Shown here: in pieces, positions 1 to 64,000 of the stretch
Layout: each line of letters opens with the position of its first letter
Position numbering within the stretch: position 1 is the stretch's first letter
Virus record (IMG/VR): IMGVR_UViG_3300037424_002485
Span: 1-64,000 of that record
Strand: one strand, 5' to 3'
Length of the DNA: 64,000 nt
From: a virus
Taxonomy: Duplodnaviria; Caudoviricetes
Made by a program: the position numbers and the translations under genes
Notes under the pieces: generated by a model
What the model was told of the DNA's origin: nothing
What the model saw: the letters and a program-made list of their open reading frames with translations, nothing else
The model's database searches: none

Positions 1-213
1 AATAAGCGTTCCCATTTTATAATCATGTAGTATATGTATATTGGCATAGGTCTCTTTGCGTATAGCGCCGTCAACAAACCCGAGGGCGTATAAGCCGTTA
101 CGAAATTCTGATATCACCGGTGGATTCGGCCCTGTTGTCGGCAACACGAGTCCGCTAATGATATAATCATTCCAGCCGCGCTTAACGCCTTTTCCTATAA
201 GCACGTTCGACAT
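1..213 (-). CDS. Hypothetical protein, 5' part only (runs off the left edge)
   Basis: Manual translation from CAT at 211-213 gives MSNVLIGKGVKRGWNDYIISG..., open to base 1; TAATG stop/start overlap with the upstream ORF. Confidence 0.6.
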   Translation of the reverse strand, partial: MSNVLIGKGVKRGWNDYIISGLVLPTTGPNPPVISEFRNGLYALGFVDGAIRKETYANIHILHDYKMGTLI

Positions 214-572
214 TAACTTGTTCCCAAACGCACATTCGCTGCGCCGACACTATAAAAATTCCCCGATTTCACACCGATGCGATAGGTGACGGTTTCCGGC
301 TCAGGTGTCGTTGTAATATTCTCGCTGCTGCCGTTCATAGCGGCAGTACTCGCAACCGCCCACGTCTGTACGTCTCGCCACACACCAACATCGTCATCCG
401 CAAATTGTCGTTGTAGTGTAATGAGGCCTGAGAACGTAGACAACACTGGATCGCTGACACCAATGCTACCCATGCGAATGCTTACATTAAGTCGCTGCGT
501 ACCCTGCACTATAAGCTCCGAAGTCCAGACAGGAGACGAGGCGATTAATGTTATCTGGGTATTCTTACTCAT
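213..572 (-). CDS. Small beta-rich hypothetical protein, possibly virion-associated
   Basis: 119 aa, coupled to terL; alternating beta pattern (ITLQRQF...WRDV...YRIGVKSG) of a kind often seen near head genes. Confidence 0.55.
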   Translation of the reverse strand: MSKNTQITLIASSPVWTSELIVQGTQRLNVSIRMGSIGVSDPVLSTFSGLITLQRQFADDDVGVWRDVQTWAVASTAAMNGSSENITTTPEPETVTYRIGVKSGNFYSVGAANVRLGTS

Positions 573-2356
573 TATCCAGCCACCAGCGCCCAGTTGTCTA
601 CCTGCGCGTCACCGTAAATCCGGCGTGCGTTCTGCTCGGCAATGGCGTCAAAATCTGCGCTGCCGTCTTCGTCAAACGCTACAGCAGCCGCCCCGCGCGC
701 CGTCAACTCATCGGCAGCTGTGAAATCGTGCCTGTTATCATCTTCAAATACTTCGCGGATACGAGCCTTTCCGCGCTGCGTGAGCCGACAATAGAGTTTG
801 GCAACGGCTTCAATCTTATCGTCGTGCTTACCGCGGGGGAAAACTTCGGCTTCGCTAAGAAACTTCTCTGTCCACGGCCCGGCTACCAGTTCGACGAGGC
901 CATGCTCGGCGGCCGTCGCGAACACCTCGACAAAAGCCTCTTTGGCGCCCGTGCTCGGTATACCGTGGAACGCGTAGCCCGTCAGTACGTTTGTGGCGTA
1001 GTGATGAATAACCGTTTTACCCGCGCTACCCGGCTCCTGCTCCATAAATACGGGTACGTTGTAGCCGTCGAGCTGAGCGGCCTGCCCGACTGTTTTCTCC
1101 ACGGTACCCGGTGATTCGCGGAGGTCAATAACGTCGTCAACAATGAACCGCTTACCGATCATACCCCCGCGTGCGCCCGCCGTGAAGTCGGGATCATTAC
1201 TGCCCGATTTCTTCGTCGCCGCCATATCCCACCACCTACCGCAGCTATCATACGCCGGCAACAGCTCGGCTTCGTCGGCGCGCAATATTTTGAACCAGCT
1301 GCGTTTAATCATGCCTCCCTCGCGCGGGGCTGGACGTTGCTGCAACTGGCCGGCAACCGCATACGAGGACATATCCTGCTCCAGTTCTTGGAGCTGTGGG
1401 GTGTCGTACTTACCCCGCCATAGTGGTTCGCCCTCGGTCGTGCGCGGATCCCTGCTGTACCAATATTTGTGATCGCGCTCGAATCGCGCGGGGAGGCATA
1501 AATGGGTATAGTTGTTTTCTTTGCTGAGGATGTGACCGGTGAGATCGCGTTCGTGGCAGCGCTGCATAATGATAATGCGCACGCCGGTCTTCGGGTCGTT
1601 TAATCGCGTCGGCATGACTTCGTCCCACCAACTAATGACGTTATCCAAACCCTTTTCGCTGAGCGCGAAGGCGTCGCTGATGTTCGTGGGATCGTCTACA
1701 ATTATAGCATCTCCGCCTTCACCGGTCATCAAGCCGTCAACACTCGTTGCCAACCGAACGCCGGTCTTGTCGTTGTCGAATCTCGTCTTTGCATTTTGAT
1801 CGCCGGCGAGTTGAAATCTATCCGACCATCGCTGCTGATACCAATTTGATTGAATAAGGCGTCGGCACTTCACTGAATCGCGAACGCTCAGGTTTTCTGC
1901 GTAGGATGCAAACAAGAAACGAAGATAAGGGAAGTTAATCCAAAGCCAGGCGGGAAACATAACGGATACGGCAAGACTCTTCATGTGCCGCGGCGGTATA
2001 TTGATTATCAGCCTGCGGATGGCACCAGCCTGCTGCTGGCCGCTGACAAATCCCTTGGCAACGGCATCATTGCGGAAGCCTATCGCCACGGCTTCCAGGT
2101 GCTCGCAGATGGCGTCGATATGCCAGTTCGACACGTATGTCGTACCGGGCTCGACAACCGGCCACGCCTGCGCAATAAACTCACCGAGGTGACGGCGGGC
2201 TTTTTCGCGCTCGACTTCAAACAGCGCACGACTCAGGTCAAGCGTTCCCAGCCGGGCTATTAACTGCTGCCGGTTGTTTGTGCTTGGCCTTGAGTGCTTT
2301 TGTAAGGGTTGCGTGCAGGCTCTCAAGTTCATCCTCGGGCAAGTCGGTAAACTCAT
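572..2356 (-). CDS. terL: Terminase large subunit (true start probably downstream of 2356)
   Basis: Walker A region IINIPPRHMKS, Walker B GGDAIIVDDP, coupling motif IIMQR, QQRPAPREGG, C-terminal RuvC-like nuclease ending HDDKIEA. Confidence 0.93.
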   Translation of the reverse strand: MSLPTCPRMNLRACTQPLQKHSRPSTNNRQQLIARLGTLDLSRALFEVEREKARRHLGEFIAQAWPVVEPGTTYVSNWHIDAICEHLEAVAIGFRNDAVAKGFVSGQQQAGAIRRLIINIPPRHMKSLAVSVMFPAWLWINFPYLRFLFASYAENLSVRDSVKCRRLIQSNWYQQRWSDRFQLAGDQNAKTRFDNDKTGVRLATSVDGLMTGEGGDAIIVDDPTNISDAFALSEKGLDNVISWWDEVMPTRLNDPKTGVRIIIMQRCHERDLTGHILSKENNYTHLCLPARFERDHKYWYSRDPRTTEGEPLWRGKYDTPQLQELEQDMSSYAVAGQLQQRPAPREGGMIKRSWFKILRADEAELLPAYDSCGRWWDMAATKKSGSNDPDFTAGARGGMIGKRFIVDDVIDLRESPGTVEKTVGQAAQLDGYNVPVFMEQEPGSAGKTVIHHYATNVLTGYAFHGIPSTGAKEAFVEVFATAAEHGLVELVAGPWTEKFLSEAEVFPRGKHDDKIEAVAKLYCRLTQRGKARIREVFEDDNRHDFTAADELTARGAAAVAFDEDGSADFDAIAEQNARRIYGDAQVDNWALVAG

Positions 2357-3065
2357 GTACCACTTTATTGATCGTCGTCACGTCCACTTCATTTTTCGTG
2401 TAGCGTGTGTTCTGCCATCGCAGTCGCTGCCTGTTGGTCAACCAGAATATAGCGGCTCCAATGTCCGGCGCCATTTTCTTTTCGCTAACAGTAACCTCTT
2501 CGGCGGGAACGGCTACTCTCTCCTGTCCCCGGCCTAAGCGTAACGTAGTCGATTTGGTGCTACGCTCTGTATAGTCATAGCCGAGGGCGCGCTTCAACAG
2601 CGCCGACTCTACCCGACCGGTATCGTGCTCGTCCTTACCTTTTTTATACGCGGCTAAAAACTCGTCATTATCACGCACCCATAACTTCACCGACCCCTCG
2701 CTCACGTTGAATGCATGCGCTATATCCTGATACGTTGCGCCGTGCCGGGCCAGCTCGAATACCATGGGGAGGAATCGCTCGTCGTACTTTGTCGATCTTC
2801 CCGTTGCAGCCTTGCCGTTTGCCTTAACTTTATACGTATGCAGGGGTTTGCCTTTACTATTCGACCGCGACCGGACTGTTACGCCTTCTATAGCCGACGA
2901 CGTCTCTACGCTGGCGGTAAGCATACGATTGCGACTAACGGGATCGGCGAGATATTTATTTGTGTGAACGAGGGATTTTTTAGCGACGGATTTCCCGTTC
3001 GCCCTGCCTTTTGACTCGGGCGGGGCGCTTCGGTGCTCGGCGGGCTGTTTGTCTTGTCTCGGCAT
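2238..3065 (-). CDS. terS: Terminase small subunit-like HTH protein with N-terminal extension
   Basis: GRSTKY...GATYQDIAHAFNVSEGSVKLW HTH followed by coiled helix; immediately upstream of terL. Confidence 0.75.
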   Translation of the reverse strand: MPRQDKQPAEHRSAPPESKGRANGKSVAKKSLVHTNKYLADPVSRNRMLTASVETSSAIEGVTVRSRSNSKGKPLHTYKVKANGKAATGRSTKYDERFLPMVFELARHGATYQDIAHAFNVSEGSVKLWVRDNDEFLAAYKKGKDEHDTGRVESALLKRALGYDYTERSTKSTTLRLGRGQERVAVPAEEVTVSEKKMAPDIGAAIFWLTNRQRLRWQNTRYTKNEVDVTTINKVVHEFTDLPEDELESLHATLTKALKAKHKQPAAVNSPAGNA

Positions 3066-3164
3066 TGATTTTATTTGAGCTGATTATATAGCAGGTCTGC
3101 GGGTAGGTAAATAGGCGGCTTAACGTTCTTTACAAACTTTATGAACTTTTTATTATACTTTTTT

Positions 3165-3194
3165 ATAGCGAAAACCGGATGAATAGAGTATAAT
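3165..3194 (+). promoter_or_regulatory. Phage promoter motif copy A (ATAGCGAAAaCC-N9-GAGTATAAT)
   Basis: TAGCGA-17 bp-TATAAT; same motif and spacing at 13474, 22194 and 31876. Confidence 0.75.
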
Positions 3195-3209
3195 AAGAGT
3201 ATGAGAACG

Positions 3210-3347
3210 GTGAAAACATACGCTTGGCTGAATAGTTTGTGGCGACGCCAGAAATCGCAGTGCCCGCATCATCAGGGCTGCGCGAGCATGAAACATTATA
3301 AACGCTATACGAAATGCCTGTCGTGCGGTGCCTGGTTTAAAAGATGA
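3210..3347 (+). CDS. Small Cys-rich (Zn-ribbon-like) protein, 45 aa
   Basis: Manual translation: GTG start, MKTYAWLNSLWRRQKSQCPHHQGC...KCLSCGAWFKR; below the ORF-track size cutoff. Confidence 0.45.
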   Translation: MKTYAWLNSLWRRQKSQCPHHQGCASMKHYKRYTKCLSCGAWFKR

Positions 3348-3351
3348 AATT

Positions 3352-3840
3352 ATGAACTATTGGATTATCACAGATACCCACTTCGGCCACACAAAGATGC
3401 AAGAGTATTGTGGCAGGCCGGAAGGATTTGAAAACAAAATCATCAAAAATACATTGAGCATATGCAAACCAGGGGATGTATTGATTCATCTCGGCGATAT
3501 TTGCATAGGCGATGACGAAAAATGGCATGACCTTTTCACCTATCATTGTTCCGCAAAGATGTGGTTGATTCGCGGGAACCACGATAAGAAAAGTGCCACG
3601 TGGTATTTGGGCCATGGTTGGGACTGCGTCGCCGATGAACTGCTTTTAGATATGTTCGGAAAGCGGATTCTTTTTTCTCATAGACCGACAACGGGACCGC
3701 TATTCGATTTGAATATTCACGGGCACCATCACAACACCGAGCATCATCCGGAAGATGCAACGACAGGCAAACATCGTCTTGTTTTCATCGAACACGAATA
3801 TAGTCCGATAAGCCTGAGAAAAATTGTAGAATCTCGATAA
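3352..3840 (+). CDS. Calcineurin-like metallophosphoesterase
   Basis: Motifs DTHFGH, HLGD, GNHD, HGHHH. Confidence 0.9.
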   Translation: MNYWIITDTHFGHTKMQEYCGRPEGFENKIIKNTLSICKPGDVLIHLGDICIGDDEKWHDLFTYHCSAKMWLIRGNHDKKSATWYLGHGWDCVADELLLDMFGKRILFSHRPTTGPLFDLNIHGHHHNTEHHPEDATTGKHRLVFIEHEYSPISLRKIVESR

Positions 3841-3860
3841 AAGAAAAGAGGAGAACTGAC

Positions 3861-4103
3861 ATGAGCGTTAAAACTAAAATGGGCAGGCCCGTCGCCAACC
3901 TGATCGGCCATACATTTGGCTACCTGACTGTTGTAAAATTTGTCGAGCGCCGAAAAAATAATCCGCTGTGGTTGTGCGCGTGCGCGTGCGGCGGCGAGAA
4001 GATTGTATACGCGGCCAACCTCACGTCGGGCCGGACGAAGGGCTGCGGCGCTGCCGGGCATACCGAGCGCATAGCGAAACTACTAAAAGTAGGCCGCCGC
4101 TAA
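3861..4103 (+). CDS. Short Cys-containing protein resembling the N-terminal DNA-binding part of HNH/AP2 endonucleases; possibly truncated
   Basis: LIGHTFGYLTVV...WLCACACGGEKIV..NLTSGRTKGCG; its last codons come from the 94-bp repeat. Confidence 0.6.
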   Translation: MSVKTKMGRPVANLIGHTFGYLTVVKFVERRKNNPLWLCACACGGEKIVYAANLTSGRTKGCGAAGHTERIAKLLKVGRR

Positions 4104-4170
4104 TTTAATTAGTTCTGTAGAAAATAATTAAAAATACTTGTTGACATTATTATAGAATAGTATATAATAT
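4077..4170 (+). repeat. 94-bp direct repeat copy 1, containing a consensus sigma70 promoter
   Basis: 88/94 identical to 57956-58049; TTGACA 4141-4146, 18 bp, TATAAT 4165-4170; palindrome CTAATT-T-AATTAG. Confidence 0.9.
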
Positions 4171-4246
4171 GTTTAATAAATGAAGTAGCTGATAAATGAG
4201 TCCGGCGCACGACAGCAGTAGAGACTCAGACCAGTAAGGAGCAGTA

Positions 4247-4480
4247 ATGATCACAATCAATTATACCAATACTTTTCTTACCGATGCTATTCAAACACTT
4301 GAAAATGAAGAATTCAGAATTGGTTGGGGTACGCTCGATGAAATATTTGCAAACTATCTCAGTGGGCCAGACGATGATGCCATATTAACTGACTTGATTC
4401 ATCGATTTGAAATGAGTGAAATAGAAGCACACAGGCTACTTAATTATCTCAACGAAAACTTCAAGCAATATCAAGAATAA
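4247..4480 (+). CDS. Hypothetical acidic early protein
   Basis: 77 aa with AAGGAG RBS; first gene after the strong promoter. Confidence 0.7.
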   Translation: MITINYTNTFLTDAIQTLENEEFRIGWGTLDEIFANYLSGPDDDAILTDLIHRFEMSEIEAHRLLNYLNENFKQYQE

Positions 4481-4537
4481 CTAATCCGACCGCATAAGCC
4501 CTGACGCCAAGCGCAGGCCGCGACAAAGGATATCGAA

Positions 4538-4834
4538 ATGGTCAACTTCACAGCAAGCAAATTTGAACTTGAATTGATTTCGCAAATTGCAAAACGTGCA
4601 GTATCAATGGCAAAAGAAGCAGGGATTAATTATGCACAAATGGATGCGCTCATGGACATTGAAGCATGCCATTCGAATGGAAACCCGCTCGATCTTAACG
4701 CCCTCCTTTCTGCCAATCCCTTCGATTTCGCCCATGATGTTTTCGGAATACGCCGCCACATAGATCGATCGACGGGAAAATTAACAGATTGCTTCTCTCC
4801 TCGTTTTACTTTTCGTCATAAAGGTGGTGCATAA
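4538..4834 (+). CDS. Conserved phage protein (DUF6874-like)
   Basis: DFAHDVFGIRRHIDRSTGKLTDCFSPRF signature, recalled from memory. Confidence 0.65.
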   Translation: MVNFTASKFELELISQIAKRAVSMAKEAGINYAQMDALMDIEACHSNGNPLDLNALLSANPFDFAHDVFGIRRHIDRSTGKLTDCFSPRFTFRHKGGA

Positions 4835-5052
4835 TGAAGCTCATGGGCACGATACGCGAAATACACTGCCGGCAAATCCGCGATTGGAGTAAATGGGAAG
4901 GCTACCGCCCCGCCGAGCGTCGTGCTGAAGTCGAACTCGACCGCGGCGACCGCGTAACCGTATCAGCGGAGGCCCATATGCAAGTCGGTTCCCGCGTCGG
5001 CCTCATTTATGTCGGCAGCGGGTTTATTGTCAACGAAGTGCTACTATTCTAA
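4834..5052 (+). CDS. Hypothetical protein
   Basis: 72 aa, translationally coupled to the previous gene. Confidence 0.6.
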   Translation: MKLMGTIREIHCRQIRDWSKWEGYRPAERRAEVELDRGDRVTVSAEAHMQVGSRVGLIYVGSGFIVNEVLLF

Positions 5053-5111
5053 ATAACCGCCGTGCCGGCCCGGAAGACCGGCGTGCAATATAACCTGAAA
5101 AGGAGCTTGCC

Positions 5112-5942
5112 ATGCAAACACAGCCTATCACAGATTTCTCGCAGTACCCCAGCCTCATCACCGCCGCACCGAGCAACCGAGTTTCAAGCCGCTACACATT
5201 CATACCGACCGCGCGCATTATCAACGTGCTCGCCGATCACGGCTGGCAGGTCAGCCGCATACAGGAGAAGCGCAGCCGCGTCGACGAACTCCGGGGATTC
5301 GGCGAACATATCGTCCGATTCCGTCGCCAGCAGGATTTCGCGCAACTTGCCGTTGTCGGTGAACATGTACCCGAAATAGTTCTGACGGGCGCACACGACG
5401 GCAGCGCAGCCTGGCAGATGATGTTCGGCCTCTGGCGCTTCGTCTGCGGGAACGGTGCCGTTGTCGCCGAAAGCGAGTTCGCCAGTCACCGCATCCTGCA
5501 CAAAGGCTTCCAAGACCAAAACGTCATCGATGCCGTATACGAGGTCGTTGAAACCGCACCGCGTGTACTCGACCGCGTCCGGGACTGGCAGGCGATTACG
5601 CTGACCGGTGCCGAGCAAATTGCTTTCGCTGAGGCCGCGGTTGTCGCGAAATACGGCAGCGATGACAGCAGCAAGTACAGCCCTGCCCACCTCATACATC
5701 CGACGCGACGCGACGACCTCATCATCGGCACCGATTACGCCGGCGGCAACACGCTGTGGAACACGTACAATATCGTCCAAGAAAAGCTCGTCGAGAAAGG
5801 CGGCAGGTTTGCCGTGAACACGGGCGCGCACCGACGCAGCAACACGAAGACGGCCCGCGGTATTCAATCTGTCGGCGAGAACGTTCGCGTCAATCAGGCA
5901 TTGTGGATGCTCGCCGAGAAAATGGCGGCATTAAAATCATAA
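5112..5942 (+). CDS. DUF932/DUF945-family protein
   Basis: SRYTFIPT...GWQV...GFGEHIVRFR, AHDGS, GLWRFVCGNG, TLWNTYNIVQEKL, RVNQALW. Confidence 0.85.
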   Translation: MQTQPITDFSQYPSLITAAPSNRVSSRYTFIPTARIINVLADHGWQVSRIQEKRSRVDELRGFGEHIVRFRRQQDFAQLAVVGEHVPEIVLTGAHDGSAAWQMMFGLWRFVCGNGAVVAESEFASHRILHKGFQDQNVIDAVYEVVETAPRVLDRVRDWQAITLTGAEQIAFAEAAVVAKYGSDDSSKYSPAHLIHPTRRDDLIIGTDYAGGNTLWNTYNIVQEKLVEKGGRFAVNTGAHRRSNTKTARGIQSVGENVRVNQALWMLAEKMAALKS

Positions 5943-5949
5943 CCGCACA

Positions 5950-5981
5950 GCCGCCCGTGCCCGTCGAGGCGGGCGGCTTTA
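5950..5981 (+). terminator. Hairpin / probable intrinsic terminator
   Basis: GCCGCCCG-N12-CGGGCGGC followed by TTTA, just after the DUF932 stop. Confidence 0.55.
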
Positions 5982-5999
5982 TCCGGAGAGGAGAATGAA

Positions 6000-6521
6000 A
6001 TGGGAGTTAATGTAAACGCATATTTACCGGCTGGTGTTCGTATAAGCGAAGTCGCCAAAGTGATCGGCATACTTCTCGGTTGTCAAAAGGAATGGGAACC
6101 GGGCAGGCGATGGTTAAACGTGGCGGGGATTAGACAGCTTCCGACAAGCGTTCCTGAACTCGCCGAAATCCGTATTGATTTGACCGACGCAAATAATCCT
6201 ACTGCGAAAGCTATACGCGAAAGCGACGGCAATATTTACAGCATGGATTACTTTTTCGAGAGCAACCACGGCGGCCCTCAACTCTATCCGAAATGTACGG
6301 CAGCAAAAATCGCGCTCTGCAAAGCCGTTGTAATTTTCTTCGGCGGCAGCGTGGACTACAACGATAGCGACCGCGTTGAGGTAAACCTTCGCGCCGAAAC
6401 ACGGCTACCTGTGAATCATAGTGATGACGCAGCGTTCGCGGATTTTCAAGAAGCTCTATGGCGGTTGCCAGCACTCACGCCTGCTGATATTCAGGCGGTT
6501 GCCGAATGGGCGGCGTACTGA
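6000..6521 (+). CDS. Hypothetical protein
   Basis: 173 aa with GGAGAGGAG RBS. Confidence 0.7.
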   Translation: MGVNVNAYLPAGVRISEVAKVIGILLGCQKEWEPGRRWLNVAGIRQLPTSVPELAEIRIDLTDANNPTAKAIRESDGNIYSMDYFFESNHGGPQLYPKCTAAKIALCKAVVIFFGGSVDYNDSDRVEVNLRAETRLPVNHSDDAAFADFQEALWRLPALTPADIQAVAEWAAY

Positions 6522-6665
6522 TGAGAACCGATGCGTATGTATGCCCGACCTGCTCGACACCGCTATACACGAGCACGCTAACGGGCCGCACGTTGACTGC
6601 GTGCAACTGCGAGGCGGCAGTCCGCCTCAAAAATCGAATCAATAAGCCGATCGAAAGGGAGAGCC

Positions 6666-7199
6666 ATGACACCGAAATGCGAGACGCCGCTGTACGAGGA
6701 CTACCGGAAACTGATAGCCTTTCAGGCGAGGAGCTTCAACCGATTGTACGCCGTCGAACTCGATGAACTCATATGCGAAGGCAATCTGATTTTTGTACAG
6801 GCGTGCCAAAAATATAACTCGGCGCGCAGCAGTTTTTCAACATTCCTCTACCGCTGCCTGCAAAACGGGTTGCAATCGTTCTGCACACAGCAGCGCCGGC
6901 AAATGTTTTTCACGTACTCGGCGGACGGCGAGATGCCGGAAGCCGCGTACCGTGATGACGTTCGCGTCAAAAACGCCGTATTCATTCGGCAGTCAATCGC
7001 CCAGCTACCCGCCGCCGGTCAGCGGTCGATGCAGCTGCTCATGACGACGCCGGCTGCGCTCGGCCTCGACGGCAGCGAAGGGCCGAAGGCAACGCGCGGT
7101 GCCCTCAAGCGGCATATCCTCGGCCAAGGCGAAACGTGGGCGGCAACCTGGCAGACGCTGCGTGAAATCCGAAATATATTTCAGGAGGTGGGTGCATGA
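6666..7199 (+). CDS. Phage-encoded sigma70-family (region 2-containing) sigma factor
   Basis: LIAFQARSF...ELDELICEGNLIFVQACQKYNSARSSFSTFLYRCLQN matches the sigma region 2 pattern (DLxQEG...FD...FSTY). Confidence 0.75.
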   Translation: MTPKCETPLYEDYRKLIAFQARSFNRLYAVELDELICEGNLIFVQACQKYNSARSSFSTFLYRCLQNGLQSFCTQQRRQMFFTYSADGEMPEAAYRDDVRVKNAVFIRQSIAQLPAAGQRSMQLLMTTPAALGLDGSEGPKATRGALKRHILGQGETWAATWQTLREIRNIFQEVGA

Positions 7200-7453
7200 C
7201 GATCAGTCAAATCATGAGCAAACGAAAACCACATAATAACAACAGCGGATATATCGCAGAGCGTATTTTCAAGCCGAGCGGATCGCACATCGTAATTTAT
7301 CGAGCTGCGGAACAGGGTCTCGATGTTACGCCGGACAAATATGCCGTAGTCTGTTCAACTCATGGAACTATGGTTGGTAATTCGAGCATTCCAAAAGCGC
7401 GGGTTGATATGAAGTACCCTGAGTTCTGCGAATATTGCATGAAGATGATTTAA
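7196..7453 (+). CDS. Hypothetical protein
   Basis: 85 aa, coupled; C-x3-H...CxxC. Confidence 0.6.
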   Translation: MTISQIMSKRKPHNNNSGYIAERIFKPSGSHIVIYRAAEQGLDVTPDKYAVVCSTHGTMVGNSSIPKARVDMKYPEFCEYCMKMI

Positions 7454-7497
7454 CAAAGAGTTGAGCATCCCAAAGAAAGAGCCCGGAGGAATAAATC

Positions 7498-7665
7498 GTG
7501 AGAGAAGACCGACGCCATATAAACACGATACGCTATGCTGGCATGCCGAGGTGGCGGTTTTACGCCGTCGTCGCCACGGCGAGCGCGGTGACCCTCATAG
7601 CCGCGTATATATTTGATATGGTTACTGATCGTATCGGCGAAATAATCGCGGCAGCAATCCGCTAA
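7498..7665 (+). CDS. Small membrane protein, 55 aa
   Basis: Manual translation: GTG start after GGAGGA, hydrophobic segment FYAVVATASAVTLIAAYIF. Confidence 0.45.
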   Translation: MREDRRHINTIRYAGMPRWRFYAVVATASAVTLIAAYIFDMVTDRIGEIIAAAIR

Positions 7666-7678
7666 GAGGGAGGCTGAT

Positions 7679-7870
7679 ATGCGAACCGTAACAATGAGAT
7701 GGACGCAGCGAAATATAAATCGAATAACGACATGGTTTAAAATCAACTATCTGTTCGACGGATATTTCACATCAGCTATAGGACCTGGCGGGAAAACCGC
7801 TAACGACGGGCGCATTATAACGTTTTGGTTCTCAGATAAACCGCCGAAGGGAGATAAAAATGGATGTTAA
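7679..7870 (+). CDS. Hypothetical protein
   Basis: 63 aa with GGGAGG RBS. Confidence 0.55.
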   Translation: MRTVTMRWTQRNINRITTWFKINYLFDGYFTSAIGPGGKTANDGRIITFWFSDKPPKGDKNGC

Positions 7871-8057
7871 AATAAAATTTGCAGCGGCTCAGGCGAAACG
7901 CGTCGAGTATTTTCTCCGCCAGCGTTACGCGAGTCGCGCCGGGCTGCAACGGCTGGTAAAAATAGCCGTACTCGAAGCAGTCGCCGCGCAGGCTCAAAAG
8001 GAAGTAGAAGAGACTATTAATAACGCCCGAAAACACTGCGATGCCGAGGAGAACTGA
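7860..8057 (+). CDS. Hypothetical protein (possible ribbon-helix-helix type)
   Basis: 65 aa, coupled to both neighbours. Confidence 0.55.
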   Translation: MDVKIKFAAAQAKRVEYFLRQRYASRAGLQRLVKIAVLEAVAAQAQKEVEETINNARKHCDAEEN

Positions 8058-9727
8058 TGCCTGTTGTCATAGAAAATAAAACCGGCGTACGCGCCGCACT
8101 CAATGCAAACAATGTTGTCGAGATTCGCTTCACCTATGATCCCGTCGTCGTAAACTGGGTGAAGCAGCTTGGCGGCAGGCGCTGGCATAGCGGCGACCGC
8201 AAGTGGACCGCTGACTTGAGTATCGCCAACGTGGAAGCCCTGCTGGCGGCGGGCGCGGAATTCGACGCCGGCCTCAAAGCATGGCGACGCCAGCAAGAGT
8301 ACAAACCAAGCGTGCAGATAAATACCGACGGCCTTGCCCTCTATCCGTTTCAGAAAACAGGCGTCGAGTTTATCGAAAGCAGAAATGGGCGCGCACTCGT
8401 TGCCGATGAGATGGGGCTCGGCAAGACCGTGCAGGCATTGTGCTGGCTGCGCATGCGCCCCGACGTGCGGCCGGTTGTCGTCGTCTGTCCGGCTTCGCTC
8501 AAGCTCAACTGGGAGCGCGAAGCCCGGCGCTGGTGTCCGGACGACAGCGTGCAGGTCGTCAACGGCAGAGGTGAGCAGACACTAACAGCAAACATCATCA
8601 TCGCAAACTATGATATTCTCGCCGACGATGAGGTCGTAGCAAATAAACCGGCGGGGAAAAATATTGTTACGGCATGCCGTGCCGACATCAAGGCCGCGAA
8701 ACCTGCTGCCGTCATCCTCGACGAAAGCCATGCTGTAAAAAATAGGAAAACTCTGAGGTCAATCGCTGTCGCCGATTTATGCCGAGGGGTCGCTCACGTC
8801 ATCGCGCTCACCGGCACGCCTGTACTCAACCGTCCCGTCGAACTATTCAACCAGCTGAAGATCGTGCAGCCCGCGCTGTTCCCGTCGTTCTGGCGTTTCG
8901 CCCAGAGTTTTTGCGCGGCCCGGCACAACCGGTTCGGCTGGGATTTCACGGGAGCCAGCAACACGGAAGAACTCAACGCTGCGCTGACATCAACAGTGAT
9001 GATCCGCAGGCGCAAAGCCGATGTGCTGCCCGACCTCCCGGCTAAACAGCGCGCACTCATCCCGTTTGAAATTGACAACGCCAGCGAATACCGGTACGCC
9101 GAGGATCAATTCATTGCATGGGTGACGCGGGAATTCGGACGTGAAAAAGCCGAACGCACGGCGAAAGCCGAAGTGCTCGCGCAAATCGAATACCTCAAGC
9201 AGTTATGCGCTCGCGGTAAACTGGCGGCGGCCTGCGAATGGATAGCGGATTTTCTGGAGACCGGTAAGAAGCTTGTTGTCATGGCCGTGCACAAAGAAAT
9301 CATTAACGCGCTCATGGAGAAATTCGCCGCGGTCGCCGTACGCGTTGACGGCGGCACGTCGCAAGCCGACCGGCAGACCGCAGTCGATCGCTTCCAAACC
9401 GACGACAGCGTACGACTGTTCGTTGGCAACATTCAGGCGGCAGGCGTCGGCATTACGCTGACGGCGGCCAGCGATATTGCCGTCCTCGAACTTCCGTGGT
9501 CACCGGGAATTTTATGCCAGGCCGAAGATCGCGTCCACCGTATCGGTCAGGAAGCGGATAGCATAACCGCATACTACCTGCTGGCTGCCGGTACAATCGA
9601 TGAAAAAATGGCAGATATGATTATCGGTAAGATAAAAACAATCGGGCAGGTTGTTGACGGCTGTGAAGAAGACGGCACGGTGTTCGCCGAAATCCTGTCG
9701 GCGTACGGAGGAAGACATGAATGTTAA
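8057..9727 (+). CDS. SNF2/SWI2-family helicase with HARP-like N-terminal domain (annealing-helicase-like)
   Basis: LYPFQ, ADEMGLGKT, ILDESH, LTGTP.LNRP, GVGITL, QAEDRVHRIGQ; N-terminal IRFTYD...RRWH...KW. Confidence 0.9.
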   Translation: MPVVIENKTGVRAALNANNVVEIRFTYDPVVVNWVKQLGGRRWHSGDRKWTADLSIANVEALLAAGAEFDAGLKAWRRQQEYKPSVQINTDGLALYPFQKTGVEFIESRNGRALVADEMGLGKTVQALCWLRMRPDVRPVVVVCPASLKLNWEREARRWCPDDSVQVVNGRGEQTLTANIIIANYDILADDEVVANKPAGKNIVTACRADIKAAKPAAVILDESHAVKNRKTLRSIAVADLCRGVAHVIALTGTPVLNRPVELFNQLKIVQPALFPSFWRFAQSFCAARHNRFGWDFTGASNTEELNAALTSTVMIRRRKADVLPDLPAKQRALIPFEIDNASEYRYAEDQFIAWVTREFGREKAERTAKAEVLAQIEYLKQLCARGKLAAACEWIADFLETGKKLVVMAVHKEIINALMEKFAAVAVRVDGGTSQADRQTAVDRFQTDDSVRLFVGNIQAAGVGITLTAASDIAVLELPWSPGILCQAEDRVHRIGQEADSITAYYLLAAGTIDEKMADMIIGKIKTIGQVVDGCEEDGTVFAEILSAYGGRHEC

Positions 9728-9894
9728 AATTAAAAAATATGAACACGCACGCATCACAGCGCCCATGGCTGAACGCGAAAAAGTGTTTGCCTACATAGAA
9801 AAACACGGTTGGCGTTTACTCGTGCGGGGCCGCCGATAAAAAACGGAAAAGCTGATGTCTCACGCCTGCTTATACTCGCTGAAAGAGAAATGCT

Positions 9895-10791
9895 GTGAAA
9901 ATTGACATGCTCGCATTACTGCACAGCCGCGGTATCGCTACCGACGGCAAGCACCGCTTCCCCGGATGGATAAACATCCGATGTCCGTTCTGCGGCGACC
10001 GAAGCAATCACCTCGGCTGGAATATTAACGGGCAGTACTGGACATGCTATCGTTGCGGCGGTAAACATATCGATGCCGTCCTCGCCGAACTATTCGCGGT
10101 CAGCGAACGCGAAGCCTGGCTAATCAGCAGGCAGTACGCGCTGAGGCCGAGCGCGGGCGAGCCAGAAGCCGAACCCGCGGTAGTGCGACCGTCGGCGGTC
10201 ATCGTACCCGGAGCCGACTTGCTCAAGGCGCACCGCGACTATCTCGACGCGCGCGGCTACGACGCCGATCGTCTGGCGTACTGGCAACTACAGGGAACCG
10301 ATCACCGCGCTGCCGGCACAAATAAATTCCGCATCGTCTGCCCGGTTTATTACGACGGCGAAGTCGTCAGCTGGCAGGGTCGCGACATCACCGGCAAGTC
10401 AGCATTGCGCTGGAAAAGCTGCCCGCAGGAATTGGAGCGGCGGCCCGTCAAGCACTGCTTGGGCGGACTTGAAAAAATAAATGGAGATACAATAGTAATT
10501 GTAGAGGGGTTCACTGATGCATGGAGATTAGGGGTTGGAAGTTGCTGCACTTTTGGAACAAATTACTTAATGCAACAAATACAATTGATGATACCCTTCA
10601 AAAGAAAATTTGTAGTTTTGGATAGTGAAGAAAAAGATCCCAATGCAAAAAAACAAGCAGAAAAACTTTGTAATATTTTAAGCGTGTTCCCAGGAGAAAC
10701 AGTTATAGTCGAACTGGACGAAGGCGATCCCGGAAGCATGAAACAAGACGATGCTGATTCACTTATGAGAAGTTTCGGATTTAAAAGATAA
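9895..10791 (+). CDS. DNA primase (Zn-binding domain plus TOPRIM)
   Basis: CPFC...CYRCG zinc domain, SWQGR, IVIVEGFTDAW, GDPG. Confidence 0.88.
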   Translation: MKIDMLALLHSRGIATDGKHRFPGWINIRCPFCGDRSNHLGWNINGQYWTCYRCGGKHIDAVLAELFAVSEREAWLISRQYALRPSAGEPEAEPAVVRPSAVIVPGADLLKAHRDYLDARGYDADRLAYWQLQGTDHRAAGTNKFRIVCPVYYDGEVVSWQGRDITGKSALRWKSCPQELERRPVKHCLGGLEKINGDTIVIVEGFTDAWRLGVGSCCTFGTNYLMQQIQLMIPFKRKFVVLDSEEKDPNAKKQAEKLCNILSVFPGETVIVELDEGDPGSMKQDDADSLMRSFGFKR

Positions 10792-10794
10792 TGC

Positions 10795-10823
10795 TTTACA
10801 TGCATAACTACTTACGGTATAAT
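10795..10823 (+). promoter_or_regulatory. sigma70-type promoter of the HNH insertion
   Basis: TTTACA-17 bp-TATAAT, then AAAAGGAG RBS. Confidence 0.6.
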
Positions 10824-10839
10824 TAAAAGGAGATTAATT

Positions 10840-10974
10840 ATGAAATGCCCAAAATGTGGGTTTGAATGGAAAGATCAAGGCCGTGTAAAAGGAGGAAAAA
10901 CATCTCGACGTACGTTAACAACTAAACAAGCAAAAGAGATGTCAAAAATTCGATGGAAAAAGAAAAGAACTTAA
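10840..10974 (+). CDS. Small basic CxxC protein, 44 aa
   Basis: Manual translation: MKCPKCGFEWKDQGRVKGG...; strong RBS. Confidence 0.55.
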   Translation: MKCPKCGFEWKDQGRVKGGKTSRRTLTTKQAKEMSKIRWKKKRT

Positions 10975-11870
10975 CCAAAATAAGATTATGTCACTGTGGA
11001 TGTAAAGGTGCGTTATTAAATAACGAAAATCAATTTCTTTCTGGTCATCATATTCATTATGTAAGAACGCCAGAAAGAAATTTGAAAATGAAACAAATAC
11101 TCAAACGCAAATGGAAAGATGCAAACTATAGAAATAATGTAATAACGGGTATTAAAAAGGCGTTGAACACACAAGAAGCGAAAATAAAAAAGAGTAAAAT
11201 ATCGCGGCAATTATGGAACGATCCACAATACAGGGAAAAGGTAATGAACGGACTATCACCCGATGTAAGAAAGAAAATAGGAAGAAAATCACGTTCTTTG
11301 TGGAAAACAAAAGAATATAGAAATAAAATAATCGAAAAAATAAATAACCCAGAAATGCTAAAGAAAGCGAGTGAAAGAAGTAAAGAGTTATGGGAGAACA
11401 ATGAATTTAGAACCCGCAATATCGAAGCATTAAATAAACCTTCAGTAAAGAAAAAACAAAGCGAACAAGCGCAGAAACGATGGAAGAACCCTAATTATAG
11501 AAAAACGGTAATAGAAAAATCAAATTCTTATGAAAATAGAAAAAGAAAATCAGAAAAATTAAGTAGAGAAAAATCGCATCTATGGAGAGGAGGCGTCTCG
11601 TTTGAGCCATACAGTATAGAATTTAATAACACAATAAGAAGGCATATACTCAAACGAGACAATAATGCATGTCAAAATCCAAATTGCGTTAATGGAAAAA
11701 CATCAAAACACGTTCATCATATCGATTATAATAAAAAGAACACGAGTGAATTAAATCTGATTACATTATGTAATAATTGTCATTCATCGTCTAATCAGAA
11801 TCGAAAATATCACCAAGCGAAATACACTTCAATCGTACAGTTAAAGTATCCAAGAAAAAGAACGAACTAA
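10953..11870 (+). mobile_element. Free-standing HNH homing endonuclease with repeated basic DNA-binding modules
   Basis: C-terminal RDNNACQNPNC...HVHHIDYNKKN...NLITLCNNCH; repeated K..W.N..YR modules; strongly AT-rich. Confidence 0.88.
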
Positions 11871-11880
11871 AAGGAGAAAT

Positions 11881-11961
11881 CATGACCGCGGCGATCCCGG
11901 CGACCTATCGCAGGCAGAAGCCGACCGTCTTATGACACGCGAATGGAGGGTGAGAAAATGA
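11881..11961 (+). pseudogene. Orphan remnant of the original primase 3' end
   Basis: Translates HDRGDPGDLSQAEADRLMTREWRVRK*, aligning to primase LDEGDPGSMKQDDADSLMR; GGCGATCCCGG shared at 10723 and 11890. Confidence 0.75.
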
Positions 11962-12167
11962 AAACTGAAACTTATGTAGTGACTGTTGAGCGACCCGATG
12001 ACGTGAGTGTTGCGGAGATGAAAAATTATATCCGCGAAGCCGTCAATCGTTGGTCTAAATGCGGTGATCCCACATCAGGTTTATGGTGGGCTGTTTGCAC
12101 GTGGGTGAAAAGACTACCGACCGCGGACAGCATACGAAAAAATATCAACCAGAGAAGGGAGAAATAA
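11958..12167 (+). CDS. Hypothetical protein
   Basis: ATG after GGAGG; 69 aa. Confidence 0.6.
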   Translation: MKTETYVVTVERPDDVSVAEMKNYIREAVNRWSKCGDPTSGLWWAVCTWVKRLPTADSIRKNINQRREK

Positions 12168-12168
12168 A

Positions 12169-13047
12169 ATGATAACCAAACCGATGCTGGCCGCTTCCAT
12201 TGAAAATCTCGACGACATACAATATCCGGTGCTCTGCACGCCAAAACTCGATGGAGTTCGCTGTCTGAAAATTAACGGCCGGGCCGTGACGCGAGCCTTC
12301 AAACCGGTACCGAACGCATTCGTACGCGAATTCATCGAAGCCAATTACCCGGACGGCGTGGACGGTGAACTAATGACGCCGAGCCCTGTTGGCACAGCAT
12401 TTGACGCGGGACCGCTCATGCATCATACCGGCGAGCCGGATTTCGTATTCAATTGTTTTGACTACGTGCCGCGGGGCGACCTGCTGCAACCCTATAAATC
12501 TCGCATAACCGTAGTCGAGAGCCTGAATTTGCCTAAATTAATGCCTGTTGTACCCGGTTCTTATATTCGCCGCGAAGCTGATCTACTCGCCTACGAACAC
12601 CGGTGTCTTGACGCCGGCTACGAGGGTGTTATGCTCAGGTCGCCAGACGGTCCGTATAAATGCGGGCGGTCAACGGTGCGTGAAGGCTATCTGCTCAAGC
12701 TCAAACGGTTTGCCGACAGCGAAGCCGTCATCCTCGGCCTCTATGAACAGATGCACAATGCGAATGCCGCCCAGCAGGATGCGTTTGGCCGAACAAAGCG
12801 GTCGTCGCATAAAGATAATAAAATCGGCAAAGCGACGCTCGGCGCCTTCTTCGTGCGCGACGTGAAGACCGGCATCGAGTTCAACATAGGTACGGGCATG
12901 AATGATGAATTCCGCGCGTGGGCATGGCAGCATCCCCGCGAATGCATAGATAAAATCTGCAAGTATAAATCGCAATCAGTCGGCGTAAAAGACGCACCCC
13001 GGTTTCCCGTGTGGCTGGGATTTCGCGACGCCGCTGATATGTCGTAA
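12169..13047 (+). CDS. lig: Minimal ATP-dependent DNA ligase
   Basis: Motif I PKLDGVR, DGEL, GYEGVMLR, LLKLK, OB fold GTG...PRFP. Confidence 0.93.
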   Translation: MITKPMLAASIENLDDIQYPVLCTPKLDGVRCLKINGRAVTRAFKPVPNAFVREFIEANYPDGVDGELMTPSPVGTAFDAGPLMHHTGEPDFVFNCFDYVPRGDLLQPYKSRITVVESLNLPKLMPVVPGSYIRREADLLAYEHRCLDAGYEGVMLRSPDGPYKCGRSTVREGYLLKLKRFADSEAVILGLYEQMHNANAAQQDAFGRTKRSSHKDNKIGKATLGAFFVRDVKTGIEFNIGTGMNDEFRAWAWQHPRECIDKICKYKSQSVGVKDAPRFPVWLGFRDAADMS

Positions 13048-13224
13048 GTGGAGGCCGTATGATACGCGAAATTAAACGCATCCAAGAAAAGTATATCCAA
13101 CTCCAAAAACAAAATATCGAATATGTGAGCATATGCGACATAACAAACGACCTCTACCAACTCATACGAGAAATACGAATAAAACGATTACCGAAGTCAG
13201 AACGATGATATTCGAGGAGGCCGT

Positions 13225-13410
13225 ATGAACCCGCTCATAGTTATGAGTCTTGACGATAAACTATTTGCGCTCGACTATTGCTGTCGCTGCCTGCGCTCGG
13301 CACGCCTGACCGGCGACGGCGAAGCCGTGCTGTTTTGGCTCGACCGGTGGCTTGAATTTATGCTGGAGCCCGTTGAAACGCGAAAACCGGCCGATAACAG
13401 CAGCGGCTAA
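13225..13410 (+). CDS. Hypothetical protein
   Basis: 61 aa with GAGGAGG RBS. Confidence 0.55.
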   Translation: MNPLIVMSLDDKLFALDYCCRCLRSARLTGDGEAVLFWLDRWLEFMLEPVETRKPADNSSG

Positions 13411-13473
13411 CGTCTTAATAAATAAGCGAACCTAAAAATAATAAAAAAGTTCATTAAGAACGTTAAGCCGGGT

Positions 13474-13503
13474 ATAGCGAAAGCCGCCGCGGTCGAGTAT
13501 AAT
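13474..13503 (+). promoter_or_regulatory. Phage promoter motif copy B
   Basis: ATAGCGAAAGCC-N9-GAGTATAAT upstream of the replication-initiator operon. Confidence 0.78.
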
Positions 13504-13601
13504 ATAAACGTACGAAGCAACGAGATTGGTACACGCAGAGGGAATGAGGGCGGTGCCCTAATCACCGCCCGATTTCTAAATCCGATTAGGGAGGGTTGAA
13601 A

Positions 13602-13940
13602 TTGAGAACGCCGTCTTCAAAGAATTTAATTGCCGCCGTCGAAACCATCGCAAAAAAACCACCTGTAATTCCACCACCGCCTAAGCCAGAAGTAAAACCT
13701 CAGCAAACAACCGTACCGCCTCTGCGCGATTCTGAAATCGTATATATCATAAAACTCATCCCCGAATACCGAGAAAATAATCGGTCCCGGCTTATCCTCG
13801 AATTAGTCTCAAACAACGATCAAAAAACCATGCCAAAAATTAGATTAAAACCCGGCATGATGATCAAAATAACAAATATGAGTCAGACGGTAGAAGATAT
13901 GCGAAAAGAAAATGAGGAGCGCCGCAATGCCAAGAAATGA
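13602..13940 (+). CDS. Hypothetical Pro-rich protein
   Basis: TTG start 6 nt after GGGAGGG; coupled to the initiator. Confidence 0.55.
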   Translation: MRTPSSKNLIAAVETIAKKPPVIPPPPKPEVKPQQTTVPPLRDSEIVYIIKLIPEYRENNRSRLILELVSNNDQKTMPKIRLKPGMMIKITNMSQTVEDMRKENEERRNAKK

Positions 13941-14838
13941 CAACAGCTGGTTATTACCAGATATAGAAAAAATACAATTGTACGCAAATAAACTCCAATA
14001 CATCCAAATACCCATAGAAATTATCTGCGACGAACGTATTCCGCATATCGCTAAACTAATATTTGGTATTGTGCTCGCGACAGGTCGCACAGAAGAAGGC
14101 TCATTTTGGGGTAATGCGAAACTGGAGCATTTGCTTGATGTATCTCAGCCTGTAATCAGTAAAGCATACACCACGCTCGAAGCGCTCGGCCTTATAAAAA
14201 TGGAATTTGATGGACGGCGTAGAGTAGCAAGAAGCTTATATGGAATAGGTCTTGTTAATTCAAAAGAACGAACTCAAGAATATTTATCCCTTTTAGGCAG
14301 AGTAAAAGATTCTTTTAGGCAGCCTAAAAGAAAACAATTAGCTAATATAAAACATATAATAAAAAAAGATAATAAGAACCTATATACTACTAACAGCGCG
14401 GAAAACCCTCGCGCTGAATCTGACAAAAAAGAATCATCTGTTTCCAGAACGGCTAAACTCAGGGCAGCTAAACAGGCAAAACTTCCAGACCCCGCGATCA
14501 TGGCCGTCGTCAGCTATTTTAAAACTCGCTGCAAAGAAACGCTCGGCATAGACCTTGACGTTGCATCGAGGGATTGGAAAACAGTCAAGGAAAAATTATC
14601 AACTAAGTCAGAAACCGAAATAAAGAAAATTATCGATGACTGCCTGACAAATACAAATACGCAATGGCAACGCGATCATCCAACGCTTAGTATTTTCTTA
14701 TCCGTGAATACAATCAATCAGCTAAAAGTGAATAAACCGACGGGTACAAATTATACGCCCAAATCAGGATACGTGCATTCAGGAACAGAGTACCCACGGG
14801 GAAAACAATATTCAAACGTAGACGGGAGTGTAAAGTGA
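13927..14838 (+). CDS. Replication initiator-like protein (N-terminal wHTH, C-terminal DnaD/O-like domain)
   Basis: AKLIFG...FWGNAKLEHLLDVSQPVISKAYTTLEALGLIK wHTH; directly upstream of a DnaC-like ATPase. Confidence 0.7.
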   Translation: MPRNDNSWLLPDIEKIQLYANKLQYIQIPIEIICDERIPHIAKLIFGIVLATGRTEEGSFWGNAKLEHLLDVSQPVISKAYTTLEALGLIKMEFDGRRRVARSLYGIGLVNSKERTQEYLSLLGRVKDSFRQPKRKQLANIKHIIKKDNKNLYTTNSAENPRAESDKKESSVSRTAKLRAAKQAKLPDPAIMAVVSYFKTRCKETLGIDLDVASRDWKTVKEKLSTKSETEIKKIIDDCLTNTNTQWQRDHPTLSIFLSVNTINQLKVNKPTGTNYTPKSGYVHSGTEYPRGKQYSNVDGSVK

Positions 14839-15638
14839 TAACTAAATTAGATGCCGTCCAGTACAATAGAAAATTACGCGAAATAGTAGGCAGTAAAGAG
14901 CTGTGGGAGCTGTGCTCATCATTATTCGCGAACGAATTATCGTCACGAGAAATGCTTGATCATTTACTCTATCACATGCTGCTTACGGGCGTGCCGAGCA
15001 GATTTCAATCCGCACACCTCGGCGCATTTCCATCAGAGCAGCAAAGAGATGTGTTCGCTGCTCTGTCACAAAACTCAGGGCTTTTCATCCACGGCAAGCG
15101 AGGTCGCGGAAAAACCATGCTCGCCTGCGCGGTGCTGCGCGAATTAAAATCACAAGTTGCACACGATTTGTTAAAACAATGCTGGCAGAATGCTGCTCAG
15201 GATGGCTACGTCGAACCGCCGACGCGCGCGCAGGTAGACCGTTACGTGGGCACGTGTTTTAGCGAAGCGTTGATGCGCGGGCCGTCAATGCTATTCAAGA
15301 ATACCGCCGAGCTGATGGATGATATTAAGCGATGCTTCGATGCTGGCGCCGAGACAAACAAGCAAGACCTCGTGGATAAATATGCACAGGTAGACGTGCT
15401 CGTGCTTGACGACCTCGGCATGGAGAAGCCGTCCGCGTTTGTCCGCGAGACATTCGACATGATAATCAACCGGCGGTGGAGTGAGGAGAAGATGTGCGTA
15501 TTTACGAGCAACTTCGACCTGGTGAAGCTGGAGACGCATTACGAGGACGAGGGCCGGATAAGCTCGCGCGTCGCCGGCATGTGCGCGGTCGTCGAAATGG
15601 TCGGCAGCGATCAGCGGTTGCGGAACCAAGAGGGTTGA
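14835..15638 (+). CDS. DnaC/IstB-like AAA+ helicase loader
   Basis: GKRGRGKT Walker A, VLVLDDLG Walker B, TSN, RISSR. Confidence 0.88.
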   Translation: MITKLDAVQYNRKLREIVGSKELWELCSSLFANELSSREMLDHLLYHMLLTGVPSRFQSAHLGAFPSEQQRDVFAALSQNSGLFIHGKRGRGKTMLACAVLRELKSQVAHDLLKQCWQNAAQDGYVEPPTRAQVDRYVGTCFSEALMRGPSMLFKNTAELMDDIKRCFDAGAETNKQDLVDKYAQVDVLVLDDLGMEKPSAFVRETFDMIINRRWSEEKMCVFTSNFDLVKLETHYEDEGRISSRVAGMCAVVEMVGSDQRLRNQEG

Positions 15639-15695
15639 AATAAACGCGGTGCTCAGGCGCGGCGTAGCCGTCGCGCTGGAGCACCCTGGTTATAT
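15639..15695 (+). mobile_element. attC-like site 0
   Basis: AATAAAC...GGTGCTC/GAGCACC inner inverted repeat with bulges...GTTATAT; 57 bp. Confidence 0.7.
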
Positions 15696-15729
15696 GTGAT
15701 TTTAATTCTATTCATTGGAGGAAAAGACC

Positions 15730-16032
15730 ATGGGAGTAAACAGAATAGTTCGCAGAAACCTCAAGCGTTCAGGTGACGCAAGCCACAAGAGAATCATCAC
15801 CGGCAAGCACGATGAAAACGGATATTCCGTTGACATGCAGAGGTCGCACATGAAATGCACGGACGGGACCGATTGGGTCTGGGTGTTCCATCCGACGTGG
15901 GTTGATAACCGTTCGCGGGACAAATACGAAATTCTCGCAGGCCATTGTTCGGAAATGGCAAAGCGTGTTGTTCGCATCAGTGGCCGAAAGGTCGTCGGCA
16001 TCCCGTCGGGTGCGGTTGGCATTCACATATAA
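15730..16032 (+). CDS. Cassette 1 hypothetical protein
   Basis: Stop TAA lies inside the R'' box CATATAAC; RBS GGAGG after the preceding GTT. Confidence 0.7.
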   Translation: MGVNRIVRRNLKRSGDASHKRIITGKHDENGYSVDMQRSHMKCTDGTDWVWVFHPTWVDNRSRDKYEILAGHCSEMAKRVVRISGRKVVGIPSGAVGIHI

Positions 16033-16084
16033 CGTTGTTGTGAGGGGCGCGGTTTCAGCGACCCTCTCGACCGTTTTGTTATCT
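16027..16084 (+). mobile_element. attC-like site 1
   Basis: TCACATATAAC (16023-16033) is the exact reverse complement of GTTATATGTGA (15689-15699); inner GAGGG/CCCTC stem; ends GTTATCT. Confidence 0.85.
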
Positions 16085-16092
16085 GAGGTTCT

Positions 16093-16698
16093 ATGTTTGA
16101 AAAAGTCGAAATAGGCCACGCAACCCTTTATCACGGTGACGCTTTGGAGATCCTTCCGAAACTGTATCCGGTTGACGCTGTGATTACCGATCCGCCGTAT
16201 CCGAACCGGGCCGGGCATTTCGATGCGGACATAGAAACGGCAATTCAGTTCATGCAGCAATATAAAATTGTTCAGCACTGGATTGTTTTCTGGACCGAAA
16301 TGGAGCACCCGCCCGTTCCGTTGCCGTTGACTGCCGTGCATATCTGGCACAGGAGCAACACGAACAGGCCAGACAACTACGAACCGTTTTATGAATTTCA
16401 CGCGAACGGGATAAAGAGAGCAAGCCGGGTATATTCTTATCCGGTCGTCTTTGAAGGATTGACGGGATGCACAGAGGCTACCGGACACCCGGCGCAGAAG
16501 AATGAAAAGCTGATGCGCGACATAGTACAGAAAACACGCGGTGAAGTGCTTGACCCTTTCATGGGATCGGGGAGCACGGGCGCGGCCTGTGTGAAGCTGG
16601 AACGGAAATTTATCGGAATTGAGAAAGACCGCAAGTGGTTCGATATTTCATGTGAACGGATAGAACAGGCACAAAGGCAGATGTGCCTTTACAGATAA
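16093..16698 (+). CDS. Cassette 2: DNA amino-methyltransferase (N4-C/N6-A, beta class)
   Basis: ITDPPY, GHPAQK, VLDPFMGSGSTG, FIGIEKD. Confidence 0.9.
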   Translation: MFEKVEIGHATLYHGDALEILPKLYPVDAVITDPPYPNRAGHFDADIETAIQFMQQYKIVQHWIVFWTEMEHPPVPLPLTAVHIWHRSNTNRPDNYEPFYEFHANGIKRASRVYSYPVVFEGLTGCTEATGHPAQKNEKLMRDIVQKTRGEVLDPFMGSGSTGAACVKLERKFIGIEKDRKWFDISCERIEQAQRQMCLYR

Positions 16699-16782
16699 CG
16701 TCGCAGGTAACAGGCCGCCGCGCTCAGGCGGCGAATAGAGGCACGGTGATTCACGGCGGTCCTGTTGACCGCAGGGTTCGAC
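16693..16782 (+). mobile_element. attC-like site 2
   Basis: CAGATAAC (16692-16699) complements GTTATCTG (16078-16085); AACAGGCCGCCG/CGGCGG-T-CCTGTT stem with one extrahelical base; ends GTTCGAC. Confidence 0.85.
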
Positions 16783-16798
16783 AACAATTGGTGAGGCC

Positions 16799-17695
16799 AT
16801 GAACAGAACAGAGCACCTACTGACATGCCTAGCGGAAGAATGTGCTGAAGTACAACAGGCTGTAGCCAAAGCGCTGCGGTTTGGCCTTGACGATGGCTAC
16901 CCAGGAACAGACCGGACAAACGCCGCCGACATCGCGCAGGAACTGAAAGACGTGGTTGCTGTGGCTGAGATGCTAGAGGAATGCGGAGCGCTGCCGAACA
17001 CGCACACGATGCGCGACATTGAGGCGAAGAAGGCCAAAGTTGCGCACTACATGGAATACGCAGAGCAGCGCGGGACATTGGTGTCGAACGCCCGGATGAC
17101 GGGCGCGGGTCTTGCGGCCCGTCGATACGATGGTTGTGTGGGAGGTAGCATGGAATTAGTAACGTTGCCAGAAATGGAAAAAGGCGCATGGAAAATTGAG
17201 CGATTCACGGTTGATCGGACGGACTTCCATTCAGCACTTAGAGGTCGCGGGGTGCCAGTAGGAGAGACGTTCACTAAGGTTACAAGAAACGGATACCTTG
17301 TGATGTCTGATACTCCCGCTGAACAGAGCGACCATTGGGAAGCTGTAAGACGCGCAAAAGGCTCTTGCCTTTTGAACGGTCTTGGAATTGGCATGGTGTT
17401 GAAAAATATTCTCTTAAAACCGTCAGTAACGGACATTACGGTTGTCGAAATAGCGCAAGATTTGATTGACATTGTAGCGCCGCACTATGCTGACCCACGA
17501 GTGACATTTGTTTGTGCCGACGCATTGAAGTATCAACCGCCGAAAGGTAAGCGGTATCAGATGGTATGGCATGACATTTGGGACAATATCTGCGGTGACA
17601 ACCTGAAAGACATGGAGAAGTTGCACCGGAAATATGGACGGCGCACGGATTGGCAAAATTCGTGGTGTAAATACGAGTGCCAGCGCGGAAGGTAG
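16799..17695 (+). CDS. In-frame fusion of cassette 3 (MazG-like NTP pyrophosphohydrolase) and cassette 4 (spermidine-synthase-like SAM methyltransferase, own ATG at 17150)
   Basis: LAEECAEVQQAVAK...ELKDV MazG-like helices; GLGIG...VVEIAQD...ADA...WHDIW Rossmann MTase; internal GGAGG RBS. Confidence 0.8.
   Translation: MNRTEHLLTCLAEECAEVQQAVAKALRFGLDDGYPGTDRTNAADIAQELKDVVAVAEMLEECGALPNTHTMRDIEAKKAKVAHYMEYAEQRGTLVSNARMTGAGLAARRYDGCVGGSMELVTLPEMEKGAWKIERFTVDRTDFHSALRGRGVPVGETFTKVTRNGYLVMSDTPAEQSDHWEAVRRAKGSCLLNGLGIGMVLKNILLKPSVTDITVVEIAQDLIDIVAPHYADPRVTFVCADALKYQPPKGKRYQMVWHDIWDNICGDNLKDMEKLHRKYGRRTDWQNSWCKYECQRGR
17083..17139 (+). mobile_element. attC-like site 3 (read through in frame)
   Basis: TGTCGAAC (17082-17089) complements GTTCGACA (16776-16783); GACGGGC/GCCCGTC stem; ends GTTGTGT. 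Confidence 0.85.
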
Positions 17696-17741
17696 TTACA
17701 CATAATGGGCGAGTTGAGCCACCCGAGGAAGGGGCAGGATT

Positions 17742-17909
17742 ATGAGCGTGGACTGCATATCAGATTATTGTAAATATCACAAGGCCGGAATGTGCACCAT
17801 CGAAATGAGCCACCCATGCCCAGCTCGTAATCCTGTTCCTGACGAAGCGGTTCATCCGCTCGGACGTTTGGTTATGATTTCATTGGAGGACGCGCAATGG
17901 CTGAGATAA
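17742..17909 (+). CDS. Small Cys-rich protein, 55 aa
   Basis: Manual translation: MSVDCISDYCKYHKAGMC...; crosses a degenerate attC-like hairpin ending GTTATGA (17871). Confidence 0.4.
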   Translation: MSVDCISDYCKYHKAGMCTIEMSHPCPARNPVPDEAVHPLGRLVMISLEDAQWLR

Positions 17910-18208
17910 AACGAGCAGACATTAAACCGTGTGCAAAATGCGGCAAGGGTGTGATGCACACAGGGATTCCTCTTTTTTGGAGAGTAACCATTCAACGATA
18001 CGGACTCGATGCTGGCGCCGTGCAGCGTGCCGCAGGGCTGGAAATGATGCTCGGAAGCGTGACATTGGCAAACGTCATGGGGCCGAATGAAACACTGGCA
18101 AAGCCAGTAATGGATACCACAGTATTAATTCTTTGCGAAGACTGCGCTATGGAACCGTATCCGGTTGCAGCGTTTGCAGAGTTGGTGAAATCATCGGAGA
18201 CAATATGA
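17897..18208 (+). CDS. Zn-finger hypothetical protein
   Basis: CAKCG...CEDC; GGAGG RBS. Confidence 0.7.
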   Translation: MAEIKRADIKPCAKCGKGVMHTGIPLFWRVTIQRYGLDAGAVQRAAGLEMMLGSVTLANVMGPNETLAKPVMDTTVLILCEDCAMEPYPVAAFAELVKSSETI

Positions 18209-18465
18209 AAACAATCTGGAAGTTCCCTATCGAAATAACAACTCATCAAAAAATTCAAATGCCCGTATGCGCTGATATATTACACGCAGACCTCGACCCA
18301 GAAGGGACGCCATGCGTTTGGGCACTTGTACAGTTCGACTCTCCGAAAGCGGTAAAAAGTTGGCGTGATATTTTCATCTACGGTACGGGCAATCCGGTAT
18401 CGAAATGTGAAAAGTATATCGGTACATTTAAGCAAGGCCCGCTTGTGCGGCATGTTTTTTCGTAG
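18205..18465 (+). CDS. Conserved phage hypothetical protein
   Basis: MKTIWKFPI...QMP..A.ILH...CVWALV...YGTG...YIGTF pattern, common in phages. Confidence 0.7.
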   Translation: MKTIWKFPIEITTHQKIQMPVCADILHADLDPEGTPCVWALVQFDSPKAVKSWRDIFIYGTGNPVSKCEKYIGTFKQGPLVRHVFS

Positions 18466-18509
18466 CGGTTTGTTGATCGACTGCTATCAGCTAGTGAAGG
18501 AGAAGGATT

Positions 18510-18695
18510 ATGAGCGTAACCCGGATACTATGTGAGGACTGCGGATTACCCCTTGTTTATTGTAAATGCGTTTTGGCACAAACAATGCCGGCTCATAAGA
18601 CTTCTCCCCACGAATCGGGCGGCGTATCTATTTTATGCAGAAATTGCGGAGAGGTATTAAACGATCCAGAAGCGCGTGCAAATCACGAATGCTAA
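18510..18695 (+). CDS. Small double-CxxC protein
   Basis: CEDCG...CKC...CRNCG...HEC. Confidence 0.6.
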   Translation: MSVTRILCEDCGLPLVYCKCVLAQTMPAHKTSPHESGGVSILCRNCGEVLNDPEARANHEC

Positions 18696-18747
18696 AAGTC
18701 GCCCGCACAGCTTCGCGGGCGATCAACACTTAGTTGAGGCGTTAGGG
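18690..18747 (+). mobile_element. Degenerate attC-like site
   Basis: CGCCCGC/GCGGGCG hairpin; right end TTAGTTGAGGC-GTTAGGG; left box GCTAAAA lacks AAC. Confidence 0.5.
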
Positions 18748-18754
18748 GAAAATT

Positions 18755-18901
18755 ATGGAAAAAGAATATCGCATACTTGTACTAAAAATGCTTTTAGCGA
18801 TACTGCTAAAACTTGGGAATATGAATGCGCAGGGATGGTCAAAAAGAGAAGCCTCTTTATTTAATGAGGTAGATAAGTTCGTGCGTAAAATGAGCAAATA
18901 A
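18755..18901 (+). CDS. Small cassette-like protein, 48 aa
   Basis: Manual translation: MEKEYRILVLKMLL...; stop inside AAATAAC. Confidence 0.5.
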   Translation: MEKEYRILVLKMLLAILLKLGNMNAQGWSKREASLFNEVDKFVRKMSK

Positions 18902-18944
18902 CGCTTAATTGACCGCCCTTGTGCAGTATAGCGCCTGGTTAGAA
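18896..18944 (+). mobile_element. Degenerate short attC-like site
   Basis: AAATAAC...CCTG-GTTAGAA; weak internal symmetry. Confidence 0.45.
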
Positions 18945-18951
18945 AGGATGT

Positions 18952-19161
18952 ATGAAATATATCTACCATTATCATGCTACTTATCAAAAAGTACCAGGAG
19001 AGATTGAGCACATCGACGGTATTATTACTGCTGAAAATCCAATAGATTCTATTGCGCGTTATCGGGAAACAAAAAAGAATCTCGAAAAAACCATCGATGT
19101 TGACGGTATAGATAGCGAAAAAATTATTGTTGAATCTCTGACACTTTTGCATACTTCTTAA
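18952..19161 (+). CDS. Hypothetical protein (cassette-like)
   Basis: 69 aa; starts after GTTAGAA, stop inside TTCTTAAC. Confidence 0.6.
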   Translation: MKYIYHYHATYQKVPGEIEHIDGIITAENPIDSIARYRETKKNLEKTIDVDGIDSEKIIVESLTLLHTS

Positions 19162-19224
19162 CAGGACATAATAATAACCGCAGAAACTATCAGGCAATGC
19201 GAAGCGCCTGCGTTCGGAGTGATT

Positions 19225-19440
19225 ATGTTAACAAAAGAGCAAATTATACGAGGTTTGATAAATCCGAGTTCCGGCGATTACGTTGATCTCAACACAAAGG
19301 AAAAGGTTTGCGTCTTGTGGGTAGGAGAAGAACCGCATGAATTAGGCAGGTATTCTCTTTGTTTACCGGAACCTATACAGAGACATGCGAGCAGAAATAT
19401 TTGGGCGCTGGTTGAAAAGGAAATAAATGCGTCAGCGTAA
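19225..19440 (+). CDS. Hypothetical protein
   Basis: 71 aa, overlaps the helicase start. Confidence 0.5.
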   Translation: MLTKEQIIRGLINPSSGDYVDLNTKEKVCVLWVGEEPHELGRYSLCLPEPIQRHASRNIWALVEKEINASA

Positions 19441-20986
19441 AATAGACAATAGCGTAGAAAAATCCATAGCGACGGGCGCCATAGTCAGCACGGAATATCT
19501 GAAAGCCGTGCAGGCAATCTATCACCCCGACCTCGTGGCCGTACCCTTCGTCAAAACCGTGCTCGGCTGGTGTCTGGATTATTACCGCCAGTACGAACGC
19601 GCGCCCGAACGTTATATCGCCGATATATTCGCGGCCAACCGGCGTAACGGCCTCGCCGACGACCAGGCCGAATTGATAGCCGACTTCCTCGCAGGCCTCA
19701 GCGACGAATTCGAGCACAGCGAAGCCGGTAAGTTCAACGTGCAGTACTGCCTGGACGCCAGCGAGAAGCACTTCGAGGCTCGCAATCAGGAGCTGTTGAT
19801 AGCCGATATACGTGCGCTACACGCTAAGTCCGCGTATGCTGAGGCCGAGCTGCTTATAGCCGGCTACAAGCGCGTGCAACTTCCGGCGGGTGCAGGTATC
19901 GAGCCGTTTACCGATGCCGATGCTATCCGCAGAGCGTTTGACCCTGACAGCCGACAGGAATTATTCCGGCTGCCCGGTGCGCTCGGCGAACTCGTCGGTG
20001 CCGTCGAGCGCGAAGACTTCATCGGCATACTAGCGCCAGAAAAACGCGGAAAGTCGTGGAGACTACTTGACCTCGCCGTCCGCGGCCTGCGAGCCGGTTG
20101 CAACGTCGCCTATTTTGACGCCGGCGATATGAGCCAGGATCAAGTCGTGCGCCGCCTGCACGCGCGCAACACGCAGCGGTCACCGAAATACGGCGGCGCG
20201 ATGCTCACGCCCGTACTCGATTGCCGGCATTCGCAGGAGGATACGTGCCGCAGGCCGCAGCGTGTCAGCCGGCGCGGTGTCTGCGAAGACGGCAGAGATA
20301 AAACCGGAGCGCTGATTCGCGTGAAGATGGCGTTTGCCGACGTCAGTGGATACCAGCCGTGCTCGGCGTGCTGCCGTGACAACCCCGCCGACTTCCAGGG
20401 AGCCGTATGGTACGCAATGGTTGATAGCGAGCAACTCACCTGGCAGCACGCCGTCGAACTCGGCCAGCGGACGGCGGCGCGCAGCCGCAAGCGGTTTAAA
20501 CTCAGCTGTCACGCGAATAGTACGCTCACCGTCGCCGGAATGGAAGCTGTACTCGACCGCTGGCGCGACGAGGACGGCTTCGTTGCCGATCTCGTCCTCG
20601 CCGACTACTTCGACATCTTCGCCGCTGAGAATCCGAAGACCGTTGACAAGCGCCACCAGATTAACGAAACCTGGCAGGCGGGCAGGCGTTTCACTCAGCA
20701 GCGGCACGCCGCGCTGATTACCGTCACGCAAGCCGACGCCAACAGCTATGACCGGCGCAGCCTAAAGCTGAGCAACTTCAGCGAGGACAAGCGCAAGTTC
20801 GCACATACGACGAAATTTTGGGTACTCAATCAGACCGCTGAGGAGAAGCGCGATATGATTATTCGCATGGCTACGCTGCTCACCCGCGAGGACGAATTCG
20901 ACGTTGACCGCGAAGTCGTGATTGCCCAGGATTTGCGCCGCGGCCAGCCATATGTATTCTCGTATTTTGCGCACAAGGGCTTATGA
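19427..20986 (+). CDS. Replicative DNA helicase (DnaB/T4 gp41-like)
   Basis: LAPEKRGKS Walker A, YFDAGDM, LADYFD, LITVTQA, FSEDKRK. Confidence 0.82.
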   Translation: MRQRKIDNSVEKSIATGAIVSTEYLKAVQAIYHPDLVAVPFVKTVLGWCLDYYRQYERAPERYIADIFAANRRNGLADDQAELIADFLAGLSDEFEHSEAGKFNVQYCLDASEKHFEARNQELLIADIRALHAKSAYAEAELLIAGYKRVQLPAGAGIEPFTDADAIRRAFDPDSRQELFRLPGALGELVGAVEREDFIGILAPEKRGKSWRLLDLAVRGLRAGCNVAYFDAGDMSQDQVVRRLHARNTQRSPKYGGAMLTPVLDCRHSQEDTCRRPQRVSRRGVCEDGRDKTGALIRVKMAFADVSGYQPCSACCRDNPADFQGAVWYAMVDSEQLTWQHAVELGQRTAARSRKRFKLSCHANSTLTVAGMEAVLDRWRDEDGFVADLVLADYFDIFAAENPKTVDKRHQINETWQAGRRFTQQRHAALITVTQADANSYDRRSLKLSNFSEDKRKFAHTTKFWVLNQTAEEKRDMIIRMATLLTREDEFDVDREVVIAQDLRRGQPYVFSYFAHKGL

Positions 20987-21567
20987 GAGAGTTGTCATTA
21001 TTCACGGGAGCAGGAGGAGGACTACTTGGTACGAAATTACTCGGATGGACAGCCGTCGGTTACGTCGAATGGGACAACTACTGCCAAAAAGTCATCGCGC
21101 AGAGGATCAAAGACGGCTGTCTCGACGCCGCGCCCATCTTCACCGATATCCGCGCATTCATCAGTGACGGGTACGCCGCAAGCTATACGGGTATGGTTGA
21201 TGTCGTCAGCGCAGGATTCCCATGCCAGCCGTTCAGCGTTGCCGGGCGGCAGCGAGGAGCGGACGACGACCGAAACATGTGGCCGGCAACGGCGGCAGTC
21301 ATTCGCATCGTACGACCGCGATTCGTGTTGCTGGAGAATGTCCCAGGGCTTCTTTCTCACCGGTACTTTGGGACTGTACTCGGGGACTTGGCCGCGCTCG
21401 GGTATGATTGCCGCTGGCGTTGCCTATCGGCTGCTGAATGCGGGGCACCGCACAAGCGCGACCGGTTGTGGATTATCGGAGTCGGCCAGGCCGACTCCTC
21501 GTGCGGGAAATCCGGGAAGCCGTCCGAACGGGAAGGGCGGGAAAATCTTAAGCGAAGAAGTACGTAA
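20983..21567 (+). CDS. C5 cytosine DNA methyltransferase, N-terminal part (motifs I-VIII)
   Basis: LSLFTGAGG, GFPCQPFS, LLENV, HKRDRLW; stops before motifs IX-X. Confidence 0.9.
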   Translation: MRELSLFTGAGGGLLGTKLLGWTAVGYVEWDNYCQKVIAQRIKDGCLDAAPIFTDIRAFISDGYAASYTGMVDVVSAGFPCQPFSVAGRQRGADDDRNMWPATAAVIRIVRPRFVLLENVPGLLSHRYFGTVLGDLAALGYDCRWRCLSAAECGAPHKRDRLWIIGVGQADSSCGKSGKPSEREGRENLKRRST

Positions 21568-22222
21568 ATCTGTATTCCCTACACCATGCGGCGAAGACAG
21601 CGAATCGTGTGGCGGTCATCACGGCAGGGCAGATTCTCTGACAGCATTCACGCAGAGATGGCCGACACCGCTTAACGGTTGCACTGATAAATCTCACGAT
21701 CAGATAAGCGGACGGTATCGTGATGCTATGCGGGTTGCGATGAATAAATGGCCGACACCGAAATGCTCGAATGCAAACGGTGCCGGTATTCACGGCGACG
21801 GCGGCATGGATTTACAGACCGCGGTAAAAACGTGGCCAACGCCCGTGCAAAGCGACTACAAGGGTAGTGGACCCGTTGGCACAAAGAGTCAAGCCAGTAT
21901 GCTGGCTTACGGGCATCTGGCAGCAACGGCAGCAACAGGTCAACTCAACCCGGATTGGGTAGAAGCCCTCATGGACTGGCCGCAGGGATGGACGCGCACG
22001 AAGCCTCTCGCCGCCGATGTATGGCAGCACTGGCTACACGCTAACCGATGGCAGGATTGGGAGCCCGACATTCCCCGTGTTATAGTCGGCGCAAAAGATC
22101 GCGTCAATCGGTTGAAGGCAATCGGTAACGGGCAAGTACCCGCTTGCGTGGCGGAAATAGGTGCGGAACTCATGAATTTATTTGCGGGCGGGCATAGCGA
22201 AAGCCATCACGGCCGAGTATAA
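21200..22222 (+). CDS. C5 methyltransferase C-terminal part in an overlapping frame (TRD repeats plus motifs IX-X)
   Basis: Five PTP repeats, LNPDWVEALMDWPQGWT, RLKAIGNGQVP. Confidence 0.8.
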   Translation: MSSAQDSHASRSALPGGSEERTTTETCGRQRRQSFASYDRDSCCWRMSQGFFLTGTLGLYSGTWPRSGMIAAGVAYRLLNAGHRTSATGCGLSESARPTPRAGNPGSRPNGKGGKILSEEVRKSVFPTPCGEDSESCGGHHGRADSLTAFTQRWPTPLNGCTDKSHDQISGRYRDAMRVAMNKWPTPKCSNANGAGIHGDGGMDLQTAVKTWPTPVQSDYKGSGPVGTKSQASMLAYGHLAATAATGQLNPDWVEALMDWPQGWTRTKPLAADVWQHWLHANRWQDWEPDIPRVIVGAKDRVNRLKAIGNGQVPACVAEIGAELMNLFAGGHSESHHGRV

Positions 22223-22223
22223 T
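22194..22223 (+). promoter_or_regulatory. Phage promoter motif copy C
   Basis: ATAGCGAAAGCC-N9-GAGTATAAT followed by AGAGTATACAG. Confidence 0.78.
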
Positions 22224-22395
22224 AGAGTATACAGAGTGAGCAACAAACACCTACCCGGATACGCCCAGCCGTGACCATTATAGGAGCGGCGAGTCAATGT
22301 TTGGCGCGAGGCGTATTTGTTAATTTATGAAGCGCCCGGTACGGAGGCAAGGCCGTGCCGGTATTTAATCACAACCAAACCAGGAGGACAACAAA

Positions 22396-23229
22396 ATGGC
22401 ACCAAAGTTTAGACGTGCGCTGCTCGCCAGCGTAGCCGCGGAAATGAATGAGGTTATGGGGTTGACGCCGCTTATACAAGAGGATATGGCGGACGACACC
22501 CTACTGACGACGATTTGCTATGAGGCGACGGGCCGCGGTATTCTCAAGGACGCCATTCGTGCCGACGACTTCGACAGCGACGACAGCGGAAAGAAAACGT
22601 TCACGCCGCCTGTGGCGAAGTTCTTTGCCGACGCCGGTGTGTGGGATGCCGAAGCGCAGGCGCCGATCATGCCGACAGCGGTAAAACCTCGGGCAGCTAA
22701 GGCTGAGCCGGTGGCGGTCGATGCCGAACCCGAACTACCGCTCGACGCCTGCGAACAGGCCGAGCATGACGAGATGGAAGCCGGCGAACCTGCTGCCGAT
22801 CCGATCAAAGAAGTTATGAAAGAAAAACTTAAAAAGTCGAATGTAGTAAAAGAAAAGTCAACGAAACCGGCGAAAGCAGAGGTCGCCGAGAAGGAGGCGG
22901 TTGTGGCGAAGACAACTAAGGCGGCGGTAAAGACCGGCGTGTCGCGGGCAACGGCGACGGCGAAGAAGCGGGCGGCGAAGTCGGTAAAAGCGGTGAAAAA
23001 AGTTGGTGTGAAGAAAGCCGACGCCGTGGAAAAAGATCGTTTTGGAATTCGTGTCGGGTCTATTCAAGGAAAGGCTCTTGAAATTCTCGCAACAGGTAAA
23101 GCCACGATGGCTGATGTAAAAAAGAAACTCGGAAAAACATATTACGGCGCGCTCAATCTCGCCGTCGCCGGCGGATTTAAAGTTGAAAAAAACGAGAACG
23201 GGACGTACAAAATAACTTCAAAAAAGTAG
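22396..23229 (+). CDS. Lys/Ala-rich histone-H1-like DNA-binding protein with C-terminal wHTH-like domain
   Basis: Acidic N-half, KKRAAKSVKAVKK tract, very strong RBS CAGGAGGA, own terminator. Confidence 0.7.
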   Translation: MAPKFRRALLASVAAEMNEVMGLTPLIQEDMADDTLLTTICYEATGRGILKDAIRADDFDSDDSGKKTFTPPVAKFFADAGVWDAEAQAPIMPTAVKPRAAKAEPVAVDAEPELPLDACEQAEHDEMEAGEPAADPIKEVMKEKLKKSNVVKEKSTKPAKAEVAEKEAVVAKTTKAAVKTGVSRATATAKKRAAKSVKAVKKVGVKKADAVEKDRFGIRVGSIQGKALEILATGKATMADVKKKLGKTYYGALNLAVAGGFKVEKNENGTYKITSKK

Positions 23230-23237
23230 TGTCAATT

Positions 23238-23270
23238 ATAGCGCGGATAGCTCAAATCTATCCGCGCTAT
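23238..23270 (+). terminator. Perfect 13-bp hairpin
   Basis: ATAGCGCGGATAG-N7-CTATCCGCGCTAT, 9 nt after the stop; no clear U-tract. Confidence 0.65.
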
Positions 23271-23287
23271 CTCGTAAAGGACGGGGT

Positions 23288-23545
23288 ATGTCGAAAAAAC
23301 CAATACTTCCCAATTTCGGATTTACTGAAACGATAATAGATAAAGAATGGCAGGGGATGCCGGAATATAATCAAAACGACCTGACTTCTTATAAACAAAT
23401 TATCGTACATTTTGATTGTGAAGAAGATATACGCGCATTTGAAAAATTAATAGGACGTAAAATAACAACAAAAACGCGTTCGATTTGGTACCCAGAGGCT
23501 AAAATAGGACATTTTGCAGATAAAAGGTATGTAGATGAATCCTAA
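23288..23545 (+). CDS. Small protein paired with the glycosyltransferase
   Basis: EWQGMPEYNQ...IIVHF...TKTRSIWYP; AT-rich; overlaps the next gene. Confidence 0.7.
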   Translation: MSKKPILPNFGFTETIIDKEWQGMPEYNQNDLTSYKQIIVHFDCEEDIRAFEKLIGRKITTKTRSIWYPEAKIGHFADKRYVDES

Positions 23546-24368
23546 TTATCCTGTTTATATTATTTCAAAAGGTAGATGGGATACGAGGTTAACGAGTCGT
23601 GCACTTGAGGATTTACGAGTCCCGTATCATATCGTTATCGAATCCCAAGAGTACGATAATTATGCCGCCGTAATTAATCCGAAAAAAATATTAGTATTGC
23701 CTTTTTCAAATCTCGGACAAGGTTCTATTCCCGCTCGTAATTGGGTATGGGAACACTCTATTTCTATCGGAGCCGAACGTCATTGGATACTCGATGATAA
23801 TATCAGTGGGTTTTATCGTTTCAATCATAATCTAAAAGTACCGGTTACATCAGGTACTATATTTAAAGTCGCTGAGGATTTTACGGATCGTTACGAAAAC
23901 GTCGCTATTTCAGGATTTCAATATTTTATGTTCGTAGTAAGAAAAACTATTATACCACCTTTTTATCTTAATACTCGTATCTATTCTTGTATTTTAATTA
24001 AAAACGATATATCCTATCGTTGGCGTGGACGATATAATGAAGACACTGATTTATCAATTCGCGCGCTTAAAGACGGGTATTGTACGATATTATTTAATGC
24101 ATTTCTTGCATTTAAATCAACAACAATGACAATGTCGGGTGGAAATACTGATGAACTATATAAAGATGACGGTCGTCTAAAAATGGCGCAATCATTAGTC
24201 GATCAGCACCCGAGTATAGTAAAAATAACGTGGAAATTTAATCGCTGGCAGCATAGCGTTAATTATAGTCTGTTCAAACGTAATAAATTAATACGAAAAA
24301 AAGGAATACGAATACCGGAAGGCGTCGATAATTACGGTATGGTATTACGAAATATAAAAGGAGAATGA
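23535..24368 (+). CDS. GT-A fold glycosyltransferase, TET-associated (TAGT/GREB1-like) type
   Basis: YPVYIISKGR, ARNWVW, WILDDNI (DxD-like), RIYSCILI, RYNEDTDL, GGNT. Confidence 0.8.
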   Translation: MNPNYPVYIISKGRWDTRLTSRALEDLRVPYHIVIESQEYDNYAAVINPKKILVLPFSNLGQGSIPARNWVWEHSISIGAERHWILDDNISGFYRFNHNLKVPVTSGTIFKVAEDFTDRYENVAISGFQYFMFVVRKTIIPPFYLNTRIYSCILIKNDISYRWRGRYNEDTDLSIRALKDGYCTILFNAFLAFKSTTMTMSGGNTDELYKDDGRLKMAQSLVDQHPSIVKITWKFNRWQHSVNYSLFKRNKLIRKKGIRIPEGVDNYGMVLRNIKGE

Positions 24369-24372
24369 AACC

Positions 24373-25401
24373 GTGAAAATCAACCGCAAAGAATTACTCG
24401 CTGCACTCGAAGCCGTACGACCGGGATTAGCGGCACGAGATTTAATCGAACAATCGACCGCATTCGTATTCCAGGCAGGCCGCGTATACACGTATAACGA
24501 CGTCGTCGCCGTCAGCCACCCGTGCCCGGCGGGTCTCGCCGGTGCCGTGCAGTCGAAGGAACTCCATGCACTGCTCACGCGACTCGCCGACGACGACCTC
24601 GAAGTCGAAACGACGGCTGACGAAATGCTCGTCCGCGGTAAGCGCAGCAAAGCGGGAATTACCTTGCAAACAGAGATTACGCTGCCCCTCGGCGAAGTCG
24701 GTGCGCGGAAAACGTGGACTGCCCTTCCTCAGGGTTTCGCCGCCGCCGTCAAATTTGTGCTGTTCTCGGCGGGAGCCGATATGACGAAGCCGTGGTCAAC
24801 TGCCGTGCACGTAGCCGGCTCGACGGTCGAGACCTGCGATAATTTCCGCCTGACCCGATACCTGCTGCCAGCGAAAAAAGGCGTCGTATCGAAGATTGAT
24901 GCCGACCTACTCATTCCGGCGGTGGCTTGCGCCGATCTCGTCAGCTACGCGCCAACCCACTATTCGGCAGACGATCAATGGGTACACTTCATGAACGCAG
25001 CCGGTACGGAATTCAGTTGCCGCACGGTCGCCGATAAGTTCCCCGACCTCAGCCCGTTCGTCAACCGCGAATGGCAGCACGAGGTTGAGTTCCCCGCAGA
25101 TATGACGGAAATATTGGAACGTGCTAAGGTATTTCTCGTCGGCGATAAAAACGTACAGCCGGTAGTTAGCGTGAAGGCGTCATCGGGCCGACTGACGGTG
25201 TCGGCAAAAGGTGGAGCCGGTTGGTTCGAGGAAGTCGTGCGCGTAGTCGCGAGTAAAGAAGCCTTCGAGTTTCTCATAAACCCGAACGCGCTCGCCGACA
25301 TGCTGGCGACGCTCAAAGACTGCGAACTCAGCGCCGACAAATCCGTGCTCAAATTTGAAGGCGATAATTTCATCCACTGCTGCGCGACGACAGTAGAATG
25401 A
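24373..25401 (+). CDS. Sliding clamp (DNA Pol III beta-like)
   Basis: 342 aa, MKINRKELLAAL start, three-domain pattern, DNFRL, FPDL, INPNALADML. Confidence 0.8.
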   Translation: MKINRKELLAALEAVRPGLAARDLIEQSTAFVFQAGRVYTYNDVVAVSHPCPAGLAGAVQSKELHALLTRLADDDLEVETTADEMLVRGKRSKAGITLQTEITLPLGEVGARKTWTALPQGFAAAVKFVLFSAGADMTKPWSTAVHVAGSTVETCDNFRLTRYLLPAKKGVVSKIDADLLIPAVACADLVSYAPTHYSADDQWVHFMNAAGTEFSCRTVADKFPDLSPFVNREWQHEVEFPADMTEILERAKVFLVGDKNVQPVVSVKASSGRLTVSAKGGAGWFEEVVRVVASKEAFEFLINPNALADMLATLKDCELSADKSVLKFEGDNFIHCCATTVE

Positions 25402-25757
25402 GGCGCGTATATGTAGCCGGTGCGTATAGCGCGGATAACGTCGTCGGCGTACTCAATAATATCCGTGAAGGTATACGATTATCGACCGAAGTGTTACTCG
25501 CCGGATACGCACCGTTCTGCCCGTGGCTGGATTTTCACTTTCAACTTATGCTGAGAGGCGACGAACGTCTCGCCGTCGTCGATTACTATCGCTACAGTTT
25601 GTCATGGCTCGACGTCTGCTCGGCTGTATTACTCGTGCCCGGTTGGGAGAATAGTCGGGGCACGTTGGCGGAGATCGAACGCGCACAGCAACTCGGTATC
25701 CCCATATTTAAATCAATAGCGGAATTGAAAGAGAGTCTACGAATTGAGAACGACTAA
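25398..25757 (+). CDS. DUF4406 / nucleoside 2-deoxyribosyltransferase-like protein
   Basis: VYVAGAYS...PFCPW...LVPGWENSRGTLAE...GIPIF. Confidence 0.8.
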   Translation: MRRVYVAGAYSADNVVGVLNNIREGIRLSTEVLLAGYAPFCPWLDFHFQLMLRGDERLAVVDYYRYSLSWLDVCSAVLLVPGWENSRGTLAEIERAQQLGIPIFKSIAELKESLRIEND

Positions 25758-27120
25758 TACATACGCTGATTTTTTACAGAGAAAAACGCATCTCGGGTCA
25801 TTCGGCGGATTCGCGCCGTTGTCGATGCCCGATTTTCTTTTCGATTTCCAACGTGCGCTACTTGACTGGGGAATACGAAAGGGACGCGGAGCCTGGTTTG
25901 CCGATTGCGGACTCGGTAAAACCCCTATGGAACTCGTGTGGGCGGATAACGTCGTACGTAAAACGAATAAGCGCGTGCTCATACTTACCCCTCTCGCCGT
26001 AGCCCATCAAACAATAAGTGAAGGCGAGAAATTCGGTATCGAATGCCGACGGTCCCACGCCGGTGAATTGTTTCCGGGTATCGTCGTAACGAATTATCAA
26101 CGCCTACATATGTTCAACCCCGCCGATTTTATCGGCGTCGTATGCGATGAGAGTTCGATTTTAAAATCATTTGACGGTCAGACTAAAACAGCGGTGACCG
26201 AATTTATGCTTAAGCTACCCTATCGTATGCTCGCTACGGCAACAGCTGCTCCTAATGATTATATAGAACTCGGTACGTCCAGCGAAGCTCTCGGCGAACT
26301 CGGTGCTATGGATATGCTCAATCGTTTCTTCAAGAACGATCAAAATAACTCTAAAGTTGGCAGACATTACGGCGAGGTAGTGAAGTGGCGATTTAAGGGC
26401 CACGCAGAAACCGCGTTCTGGCAGTGGGTATGCTCGTGGGCGCGTGCCGTCAGAAAGCCGTCTGACTTGGGATTCGCCGACGACCGTTTCATACTACCCG
26501 CATTGACCGAATACGATCACGTCGTAAAAAATAAGCACGTGCCCAAAGGTATGTTTTTTGTCGAGGCTGCCGTCGGATTAAAAGAACAACGCGATGAACG
26601 CCGGCGAACAATTGTCGAACGCTGTGAGAAAGTAGTCGAATTAACTCAGCATAAAAAACCCGCGTTGATATGGTGTCATCTAAACGACGAAGGCGATATA
26701 CTCGCAAAAGAAATACCGGGAGCCGTACAGATAAGCGGCAAAGACAGCGACGAAGAAAAAGAAGAAAAGTTCCTCGCGTTCACATCGGGGCAGATTAAAA
26801 AACTCGTGACTAAGCCTAAAATAGGCGCGTGGGGTCTGAATTTTCAACACTGCAACCATATCGTCACTTTCGCCTCGCATTCCTATGAGCAATATTATCA
26901 GGGTGTGCGCCGCTGTTGGCGATTCGGTCAGGAAAAACCGGTACGGGTAGATCGCGTGACAACTGAAGGCGAAGTTTTAGTTATGAAAAACCTTTCGCGT
27001 AAAGCCGCTGCCGCCGATAAAATGTTTACCACGCTCGTCAGCTGTATGAACGATGCCGTACAGATTGATAAAAATAAATACTTTACCGAGAAAGAAAAGG
27101 TGCCCGCATGGCTGTCATAA
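25744..27120 (+). CDS. SNF2-like SF2 helicase paired with a DNA methylase
   Basis: DCGLGKT, CDESSILK, ATATAAPND, GLNFQHC, QGVRRCWRFGQ. Confidence 0.85.
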   Translation: MRTTNTYADFLQRKTHLGSFGGFAPLSMPDFLFDFQRALLDWGIRKGRGAWFADCGLGKTPMELVWADNVVRKTNKRVLILTPLAVAHQTISEGEKFGIECRRSHAGELFPGIVVTNYQRLHMFNPADFIGVVCDESSILKSFDGQTKTAVTEFMLKLPYRMLATATAAPNDYIELGTSSEALGELGAMDMLNRFFKNDQNNSKVGRHYGEVVKWRFKGHAETAFWQWVCSWARAVRKPSDLGFADDRFILPALTEYDHVVKNKHVPKGMFFVEAAVGLKEQRDERRRTIVERCEKVVELTQHKKPALIWCHLNDEGDILAKEIPGAVQISGKDSDEEKEEKFLAFTSGQIKKLVTKPKIGAWGLNFQHCNHIVTFASHSYEQYYQGVRRCWRFGQEKPVRVDRVTTEGEVLVMKNLSRKAAAADKMFTTLVSCMNDAVQIDKNKYFTEKEKVPAWLS

Positions 27121-28103
27121 CGCAAAAAATAACCGAACAATACGCGCTATATAACGGTGACTGCATCGAAGTTATGGCGAAAATGCCGAATGAGTCCATT
27201 CATTTATCCGTATACTCGCCGCCATTCGGCGGATTATATCATTATTCGAGTAGCGAGCGCGATCTGTCTAATTGTAAAGACTACGATACGTTTTTTGAAC
27301 ACTACGCTTTTGTTGTCCGCGAACTCGCCCGGCTCACGATGCCCGGACGCATGACGGCGGTACACTGTATGGACGTACCGTCGAGCAACAGCGGAACCGA
27401 TCATCTCAAAGATTTTCCCGGCGATATTATACGCTTGCACGAAAAAGAAGGCTGGAATTATATTGCCCGGTATTCGATATGGAAGGAACCGCTCGGCGTG
27501 CGCAATCGCACGATGGCAAAAAATCTTGCGCATAAAACTATTGTCGAAGACTCATCTCGTTGTAGCGTGGCGAGTGCTGATTACCTCCTCGTATTTCGGC
27601 GTAAGGGTCAGAATAAAATACCGATCGCGCATCCGACTGGATTACTTGAATATGTTGGCGAACGAAAGATACCCGCGGATCTTATGAAATTTCGCGGTCA
27701 TAAAGGCAACCAAATCGAAAACAGATATTCGCATTGGATCTGGCGACAGTACGCATCCGCATTTTGGGATGATATTCGCTTGCAACGAGTGCTCCCGTTT
27801 AAGGCATCGCGTGAACAAGACGATGAAAAGCACGTTCACCCGCTACAACTCGATGTAATCGACCGCACTATTGTGTTGTGGTCGAACCCAGGCGAAATAG
27901 TACTGACTCCGTTTATGGGTGTCGGCTCAGAGGTATACGCTGCCGTATGTGCGGGACGCAAGGGAGTCGGCATAGAATTAAAAACCGCATACTATCGGCA
28001 GTCGATAAAAAACGTTGAGGCTGCCGCCGAAGGTAAACGCGACGTAGAACAACGCGGGCTATTTGAAGACGCCGAGATAAACGAAAGCGAAATAGAGGGT
28101 TGA
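27108..28103 (+). CDS. DNA methylase N4/N6 family
   Basis: SVYSPPF catalytic motif, HVHPLQLD, TPFMGVGSE, GIELK. Confidence 0.9.
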   Translation: MAVITQKITEQYALYNGDCIEVMAKMPNESIHLSVYSPPFGGLYHYSSSERDLSNCKDYDTFFEHYAFVVRELARLTMPGRMTAVHCMDVPSSNSGTDHLKDFPGDIIRLHEKEGWNYIARYSIWKEPLGVRNRTMAKNLAHKTIVEDSSRCSVASADYLLVFRRKGQNKIPIAHPTGLLEYVGERKIPADLMKFRGHKGNQIENRYSHWIWRQYASAFWDDIRLQRVLPFKASREQDDEKHVHPLQLDVIDRTIVLWSNPGEIVLTPFMGVGSEVYAAVCAGRKGVGIELKTAYYRQSIKNVEAAAEGKRDVEQRGLFEDAEINESEIEG

Positions 28104-28104
28104 G

Positions 28105-30051
28105 ATGGCAGGCCTCGGCTTCTTCACTAAACAACCGGTAACAAATAATACGGTGAAAACGACGACTGTGCTTCGCAAGGCTGCGTCGCGGCCCGCCCAC
28201 GTCTTGCCGCCCGTGCTTGCCGTTGCCACGCCCGCCAGCCCGCCGGTATTGCCTAAGGCGAAGCCTGCCGCAGGCGGTAAGCCGCAGGCGGAACTCGACA
28301 TCGAATGCTACTCGAATTATTTCCTCGTCAAATTTAGGCGGCCCTGCGGTACCTATATCGACTTCGAGATGGACAATAATTTCAGCGACGCCGTTCTCGA
28401 TCGCGACGGCATCCGCAGACTGCTGGCGCGCTACGAAATCGTAACTTTCAACGGCACACGCTTCGACATACCCCTGCTGAAATATGCGCTGCAATACGAC
28501 GGCTGCACGACTGCCGATCTGAAGGCATGCGCCGACGACCTCATAAAAAACGAACTCGCGGTATACCGGTTCGACGAAAAACACGGCTTGCGCGACCTCA
28601 ACATCGATCATATCGATCTGAGTCCGTTGACGCCGATGATGACTGGCCTCAAGCTATGCGGAGCCCGCCTGCATAGTCCTCGCCTGCAAGACTTGCCGTA
28701 TGCCGACGACACAGTACTCACCGCCGACCAGATGGACGCCGTCTGCGAGTACTGCGGCAACGACCTCGAAGTTACAGCAGCGCTGAAAGCCGAATACGCT
28801 GAGGACATAGCGCTACGTCGCGATCTCGGCGCAAGGTATGGTGTTGACCTGCGCAGCCGCGGCGATGCTCAGTGTGCTGAGGATATTTTCCGAGTCGAGG
28901 CCGAGCGGCGCAGCGGAAAGCGCACGGTAAAGCCGAGGGAGTCGCACGCCAAAGAGTTTTATTACAAGATTCCCGACTTTATCAAATTTATCGATCCCCA
29001 GCTAAACGCGGTCCTCGACGTACTGCGTGCCGAAAAATTCACGGCTAAGCCTGTCAACAAGGGCATAGCTGGCCCCGAGAAGTTAGCCAAGGCGAAAATC
29101 AATCTTGGCGGCATGACATATGTTATGGGTATCGGCGGCCTGCACAGCACGGAAAAGTCGGCGTTTCACCTGGCTGACGACGACTTCGATTTATGGGATT
29201 TTGACGTTACCAGCTATTATCCGGCGATCATTCTGAACAGCGGTCTCTACCCGCCGAGCATCGGTCGCGTGTTTCTCGACATATACAGGGACATTGTCGA
29301 CGAACGCATCGCCGCCAAAAAGGCCGGCGATAAGATTAAGGCCGACGGTATGAAGATTACGGCAAACGGAGCCTTCGGTAAACTTGGCAGCCCGTGGTCA
29401 ATTCTATACGCTCCCGAGCTTATGATACAAGTCACGCTTACCGGCCAGCTGTCGATCCTCATGCTTATCGATAGACTAACACATCACGGCCTACAGGTCG
29501 TATCCGGTAATACCGACGGGGTCGTCGTTAAACCGCGTCGCGATCAGGAAGACTTGATGCGAACTATCATAGCGAGATGGTCGCGTCAGACTGGGTTTGA
29601 CGTTGAGTCAACTCACTACGCCGGCCTGTGGAGTCGTGACATTAACAATTATCTCGCTGTAGGCCATGACGGCCAGGTGAAGGCTAAGGGGACATTCGGT
29701 TACGCCGGCCGCAAGAAAAATCCCGAATACGACGTCTGTACGGACGCGCTCATCGCTTACTTTAAACACGGCGTGCCCGTTGAGGAAACCGTGCGCGCGT
29801 GCGCCGACATCCGCAAGTTCATCAGCGTCCGCCAGGTAAACGGCGGCGCGGTGAAAAACGGTGAGTACCTGGGCCGAGTCGTACGCTGGTATTACGGCGT
29901 CGGCGAGACCGGATTCATTGCGTATAAAACTAACGGTAACAAGGTTCCGCAGTCGGATGGCGCGCGGCCCGTCATGATGCTACCTGCCGAGCTGCCCGGC
30001 GATATAAACTATGACTGGTACGTGAAGAAATGTTCGAGTTTATTTTACTAA
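28105..30051 (+). CDS. DNA polymerase, family B, with 3'-5' exonuclease
   Basis: LDIECY, FNGTRFD, YCGND (exo); FDVTSYYP, KITANGAFGK, GNTDG (pol). Confidence 0.92.
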   Translation: MAGLGFFTKQPVTNNTVKTTTVLRKAASRPAHVLPPVLAVATPASPPVLPKAKPAAGGKPQAELDIECYSNYFLVKFRRPCGTYIDFEMDNNFSDAVLDRDGIRRLLARYEIVTFNGTRFDIPLLKYALQYDGCTTADLKACADDLIKNELAVYRFDEKHGLRDLNIDHIDLSPLTPMMTGLKLCGARLHSPRLQDLPYADDTVLTADQMDAVCEYCGNDLEVTAALKAEYAEDIALRRDLGARYGVDLRSRGDAQCAEDIFRVEAERRSGKRTVKPRESHAKEFYYKIPDFIKFIDPQLNAVLDVLRAEKFTAKPVNKGIAGPEKLAKAKINLGGMTYVMGIGGLHSTEKSAFHLADDDFDLWDFDVTSYYPAIILNSGLYPPSIGRVFLDIYRDIVDERIAAKKAGDKIKADGMKITANGAFGKLGSPWSILYAPELMIQVTLTGQLSILMLIDRLTHHGLQVVSGNTDGVVVKPRRDQEDLMRTIIARWSRQTGFDVESTHYAGLWSRDINNYLAVGHDGQVKAKGTFGYAGRKKNPEYDVCTDALIAYFKHGVPVEETVRACADIRKFISVRQVNGGAVKNGEYLGRVVRWYYGVGETGFIAYKTNGNKVPQSDGARPVMMLPAELPGDINYDWYVKKCSSLFY

Positions 30052-30065
30052 TAGGAGAATAACGG

Positions 30066-30983
30066 ATGCCATTACACCTTTCATATAGACCCGCTGAACT
30101 CAAGCAGATAGCCGGCAACCGAGAAACCGTCGCCGCTCTCGAAGCCGTACTCAGTCGCACGAAGGATTTCCCTCACGCCATGCTCTTCACCGGGCCGTCG
30201 GGTACGGGTAAGACGACGCTCGCGCGTATCGTAGCCGCACGCCTGGGTATAGCCGCAGGCGATCTCCGCGAGATGAATATCGCAAACCTACGCGGTATCG
30301 ACAGCGCGCGTGAGATACAGGAACAAATGCGTTTGCGACCGATGAATGGCCGAGCACGCGGCTTCATCCTCGACGAAGTCCATATGGGGACGAAAGAGTT
30401 TTTTAACGCCATGTTAAAACCTATGGAAGATGCACCCGAACACGTATATTTCTTTCTGTGCACGACCGACCCGGCGAAGCTGCTCGCGACCATCAAGAAC
30501 CGTTGTCACGAATTCAAAACAGAGGCGCTGGCGGCGAAGACAATAGCCGAGCTTTTACGCGGCGTGCTCACTGCCGAGAATATGAGCGTTCCCGACGAAG
30601 TGCTCGCGCAGATATGCGAAGACGCTCAGGGCAGCGCACGCGCGGCGCTCGTCGTGCTCGATAAGATAATTGACATGAAACCCGCTGATATGCTCGAAGC
30701 CGCGCGTCGTACTGCTGCCGAACAAAACCAGTCGATAGACCTCTGCCGTGCCCTTATTCGCGGCGACCGGTGGGAAGCCGTTGCGAAGATACTGGCAGGG
30801 CTCGGTGAATACGAGGTCGAGAATTTAAGGCTGGCCGTTCTCGGTTACTGCCAAGCTGTTCTGCTCAAAGGCGATACGCCGCGCGCGTGGACGGTACTCG
30901 ATGCTTTTCGCGACCCCTTTGATCGTATGGGTAGGCCGGGCGTCGTATGGGCGTGCTATATGTGCGCAAGCCAGCAGAAATAA
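30066..30983 (+). CDS. Clamp loader subunit (DnaX gamma/tau-like AAA+)
   Basis: YRP, GPSGTGKTT, ILDEVH, CTTDP..L..TIKNRC, GSARAAL. Confidence 0.9.
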   Translation: MPLHLSYRPAELKQIAGNRETVAALEAVLSRTKDFPHAMLFTGPSGTGKTTLARIVAARLGIAAGDLREMNIANLRGIDSAREIQEQMRLRPMNGRARGFILDEVHMGTKEFFNAMLKPMEDAPEHVYFFLCTTDPAKLLATIKNRCHEFKTEALAAKTIAELLRGVLTAENMSVPDEVLAQICEDAQGSARAALVVLDKIIDMKPADMLEAARRTAAEQNQSIDLCRALIRGDRWEAVAKILAGLGEYEVENLRLAVLGYCQAVLLKGDTPRAWTVLDAFRDPFDRMGRPGVVWACYMCASQQK

Positions 30984-31862
30984 ATGAATTCGCATTGGAG
31001 AAAAGGAATCAGCGCTTGGAAAATCAAAGGTGTTTTATACATCAGTGTCGTTTTTAGTTGGCAGCTTGCCGAAGCGAAAATTTTAGCCGTTCAGCATAAA
31101 GGAAAAACAATAATCGGAGGCCCGGCAGCGATAACCCATAAAAATAAAATAGACTGGGCGAATGTACAGGATGATTGTTCATACGACACTCTATCTATGC
31201 ATAATCCATTTTGTACTTTCACAAGTAGAGGGTGTATTAGAAAATGTCCTTTTTGTGTTGTACATAAAGTAGAAGGAGAGTTATTAGAACATACTGATTG
31301 GAAAATTGCGCCGATTATTTGTGATAATAATTTAACAGCGACTTCTAAAAAACATTTCGCGGCTGTTATAGAATCCGTGAAGCACTTTCCGTACATAGAT
31401 ATTAATCAAGGTATGGACGCAAGATTATTTACAAGTTGGCATGCTGATCAGTTACAAAAACTAAGCGCTGTGAAAATAAGATTTGCTTTTGATAATATCG
31501 ACGAAGAGAATAAAGTGATCGACGCTTTCAAATTATGCCGAGACAAAGGGTTTAATGATTTCGGTTGTTATGTTCTTATTGGGTATAATGATAATCCAGA
31601 TGAAGCCCGTTATAAATTAGAACTTTTGAAAAAAATAAAAGTGTATCCTATGCCGATGCGATACCAACCATGGGATACTAAAGTAAAAAATAGTTTCATA
31701 GCAGAGGGATGGACGCATCAATTATTACAAGATACTATGCGCTATTATTCTAATTCTATTCGTTTTGGAGGTTTTGATTTCGATTCTTATAGAGACTTCA
31801 CTCACGGAAGCAATAAACTCACGGGAAAAATACAAAGTATTAAATCATTTTTTAATAAATAA
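30984..31862 (+). CDS. Radical SAM protein with a degenerate cobalamin-binding-like N-terminus
   Basis: TSRGCIRKCPFC (CxxxCxxC), ISVVFSW...IGGPA, DNN, QGMDARL, YVLIGY; AT-rich. Confidence 0.8.
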   Translation: MNSHWRKGISAWKIKGVLYISVVFSWQLAEAKILAVQHKGKTIIGGPAAITHKNKIDWANVQDDCSYDTLSMHNPFCTFTSRGCIRKCPFCVVHKVEGELLEHTDWKIAPIICDNNLTATSKKHFAAVIESVKHFPYIDINQGMDARLFTSWHADQLQKLSAVKIRFAFDNIDEENKVIDAFKLCRDKGFNDFGCYVLIGYNDNPDEARYKLELLKKIKVYPMPMRYQPWDTKVKNSFIAEGWTHQLLQDTMRYYSNSIRFGGFDFDSYRDFTHGSNKLTGKIQSIKSFFNK

Positions 31863-31875
31863 ATCGCCGCTGGGC

Positions 31876-31905
31876 ATAGCGAAAGCCGCTGCCGGCGAGT
31901 ATAAT
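31876..31905 (+). promoter_or_regulatory. Phage promoter motif copy D
   Basis: ATAGCGAAAGCC-N9-GAGTATAAT followed by AGAGTATACAG. Confidence 0.78.
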
Positions 31906-31927
31906 AGAGTATACAGGAGAACGGTGA

Positions 31928-32497
31928 ATGAATAAGCCTAAAATAATAGGTCTGGCCGGACGCGCGTACGCTGGTAAGACAACCGTTGCCGATCACCTTG
32001 TCAAGACCTACGGATTCGTTGCCGTCGCTAATGCGGACGCCCTCAAGACGATGCTCATCACAGCGGGCTTGTGTACGCATGACGAATGCTATGTTAAGAA
32101 GACCGAACGCAGCCGCGAACTCATGCAGAAAGTCGGCACGGAGATATTTCGTAAACAAATACATCCTGATTTCTGGATGCAGCGGACGGCGAAGCGTATT
32201 CACGAATTGATGGCGGCTGGTAAGTCAGTGGTTGTCCACGACATACGTTTTCCAAATGAGGCGAAGCTCGTCGGCGCATACCTGGGCGCGGGACTCGTCG
32301 TTAAGCTGGAGCGCATTAATACCGACGGCAGCCCATATCGAGGTGCTCATGCCGAGGCGAACGAGCACGACAGCGAGCGCCTGGTCGATACCATTAACTG
32401 CGATTGCACGGTGACATGCGAGACCGGTGTTCCCGTGCTTATCGCCGCCGTCGAGACGCGGCTCCGGGAATACGGGTTTATAGGAGAACAGGAATGA
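31928..32497 (+). CDS. Deoxynucleoside monophosphate kinase
   Basis: IIGLAGRAYAGKTT, RELMQKVGTE, HDIRFPNE, H.SE. Confidence 0.88.
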   Translation: MNKPKIIGLAGRAYAGKTTVADHLVKTYGFVAVANADALKTMLITAGLCTHDECYVKKTERSRELMQKVGTEIFRKQIHPDFWMQRTAKRIHELMAAGKSVVVHDIRFPNEAKLVGAYLGAGLVVKLERINTDGSPYRGAHAEANEHDSERLVDTINCDCTVTCETGVPVLIAAVETRLREYGFIGEQE

Positions 32498-33159
32498 AGA
32501 TAATCAGGCAAGGCTGGAGTTTTGAAGAGCCAGTAGACGGCGAGGCAATACTGGCAAAGATCGAACGCGCCGGTCGTACCTGCTACAAGAGCGAGGACAA
32601 GATCACATCCGAGTCAGCGCGTAAGTTCGTTGCCGGATGCATCAAGAGCGGTCACCATAGCGTTATCGAACACCATAATATCAGCGTGCGCATCGTAACT
32701 GATCGTGGCGTGACCCATGAGATTGTCAGGCACCGGCTCGCCGCCTACAGTCAGGAAAGTACGCGGTATTGTAACTATAGTGGCGATAAGTTTGGCAACG
32801 AGATCACCGTAATCCTGCCGGTATATTTTTATAACGAAAGCAGTCCGCGTCTATTACGAGATACTCAGTGTCGATCACAATATTTATTATGGGAAGAAGC
32901 TATGCTTCAATCACAGGCACTTTATTTTAATCTGCTTGCAAACGGTCAAACCCCGCAACAAGCGCGCTCTGTGCTACCGAACAGTCTGAAGACTGAAATT
33001 GTAATGACGGCGAATATTCGTGAGTGGCGTCACTTCTTCACGCTACGTGCCGATAAGAAAAGTCATCCGCAGATGGTTGCACTTGCCGCCGATATGCTTA
33101 CCGGTTTTCGCGACGCCGTTCCCGTGCTATTCGACGATATTCACCCGGAGGTAAAATAA
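32494..33159 (+). CDS. thyX: FAD-dependent thymidylate synthase
   Basis: GHHSVIEH, RHRLAAYSQESTRY ThyX motif, ARSVLP, NIREWRHFF. Confidence 0.95.
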   Translation: MKIIRQGWSFEEPVDGEAILAKIERAGRTCYKSEDKITSESARKFVAGCIKSGHHSVIEHHNISVRIVTDRGVTHEIVRHRLAAYSQESTRYCNYSGDKFGNEITVILPVYFYNESSPRLLRDTQCRSQYLLWEEAMLQSQALYFNLLANGQTPQQARSVLPNSLKTEIVMTANIREWRHFFTLRADKKSHPQMVALAADMLTGFRDAVPVLFDDIHPEVK

Positions 33160-33653
33160 TGTTGGACTACGAAAAAGACCTCGTCATAGATTTGTTGGCG
33201 CTGCACACCGAATGGAATAATCAGCCGCGGGTCTTCATGCGATATAGCCGGGCACTTGCCGATAAACGTGATGAACTTGTCCGTGCCGAACAACGAGCTG
33301 ATGTTGAACGCGCGGAAGCCGATAAACGCGCGCGTCAGCGGCATGTTGCCGACGAAAAGAAACCCACAGAAGCTGTTATCAACTCCGAGATACTCACTGA
33401 TACCGAGTGTAAGAAATTCACCGAAATTGTATTCGTGCTCAAACATGAAACCGATATATTACAAGCAGCTGTACGCGCCTTCGATCAGCGCAAAGACGCT
33501 CTCGAAAATCTCGTCCGGCTACACGGTCAGCAGTATTTCGCCGGTCCCGCCGTACCCTACGAAGTCGGCAGGCAGTTTGTCGAGGCTGCCGGCGAGGCCG
33601 AGCGCGGCGAATCCCGCGAAAAAGCGGTTGAGCGAACGCGGAGGCGGTCGTGA
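33159..33653 (+). CDS. UvsY-like recombination mediator (helical)
   Basis: DLVID...L..EW..QP...; coiled coil; context near SSB and RecA. Confidence 0.6.
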   Translation: MLDYEKDLVIDLLALHTEWNNQPRVFMRYSRALADKRDELVRAEQRADVERAEADKRARQRHVADEKKPTEAVINSEILTDTECKKFTEIVFVLKHETDILQAAVRAFDQRKDALENLVRLHGQQYFAGPAVPYEVGRQFVEAAGEAERGESREKAVERTRRRS

Positions 33654-33832
33654 AAAATCAACCCGAGTATATTGAAATCTGGAAAACAGAAATGCGGATT
33701 TATCATGGCACTATCGCCTGGGGATGGCGGATGTACGGTATCGGATATAAAACGAAATGGTTCCTGGGATTTTCCATGCAAGTAATCCCTCGGATTATTG
33801 ATGCAAAAATAATAAAATTTGAGAAACCATAA
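33650..33832 (+). CDS. Hypothetical protein
   Basis: 60 aa, coupled. Confidence 0.5.
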   Translation: MKNQPEYIEIWKTEMRIYHGTIAWGWRMYGIGYKTKWFLGFSMQVIPRIIDAKIIKFEKP

Positions 33833-33845
33833 AGGAGGCAGTACA

Positions 33846-34982
33846 ATGACCAGAGAAAGAGAATCATCGGCACGCGGTTCAATGCGCGACGCCGCCCGCA
33901 GGCGGGCGACTGAGACTTCACACGGAGGCGGTGGCTACAGCATCAACTTGCCGGAAGGCGTGGCTTTCTTCAAGAACGACGGCAAGAAGGTTGAATTCGA
34001 CGTCATTCCGTACACGGTGAGCGACCGGCGTAACCCCGACGTAATCGCGGGACGCCTCAAAGTCGGCGACATGACCGACGCGCGTATGTACTGGCAGCAT
34101 AGCGACATCGGCAGCGATCAGAAGCCGTATATATGCTTGAAGACCGTCGGCCAGCGGTGCCCGATATGCGAGGCGCATGCCGCCATGGCGAAGAATCCGA
34201 AAGCCGATCCGAAGGACGTGAAGGCGCTCAAACCGAAAATGCGTATGCTGTACAACGTGATCGACGCCGCCGACAACAGCGGTAAAGTTATGGTCTGGGA
34301 TGTCAGCTATTACCTGTTCACCAAACAGCTTGAACACGAGCAGCGCGAAGTCGAGGAGTACTACGGCTACGCCGACCCCGATGCCGGTTACACGCTGCGC
34401 ATTCGCTTCGAGGAGAAGTTGTTGCCGGGCAGCAGCAAGCCGTTTTATGAAGCCGATCGCATTGACTTCGACAAGCGCAAAGCACTCAGCGACGCCGACC
34501 TCAAGGCCGCCGTCGATCTCGACGCCGCGCTGAAGATACTCACATACGAACAGCTTGACGCCGTCTTCCTCGGCGTAGACGGCGAACCCGCCGGTGAAGC
34601 CGAGCCGACGCCAGCCGCTGATCCCGCACCCCGCAGTACTCGTGGCGCCCGCGACGCCGCGCCGACCGCCGACGAAACCGAACAACCTGCACGCAGGCAG
34701 CGCGCTGCCGAGCCCGTAGGACAACCGGCTCCGGCGCGCGGACGCCCGGCTGAAGACAAAATTCATAGCAAAGACCCGGACGTCGAGCGTGCTGCCGGCA
34801 AACATGCTGTCGATCCCGATCAGGATTGTCCGGGCGGCGGCGTATTCGGCCGCGACGAATCCCAGCTCGACCACTGCAACGATTGCAGCGAAGACAAGTG
34901 GAAGGCCTGCCGTAACGAGAAAGACAGGCTGGCAAAAGAGAAGACGAAGCCTGTTGAAGAACCGCGGCGCGGCCGGCGGTAG
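33846..34982 (+). CDS. ssDNA-binding protein, T4 gp32-like
   Basis: YWQH...CLKTVGQRCPICE...MLYNVID...GYTLRI; long acidic/low-complexity tail. Confidence 0.75.
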   Translation: MTRERESSARGSMRDAARRRATETSHGGGGYSINLPEGVAFFKNDGKKVEFDVIPYTVSDRRNPDVIAGRLKVGDMTDARMYWQHSDIGSDQKPYICLKTVGQRCPICEAHAAMAKNPKADPKDVKALKPKMRMLYNVIDAADNSGKVMVWDVSYYLFTKQLEHEQREVEEYYGYADPDAGYTLRIRFEEKLLPGSSKPFYEADRIDFDKRKALSDADLKAAVDLDAALKILTYEQLDAVFLGVDGEPAGEAEPTPAADPAPRSTRGARDAAPTADETEQPARRQRAAEPVGQPAPARGRPAEDKIHSKDPDVERAAGKHAVDPDQDCPGGGVFGRDESQLDHCNDCSEDKWKACRNEKDRLAKEKTKPVEEPRRGRR

Positions 34983-35022
34983 TTATGTATCTGTTAAGAC
35001 TGATGTATAAAAGGAGGACATC

Positions 35023-35376
35023 GTGGCACAAAAAGAAATCGAAACGATCACGCTAAATAACGTCGAGTACGTGCGTAAAGACAGCGTCCTGCCGTTACAA
35101 AATAACACGGAAACGTTCCCGTATGTAATCGGCAAGCTCTATTTTATCCGCACTGTTACATTTTATTACATCGGCAGATTGCTTGCGGTAACGTCGGCAG
35201 AACTTATAGTTGATCAATGCTCATGGGTAGCCGATACCGGCAGGTTTGCGGACGCGCTTAAAAACGGAACGATTAGTGAGAACGAACCGTTTCCGGATGG
35301 CCAGGTGATCATTGGTCGCGGTACGATTGTCGACGCCCACGTATGGGCAGGGTCTGCTATGAGGAGTCAAAAATGA
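35023..35376 (+). CDS. Conserved phage hypothetical protein (Sm/SH3-like beta)
   Basis: YFIRTVT...GRL...SWVADTGRF...EPFP...IGRG. Confidence 0.7.
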
Positions 35377-35591
35377 CGGCGGCCGTACTTCGTATCGGAT
35401 TGGAAAATAGCCGGAGCTGGAGCCGGAGCTGGAGCGGGAGCCGGAACTGGAGCTGGAGCCGGAGCCGGAGCCGGAGCTGGAGCTGGAGCCAGAGCTGGAG
35501 CCGGAGCCGGAGCTGGAGCCTGAGCCGGAGCCAGAGCTGGAGCCGGAGCTGGAGCTGGAGCGGGAGCCGGAACTGGAGCGGGGTAACATAG
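35373..35591 (+). CDS. Ser-Arg/Ser-Trp dipeptide repeat protein, 72 aa
   Basis: ATG after GAGGAG, coupled to the previous stop; body is the hexamer repeat. Confidence 0.6.
35409..35582 (+). repeat. Tandem hexamer repeat (AGCYGG-like) x29
   Basis: 29 units of AGCCGG/AGCTGG with variants AGCGGG, AACTGG, AGCCAG, AGCCTG. Confidence 0.95.
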
Positions 35592-35593
35592 CC

Positions 35594-35923
35594 TTGCCGC
35601 GACCCGTTGAAAAGACTTGCCTCACCTGCCGGCAGCCGACGCAGGCCATGATCAACTCAGCGCAATGCCTGGGTTATCGTAGCCGCGACGATATTATTTA
35701 CCGGCTGCCGGCAGGTGCTGATTGCTGGCGGGCTGCCGACGTCCAGTGGTCAGCGGCTCAGGCGAGCGCGTATGCGAAATTCATCGGCGTGCCGATGTCG
35801 AGGCCGACGCTGATAAAATTCGTACGTGACAATAACGCCGGCTGGCAACTCGGCACAGGACGCTGGGTAATATACCCGGACAAATTCAGACTGCTGTTAA
35901 GGATTAAAAATGCCCAGAACTAA
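35594..35923 (+). CDS. Hypothetical Zn/HTH-like protein
   Basis: CLTC...; C-terminal SRPTLIKFV...GRWVIY resembles an excisionase-type HTH. Confidence 0.5.
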
Positions 35924-37037
35924 CGAAACATCCGTCTGCGAACAGATAAAGCAGCACGCGCGCAAACCGGTGGAAATAAAAAGTAAGGTAATAGACCGGG
36001 CGCGTCTCGTGCCGTCGGGCAGCACAATGCTCAACCTCGCCTGTACCGATACTGTTCACGGCGCTTTTCTGCTCGGCGAGTTTACGAATATTGTCGGCGG
36101 CTTCAGCACAGGTAAAACCAGCGGCACTCTCGAAGTATTCGCGGCTTGCGCCCAGCAGAAACGTTTCGACAATCATCGATTTATATTTGATGAACCCGAA
36201 CGCAGCAATGAATTCGATATGGAAAAGCAATACGGGAAGCGCGTGAGCTCCCGCATCGAACCGCCGGCTCGCGATAAAGACAGCGAATCCGTGTATTCGC
36301 GTACCGTCGAAGATTTTGAGATCAACCTGCGACGCGCTATCAAAGGCAGCCGGCCGGTTATATACGTACTCGACAGTTTTGACGCACTGACCAGTGAGCA
36401 AGAAGTCAAAAAGTCTGACGCGCGCGTGGGCAAGGCTGACCGTAAAAAGCGCGGCGAAGAGACTGAGAAGGATAAACAAAAAATAGCCGGTAGTTATGGC
36501 ATGGAGAAAGCCAAGGGATCGAGTTCGTTGTTCAGACTGGTAACACAAGACCTCAAGGATACGCAATCGCTGTTGATAATAATCAGCCAGACCCGCCAGG
36601 AAATTGACCCGATGAAGGCGAGTAAGTATCGACGTAACGGCGGCGACGCCCTCGACTTCTATGCGAGCCATGTCATCTGGTTATCGTGTATAGAACGTAT
36701 TCGGGACACCGTGCATAAACGACAGCTCGGCGATTGGGTACGCGCTAAGATTGACAAGAACAAGGCAACGGGTAAAAAACGCAGCGTGGACTATCCAACC
36801 TATGTTGGTTACGGCATAGACGATATCGACTCGATGATTGAATTTCTTATTGCCGACGGCGAGCTGACGAGCACGTCGTTGTCGTGGGCAGGCGAACCCT
36901 TTCGTTCGCGCAAAGCACTCATTGCTCATTTTGACGGCGACAAGAACGCGTTCACCGCTCTGCGCACTGCGGTTGCTGAACTCTGGATGAAGATCGAGGC
37001 CGACATCAAGTTAGACCGACGACCGAAATACATATAA
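35910..37037 (+). CDS. RecA/UvsX-like recombinase
   Basis: [44 protein letters not shown]. Confidence 0.9.
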
Positions 37038-37067
37038 TGAGGATGGAACATATTGGAATAAAAATTA

Positions 37068-37283
37068 GTGAAGAAGAGGAGAAATAACAATATGTGGGTG
37101 CTTTTAGTCATTTTATTTACGCATAGTAATTTTACGCATTATAATGTTGGGCTCGTAACGACACAAGAATTTACATCAAAAGAAAAATGTGAAAGAGCTG
37201 TTATGATGATAAATTCTCAGCTTGTATCACACGACATTGGTTCTCCAATCAGAGTTATATCGGCAACTTGTATACAAAAATGA
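37068..37283 (+). CDS. Hypothetical protein
   Basis: MWVLLVIL...EF.SKEKCE...C pattern; AT-rich. Confidence 0.55.
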   Translation: MKKRRNNNMWVLLVILFTHSNFTHYNVGLVTTQEFTSKEKCERAVMMINSQLVSHDIGSPIRVISATCIQK

Positions 37284-37370
37284 GTCTAATATCGGCATGA
37301 GGCTGAGAAAGGGGAAGACTCTTGCAAGGCAAGCCGGGCGGCCTTAGCACCCGCCCGGCAACTATAAATT

Positions 37371-37628
37371 ATGATAAAATCAGCGGCGATAAAAAGAATA
37401 GCTGACGGTAAAATATGGACGGGACGAAACCACGGCGATATCATCCGAACTTTGATCATCGGCGAAGGCGTGGATTATGTAACGCGCGAAAACTTTATTA
37501 AAGGCTTCATTTCCGAAAGCCGAGGTTTTGTCGACAGGAGGCTTGCGATGGCCATAGCCATATGCAGCGGCCAAATAGCAGCCAAAAATTCTCGAGCCGA
37601 ACTGTATTCAGAAATGCTCGTGCTATAA
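37371..37628 (+). CDS. Conserved phage hypothetical protein
   Basis: IKSAAI...GRNHGDII...GFI....FVDRR.AM.IA...GQ......LYSE. Confidence 0.7.
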   Translation: MIKSAAIKRIADGKIWTGRNHGDIIRTLIIGEGVDYVTRENFIKGFISESRGFVDRRLAMAIAICSGQIAAKNSRAELYSEMLVL

Positions 37629-37739
37629 TGCCATCATACTTTTGCTGCGTGTGTGAGAAAATGATTACGATAACCGTTCACGTTAAAAATCCGGCAGCGG
37701 TTGTTTGCGAATCATGTCTGCCAAAAGAGGTGTATAACG

Positions 37740-38258
37740 ATGAAATTAAATCTAGCGAATTGTATAATACTAGCCGCAGTGATGTTGGTTGTTTCTGCAC
37801 CCGCGTGGGCGGTTAATAAAGACGCTGAGGAAAATATACGGTTAATAAAAGCCGTCGCCGAGCAAGTTGGTGTGGAGGCCGCGATCTGTTTGGCTATAGT
37901 CAAGACAGAAAACAGTCGGTTTAGCACGACCGCATTTAATGATAACAAAATCGGACGCGGCCACGCCGACATTAGACAAAGCCACGGCTTGTTCCAACTC
38001 ACCTATGTTACCGGTAAATCGTTCGGCATAAAAAAACGCGGTGACTTATACGATAAAAAGAAAAACGCAGTGGCCGCCATTAAATTCATAAAATATCTGC
38101 TCAACAAATATCCGCATAGTAGCCTCGCTGATATAGCGCAACGTTATAACCTCGGCGAGACTCGATTCCGACGCGGTGCGACGGCACAGGCGTACGCAAA
38201 ACGATTCATGATGTACTATCACGGATATCGGGCCACGCCCGGCGGAGCGATTCGCTGA
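37740..38258 (+). CDS. Lytic transglycosylase (SLT) with N-terminal signal peptide
   Basis: AIVKTENS catalytic Glu, HGLFQL, YNLG; MKLNLANCIILAAVMLVVSAPAWA leader. Confidence 0.85.
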   Translation: MKLNLANCIILAAVMLVVSAPAWAVNKDAEENIRLIKAVAEQVGVEAAICLAIVKTENSRFSTTAFNDNKIGRGHADIRQSHGLFQLTYVTGKSFGIKKRGDLYDKKKNAVAAIKFIKYLLNKYPHSSLADIAQRYNLGETRFRRGATAQAYAKRFMMYYHGYRATPGGAIR

Positions 38259-38443
38259 TGCTAATTATAAAAATAGGCACGCTATGCATACCGATGGCGG
38301 GCAATACAACAACGAACGCCGCTATCAGAAAAGCGAAACGCATGAGTGCTCAGTCGTTTTCAATTTATCGTGCCGAAAAGATATTTACTTTCGCCGCACG
38401 TCGCGGTAAATATATCAACACGACGCCGAAGGTGAATAAATGA
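38258..38443 (+). CDS. Hypothetical basic protein
   Basis: 61 aa, coupled. Confidence 0.45.
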   Translation: MLIIKIGTLCIPMAGNTTTNAAIRKAKRMSAQSFSIYRAEKIFTFAARRGKYINTTPKVNK

Positions 38444-38715
38444 AGCCTATAAAATTTCCGCAAGCGAATACTAACTTAATAAAACCGGACGACATGACGG
38501 ATGAACAATGCGGAGAATTACCGGTATATCGCGGTGCGGCCGAAAACGGTTTTCCCGTATACATCTCGTGTTTTGAACTAGACGAGCAGGAATTACTCGA
38601 CGTGTTGCAAACAAAAAAGATATGGGTTCACGTATACGCGGCCAGTCATCCGCCGATCGCGTTAGATTGTGCCGACCCGTGGAGAAAGAATGATCGTGGA
38701 GAAAAGGAGGCGTGA
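38440..38715 (+). CDS. Conserved phage hypothetical protein
   Basis: MKPIKFPQAN...P.DM..EQCGELPV...ISCFEL...KKIWV...HPPI. Confidence 0.7.
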   Translation: MKPIKFPQANTNLIKPDDMTDEQCGELPVYRGAAENGFPVYISCFELDEQELLDVLQTKKIWVHVYAASHPPIALDCADPWRKNDRGEKEA

Positions 38716-38718
38716 TTA

Positions 38719-39249
38719 ATGTCTATTTGTGTGGGCATAGACCCTGGCATCACCGGCGGCGTCGCCGTACTATACACAACGCGCGGTAGGGCCGTCGTCG
38801 ATACGGTGAGTCTGTACGACACGCCCGTCGAGCAAAAAAAGAAATCGAATGGGAAGAATAAAACCGATTACCTGCCGTCTCAGATGGCCGGTATTTTATC
38901 AGATCATGTCAGCGGTCAGCAGGATGTGCACGCATTTATCGAACAGGTATCGGCTATGCCCGGCCAGGGTGTGACGTCGATGTTTGGTTTCGGTAAAGGC
39001 TACGGTATCTGGATAGGCATACTCGCCGCTCTCGGCGTACCGTACACGTTTGTCACACCGCAGCGCTGGAAGAAAGAACTCATGCAGGGACAGCACGATA
39101 AGGAAGCCGCTGTAGGCCGCGCCCTTCAACTCTATCCGCAGTGCTCGGCAGAGCTAACGGTACGGCGGGGTGCGGTCACTAAACCGCAGGCGCTTGGCCG
39201 AGCCGATGCTCTGCTGATAGCCGAAGCCGGCAGGAGGTGGATGAAATGA
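38719..39249 (+). CDS. RuvC-like Holliday junction resolvase
   Basis: VGIDPGITGGVA, FIEQV, FGFG, TPQRWKK, RADALLIA. Confidence 0.9.
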   Translation: MSICVGIDPGITGGVAVLYTTRGRAVVDTVSLYDTPVEQKKKSNGKNKTDYLPSQMAGILSDHVSGQQDVHAFIEQVSAMPGQGVTSMFGFGKGYGIWIGILAALGVPYTFVTPQRWKKELMQGQHDKEAAVGRALQLYPQCSAELTVRRGAVTKPQALGRADALLIAEAGRRWMK

Positions 39250-39391
39250 CAGTTGATGAATTATTCGACGCATTGCAGAAAGCGCGAAATCTCGGCATGG
39301 GTTATCAGGTCGTCATTGTTTCCCATAACAGCGGTTGTGCAAAAGATGCAGTCGAAGACGTAGTTATAGAAGGCACGCGAGTGTATATTAA

Positions 39392-40468
39392 ATGTTGAAT
39401 TCGATACAACTTCATAATTTCCAAAGCCATCGCGATACGCGTCTCGACTTCGCTGATGGCGTGAACGTGATTATTGGTTCCAGCGATTCGGGAAAGACTG
39501 CCGTTCTGCGCGCTCTCAACTGGGTCGTCAATAACAGGCCCGGCGGCGACGCATTTCGCAGCCGACGGGGCGGCGATACGATAGTTGAAGTCGAATTATC
39601 CGGTATGAGTGTTGTCCGAAAAAAAACAGATAGGGTAAACTCATATCAAATAAGTGCGGGCGGAAAGACAGTAACCGATACGGTCTTTAAAGCGATGGGA
39701 GCCGGTGTTCCTGCTGAGGTGGAAAAAGCACTTGGATTGACCGCTGTCAATATTCAGTATCAACTTGACAGTCCGTTTCTCCTATCCTCCGACTGGAGCC
39801 CCGGTCAGGTTGCCGAATACTTAAACGAAGTCGCCGGGCTCGATGTGATTGACCGCGCCGCCGCCGGTATAAACGCGGTTTGCCGGCGCGTGACGGCGGC
39901 GGCCGACGCCGAATGCACGCGGCTCGCCGACTTGGAAACGCGGCTGGCCGCTCTTGATTATATCGATGCCGCGGAGGCCGCTGTTGCCGACCTGGAAGCC
40001 GGTCAAGCTGAAGCCTCTCGCCAGCGCGGGCGTGAACAAGCCGTAAATAATGCCGTAGCTGATATAATTGGCGTCAGGCAGCAACTCGATGCGGTCGCCG
40101 ATTACAGCGGAGCCGAGCAGGAGATCGACGCGCTAATAGCTATCAATCGGCAGGCCGCTGAATTAACAACAAGTGAATGCGAACTCCGAAAGATTGCAAC
40201 CGAAGCAGGTCTCGTAGCGATCGCCGTCGCCCAACTCCAGCGCACGACGCGAGCCGAACGTTTGGTCAATCATCTCCGGCAGATAGCGAACGAATGTGAG
40301 CAAATAAACAGCCACCGTCAAAGGATCGCGGACGCCCTAGCTGAGGTCGGCAGCGGCAAGCGGGTATTATCGGCCGCACAAAATGAGGTGGTGAGATTAC
40401 AAGCTGACTGGCAACGGCTGGCGCCGGCAGTGTGTCCGCTATGCGCGGGTACGGGGAAACTGAAATGA
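39392..40468 (+). CDS. SbcC/Rad50-like ATPase, N-terminal half (Walker A, coiled coil, Zn hook)
   Basis: LHNFQSH, GSSDSGKT, Q-loop IQYQLD, ends CPLC; no signature or Walker B. Confidence 0.88.
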   Translation: MLNSIQLHNFQSHRDTRLDFADGVNVIIGSSDSGKTAVLRALNWVVNNRPGGDAFRSRRGGDTIVEVELSGMSVVRKKTDRVNSYQISAGGKTVTDTVFKAMGAGVPAEVEKALGLTAVNIQYQLDSPFLLSSDWSPGQVAEYLNEVAGLDVIDRAAAGINAVCRRVTAAADAECTRLADLETRLAALDYIDAAEAAVADLEAGQAEASRQRGREQAVNNAVADIIGVRQQLDAVADYSGAEQEIDALIAINRQAAELTTSECELRKIATEAGLVAIAVAQLQRTTRAERLVNHLRQIANECEQINSHRQRIADALAEVGSGKRVLSAAQNEVVRLQADWQRLAPAVCPLCAGTGKLK

Positions 40469-40863
40469 GTGTCGAAGTCATCGCCGCGCCAGGTGTAATA
40501 GATACCGTGACATTGAAAAAATTGAAGCTATCATTATCGCAGATGATCACGGAAGAGTTTGTCCGTGACGCTGAGGTCTGCGTAATCACCGCACATTTAG
40601 AACGATTAGTTGAATTGCGATTACGCGGATTTTTATGGGCACAGCAAATAGAACAGTTTTCATACCGACAGCCGGAAGACTGGTGGCAAGCGGTCAAGGA
40701 AAGATGGATGCCGGCGTGGGCGCTCAGTCACTGGCCGGTAAAATATACCCGGCATACCGTCGACGTCAAAGCCGTGTACACGAAATTAAATTTATGCCGC
40801 CTGAACGAAGACGCCGTTGTGATTGCAACGGCGGGGATGGTTTACGGGGAGATAAAATGTTAA
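40465..40863 (+). CDS. Hypothetical protein
   Basis: 132 aa, coupled; P..WWQAVKERWMP motif. Confidence 0.65.
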   Translation: MSVEVIAAPGVIDTVTLKKLKLSLSQMITEEFVRDAEVCVITAHLERLVELRLRGFLWAQQIEQFSYRQPEDWWQAVKERWMPAWALSHWPVKYTRHTVDVKAVYTKLNLCRLNEDAVVIATAGMVYGEIKC

Positions 40864-41048
40864 CACCATCGCATATTTTAGTAATGCTTTTCTTTTTTTT
40901 AATTTCGATACATATTTCATGGATAATACAAGGCTATCAATTAAACAAAAGATTTGATGCTGCTGAGGAAATAAATACGTTTTTTGCAGTGCACGCAATA
41001 ATCGGTATGATGATTATGTTTATTTCAATTCTTGATTGTGGTTGTTAA
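40857..41048 (+). CDS. Small membrane protein
   Basis: Two hydrophobic segments; AT-rich. Confidence 0.5.
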   Translation: MLTPSHILVMLFFFLISIHISWIIQGYQLNKRFDAAEEINTFFAVHAIIGMMIMFISILDCGC

Positions 41049-41060
41049 AAGGAGGAGTAT

Positions 41061-41243
41061 ATGATAAAAAGAGCAATTGATGTAGGTACTATTTTGATTA
41101 TTTTATGGGGTCTTAATAAATTTGTAATCGTACCGCTCAATATTTCAGGTACACTGAGCAGCCCTGCTATCATAACCGCACTAATATGCGCGACGATAGC
41201 GTTTCTTACAATAACAATACCATTTATTTTGAGGAGAAAATAA
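41061..41243 (+). CDS. Small membrane protein
   Basis: Two hydrophobic segments, basic C-terminus, AAGGAGGAG RBS. Confidence 0.6.
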   Translation: MIKRAIDVGTILIILWGLNKFVIVPLNISGTLSSPAIITALICATIAFLTITIPFILRRK

Positions 41244-41387
41244 TATGAAAAAGATAGCAGAAAGATTAGAAGGCGTGATTGATGAGCAAATCACTGCGTT
41301 TGAAAACAATCCGGTTAAAACAGGATTGAAGTTTGTGATTTTACTTTTCATTTTGATATGGGTTTGGAAGAAAGTTAAAGAAGCGAT

Positions 41388-41618
41388 ATGACAACGAGTA
41401 AAGATCAGAGTAAGAAAATCAGGCGAGCCGTTCACCAGCAAGCCGCTGCCGTCCGCCAGCAGGTAGCCGTGCAGATCGTAACCGATTTATGCGCGCTACC
41501 CTTCGCCCAGCGGTTAAAATGGGCGGTTAAAATTGTGCGCGGCTTGCGGCTGTCGCCGTGGGAACGCCTCAAACTTCATTTTGCCGGAAGGCGCTGCGAT
41601 GCCAAGACAAACAAATAA
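41388..41618 (+). CDS. Hypothetical basic protein
   Basis: 76 aa. Confidence 0.5.
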   Translation: MTTSKDQSKKIRRAVHQQAAAVRQQVAVQIVTDLCALPFAQRLKWAVKIVRGLRLSPWERLKLHFAGRRCDAKTNK

Positions 41619-42537
41619 ACGCGCCGACGCCATTCTGTCAGCGGACATCCATCTTCGCGACCGCGTGCCCGAATGCCGGCAGCCGGAGGAGTTCTGGGCG
41701 GCACGCGACCGCAAGATGGCGTTCCTCCGCGACTTGCAGGCCGAGCACGGCTGCCCGATACTGGATGCGGGCGACGTATTCGATCGCTGGCAGGTGAGTA
41801 GCGAGCTTGAAGGCTGGGCACTACTCAACTTACCCGCCGGTATTATTACCGTCCCCGGTAATCACGACTTGCCTCAACACAATCTCAGCCTCTACCGCAA
41901 GTCGAGCCTGCACGTACTCGAAGCCGCAGGGCGGGTGAGAGTGTTGCGCGGAGACGCAGACGGCAAAGGTGATTGGGAAACTATTGCAGGCGGAGTCAAG
42001 GTAGTCGGCTTTCCCTACGGCGAACCGTTTCGAGAGATAACTGCTGAGGGTAAACAAATAGCCGTCGTCCACACGTATTGCGCGGAGGCCGTACCCGTGT
42101 TTATTGAAGGCTACACACCCGCGCAGCTTCTCACCGCGCTACCCGGTTACGACTTCATCGTAAGCGGACACAATCACGCCGCGTTTACCCGTGAAGTCGT
42201 TGGCCGCCGTGGTGACAAACGCCTCGTCGTCAATCCGGGCGGTATGATGAGGACGACCGCTGATCAAGCTGACGCGCGGCCCCGCGTATATCTCTGGTAT
42301 GCCGACACGAACACAGTTGACGCCGTATTCTATCCCATAGAGGCCGGTGTCGTCAGCCGCACGCACTTGGAGCGAGTCGAGGAACGCGACGCCCGTATGA
42401 CGGCGTTTGTCAGCAGACTGGGTTCGGACATGGACATTTCGTTATCGTTTGAGGATAATGTCGAAAAGTTTCTCGCCGCGAATAAAATCAGACCAGAAGT
42501 CGGCAAACTCGTGCGGGAGGCAATGAATGTCAATTGA
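41599..42537 (+). CDS. SbcD/Mre11-like nuclease
   Basis: SADIHL, AGDVFD, PGNHD, VHT, SGHNH, NPGGMMR. Confidence 0.9.
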   Translation: MPRQTNKRADAILSADIHLRDRVPECRQPEEFWAARDRKMAFLRDLQAEHGCPILDAGDVFDRWQVSSELEGWALLNLPAGIITVPGNHDLPQHNLSLYRKSSLHVLEAAGRVRVLRGDADGKGDWETIAGGVKVVGFPYGEPFREITAEGKQIAVVHTYCAEAVPVFIEGYTPAQLLTALPGYDFIVSGHNHAAFTREVVGRRGDKRLVVNPGGMMRTTADQADARPRVYLWYADTNTVDAVFYPIEAGVVSRTHLERVEERDARMTAFVSRLGSDMDISLSFEDNVEKFLAANKIRPEVGKLVREAMNVN

Positions 42538-42709
42538 TGTAAAAGAAATGGTAAAAGCAGTAGATGATATGCGAGAAGCGTTGCCAATTATAACGAGATT
42601 TATGCGAGCGTATTATAACGAGCTCATCCTCGCCGGGTTTTGCAAACACGACGCGTTATTGATAGTGATAAATCACGGCGTGTTTCCGGGAGGTGCACTT
42701 GGCAAATGA
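42527..42709 (+). CDS. Hypothetical protein
   Basis: 60 aa; YYNELILAGF...AL. Confidence 0.55.
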   Translation: MSIDVKEMVKAVDDMREALPIITRFMRAYYNELILAGFCKHDALLIVINHGVFPGGALGK

Positions 42710-42884
42710 TCGCAAGCGCATAGAATGGCTCCTGCTCTGCATAACGTCTCCGGACGGCGTTGAGCTGAACGATTGGGAACACGGGTTCGTCGAGAACGTG
42801 GAGAAGCAATTCAAGCAGCGCGGCACGCTCACCGACGGCCAATACGAAAAACTCGAACAGGTTTATGAAAGGCTGACGCAATGA
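42693..42884 (+). CDS. Hypothetical protein
   Basis: LNDWEHGFVENV...LTDGQ..KL pattern. Confidence 0.6.
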   Translation: MHLANDRKRIEWLLLCITSPDGVELNDWEHGFVENVEKQFKQRGTLTDGQYEKLEQVYERLTQ

Positions 42885-42985
42885 AAAATTGGAATTGGCC
42901 GGCAATCGCAACCCTGTTGTTTGTAGCAGCTTTTTGGGCTGCTGTTATTTATTTCATAGCTACACATTTATCGAAAGGATAGCGT

Positions 42986-43222
42986 ATGACCGCGACTATT
43001 GAACAGCTGACTAAAATGAAAGCCCGGATCGATGACGCCCGGCTCACGCAGGCCAAACTCGAAGGCGGTCTCGCCGATAAGATGAAGCGGCTCGCCGAAC
43101 TCGGATTCGCCGACACCGACGCAGCCGAGGCCGAACTCGTTGTGCTCGCCGTCAAAATCGCCGAACTCGACGACCGAGTGGCGCGCGGCGTTGAAGAGTT
43201 GCGGGCAAAGTACGCGTTATGA
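42986..43222 (+). CDS. Small coiled-coil protein (possible third SbcC piece)
   Basis: 78 aa heptad pattern; lies between the sbcD-like gene and the sbcC C-half. Confidence 0.65.
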   Translation: MTATIEQLTKMKARIDDARLTQAKLEGGLADKMKRLAELGFADTDAAEAELVVLAVKIAELDDRVARGVEELRAKYAL

Positions 43223-43391
43223 AAACCCCTGATCGACAAATAATAAAAGTACGTCCTCGTAAATGGTTATACGGGCATCATGCATCTACCGGCTGGATTG
43301 TGCTTGTTGATAATCGTGAAGTGGAGATCGGTTGTACGTTTGTTGAGGCATTACGTACCGTTATTCAATATTATCTCGGGATTAGAAAAAT

Positions 43392-43616
43392 ATGACAGCC
43401 CTGGAGAAATTAGAAATTCAAATCAGAGAAACACCTCTACCCGCACGTCTCCGCTTGTGCTCGGCTATGATAGGCAAGATGTGCGCAGAAGGTAGACCGC
43501 CGCGTATGAGCATTCCGGTACAATGGAATGACGAAGACGTTTTTATCAGCACAACTATCGCGGACGCATTAAAGGAACTCGATGACGACTCAGTCAGTTC
43601 AATCATTACGATATAA
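43392..43616 (+). CDS. Hypothetical protein
   Basis: 74 aa. Confidence 0.5.
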   Translation: MTALEKLEIQIRETPLPARLRLCSAMIGKMCAEGRPPRMSIPVQWNDEDVFISTTIADALKELDDDSVSSIITI

Positions 43617-44265
43617 GCTCGAAAATTTGAAGGGGCAGCGCCAGCAGCTCGCTGCCGACTGCCGGGCGGCTGGCGACCGTATCGTCGGCCTCCAACAGGA
43701 CGCCGTTGACAGTGAAGAGGCCCGCGTTATCATTCAAACAGTAGCACAGCAGACGCAACGCGAACTCGAATATCACATCAGCGAAATAGTCAGCCTTGCG
43801 CTCGCTGCTGTGTTCGACGACCCCTATACGCTCCGCTTGGAATTCGTGCAGCGCCGCAACCGGACGGAAGCCGATATTCTCTTCGAGCGCGACGGCCAGA
43901 CCTATCGACCAGCGGACGCCAGCGGAGGCGGGGCTGTAGACGTAGCCGCGCTCGCCTTGCGCATAGCCATGTGGAGTCTGCGCAGACCGCGGAGCCGAAA
44001 CACGCTTGTCATGGACGAACCCATGAAAATGTTGAGCAAGGATATGATGCCGAAAGCCGCGGCCATGCTTGCCGAAGTCAGCCAGCGGCTCGGCTTGCAA
44101 ATAATAATCGTTTCGCACTCACAGGAATTAATCGAAGGCGCAGATAAATGGTTCACGGTTGCAATAAATAAGGGGGTGTCACATGTCAGTGAAGGCAGCG
44201 CGGCAAATAACAACAGCGGGATTGAGAAGCAACAATCTATGATCGTCCCTCGTAGAAGAAATTAA
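43582..44265 (+). CDS. SbcC/Rad50-like ATPase, C-terminal half (coiled coil, signature, Walker B)
   Basis: ASGGGAVDVAALALR signature, LVMDEP Walker B/D-loop, IIVSH H-loop; no Walker A. Confidence 0.88.
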   Translation: MTTQSVQSLRYKLENLKGQRQQLAADCRAAGDRIVGLQQDAVDSEEARVIIQTVAQQTQRELEYHISEIVSLALAAVFDDPYTLRLEFVQRRNRTEADILFERDGQTYRPADASGGGAVDVAALALRIAMWSLRRPRSRNTLVMDEPMKMLSKDMMPKAAAMLAEVSQRLGLQIIIVSHSQELIEGADKWFTVAINKGVSHVSEGSAANNNSGIEKQQSMIVPRRRN

Positions 44266-44889
44266 ATGAAAAAGAAAAGAAACGTTAAGCGGGCCCATGC
44301 GGTATGGAATAAACATAATCCTGAAAATCCTATTATAAAAGGTGACGGTTATTGTATTCACCATAAAGATGAGAATCCAGAAAATGATTCTCCTGATAAC
44401 TTACAAAAAATGATTCACGGAGAACATAACTCGTTTCATAATAAAGGTAAACAATATTCCCTCGGCATAAAACACACAATGGCAACTCGTAATAAAATGA
44501 GTGCCTCTATGAAAAAACTATGTGTGGGTAAAGGTAATGGGTTTTATGGGAAGCGTCATACTATAGAAACAAAATTAAAAATGTCCAAAATAAGAACTGG
44601 TAAAATAATGACTGAAGAAACAAAACAAAAATTATCTATCGTATTAACAGGGAAAAAACGAACAGACGAAACAAAACAAAAAATAAGTGAGATGCGTAAG
44701 AAAACAGGTAGCCCGTGGTTGTTGGGCACTCATCATACTATGGAAACAAAATTAAAAATATCACTTGCGACTAAAGGGCGTATGCCTTGGAATAAAGGAG
44801 AAAAATTATGCAACGAAGAAGTAAGAAAAAAGATGTCGATATCAGCAAAAGCACGATGTCTAAGAATGAAGTTATTATCAAACAAATAA
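44266..44889 (+). mobile_element. HNH homing endonuclease with NUMOD3 repeats
   Basis: IHHKDENPEND...NL...HNSFH; repeated HT.ETK.KMS modules; AT-rich. Confidence 0.88.
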
Positions 44890-45053
44890 CTGAAATAAGA
44901 ACTAAAAATAATATTGCATGGATGGGTATACTTGCTCTTGCCATAAATAAAGCGCCACGAGAAGCACGGCGACTGATGACGCAGATAACCAAGAACGACA
45001 TGGCCGTCAGCAAGTTGTCGGCGCGCCTCGGCGCCGGCGGACGTAAGAAATGA
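44856..45053 (+). CDS. Hypothetical protein
   Basis: 65 aa, coupled to the spsF-like gene. Confidence 0.55.
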   Translation: MSKNEVIIKQITEIRTKNNIAWMGILALAINKAPREARRLMTQITKNDMAVSKLSARLGAGGRKK

Positions 45054-45865
45054 GCGGAGTTGTAGCCATAATTTGCGCACGCATGGGAAGTTCTCGCCTG
45101 CCCGGTAAAGTACTGAAGCCGTTGCCCGGCGGCCCCGTACTCGGCGTCGTAGTCGATCGGGTTGCCAGCGCGCAGACTGTTGACCGCGTCGTCGTAGCAA
45201 CTACGCTGAGGAAAGCCGACGATCCTATTGTAAACTTTTGCCGCGGACGCGGTATAGACTGCTACAAGGGCAGCGAAGATGATGTTCTCGACCGCGTCTA
45301 TCAGGCCGCCGTCGAGTACGGCGCGGAAATCATCGTAGATATAACTGCGGACTGCCCGCTTGTTGACGGCCGACACATCGACCGAATAGTCAGGGAGTTG
45401 CGCGGCGAGCACGACACCTTCGCCGAAGCCGGTGATTTCAGAGGTTATCCGGATTACGTGTCTAATTGCTGGCAGCGCGAATGGCCGGACGGCTTAGACA
45501 TTCAAGCCTATACTTTCGCCGCGCTCAAGGCGGTTTGGGACAGCCCTGATAGCGTACGCGAACACGTCGGCTGGAATATCGCCCAGCAAGCCGAGAGCCT
45601 GGGTTTTTACCTGCGCCAGATATGCGCGCCGCGTAAATACGCGCATCCCGAGTGGGGTCTCACCCTCGACGAAGCCGCCGACTACGAACTCCTTAAAAAA
45701 TTATTTACAGAAGGCGTACTTGCCGGCGGCGATCATTTGTTTCCCGTCGAGTATATCATTGAATATCTGCTCGAACACCCAGAGATGCTCGACATAAATG
45801 CAGGCATTCGTCGCCACGTGAATTCAAATAACAGGGCCGCACAATTTATAGAGGATACCAGATGA
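45050..45865 (+). CDS. SpsF/PseF-like cytidylyltransferase (CMP-nonulosonate synthetase family)
   Basis: ICARMGSSRLPGKVL, VVVATT, GSEDDVLDR, ITADCPLVD, EHV, LTLDE..DY. Confidence 0.88.
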   Translation: MSGVVAIICARMGSSRLPGKVLKPLPGGPVLGVVVDRVASAQTVDRVVVATTLRKADDPIVNFCRGRGIDCYKGSEDDVLDRVYQAAVEYGAEIIVDITADCPLVDGRHIDRIVRELRGEHDTFAEAGDFRGYPDYVSNCWQREWPDGLDIQAYTFAALKAVWDSPDSVREHVGWNIAQQAESLGFYLRQICAPRKYAHPEWGLTLDEAADYELLKKLFTEGVLAGGDHLFPVEYIIEYLLEHPEMLDINAGIRRHVNSNNRAAQFIEDTR

Positions 45866-46028
45866 TAAAAATAATCGCGGCTTTATTGTGTATGGGCGGG
45901 TTAGTCGGGGTATTGCTGCTTATTGTCCGCTGGAAAGTGCGTTATGAAATCCGAAGGCTTGAACGCCACAACGAAGCGCTCAGGCAAGACGACGAGCAAA
46001 CACAACGAATGATCGATCAGGGCATGCG

Positions 46029-46358
46029 ATGAATATTTGGGCTGTCATAAAAGAGGCGCTTAAAATCGTCACCGCCGAACGGGTTAAGAAAGCCGAGCAG
46101 GCCGAACGCAAGGCTGTCGCCCGAGCGTTTAATGACCGCTACACCTTTCGCCGCGAATGGATAAAGGGTATGCCGGATCTGCCCGGCGAGGGATTGTTTG
46201 GGTTGAAATGCCGGTCGGGTTACGCGTGGATGTGTCCCGACTGTAATAAAATTTATCATCCCTATGAAATAAACGTATTCACCGGATTGCAGTACCCGGC
46301 GTGTTGCGGCACATTTAAAGGCTGCCGATATGAAGCTGGTATAAAGGAGCGCGACTGA
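46029..46358 (+). CDS. Hypothetical Zn-finger protein
   Basis: WMCPDCN...YPACC. Confidence 0.6.
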   Translation: MNIWAVIKEALKIVTAERVKKAEQAERKAVARAFNDRYTFRREWIKGMPDLPGEGLFGLKCRSGYAWMCPDCNKIYHPYEINVFTGLQYPACCGTFKGCRYEAGIKERD

Positions 46359-46359
46359 A

Positions 46360-47436
46360 ATGAACGAAGACATAAATATAATTAAAGAAGTCGATTGCAC
46401 ACGCTTCGCTCCACAGCCTATAATTTATAACGTGGTCATCATCGGCTGCGGGAGCATCGGTAGCAGTAAATCAGACGCCTACGATAGCCCGACTACCGAT
46501 GCCGTACTCACCCATGCTCACGCGTTTTACCGGCACCCGAATACCGAGATCACTGGGTTCGTTGATCGCGATGTGGAGAAATCGGCGGCTGCGTTTCGTA
46601 AATGGGGTACGGCGAAAACTATAGTCGGGAACTATACCGATGCGGGCACGTTCTTTTTAGCAGCGCGTCCGGACATCGTTGTCGTGAGTAGTCCGACGGA
46701 AACGCATAAGGATGTATTGATGGATTTGCTCAAATTAAAAGATTATAACGGCTGGCAGCCGCGACTCGTTGTCGCCGAGAAACCGTTTTGCTCATCGCTG
46801 GCAGAAGCCCAAGAGGTTGCAGCGGCCTACGCCGCTGCCGGTATTCCCGTCCTCGTGAACTACACACGGCGCTTCGACCCAGTCGGTATGATTACGCTTA
46901 ACCAATTACGTGCGGGTGAATACGGCAGTATATATCACGCGCGCTGCCTGTACGGTCGCGGACTTCGGCGCGACGGTTGTCACGGCGTAGACATTCTCAA
47001 CTACGTACTCGGCAGAGTACAAGGACTATCATTTAACCACAGCTGCATCGACGACTACATACCCGACGATCCGTCATACACGTTACGCCTCGAATATGAA
47101 CGCTGCGGCGAAACATATATGATCGCTGCCGACAGCCGGGAGTGGGGTGCATTTGAACTCGAATTTGTTTGCGCGGAAGGCATTGTCGCGTTTTATAACT
47201 GGGGCAAGCAAGTGAGGATTTACCGGCCTGAAGAGGAGAGTACATACGGCCAGTATAAGTCGTTGTCGCGTGTCGGCTGCCGAGTAGAGCATATCGAGAC
47301 CGCGCTGCCCAAAGCACTTTTATATATGGCCGACGCTTGCATACGCCACCTGCGCGACGGCGAGCCGTTGCCGTGCACGCCTGTCGACGCACTGCGCGTA
47401 TGGGAAGTACTGGTGGCGGTCGGAGATAAGCGATGA
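46360..47436 (+). CDS. Gfo/Idh/MocA family oxidoreductase
   Basis: IIGCGSIG, VSSPTETH, AEKP, VNYTRRF. Confidence 0.9.
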   Translation: MNEDINIIKEVDCTRFAPQPIIYNVVIIGCGSIGSSKSDAYDSPTTDAVLTHAHAFYRHPNTEITGFVDRDVEKSAAAFRKWGTAKTIVGNYTDAGTFFLAARPDIVVVSSPTETHKDVLMDLLKLKDYNGWQPRLVVAEKPFCSSLAEAQEVAAAYAAAGIPVLVNYTRRFDPVGMITLNQLRAGEYGSIYHARCLYGRGLRRDGCHGVDILNYVLGRVQGLSFNHSCIDDYIPDDPSYTLRLEYERCGETYMIAADSREWGAFELEFVCAEGIVAFYNWGKQVRIYRPEEESTYGQYKSLSRVGCRVEHIETALPKALLYMADACIRHLRDGEPLPCTPVDALRVWEVLVAVGDKR

Positions 47437-47602
47437 AAGCATCAGAATTGATTTGTCGATTAACGGAAATAATGAAAACGTGCGGCGACTTACCGGTATA
47501 CGGACAGGCGGATTGGCAGTGGGAATTGGAGACATGCAAGATAGACGAAGGCCCGCACAATCAATATGACGACACCGTAGAACCCAAACGAGTTATATTA
47601 AA

Positions 47603-47956
47603 TTGAGAATATTTGGCGATAAAGGACCGGTGATGACCGCGCTCGAATTTATAAAATATGTACGCGGAAAATTCCCTTGTATACCGGGTGACCCGCATAA
47701 ACGCGGGCAACCTGCGAGCAACGGGCAACTTCGTAGATGGTGTGATATGGGAGCCGTGAGTATAAATGAAAAAACATCGAGATGGAACGATATGGTTGAA
47801 TTTCCAATTTGGGAGTTTACGTTCTTTCCCAGTAGTAAAAATAAAATACGACTGCATTATTCGGAAAAGGATAAGAAATTTCATGAGTTCTGGGATTCAT
47901 TAGAACGGCAATATAAAAATGGAACGTTGACTGTTATTCAAATAGAGGAGGAATAA
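47603..47956 (+). CDS. Hypothetical protein
   Basis: 117 aa, AT-rich. Confidence 0.55.
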   Translation: MRIFGDKGPVMTALEFIKYVRGKFPCIPGDPHKRGQPASNGQLRRWCDMGAVSINEKTSRWNDMVEFPIWEFTFFPSSKNKIRLHYSEKDKKFHEFWDSLERQYKNGTLTVIQIEEE

Positions 47957-47957
47957 A

Positions 47958-48212
47958 ATGTTTACAATCGAATTGGGCGTACAGGCAGAAAGCAATATCA
48001 CGGGACTCAAAGGCACGGTCACATCACGGTCGGAACATCTCAATGGTTGCAATCGGTACTGGGTACAGCCAAAGATAGGAAAAGACGGCAAAGTGCCCGA
48101 AGGCATGTGGCACGATGAAGCCGAACTCGTCGTCAAAAAGAAACCTATCTTCGAGCGAGTCTTCGAGCGAGCGAATAACGATCGCGGCGGCTTTCCGAGC
48201 GCGATAAAATAA
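47958..48212 (+). CDS. Conserved phage hypothetical protein (SH3-like)
   Basis: LG......ITGLKG.VT.R...LNGCNRY.VQP. Confidence 0.7.
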   Translation: MFTIELGVQAESNITGLKGTVTSRSEHLNGCNRYWVQPKIGKDGKVPEGMWHDEAELVVKKKPIFERVFERANNDRGGFPSAIK

Positions 48213-48220
48213 AGGAGAGT

Positions 48221-48409
48221 GTGATGCCCGGTAAAAAGAGAACAAAGAAATCAAAGAAAAAAGAATCCGCAACAGACGTCCGACGTAAAGCTATAGACGC
48301 TTTGCTTGCCAATAATGATAACGGAGGAATAACCCCGGCTGATCTTCGTGCATGCTTCACGTTTGTATTAGACGCTATCGAACAGGAGACAAAACAATGG
48401 CAAAATTAG
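48221..48409 (+). CDS. Hypothetical protein
   Basis: 62 aa. Confidence 0.5.
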   Translation: MMPGKKRTKKSKKKESATDVRRKAIDALLANNDNGGITPADLRACFTFVLDAIEQETKQWQN

Positions 48410-49776
48410 CTCTGTTCGGCGGCACCCCGGTTCGTGCCGAACTCTTCCCGAGTCAAAATACGATCGGGCCTCTGGAAATCGAAGCCGCGAACCGCGTCCT
48501 CGCCAGCGGAAAACTAACCGGCTATCAGGGTAACGGCGGCGAGAACTTCCGGGGTGGCGTAAAAGTCCGTGCCCTCGAAGAGGAATGGGCGGCTAAGTTC
48601 GGCGTACGCCACGCCATCGCTTGCAACTCGGCGACAAGCGGATTGTTTATCGCCTGCGGCGCCGCCGGTATGGACCGCGCCGACGCCGGTGACGTCGTCG
48701 TCACGCCGTTCTCAATGTCGTGCTCAGCCAGCGTCCCGCTCGGCTGGAAACACGGCGTACGCTTCGGCGACATCGAACGCGACTACTATTGCCTGAGCGC
48801 GGAGAGCGTCGGCAAGCACGTACTCAACACGTTTCAGAAATACTCAGCAGTCATCCCTGTCAGCTTGTTCGGGCAACCCTATGATTGCGAGGCGATAAAC
48901 GCCGTCGCCAAGGAGAAGGGCGTATACGTTATCGAAGACGCTGCGCAGGCGCTCGGCAGTATGTGGTACGACAAACAAGATGTCGGCCACTACGCCGGTA
49001 CGCTCGGCGACATCGGTGTGTATTCATTCAATTTGGGCAAGCATCTGACGTGCGGCGAAGGCGGAATGATTGTTACCGATAACGATGAACTCGCAATGCG
49101 CTGCCGCCTGATTATGAATCATGCCGAAGCCGTTGTGCACGACCTGGCGAAATCGCCGTGGGTAGACGTTAAATCGAGCGCAGGATTACCTCTATGTACA
49201 AGTATACCGACTGAAAACTTCAAGACCGTGTACGGCTTCAATCTTCGCATGACTGAAATATGCGCGGCTATCGTTAGGGTACAACTGGCTCGGATGGATG
49301 CGATGATTCAGCAGCGCGTGGATAACGTCACGCACATCATCAACCGGCTCAAGCATATTCCCTGCCTGGGTATGCCTGCTGTGAGGCCCGGCTGCACGCA
49401 TACATATTACGTACTCCCCTTGAAGTACGATCCTCTTCTCGGCTGGAAAGAAGGCCAGGGCATCGCCGAGACTTCGCCGATGCCTATCTCCCGCGATCTA
49501 TTCGTTGACGCCGTCCGTGCCGAATTAAAGCCAACTAAGGACAGGGAAAGCGAAGGCGTAACCGTTGGCGGCGGCTACTGCCGGCCCATTCAAAACATGC
49601 CGTTGTTCGACCGCAGTCTCGACGAAACGCCTGAGTGCCAGCGGCAGTGGGCGGACGAATTGATTATTGTCCACCGCATGTTTGGGCCTAATGCCAGCAG
49701 GCGCGATCTCGACGATATTTGCAACGCCTTCGAGAAAGTCTGGGATTACCGGGAAGAATTGATGACGGCGAAATGA
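48397..49776 (+). CDS. DegT/DnrJ/EryC1/StrS sugar aminotransferase (PseC/SpsC-like)
   Basis: [29 protein letters not shown] (PLP Lys), GFNLRMTE. Confidence 0.9.
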
Positions 49777-49985
49777 TTGAGTTCAACAAGCGGCGCGACC
49801 GCTTCTCGCACGGATTCATTTTCATTTCACACGCCGAACTCGAAGAACGAGGAATCGTGTTCGACGAAACCCTACATCGTATCGGCAGCGGCGTTATGTA
49901 TAACGGCAGCAGGCATTCGATATACGGTTTGGGTACGGCAGGGCTACTGATTTGGCCGCTCGGCAGACGTGCACCGAGAGAATAG
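49773..49985 (+). CDS. Hypothetical protein
   Basis: 70 aa, coupled. Confidence 0.45.
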
Positions 49986-49993
49986 GAGACGAT

Positions 49994-50329
49994 ATGGCAT
50001 GGAAAGTTGCTATAAATCAACACTGGAATAATCCGGGCGCAGCGGACGTCATTATTTATCGAGAAGCAGGCGGCGATAAAATTCAAGTCCTCTACATTGA
50101 AGACGCCAAGACGTGGACGGTGAGCGTGAAGGAATTCTCGGCGGCAGCCGTCGTCGAACCCTCGCTGCGCTTACCCGCAGGCGTTCTCGAAGCGCTTATG
50201 GCCGGCTTGCAGGAGCACGGGATCAAACCGCCCGGCGAGCATAAAATCGCCGGGCTATACGAGGCTACGAAATATCACCTTGAGGATTTACGCGGCCTGC
50301 TTAAACTTAACGGAGGCGTGAAGAAATGA
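49994..50329 (+). CDS. Hypothetical phage protein
   Basis: 111 aa; ATKYHLEDLR.L motif. Confidence 0.6.
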   Translation: MAWKVAINQHWNNPGAADVIIYREAGGDKIQVLYIEDAKTWTVSVKEFSAAAVVEPSLRLPAGVLEALMAGLQEHGIKPPGEHKIAGLYEATKYHLEDLRGLLKLNGGVKK

Positions 50330-51393
50330 TAACAAGTACTGCGAATTTGGAAGTGGATAAGATGGGCGCGCAAATCGGTGATAAGCAGCCCGGCTTTTAC
50401 GACGGTAAGGAGATTTTAATTACCGGCGGCACAGGTTCATTGGGAAAAGCGCTCGTCAGGCAATTACTCGCTGAGCACCGCCCGAAAGGGATACGCATCT
50501 TCAGCCGAGACGAATTAAAACAATATCACATGCACAACGACATCAAACAATGGCCGTCACCGTCGAAATGTCCGGTCGCCTTTCTTGTTGGCGACGTTCG
50601 CTGCTACGACCGGCTGCGGCGCGCGTTCAAGAGTGTCGATGTTATAATTCACGCAGCCGCAATGAAGCAGGTGCCCGCTTGCGAACAAAACCCACTCGAA
50701 GCCATTCAGACGAATGTGCTGGGTGCCGTGAACGTACTCAACGCAGCCATAGATTGCGGCGTCGAGCGGGTGATGAACGTATCGACCGATAAGGCAGCGA
50801 AGCCCGTCAACCTATACGGGGCGACGAAAATGTCGGCGGAGAAATTATTTATCGACGGTAACGTGTACACAGGCGGACACGGCACGCGGTTCGCCAGCTG
50901 TCGTTACGGTAACGTGCTCGGCAGCCGGGGAAGCGTCGCCCATGTTTTCCGCGCGCAGGTAGACGCCGGCCTGCCGATCACGCTCACGCATAAAGCCATG
51001 ACGAGGTTCTGGATTACGCTGCCCGATGCTGCGCGCTTCGTCCTCGCCCGTACCGCAGAAATGCAGGGCGGCGAAACGTTCGTACCGCGAATGAAGAGCA
51101 TGGGTATATATGAGATGGCAAGAGCGATATTGGTGGATAGTAAAAAAGCACTCATAGAAACTACTGATTTTAAAGATATAGGCATCCGACAAGGAGAGAA
51201 ACTGCACGAGATTCTATTCACTCGGGAAGACTACGTGTACGAATTCGGAGATCACTACCGCGTATTCGCAGCGCCGCGCATAGGCGAGGGTTACGGCAGA
51301 GCCGAACAATGGGAACTCGCGTCAAATCGAAATCCAAACGGGAACATTGGCGGCGATGAATTGCTGGCGATGATTACCGAGACCGGATTATGA
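50326..51393 (+). CDS. pseB: UDP-N-acetylglucosamine 4,6-dehydratase (inverting)
   Basis: ITGGTGSLG, FSRDELKQ, HAAAMKQVPACEQNP, STDKA..PVNLYGATK, RYGNVLGSRGSV, MTRFWITL. Confidence 0.9.
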   Translation: MITSTANLEVDKMGAQIGDKQPGFYDGKEILITGGTGSLGKALVRQLLAEHRPKGIRIFSRDELKQYHMHNDIKQWPSPSKCPVAFLVGDVRCYDRLRRAFKSVDVIIHAAAMKQVPACEQNPLEAIQTNVLGAVNVLNAAIDCGVERVMNVSTDKAAKPVNLYGATKMSAEKLFIDGNVYTGGHGTRFASCRYGNVLGSRGSVAHVFRAQVDAGLPITLTHKAMTRFWITLPDAARFVLARTAEMQGGETFVPRMKSMGIYEMARAILVDSKKALIETTDFKDIGIRQGEKLHEILFTREDYVYEFGDHYRVFAAPRIGEGYGRAEQWELASNRNPNGNIGGDELLAMITETGL

Positions 51394-51601
51394 ACAGGAG
51401 ATCACACTGGGCGTGACGAGTCCGGGGAATACCGCTATAAGAGTCGCTAAAGCAGCGAGGCGGGCGAAAGAAAGTCGCTAACTAAACTCGTGTCCGGTTC
51501 ATCGTCTGATTCTGTCAGGTCGAACTACTGACAACTCAGTAAAGCCGGAAAATTTATAATGAGGTCTACAATTTTAATCTAATTTCACAGGAGGGTGCCT
51601 G
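51394..51601 (+). ncRNA. Candidate structured RNA in a 208-nt intergenic gap
   Basis: Nested stems CCGG/CCGG, CTGA/TCAG, TGTCAG/CTGACA, ACGAGT/ACTCGT; family not recognised. Confidence 0.3.
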
Positions 51602-51862
51602 ATGTTCGGATTAGAGTATATCTTAACATTCATCAAAATAGCATTCAATGTCGCATTCGCAATCGTGTCGGCATGGCCGATGTACTACGCCTGGAATTGT
51701 ATCGCTCCGAAGTATCTGGCGGCGTACATTCCTCAGGTCTTCATCGCAATACCATACTGGCATATCGTCGGAATTTTTTTGGTCTGCACCTTCATCGGAG
51801 AGCAGATACAGAAATTGACCCCAAAAATAATCTCTATCGAACAGAAGAACGAAAACAAGTAG
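51602..51862 (+). CDS. Small two-TM membrane protein
   Basis: Two hydrophobic helices, basic tail, CAGGAGG RBS. Confidence 0.65.
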   Translation: MFGLEYILTFIKIAFNVAFAIVSAWPMYYAWNCIAPKYLAAYIPQVFIAIPYWHIVGIFLVCTFIGEQIQKLTPKIISIEQKNENK

Positions 51863-51903
51863 ACGATACATAGTTGAACAATTTGATAAAGGAAGGATTA
51901 TAA

Positions 51904-52434
51904 ATGACGGTGTGGACGGAGCGCCTGATAGGCCGATGCCTTGCCCGGCAGATATTTAATAATAAATGCCTTGTCGTCGTACCCAACTGCAATTTCACCG
52001 GCGACGAAATTGACATTCTCGGCATAACCCGAGACCTGCGCATCATCGACGTCGAGATAAAAATAAGCCGAGCTGATTTAAAAGCGGACAGGCGAAAAGA
52101 TAAATGGTTCACGCATTACGACTGGCGCACAGACCGTGCGGCGTTCGGCAGGCGCGACCGCCAGCCCGTGCAATGGCCGCATCGCGTCTGGAAGCATTAT
52201 TTTGCGCTGCCCGAAAAGATTTACATGCAGGAGCTGTTAGCCGAACTGCCGGCGGCAAGCGGGGTGCTTTTACTCCGCGATAACTATGCCGGCATCCGTT
52301 GCTTACGCCGAGCACAGCCGTGTCGCAGCGCCGACAGACTCAGCGCAGAAGACGCCGTCAATATCGCCCGCCTCGCCAGCCTGCGGATGTGGGATGCCTA
52401 CAAAGAATTGGATGCCGCGAATGATCGCGTATGA
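51904..52434 (+). CDS. PD-(D/E)xK nuclease-like protein (MmcB-like)
   Basis: VPNC...EIDIL...DVEIKISRADLKAD..KDKW...YFALP. Confidence 0.75.
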   Translation: MTVWTERLIGRCLARQIFNNKCLVVVPNCNFTGDEIDILGITRDLRIIDVEIKISRADLKADRRKDKWFTHYDWRTDRAAFGRRDRQPVQWPHRVWKHYFALPEKIYMQELLAELPAASGVLLLRDNYAGIRCLRRAQPCRSADRLSAEDAVNIARLASLRMWDAYKELDAANDRV

Positions 52435-52726
52435 TATGTTCGGCGTAAAGCAGCTCGCCTGCGCGGTCATTCGGGAAGCCGTCGAGGACTACACAGGCAG
52501 GGAGTGGAACGACAAACACGAGCGATTCAAAGAAAAGAAGGTTAGCGATAGACGCTGGCGATCGGCAACCGCGTTTCTCCACGGCAAGACCAGGCACGCC
52601 GCGTATACATCCATGCTTGAATTTTGTTGCGAACTCGCTGGCGTGCCGGTATCCATAATTCAGAAAGGAGCGTTTGCAGATGACGTACACCAGCGAAGAG
52701 AAAGGCTTGAGGATTACCCCGTTTGA
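52421..52726 (+). CDS. Hypothetical protein
   Basis: LACAVIREAVEDY...ATAFL pattern common in phages. Confidence 0.6.
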   Translation: MIAYDMFGVKQLACAVIREAVEDYTGREWNDKHERFKEKKVSDRRWRSATAFLHGKTRHAAYTSMLEFCCELAGVPVSIIQKGAFADDVHQRRERLEDYPV

Positions 52727-53294
52727 CGCCAGCGTGCATGCGACTGAAATCAGTCGACAGTGGCTGAACGACGGCGAGACCTGCCGTTTTAACTCCTGGG
52801 GCGTGTTTCCGTATACGCGAAGCCAACAGGCTGCCTACGTCAAAACCATCGAAGACGGCGACCCGTCTAAAATTGTATGGGCGATAGAAATGATTGAAGG
52901 AGAAAAAATAATCCCGACCGACCCGCCCACTCCGGGTGGTATATTGGTACAAAAAGTACCTCGTTGGCGACACGTCGGTAACTGTAGCCTTCAATCCATC
53001 GATATGCATAATCGAAGCGCCGAATTCGCCGTCGTCATCGGCTGCGCTAAGGCGCGCGGCAAAGACTATGGGAAAACGGTACTCGGCTTCGCTCTCGACC
53101 ACGCATTCAAACGGCTGGGATTGCACCGCGTATGGCTGGGTACATCGGCGGATAACGTCGGCATGCAAAAATGCGCAGCTGCCAACGATATGCCCAGGGA
53201 TGGTATAATCAAAGACGGAATGTGGAGTTGCGGGAAATTTGTAGACGTATATATTTATAATATAACTGAGGAGGATTATCGTGGCAGCCGATAA
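52680..53294 (+). CDS. GNAT N-acetyltransferase (RimJ/PseH-like)
   Basis: HVGNCSL..ID..NRSAEFAVVIG...RGKDYG...LGLHRVWL...N. Confidence 0.85.
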   Translation: MTYTSEEKGLRITPFDASVHATEISRQWLNDGETCRFNSWGVFPYTRSQQAAYVKTIEDGDPSKIVWAIEMIEGEKIIPTDPPTPGGILVQKVPRWRHVGNCSLQSIDMHNRSAEFAVVIGCAKARGKDYGKTVLGFALDHAFKRLGLHRVWLGTSADNVGMQKCAAANDMPRDGIIKDGMWSCGKFVDVYIYNITEEDYRGSR

Positions 53295-54051
53295 AAACGC
53301 AGTACTCAATTTCTGGAACGAATGCGCGTCGCTCAAGGAACGCGCGGGTACAAACGACCTTATCGCCAAGCAGTTGGAAATCGAAGCCATTGCCAAATAT
53401 GTCGGCGACGGCCAGCGCATACTCGAAGTCGGCTGCGGTAACGGTATCACGGCAGCAGAATTAGCCGCTCGCTTCGCTGTAGACATAATCGCCGTCGATT
53501 ATGCTGGCGAGATGATTGCTGAAGCCCAAGAGCTTCACGCCACCCGCCCGCTCAAGGGCCAACTCGCCTTCGGGGAATGCGGCATAGAAAATCTGGCTGC
53601 GGTCAACGGGGAGTTCGACCTCGTATATACCGAACGCGTACTCATCAACCTGCCCGATTGGAACAGCCAGCGGCAGGCGATAGAAGCCGTCGGCGATAAG
53701 CTGAGGCCTGGCGGCAAGTATATTATGTGCGAGAACAGCCAGGACGGACTCGACGGAATAAATGCTGTGCGCGCAGCCAATGATTTACCGGTCATAGTCG
53801 CGCCCTGGCATAACCGATACATGATCGACGCTGAACTCCAGCAGGACGTAAGAGGTCTTATGTTGATCGATATCGATTACTACAGCTCAACTTATTATTT
53901 CCTCAGCCGCATCGTCAATGCAGCTGTTGCCCGGCAAGAGGGACGCGAACCCGCCTACGACTCGGCCATAAATAAGCTCGCGCTGAGCACGCCGGCTCTC
54001 GGCAGTTTCGGACAGGGGAGGATTTGGGTATGGGAAAAACAATCCACATAG
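53281..54051 (+). CDS. Class I SAM-dependent methyltransferase
   Basis: ILEVGCGNG, AVDYA, FDLVYTERVLINL, LRPGG. Confidence 0.88.
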   Translation: MAADKNAVLNFWNECASLKERAGTNDLIAKQLEIEAIAKYVGDGQRILEVGCGNGITAAELAARFAVDIIAVDYAGEMIAEAQELHATRPLKGQLAFGECGIENLAAVNGEFDLVYTERVLINLPDWNSQRQAIEAVGDKLRPGGKYIMCENSQDGLDGINAVRAANDLPVIVAPWHNRYMIDAELQQDVRGLMLIDIDYYSSTYYFLSRIVNAAVARQEGREPAYDSAINKLALSTPALGSFGQGRIWVWEKQST

Positions 54052-55082
54052 GCAGCCGTGAAATAGGTGCAGGTCAGCCGCCGTTTGTCGTCGCCGAAAT
54101 GTCGGGCAATCATAATCAGTCGTTGGGTACAGCGATCGATATAATACGTGCTGCCGCACAATGCGGAGCGCATGCCGTAAAACTGCAAACGTACACTGCC
54201 GACGTACTGACGATAAATGAATGGCATAACGAATTCTTTATCGACAATAAAAAAAGCCCGTGGAAAGGACAGTCGCTACACACCCTTTATCAACGTGCGT
54301 GTACGCCGTATGAATGGCACGAAGTCCTATTCAAAGAAGCCAGTGCTTGCGAACTGCCTGTATTCAGCACTCCGTTTGACGAAACCGCCGTCGATTTTTT
54401 GGAGGCGCTCGGCGCGCCCGCGTATAAAATTGCCTCGTTTGAAAACAATCACCTGGCGTTAATCCGGCGGGCAGCGGCTACCGGGAAGCCTCTGATTATA
54501 TCCACGGGTATGGCGACGCTCGCCGAACTTGATGATGCCGTTACAGCGGCCCGGCAGGCCGGGTGCCGAGACCTCATCCTGTTGAAATGCGTGAGCGCGT
54601 ATCCGGCTGCGGCTGCCGACATGAATCTCGCAACCATACCGCACTTGCGCCAGTTATTCGATTGCGAAGTCGGCTTGTCCGATCACACAAGAGGCTCAGA
54701 AATCGCCGTGGCCGCTGTAGCACTCGGCGCGTGCATGATTGAAAAACACATAACGTTGAGCCGGGCTCTCGGCGGCGTCGACGCCAGCTTCTCGGTGGAG
54801 CCCAACGAACTCGACGAGCTGGTTACACGAACCCTGCGCGCGTGGCAGGCGGTCGGCAGCGTACATTACGGTATCACCGAGGCCGAAAAGTCATCGGCTG
54901 TCTACCGGCGTTCGGTTTACGCCGTCGTCGACATACGCGCGGGCGAAGTGCTGACTACGGCGAATATCCGCGTCATCCGACCTGGCCTCGGACTGGCACC
55001 GAAATATTATGACGTGCTCGTTGGCAAGACGGCGGCTGTCGATATCAGCCGCGGTACGCCCATAAATTGGGATATGATATAA
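54030..55082 (+). CDS. pseI: Pseudaminic acid synthase (NeuB family, with SAF domain)
   Basis: AEMSGNHNQS, AVKLQTYTAD, KIASFE, LKCVSAYP, GLSDHT, IEKH, DASFS, RRSVY...RPGLGLAPKY. Confidence 0.92.
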   Translation: MGKTIHIGSREIGAGQPPFVVAEMSGNHNQSLGTAIDIIRAAAQCGAHAVKLQTYTADVLTINEWHNEFFIDNKKSPWKGQSLHTLYQRACTPYEWHEVLFKEASACELPVFSTPFDETAVDFLEALGAPAYKIASFENNHLALIRRAAATGKPLIISTGMATLAELDDAVTAARQAGCRDLILLKCVSAYPAAAADMNLATIPHLRQLFDCEVGLSDHTRGSEIAVAAVALGACMIEKHITLSRALGGVDASFSVEPNELDELVTRTLRAWQAVGSVHYGITEAEKSSAVYRRSVYAVVDIRAGEVLTTANIRVIRPGLGLAPKYYDVLVGKTAAVDISRGTPINWDMI

Positions 55083-55097
55083 ATTTGGATTGAAAGG

Positions 55098-63572: not shown

Positions 63573-64000
63573 TCTTTCCTCGTATCGAATATAGTCTTCA
63601 TTTTTTCGAGCTGGGCGAACGCCTTGTACTTCTCCGGGCTGCATACTTGTAAAATGGATACCGTACCCTGCGACGTCTGCTTATACTCGACAGCGTTAAT
63701 TAAAAACGTGCCCTTTATATTAAGTTTGACATTAGGTATACCAAACGTCGGGTCGTCTATCTGTACGAGAGTATTTGGCTTCCACAACGTTTTGCCATCA
63801 GACTGCGTCCACCCCTGCACGGTGTATCCGTAGAGCCGAGAATTAGCAGCTCTGTATTTCGCCTCCCATTGTGCGCGGCCTTTACACCCGGCTATATCAA
63901 CGTCGGTCTGAGCCACTGACGCCATCGGTCTATATCTCAATTCGTTTATTTCGGGATCGACAAACCTGCTGTTATTTTTCACCCAATCGTTAGGGGTTTT
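63569..64000 (-). CDS. Baseplate hub (Mu gp44/P-like), 3' part; begins beyond the right edge
   Basis: RAQWEA..RAA.S....YTVQGW.Q.DG.LWKPNTLV.IDDP. Confidence 0.85.
   Translation of the reverse strand, partial: KTPNDWVKNNSRFVDPEINELRYRPMASVAQTDVDIAGCKGRAQWEAKYRAANSRLYGYTVQGWTQSDGKTLWKPNTLVQIDDPTFGIPNVKLNIKGTFLINAVEYKQTSQGTVSILQVCSPEKYKAFAQLEKMKTIFDTRKE

What the first reader, a model, noticed from the sequence alone, without database searches (positions are those of the whole stretch)
15639..17740. Integron-type attC cassette array inside a phage genome, with no integrase in the window
Seen in sequence: between the dnaC-like and dnaB-like genes, single ORFs are separated by 57-90 bp imperfect palindromes that start ...AAC and end GTT.... 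Each cassette's leading GTT box is the exact reverse complement of the box after its own ORF: GTTATATGTGA(15689)/TCACATATAAC(16023), 11 bp; GTTATCTG(16078)/CAGATAAC(16692), 8 bp; GTTCGACA(16776)/TGTCGAAC(17082), 8 bp. The stops of cassettes 1 and 2 fall in the TAAC box, an RBS follows each GTT, and the stems carry single extrahelical bases. Established: this R'/R'' complementarity is the footprint of IntI-mediated insertion of circular cassettes. Inference: the phage acquires and shuffles genes (DNA MTase, MazG-like, SAM MTase) using a host or distant IntI, i.e. a phage-borne CALIN driven by its own upstream promoter.
Basis: partly seen in the sequence, partly recalled or inferred. Interest (0 to 1): 0.9.

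Follow-up and report, generated by a model that had tools for sequence, protein, structure and literature searches.

The report
Backwards integron-type gene cassettes in phage
A complete 88-kb phage with no recombinase of its own carries three or four swappable single-gene cassettes joined by integron-type (attC) hairpin sites, and every gene lies on the opposite strand to the one bacterial integron cassettes normally use.

Summary
Four AAC...GTT imperfect palindromes (15643-15691, 16031-16080, 16697-16778, 17087-17135) separate single ORFs. The GTT box in front of each ORF is the exact reverse complement of the AAC box behind it (11, 8 and 8 bp).

I built a covariance model from 17 canonical attC sites. 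Over 64 kb and both strands, its four best hits are exactly these elements. Only one is significant on its own (30.9 bits, E 1.6e-5).

All four hits are on the minus strand. The extrahelical G sits 8 nt before GTT on the coding strand, which is therefore the integron "bottom" strand. The cut falls at AA|C, so the TAA stops of ORF1 and ORF2 are the last three bases of their cassettes.

The whole genome has no tyrosine recombinase, serine recombinase or Y1 transposase.

Relatives differ by cassettes. A contig about 94% identical lacks the whole array. A more distant one has a near-identical hairpin next to different genes.

Phage attC clusters without an integrase, some carrying DNA methyltransferases, were published in 2023. 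This is therefore a new variant of a known kind. Earlier notes of this scan report the same inverted layout in other phages.

The parts
14835..15638 (+). DnaC-like helicase loader, the backbone gene left of the array
   Evidence: Pfam IstB_IS21 1.2e-9. Homologs at 47-94% identity anchor the comparison with relatives.
15639..15699 (-). E1, an attC-like site (AAC 15643-15645, GTT 15689-15691, GTT box to 15699). Its top strand is the minus strand.
   Evidence: Model R1 gives 14.9 bits on the minus strand, third best hit in the window. By my hand reading of the minus strand printed, the L box GCT-C-CAG / CTG-AGC pairs 6 of 6, with a 6-nt spacer; the script row for E1 was invalid. Best energy density in the genome. 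Fold z-score -4.8 on the plus strand.
15645..16032 (+). Cassette 1 under bottom-strand cleavage: C + E1 hairpin + GTTATATGTGA + RBS + ORF1 (15730-16032, 100 aa, no family hit) ending in TAA
   Evidence: The 11-bp box pair 15689/16023. GGAGG lies 8 nt before ATG 15730. The minus-strand ORF 16022-15708 has no RBS and no family hit.
16023..16085 (-). E2, the most canonical attC site (AAC 16031-16033, GTT 16078-16080)
   Evidence: R1 gives 30.9 bits, E 1.6e-5, on the minus strand. Minus-strand layout: AGATAAC-AAAAC-GGT-C-GAG ... CTC-ACA-ACAAC-GTTATAT.
16033..16698 (+). Cassette 2: E2 hairpin + GTTATCTG + RBS + N6/N4 DNA methyltransferase (16093-16698) ending in TAA
   Evidence: Pfam N6_N4_Mtase 1.1e-18. 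phrog_67 2e-37. Box pair 16078/16692.
16692..16783 (-). E3, an attC-like site with a long variable stem (AAC 16697-16699, GTT 16776-16778)
   Evidence: R1 gives 12.0 bits on the minus strand. L box GGT-C-AAC / GTT-ACC pairs 6 of 6, with spacers of 5 and 6 nt. On the plus strand T and G are bulged on the 3' arm, and the G lies 8 nt before GTT.
16699..17088 (+). Cassette 3: E3 hairpin + GTTCGACA + RBS + MazG-like NTP pyrophosphohydrolase. It ends ...TCGAA|C with no stop codon.
   Evidence: phrog_4856 7e-22 over residues 1-93. Box pair 16776/17082. The frame stays open.
17082..17145 (-). E4, an attC-like site lying inside the fused reading frame (AAC 17087-17089, GTT 17133-17135)
   Evidence: R1 gives 15.6 bits on the minus strand, second best hit. 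Its inner sequence is 95% identical to L018a and 93% to L131_3, from other metagenomes.
17150..17695 (+). ORF4, a SAM-dependent methyltransferase, probably cassette 4. Its right border is not defined.
   Evidence: phrog_15480 8e-34. It has its own GGGAGG RBS. The expected closing box for GTTGTGTGGG is only approximated at 17695-17708 (ACACATAAT).
16799..17695 (+). 298-aa read-through ORF that fuses the MazG-like and methyltransferase parts across E4
   Evidence: Translation has no stop, and ATG 17150 is in frame.
18896..18944 (-). Decayed attC-like element between small ORFs
   Evidence: R1 gives 10.0 bits on the minus strand. An exact 18-nt core (18907-18924) is shared with site 5 of the L131 array, E 4e-5.

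Best explanation
The stretch 15.64-17.7 kb is an array of three, probably four, integron-type gene cassettes with no recombinase beside it (a CALIN). It sits in the replication module of a complete, virulent-type 88-kb phage with direct terminal repeats. The four hairpins are attC-type sites. Their canonical top strand is the phage minus strand, so the strand that folds and is cut (the bottom strand, carrying the extrahelical G 8 nt before GTT) is the phage coding strand. A tyrosine recombinase of the integron type would cut AA|C at the left end of each hairpin. Each mobile unit is then hairpin + GTT box + RBS + ORF, and where the box reads TAAC the last three bases are the gene's own stop codon. 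Cassette 3 ends GAA|C, has no stop, and is read through into the next gene. The phage encodes no recombinase, so movement must be catalysed in trans. The most likely enzyme is the host's IntI; a recombinase from a co-resident phage is the alternative. Shown: the site anatomy, the chain complementarity, the strand polarity, the absence of a recombinase, and cassette gain or loss among relatives. Inferred: the identity of the enzyme, the cut position, and that the cargo (two methyltransferases and a MazG-like enzyme) serves counter-defence.
For: Boxes and chain complementarity were read directly. The four elements are energy outliers among 1791 AAC...GTT pairs. Model R1, built from 17 canonical attC sites, finds all 16 sites of a Vibrio phage integron at 24-50 bits, with the wrong strand at 12 bits or less. 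It gives no hit at E<=1 in about 0.53 Mb of unrelated contigs. In the window its four best hits are E2, E4, E1 and E3, all on the minus strand. The canonical geometry AAC+5+3+C+3 ... 3+3+5/6+GTT fits the minus strand of E2-E4 and of two of the three relatives' sites tested there; it fits E1 by hand reading. It matches real attC sites read from plasmids. Nivina 2016 places the extrahelical bases on the L'' arm and the cut in AAC of the bottom strand. The genome has no IntI, PF00589, resolvase or Y1 transposase hit. In L024 (about 94% nt identity) window 15622-17894 is replaced by 307 bp. L018 (54% DnaC identity) has an E4-like site, another MazG-like gene, a 29-bit site and a C5 methyltransferase. 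L131 has 7 chained sites and L132 has 3 of the same types, again with ORFs antisense and TAA stops in TAAC. In the likely source metagenome, other contigs carry E2-like and E4-like hairpins with unlike flanks. Qi 2023 showed that IntI1 recombines attC sites from virulent phages.
Against: Only E2 is individually significant with my model. E1, E3 and E4 score 12-16 bits, below the 20-bit cut-off used by Qi et al. IntegronFinder's own model was not run. E1 has a 6-nt spacer and E2 a mismatch instead of a clean bulge. No IntI-bearing host is known. One narrow pattern scan of 185,579 species genomes found no bacterial array with these site types. The right border of cassette 4 is not clean. The break point with L024 on the left (15621) lies 24 nt from the predicted cut. 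The sequencing run laid may be the source of the window, so it is not independent.
Confidence: 0.7

Rival explanations
1. The anatomy is the same, but the enzyme is not a bacterial IntI. A phage-borne, non-IntI tyrosine recombinase, carried by some members of this phage community, moves the cassettes, and this phage is a recombinase-less member served in trans.
For: In the complete 90-kb viral contig G002, a 388-aa tyrosine recombinase with an inserted zinc ribbon lies about 200-500 bp from an array of the same attC types (one site 30.9 bits). It is divergent from the attC top strand, as intI is in integrons. It is not IntI by NCBIfam or BLASTP. A 49%-identical homolog in L136 is followed by an 85-aa ORF bracketed by two weak hits. 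Earlier notes of this scan claim a Xer-like recombinase for similar phage arrays; these are leads only.
Against: It is one adjacency only. The enzyme could equally be an ordinary lysogeny integrase. L138, another homolog, has no sites nearby. The sites fit the model trained on IntI substrates, and IntI1 is known to accept phage attC sites.
Confidence: 0.2
2. One reading: the plus strand is the top strand, each ORF is followed by its own attC, and the cut is G|TT on the right of each hairpin.
For: Stops lie in TAAC and an RBS follows GTT, which looks like the usual ORF-then-attC layout. Chain complementarity fits either polarity.
Against: No plus-strand hit of R1 reaches E<=10, whereas all four elements hit on the minus strand. 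The bulged G lies on the 3' arm of the plus strand at the canonical bottom-strand distance. The 11 sites scored in the relatives L018, L020, L024, L131 and L132 show the same polarity relative to their genes.
Confidence: 0.05
3. The array is an immobile relic: a piece of a bacterial cassette array picked up once by illegitimate recombination and now merely inherited.
For: The phage has no recombinase. Eroded sites at 18896-18944 and a fuzzy right border show decay.
Against: The cargo genes match phage protein families and are co-oriented with and coupled to the phage operon. A relative about 94% identical lacks the whole array but has a different site elsewhere. The same hairpins occur next to different genes in several metagenomes.
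Confidence: 0.04
4. The hairpins are transcription terminators or RNA-level regulators, and the box matches are chance.
For: attC sites can act as weak terminators (cited). The hairpins are intergenic.
Against: None has a T tract or is called by the terminator scan on the plus strand. The 18 extra complementary bases link different hairpins across genes. The hits to the covariance model and the conservation of the sites next to unrelated genes are not explained.
Confidence: 0.01

Closest known systems
[quoted passage not shown] 2023, PMC9892861)
   Same: A phage without IntI carries two to four attC sites that bound single-ORF cassettes. DNA methyltransferases are among the cargo. In TJE1 I saw the same chain complementarity (GTTGGAT/ATCCAAC, GTTATAC/GTATAAC, GTTATGC/GCATAAC).
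   Different: In TJE1 the ORFs and the attC top strand are on the same strand. Here, and in the relatives L018, L131 and L132, every ORF is on the bottom strand. Sites here are GC-rich and score lower. Function with IntI1 was shown for those phages and not for this one.
Sedentary chromosomal integron arrays (for example the Vibrio VCR arrays, read here in V. anguillarum phage Va_90-11-286_p16)
   Same: Families of near-identical attC inner sequences are attached to unrelated genes, and the outer 3-4 nt of the R boxes differ per cassette. There is also chain complementarity.
   Different: There is no adjacent intI or attI. The array is short. The genes are inverted. The site families are shared between different viral contigs, not held within one chromosome.
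Cassette insertion at non-canonical genomic attG sites (Loot et al., bioRxiv 10.1101/2022.09.11.507474)
   Same: It explains how cassettes can land outside an integron platform at a GTT, in either orientation, and later lose their hairpin by slippage. This fits a site after dnaC here and a site after the ORF 17897 homolog in L024.
   Different: That work was done in E. coli chromosomes with IntI1-3. Nothing here shows which target was used, and the left edge carries a full hairpin (E1), not a bare GTT.

Membership tests
Integron attC recombination site | Invariant AAC ... GTT triplets inside inverse-core and core boxes (RYYYAAC / GTTRRRY) | tested here: met
   All four elements have the triplets. 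The extended consensus is only partly kept (AGATAAC, GTCGAAC, ACACAAC on the minus strand). Real sites show a similar spread.
Integron attC recombination site | L''/L' box with an extrahelical base on the L'' arm at a fixed distance: top strand AAC+5+3+C; bottom strand G+8 nt+GTT | tested here: met
   On the minus strand E3 pairs 6 of 6, and E2 and E4 pair 5 of 6, with the C at the canonical place. E1 pairs 6 of 6 with a 6-nt spacer by my hand reading; its script row was invalid. On the plus strand the feature is not met. Controls: 17 canonical sites behave the same way on their top strand.
Integron attC recombination site | Match to an attC covariance model | tested here: inconclusive
   With my own model R1, E2 scores 30.9 bits (E 1.6e-5). 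E4, E1 and E3 score 15.6, 14.9 and 12.0 bits (E 0.19-1.7). They are still the four best hits in 128 kb searched, all on one strand and within 1.5 kb. IntegronFinder's model was not available. Rfam holds no attC model.
Integron gene cassette array | The box at the start of each cassette complements the box at its end (the footprint of a circular intermediate) | tested here: met
   11, 8 and 8 bp for three successive cassettes. The same holds in L131, and approximately (6 of 7) in L018.
Integron gene cassette array | Cassette ORF on the attC top strand, so that it can be expressed from Pc (typical, not strictly defining) | tested here: not met
   The methyltransferase, the MazG-like gene and the second methyltransferase are on the plus strand, and the attC top strand is minus.
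CALIN | At least two attC sites within 4 kb on one strand, with no integron integrase nearby | tested here: met
   There are four sites within 1.5 kb on the minus strand. The 88-kb genome has no TIGR02249 or PF00589 hit. Caveat: only one site is individually significant.
Complete integron | intI gene and attI next to the array | tested here: not met
   The genome contains no tyrosine recombinase at all.
Integron attC recombination site | Recombined by IntI as a folded bottom strand | not testable with these tools
   This needs an attC x attI conjugation assay.

The most novel reading that the evidence does not exclude
Phages keep their own pool of mirror-image integron cassettes. The gene sits on the strand that folds and is cut, the hairpin sits in front of the gene, and the stop codon TAA is the last three bases before the cleavage point. 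Cassettes then slot into a phage operon in any order while staying translatable. A small set of attC types is shared by unrelated phages from different environments. Movement is catalysed in trans, and because the recombinogenic strand is the non-template strand, transcription of the operon could itself expose it.
Probability: 0.3. Interest if true: 0.8.

Novelty: new variant of a known kind. Interest (0 to 1): 0.58.

Why it matters
Integrons are treated as bacterial devices, and phage-borne attC clusters were reported only in 2023, as rare carry-overs. Here the cassettes hold phage-type genes that are probably counter-defence genes. They differ between near-identical phages, use site types shared with other viral contigs, and are built the opposite way round from bacterial cassettes. 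If that layout is general, phages have a cassette economy of their own for accessory genes. Standard pipelines that assume the gene lies upstream of its attC would then assign cassette contents wrongly in phage genomes.

Tried and rejected
- **Rfam**: no hit. Rfam also misses validated TJE1 attC sites, so this negative means nothing.
- **blastn of 14.8-19.5 kb against INPHARED phages**: no match.
- **DnaC as a single query in viral contigs**: nothing found.
- **DnaB relatives L001-L005**: too distant, with no sites.
- **Contexts of homologs of the N6 methyltransferase** (L012-L017): ordinary phage operons with no attC-like sites. This gene is not a common integron cassette.
- **Exact E1 and E4 core patterns** in viral and metagenome collections: no match.
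- **Relatives L104-L106**: no hairpin after dnaC.
- **80 distant DnaC loci**: no hit at E<=1.
- **MAFFT alignment A3 of the phage sites**: structurally misaligned, so not used.
- **My script's row for E1**: invalid because of a coordinate slip. I read E1 by hand instead.
- **Pattern hits in 21 Streptococcus genomes**: one conserved locus with no model hit, so unrelated.
- **Elusimicrobia MAG hit**: a single weak site with no array.
- **Read laying**: the cassette interiors had little or no contig cover, and two long contigs stop inside E1 and E4. Holes in contig cover prove nothing, so I do not count this as evidence of heterogeneity.
- **ORF1 on the minus strand** (16022-15708): considered and rejected, because it has no RBS and no family hit.
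- **Recombinase homologs L136 and L138**: inconclusive.
Full report
**What is there**

The window is the first 64 kb of a complete 88,021-bp IMG/VR virus record with direct terminal repeats. A DnaC-like loader lies at 14835-15638 (IstB_IS21) and a DnaB-like helicase at 19427-20986. Between them lie four imperfect palindromes, each closed by AAC on the left and GTT on the right:

| Element | AAC...GTT span |
|---|---|
| E1 | 15643-15691 |
| E2 | 16031-16080 |
| E3 | 16697-16778 |
| E4 | 17087-17135 |

They separate four ORFs:
- **ORF1** (15730-16032): 100 aa, no family hit.
- **ORF2** (16093-16698): an N6/N4 DNA methyltransferase (Pfam 1e-18, phrog_67 2e-37).
- **ORF3** (from 16799): a MazG-like NTP pyrophosphohydrolase (phrog_4856 7e-22).
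- **ORF4** (17150-17695): a SAM-dependent methyltransferase (phrog_15480 8e-34).

The box after each GTT is the exact reverse complement of the box before the next AAC, over 11, 8 and 8 bp. The two boxes of a single hairpin match by only 0-2 bases beyond the triplets. The extra 18 matched bases at fixed places have a chance of about 4^-18. Among all 1791 AAC...GTT pairs in the genome, the four elements rank 1, 2, 3 and 7 by folding energy per base.

**Are they attC sites?**

Rfam gave nothing. It also gives nothing on the experimentally validated attC sites of Tetrasphaera phage TJE1, so it holds no attC model.

I therefore built a model, R1, from 17 canonical top strands:
- eight class 1 or class 2 cassette sites read from plasmid loci;
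- three TJE1 sites;
- three sites printed in the supplement of Qi et al. 2023;
- three sites from the integron of a Vibrio anguillarum phage.

The structure used for R1 is supported on the seed alignment: 87% of cells paired, against 17-41% when the partner is slid.

As a control, R1 finds all 16 sites of the Vibrio phage integron at 24-50 bits, with the opposite strand at 12 bits or less. It gives no hit at E<=1 in 0.53 Mb of unrelated contigs.

In the window (both strands, filters off) its four best hits are exactly the four elements:

| Element | Bits | E-value |
|---|---|---|
| E2 | 30.9 | 1.6e-5 |
| E4 | 15.6 | 0.19 |
| E1 | 14.9 | 0.29 |
| E3 | 12.0 | 1.7 |

Two weaker hits follow, at 17700-17877 and 18896-18944. 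The last 24 kb of the genome adds one isolated AT-rich 33-nt hit at 12.9 bits (E 0.39) and nothing else above 9 bits. Only E2 is individually significant. The case for the other three rests on rank, clustering, shared strand and anatomy.

**Polarity**

All of the window hits in this region are on the minus strand.

Real attC sites read here have the form R''-AAC, a 5-nt spacer, three paired bases, an extrahelical C, three paired bases, then the loop, six paired bases, a 5-6-nt spacer and GTT-R'. On the bottom strand the extrahelical G therefore lies 8 nt before GTT.

The minus strand of E2, E3 and E4, and of the relatives' sites, fits this geometry. So does E1, with a 6-nt spacer, by my hand reading of the minus strand. 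The plus strand does not fit. On the plus strand, E3 reads G-ACC-GCAGG-GTT and E4 reads G-AT-ACGATG-GTT.

Nivina et al. 2016 place the extrahelical bases on the L'' arm and the IntI cut in the AAC of the bottom strand. The phage coding strand is therefore the bottom strand, and the cut is AA|C at the left end of each hairpin. A cassette is hairpin + GTT box + RBS + ORF.

Two consequences follow:
- The TAA stops of ORF1 and ORF2 are the last three bases of their cassettes (TAA|C).
- Cassette 3 ends GAA|C and has no stop. Its frame runs through E4 into the in-frame ATG of ORF4, giving one 298-aa ORF.

**Mobility**

The genome has no hit to the IntI model, PF00589, resolvase or Y1 transposase, while the control genomes do. 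Relatives found through DnaC homologs show the following:
- **L024** is about 94% identical in DNA on both sides. Where the window has 15622-17894, it has 307 bp with one unrelated ORF. It carries its own attC-like site after the homolog of ORF 17897-18208.
- **L018** (54% DnaC identity) has, directly after dnaC, a site whose inner sequence is 95-96% identical to E4. A different MazG-like gene follows (34% identity), then a textbook site (29.0 bits), then a C5 methyltransferase.
- **L020** has a site at its contig end, while L104-L106 have none.

A pattern shared by E2 and L018b then found two more viral contigs:
- **L131** has seven chained sites, one 93% identical in its inner sequence to E4. 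Another shares an exact 18-nt core with window 18907-18924.
- **L132** lies in a complete 90-kb contig and has three sites.

In L131 the ORFs that fit between the sites are again antisense to the attC top strand, and several stop in TAAC. In L132 the ORFs that fit the intervals are likewise antisense.

In the sediment run that probably gave rise to this record, other contigs carry E2-like and E4-like hairpins with unlike flanks. That run is not independent of the window.

**Which enzyme?**

This is inferred, not shown. Qi et al. found that IntI1 recombines five of six attC sites from virulent phages. The sites here fit a model trained on IntI substrates, so a host IntI is my first choice.

Against this, in the 90-kb contig a 388-aa tyrosine recombinase with an inserted zinc ribbon lies a few hundred bases from the array. 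It is not IntI by NCBIfam or BLASTP. One homolog is followed by a small ORF bracketed by two weak hits, and another has nothing nearby. I rate a phage-borne enzyme at about 0.2.

**Comparison and novelty**

The closest published case is the set of 17 phage CALINs of Qi et al. 2023 (PMC9892861), some of which carry DNA methyltransferases. In TJE1 I confirmed the same chain complementarity, but there the ORFs lie on the attC top strand. Sharing of attC types between unrelated genes, with variable outer R-box bases, resembles sedentary chromosomal integrons.

The inverted gene polarity, the stop codon placed at the cut, and site families shared across viral contigs are not in the papers I read.

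Earlier notes of this scan report the same inverted polarity in several other phages. I reached the polarity result before reading them, and they are unchecked AI notes.

I class the finding as a new variant of a known kind.

Noticed in passing
window 16799-17695: The MazG-like gene has no stop codon. It reads through hairpin E4 into the in-frame start of the SAM methyltransferase, giving a 298-aa fusion ORF. The second gene keeps its own RBS.
   Followed up: partly
window 18896-18944, 19162-19216 and 17700-17877: These look like eroded attC-like elements among the small ORFs up to 19.4 kb. The first shares an exact 18-nt core with a site of the L131 array, but its L'' arm no longer pairs. The whole run of small ORFs may be old cassettes.
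   Followed up: partly
L133:1408-2574 (minus strand), viral contig IMGVR_UViG_3300037484_000296: A 388-aa tyrosine recombinase with a zinc ribbon inserted in the catalytic domain sits next to an attC array of the same site types. It is not IntI by sequence.
   Followed up: partly
L024:1178-1237: A relative with about 94% DNA identity lacks the window's array. It has a different attC-like site and a different gene directly after the homolog of ORF 17897-18208.
   Followed up: yes
window 15643-15683 and 17087-17136, in run X1: Short contigs made only of the inner parts of E1 and E4 have a mean word depth of 40 and 22, against about 13 for the phage's long contigs. The two long contigs end inside E1 and E4. 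The run may be the source sample.
   Followed up: no
L109-L130: The E2/L018b signature pattern matches one conserved locus in 21 mitis-group Streptococcus genomes. The one tested (L111) gave no attC model hit, so this is probably coincidence.
   Followed up: partly
window 13000-21000: GC content swings from 0.37 to 0.64 over a few kb across the replication module, which fits a mosaic origin of its parts.
   Followed up: no
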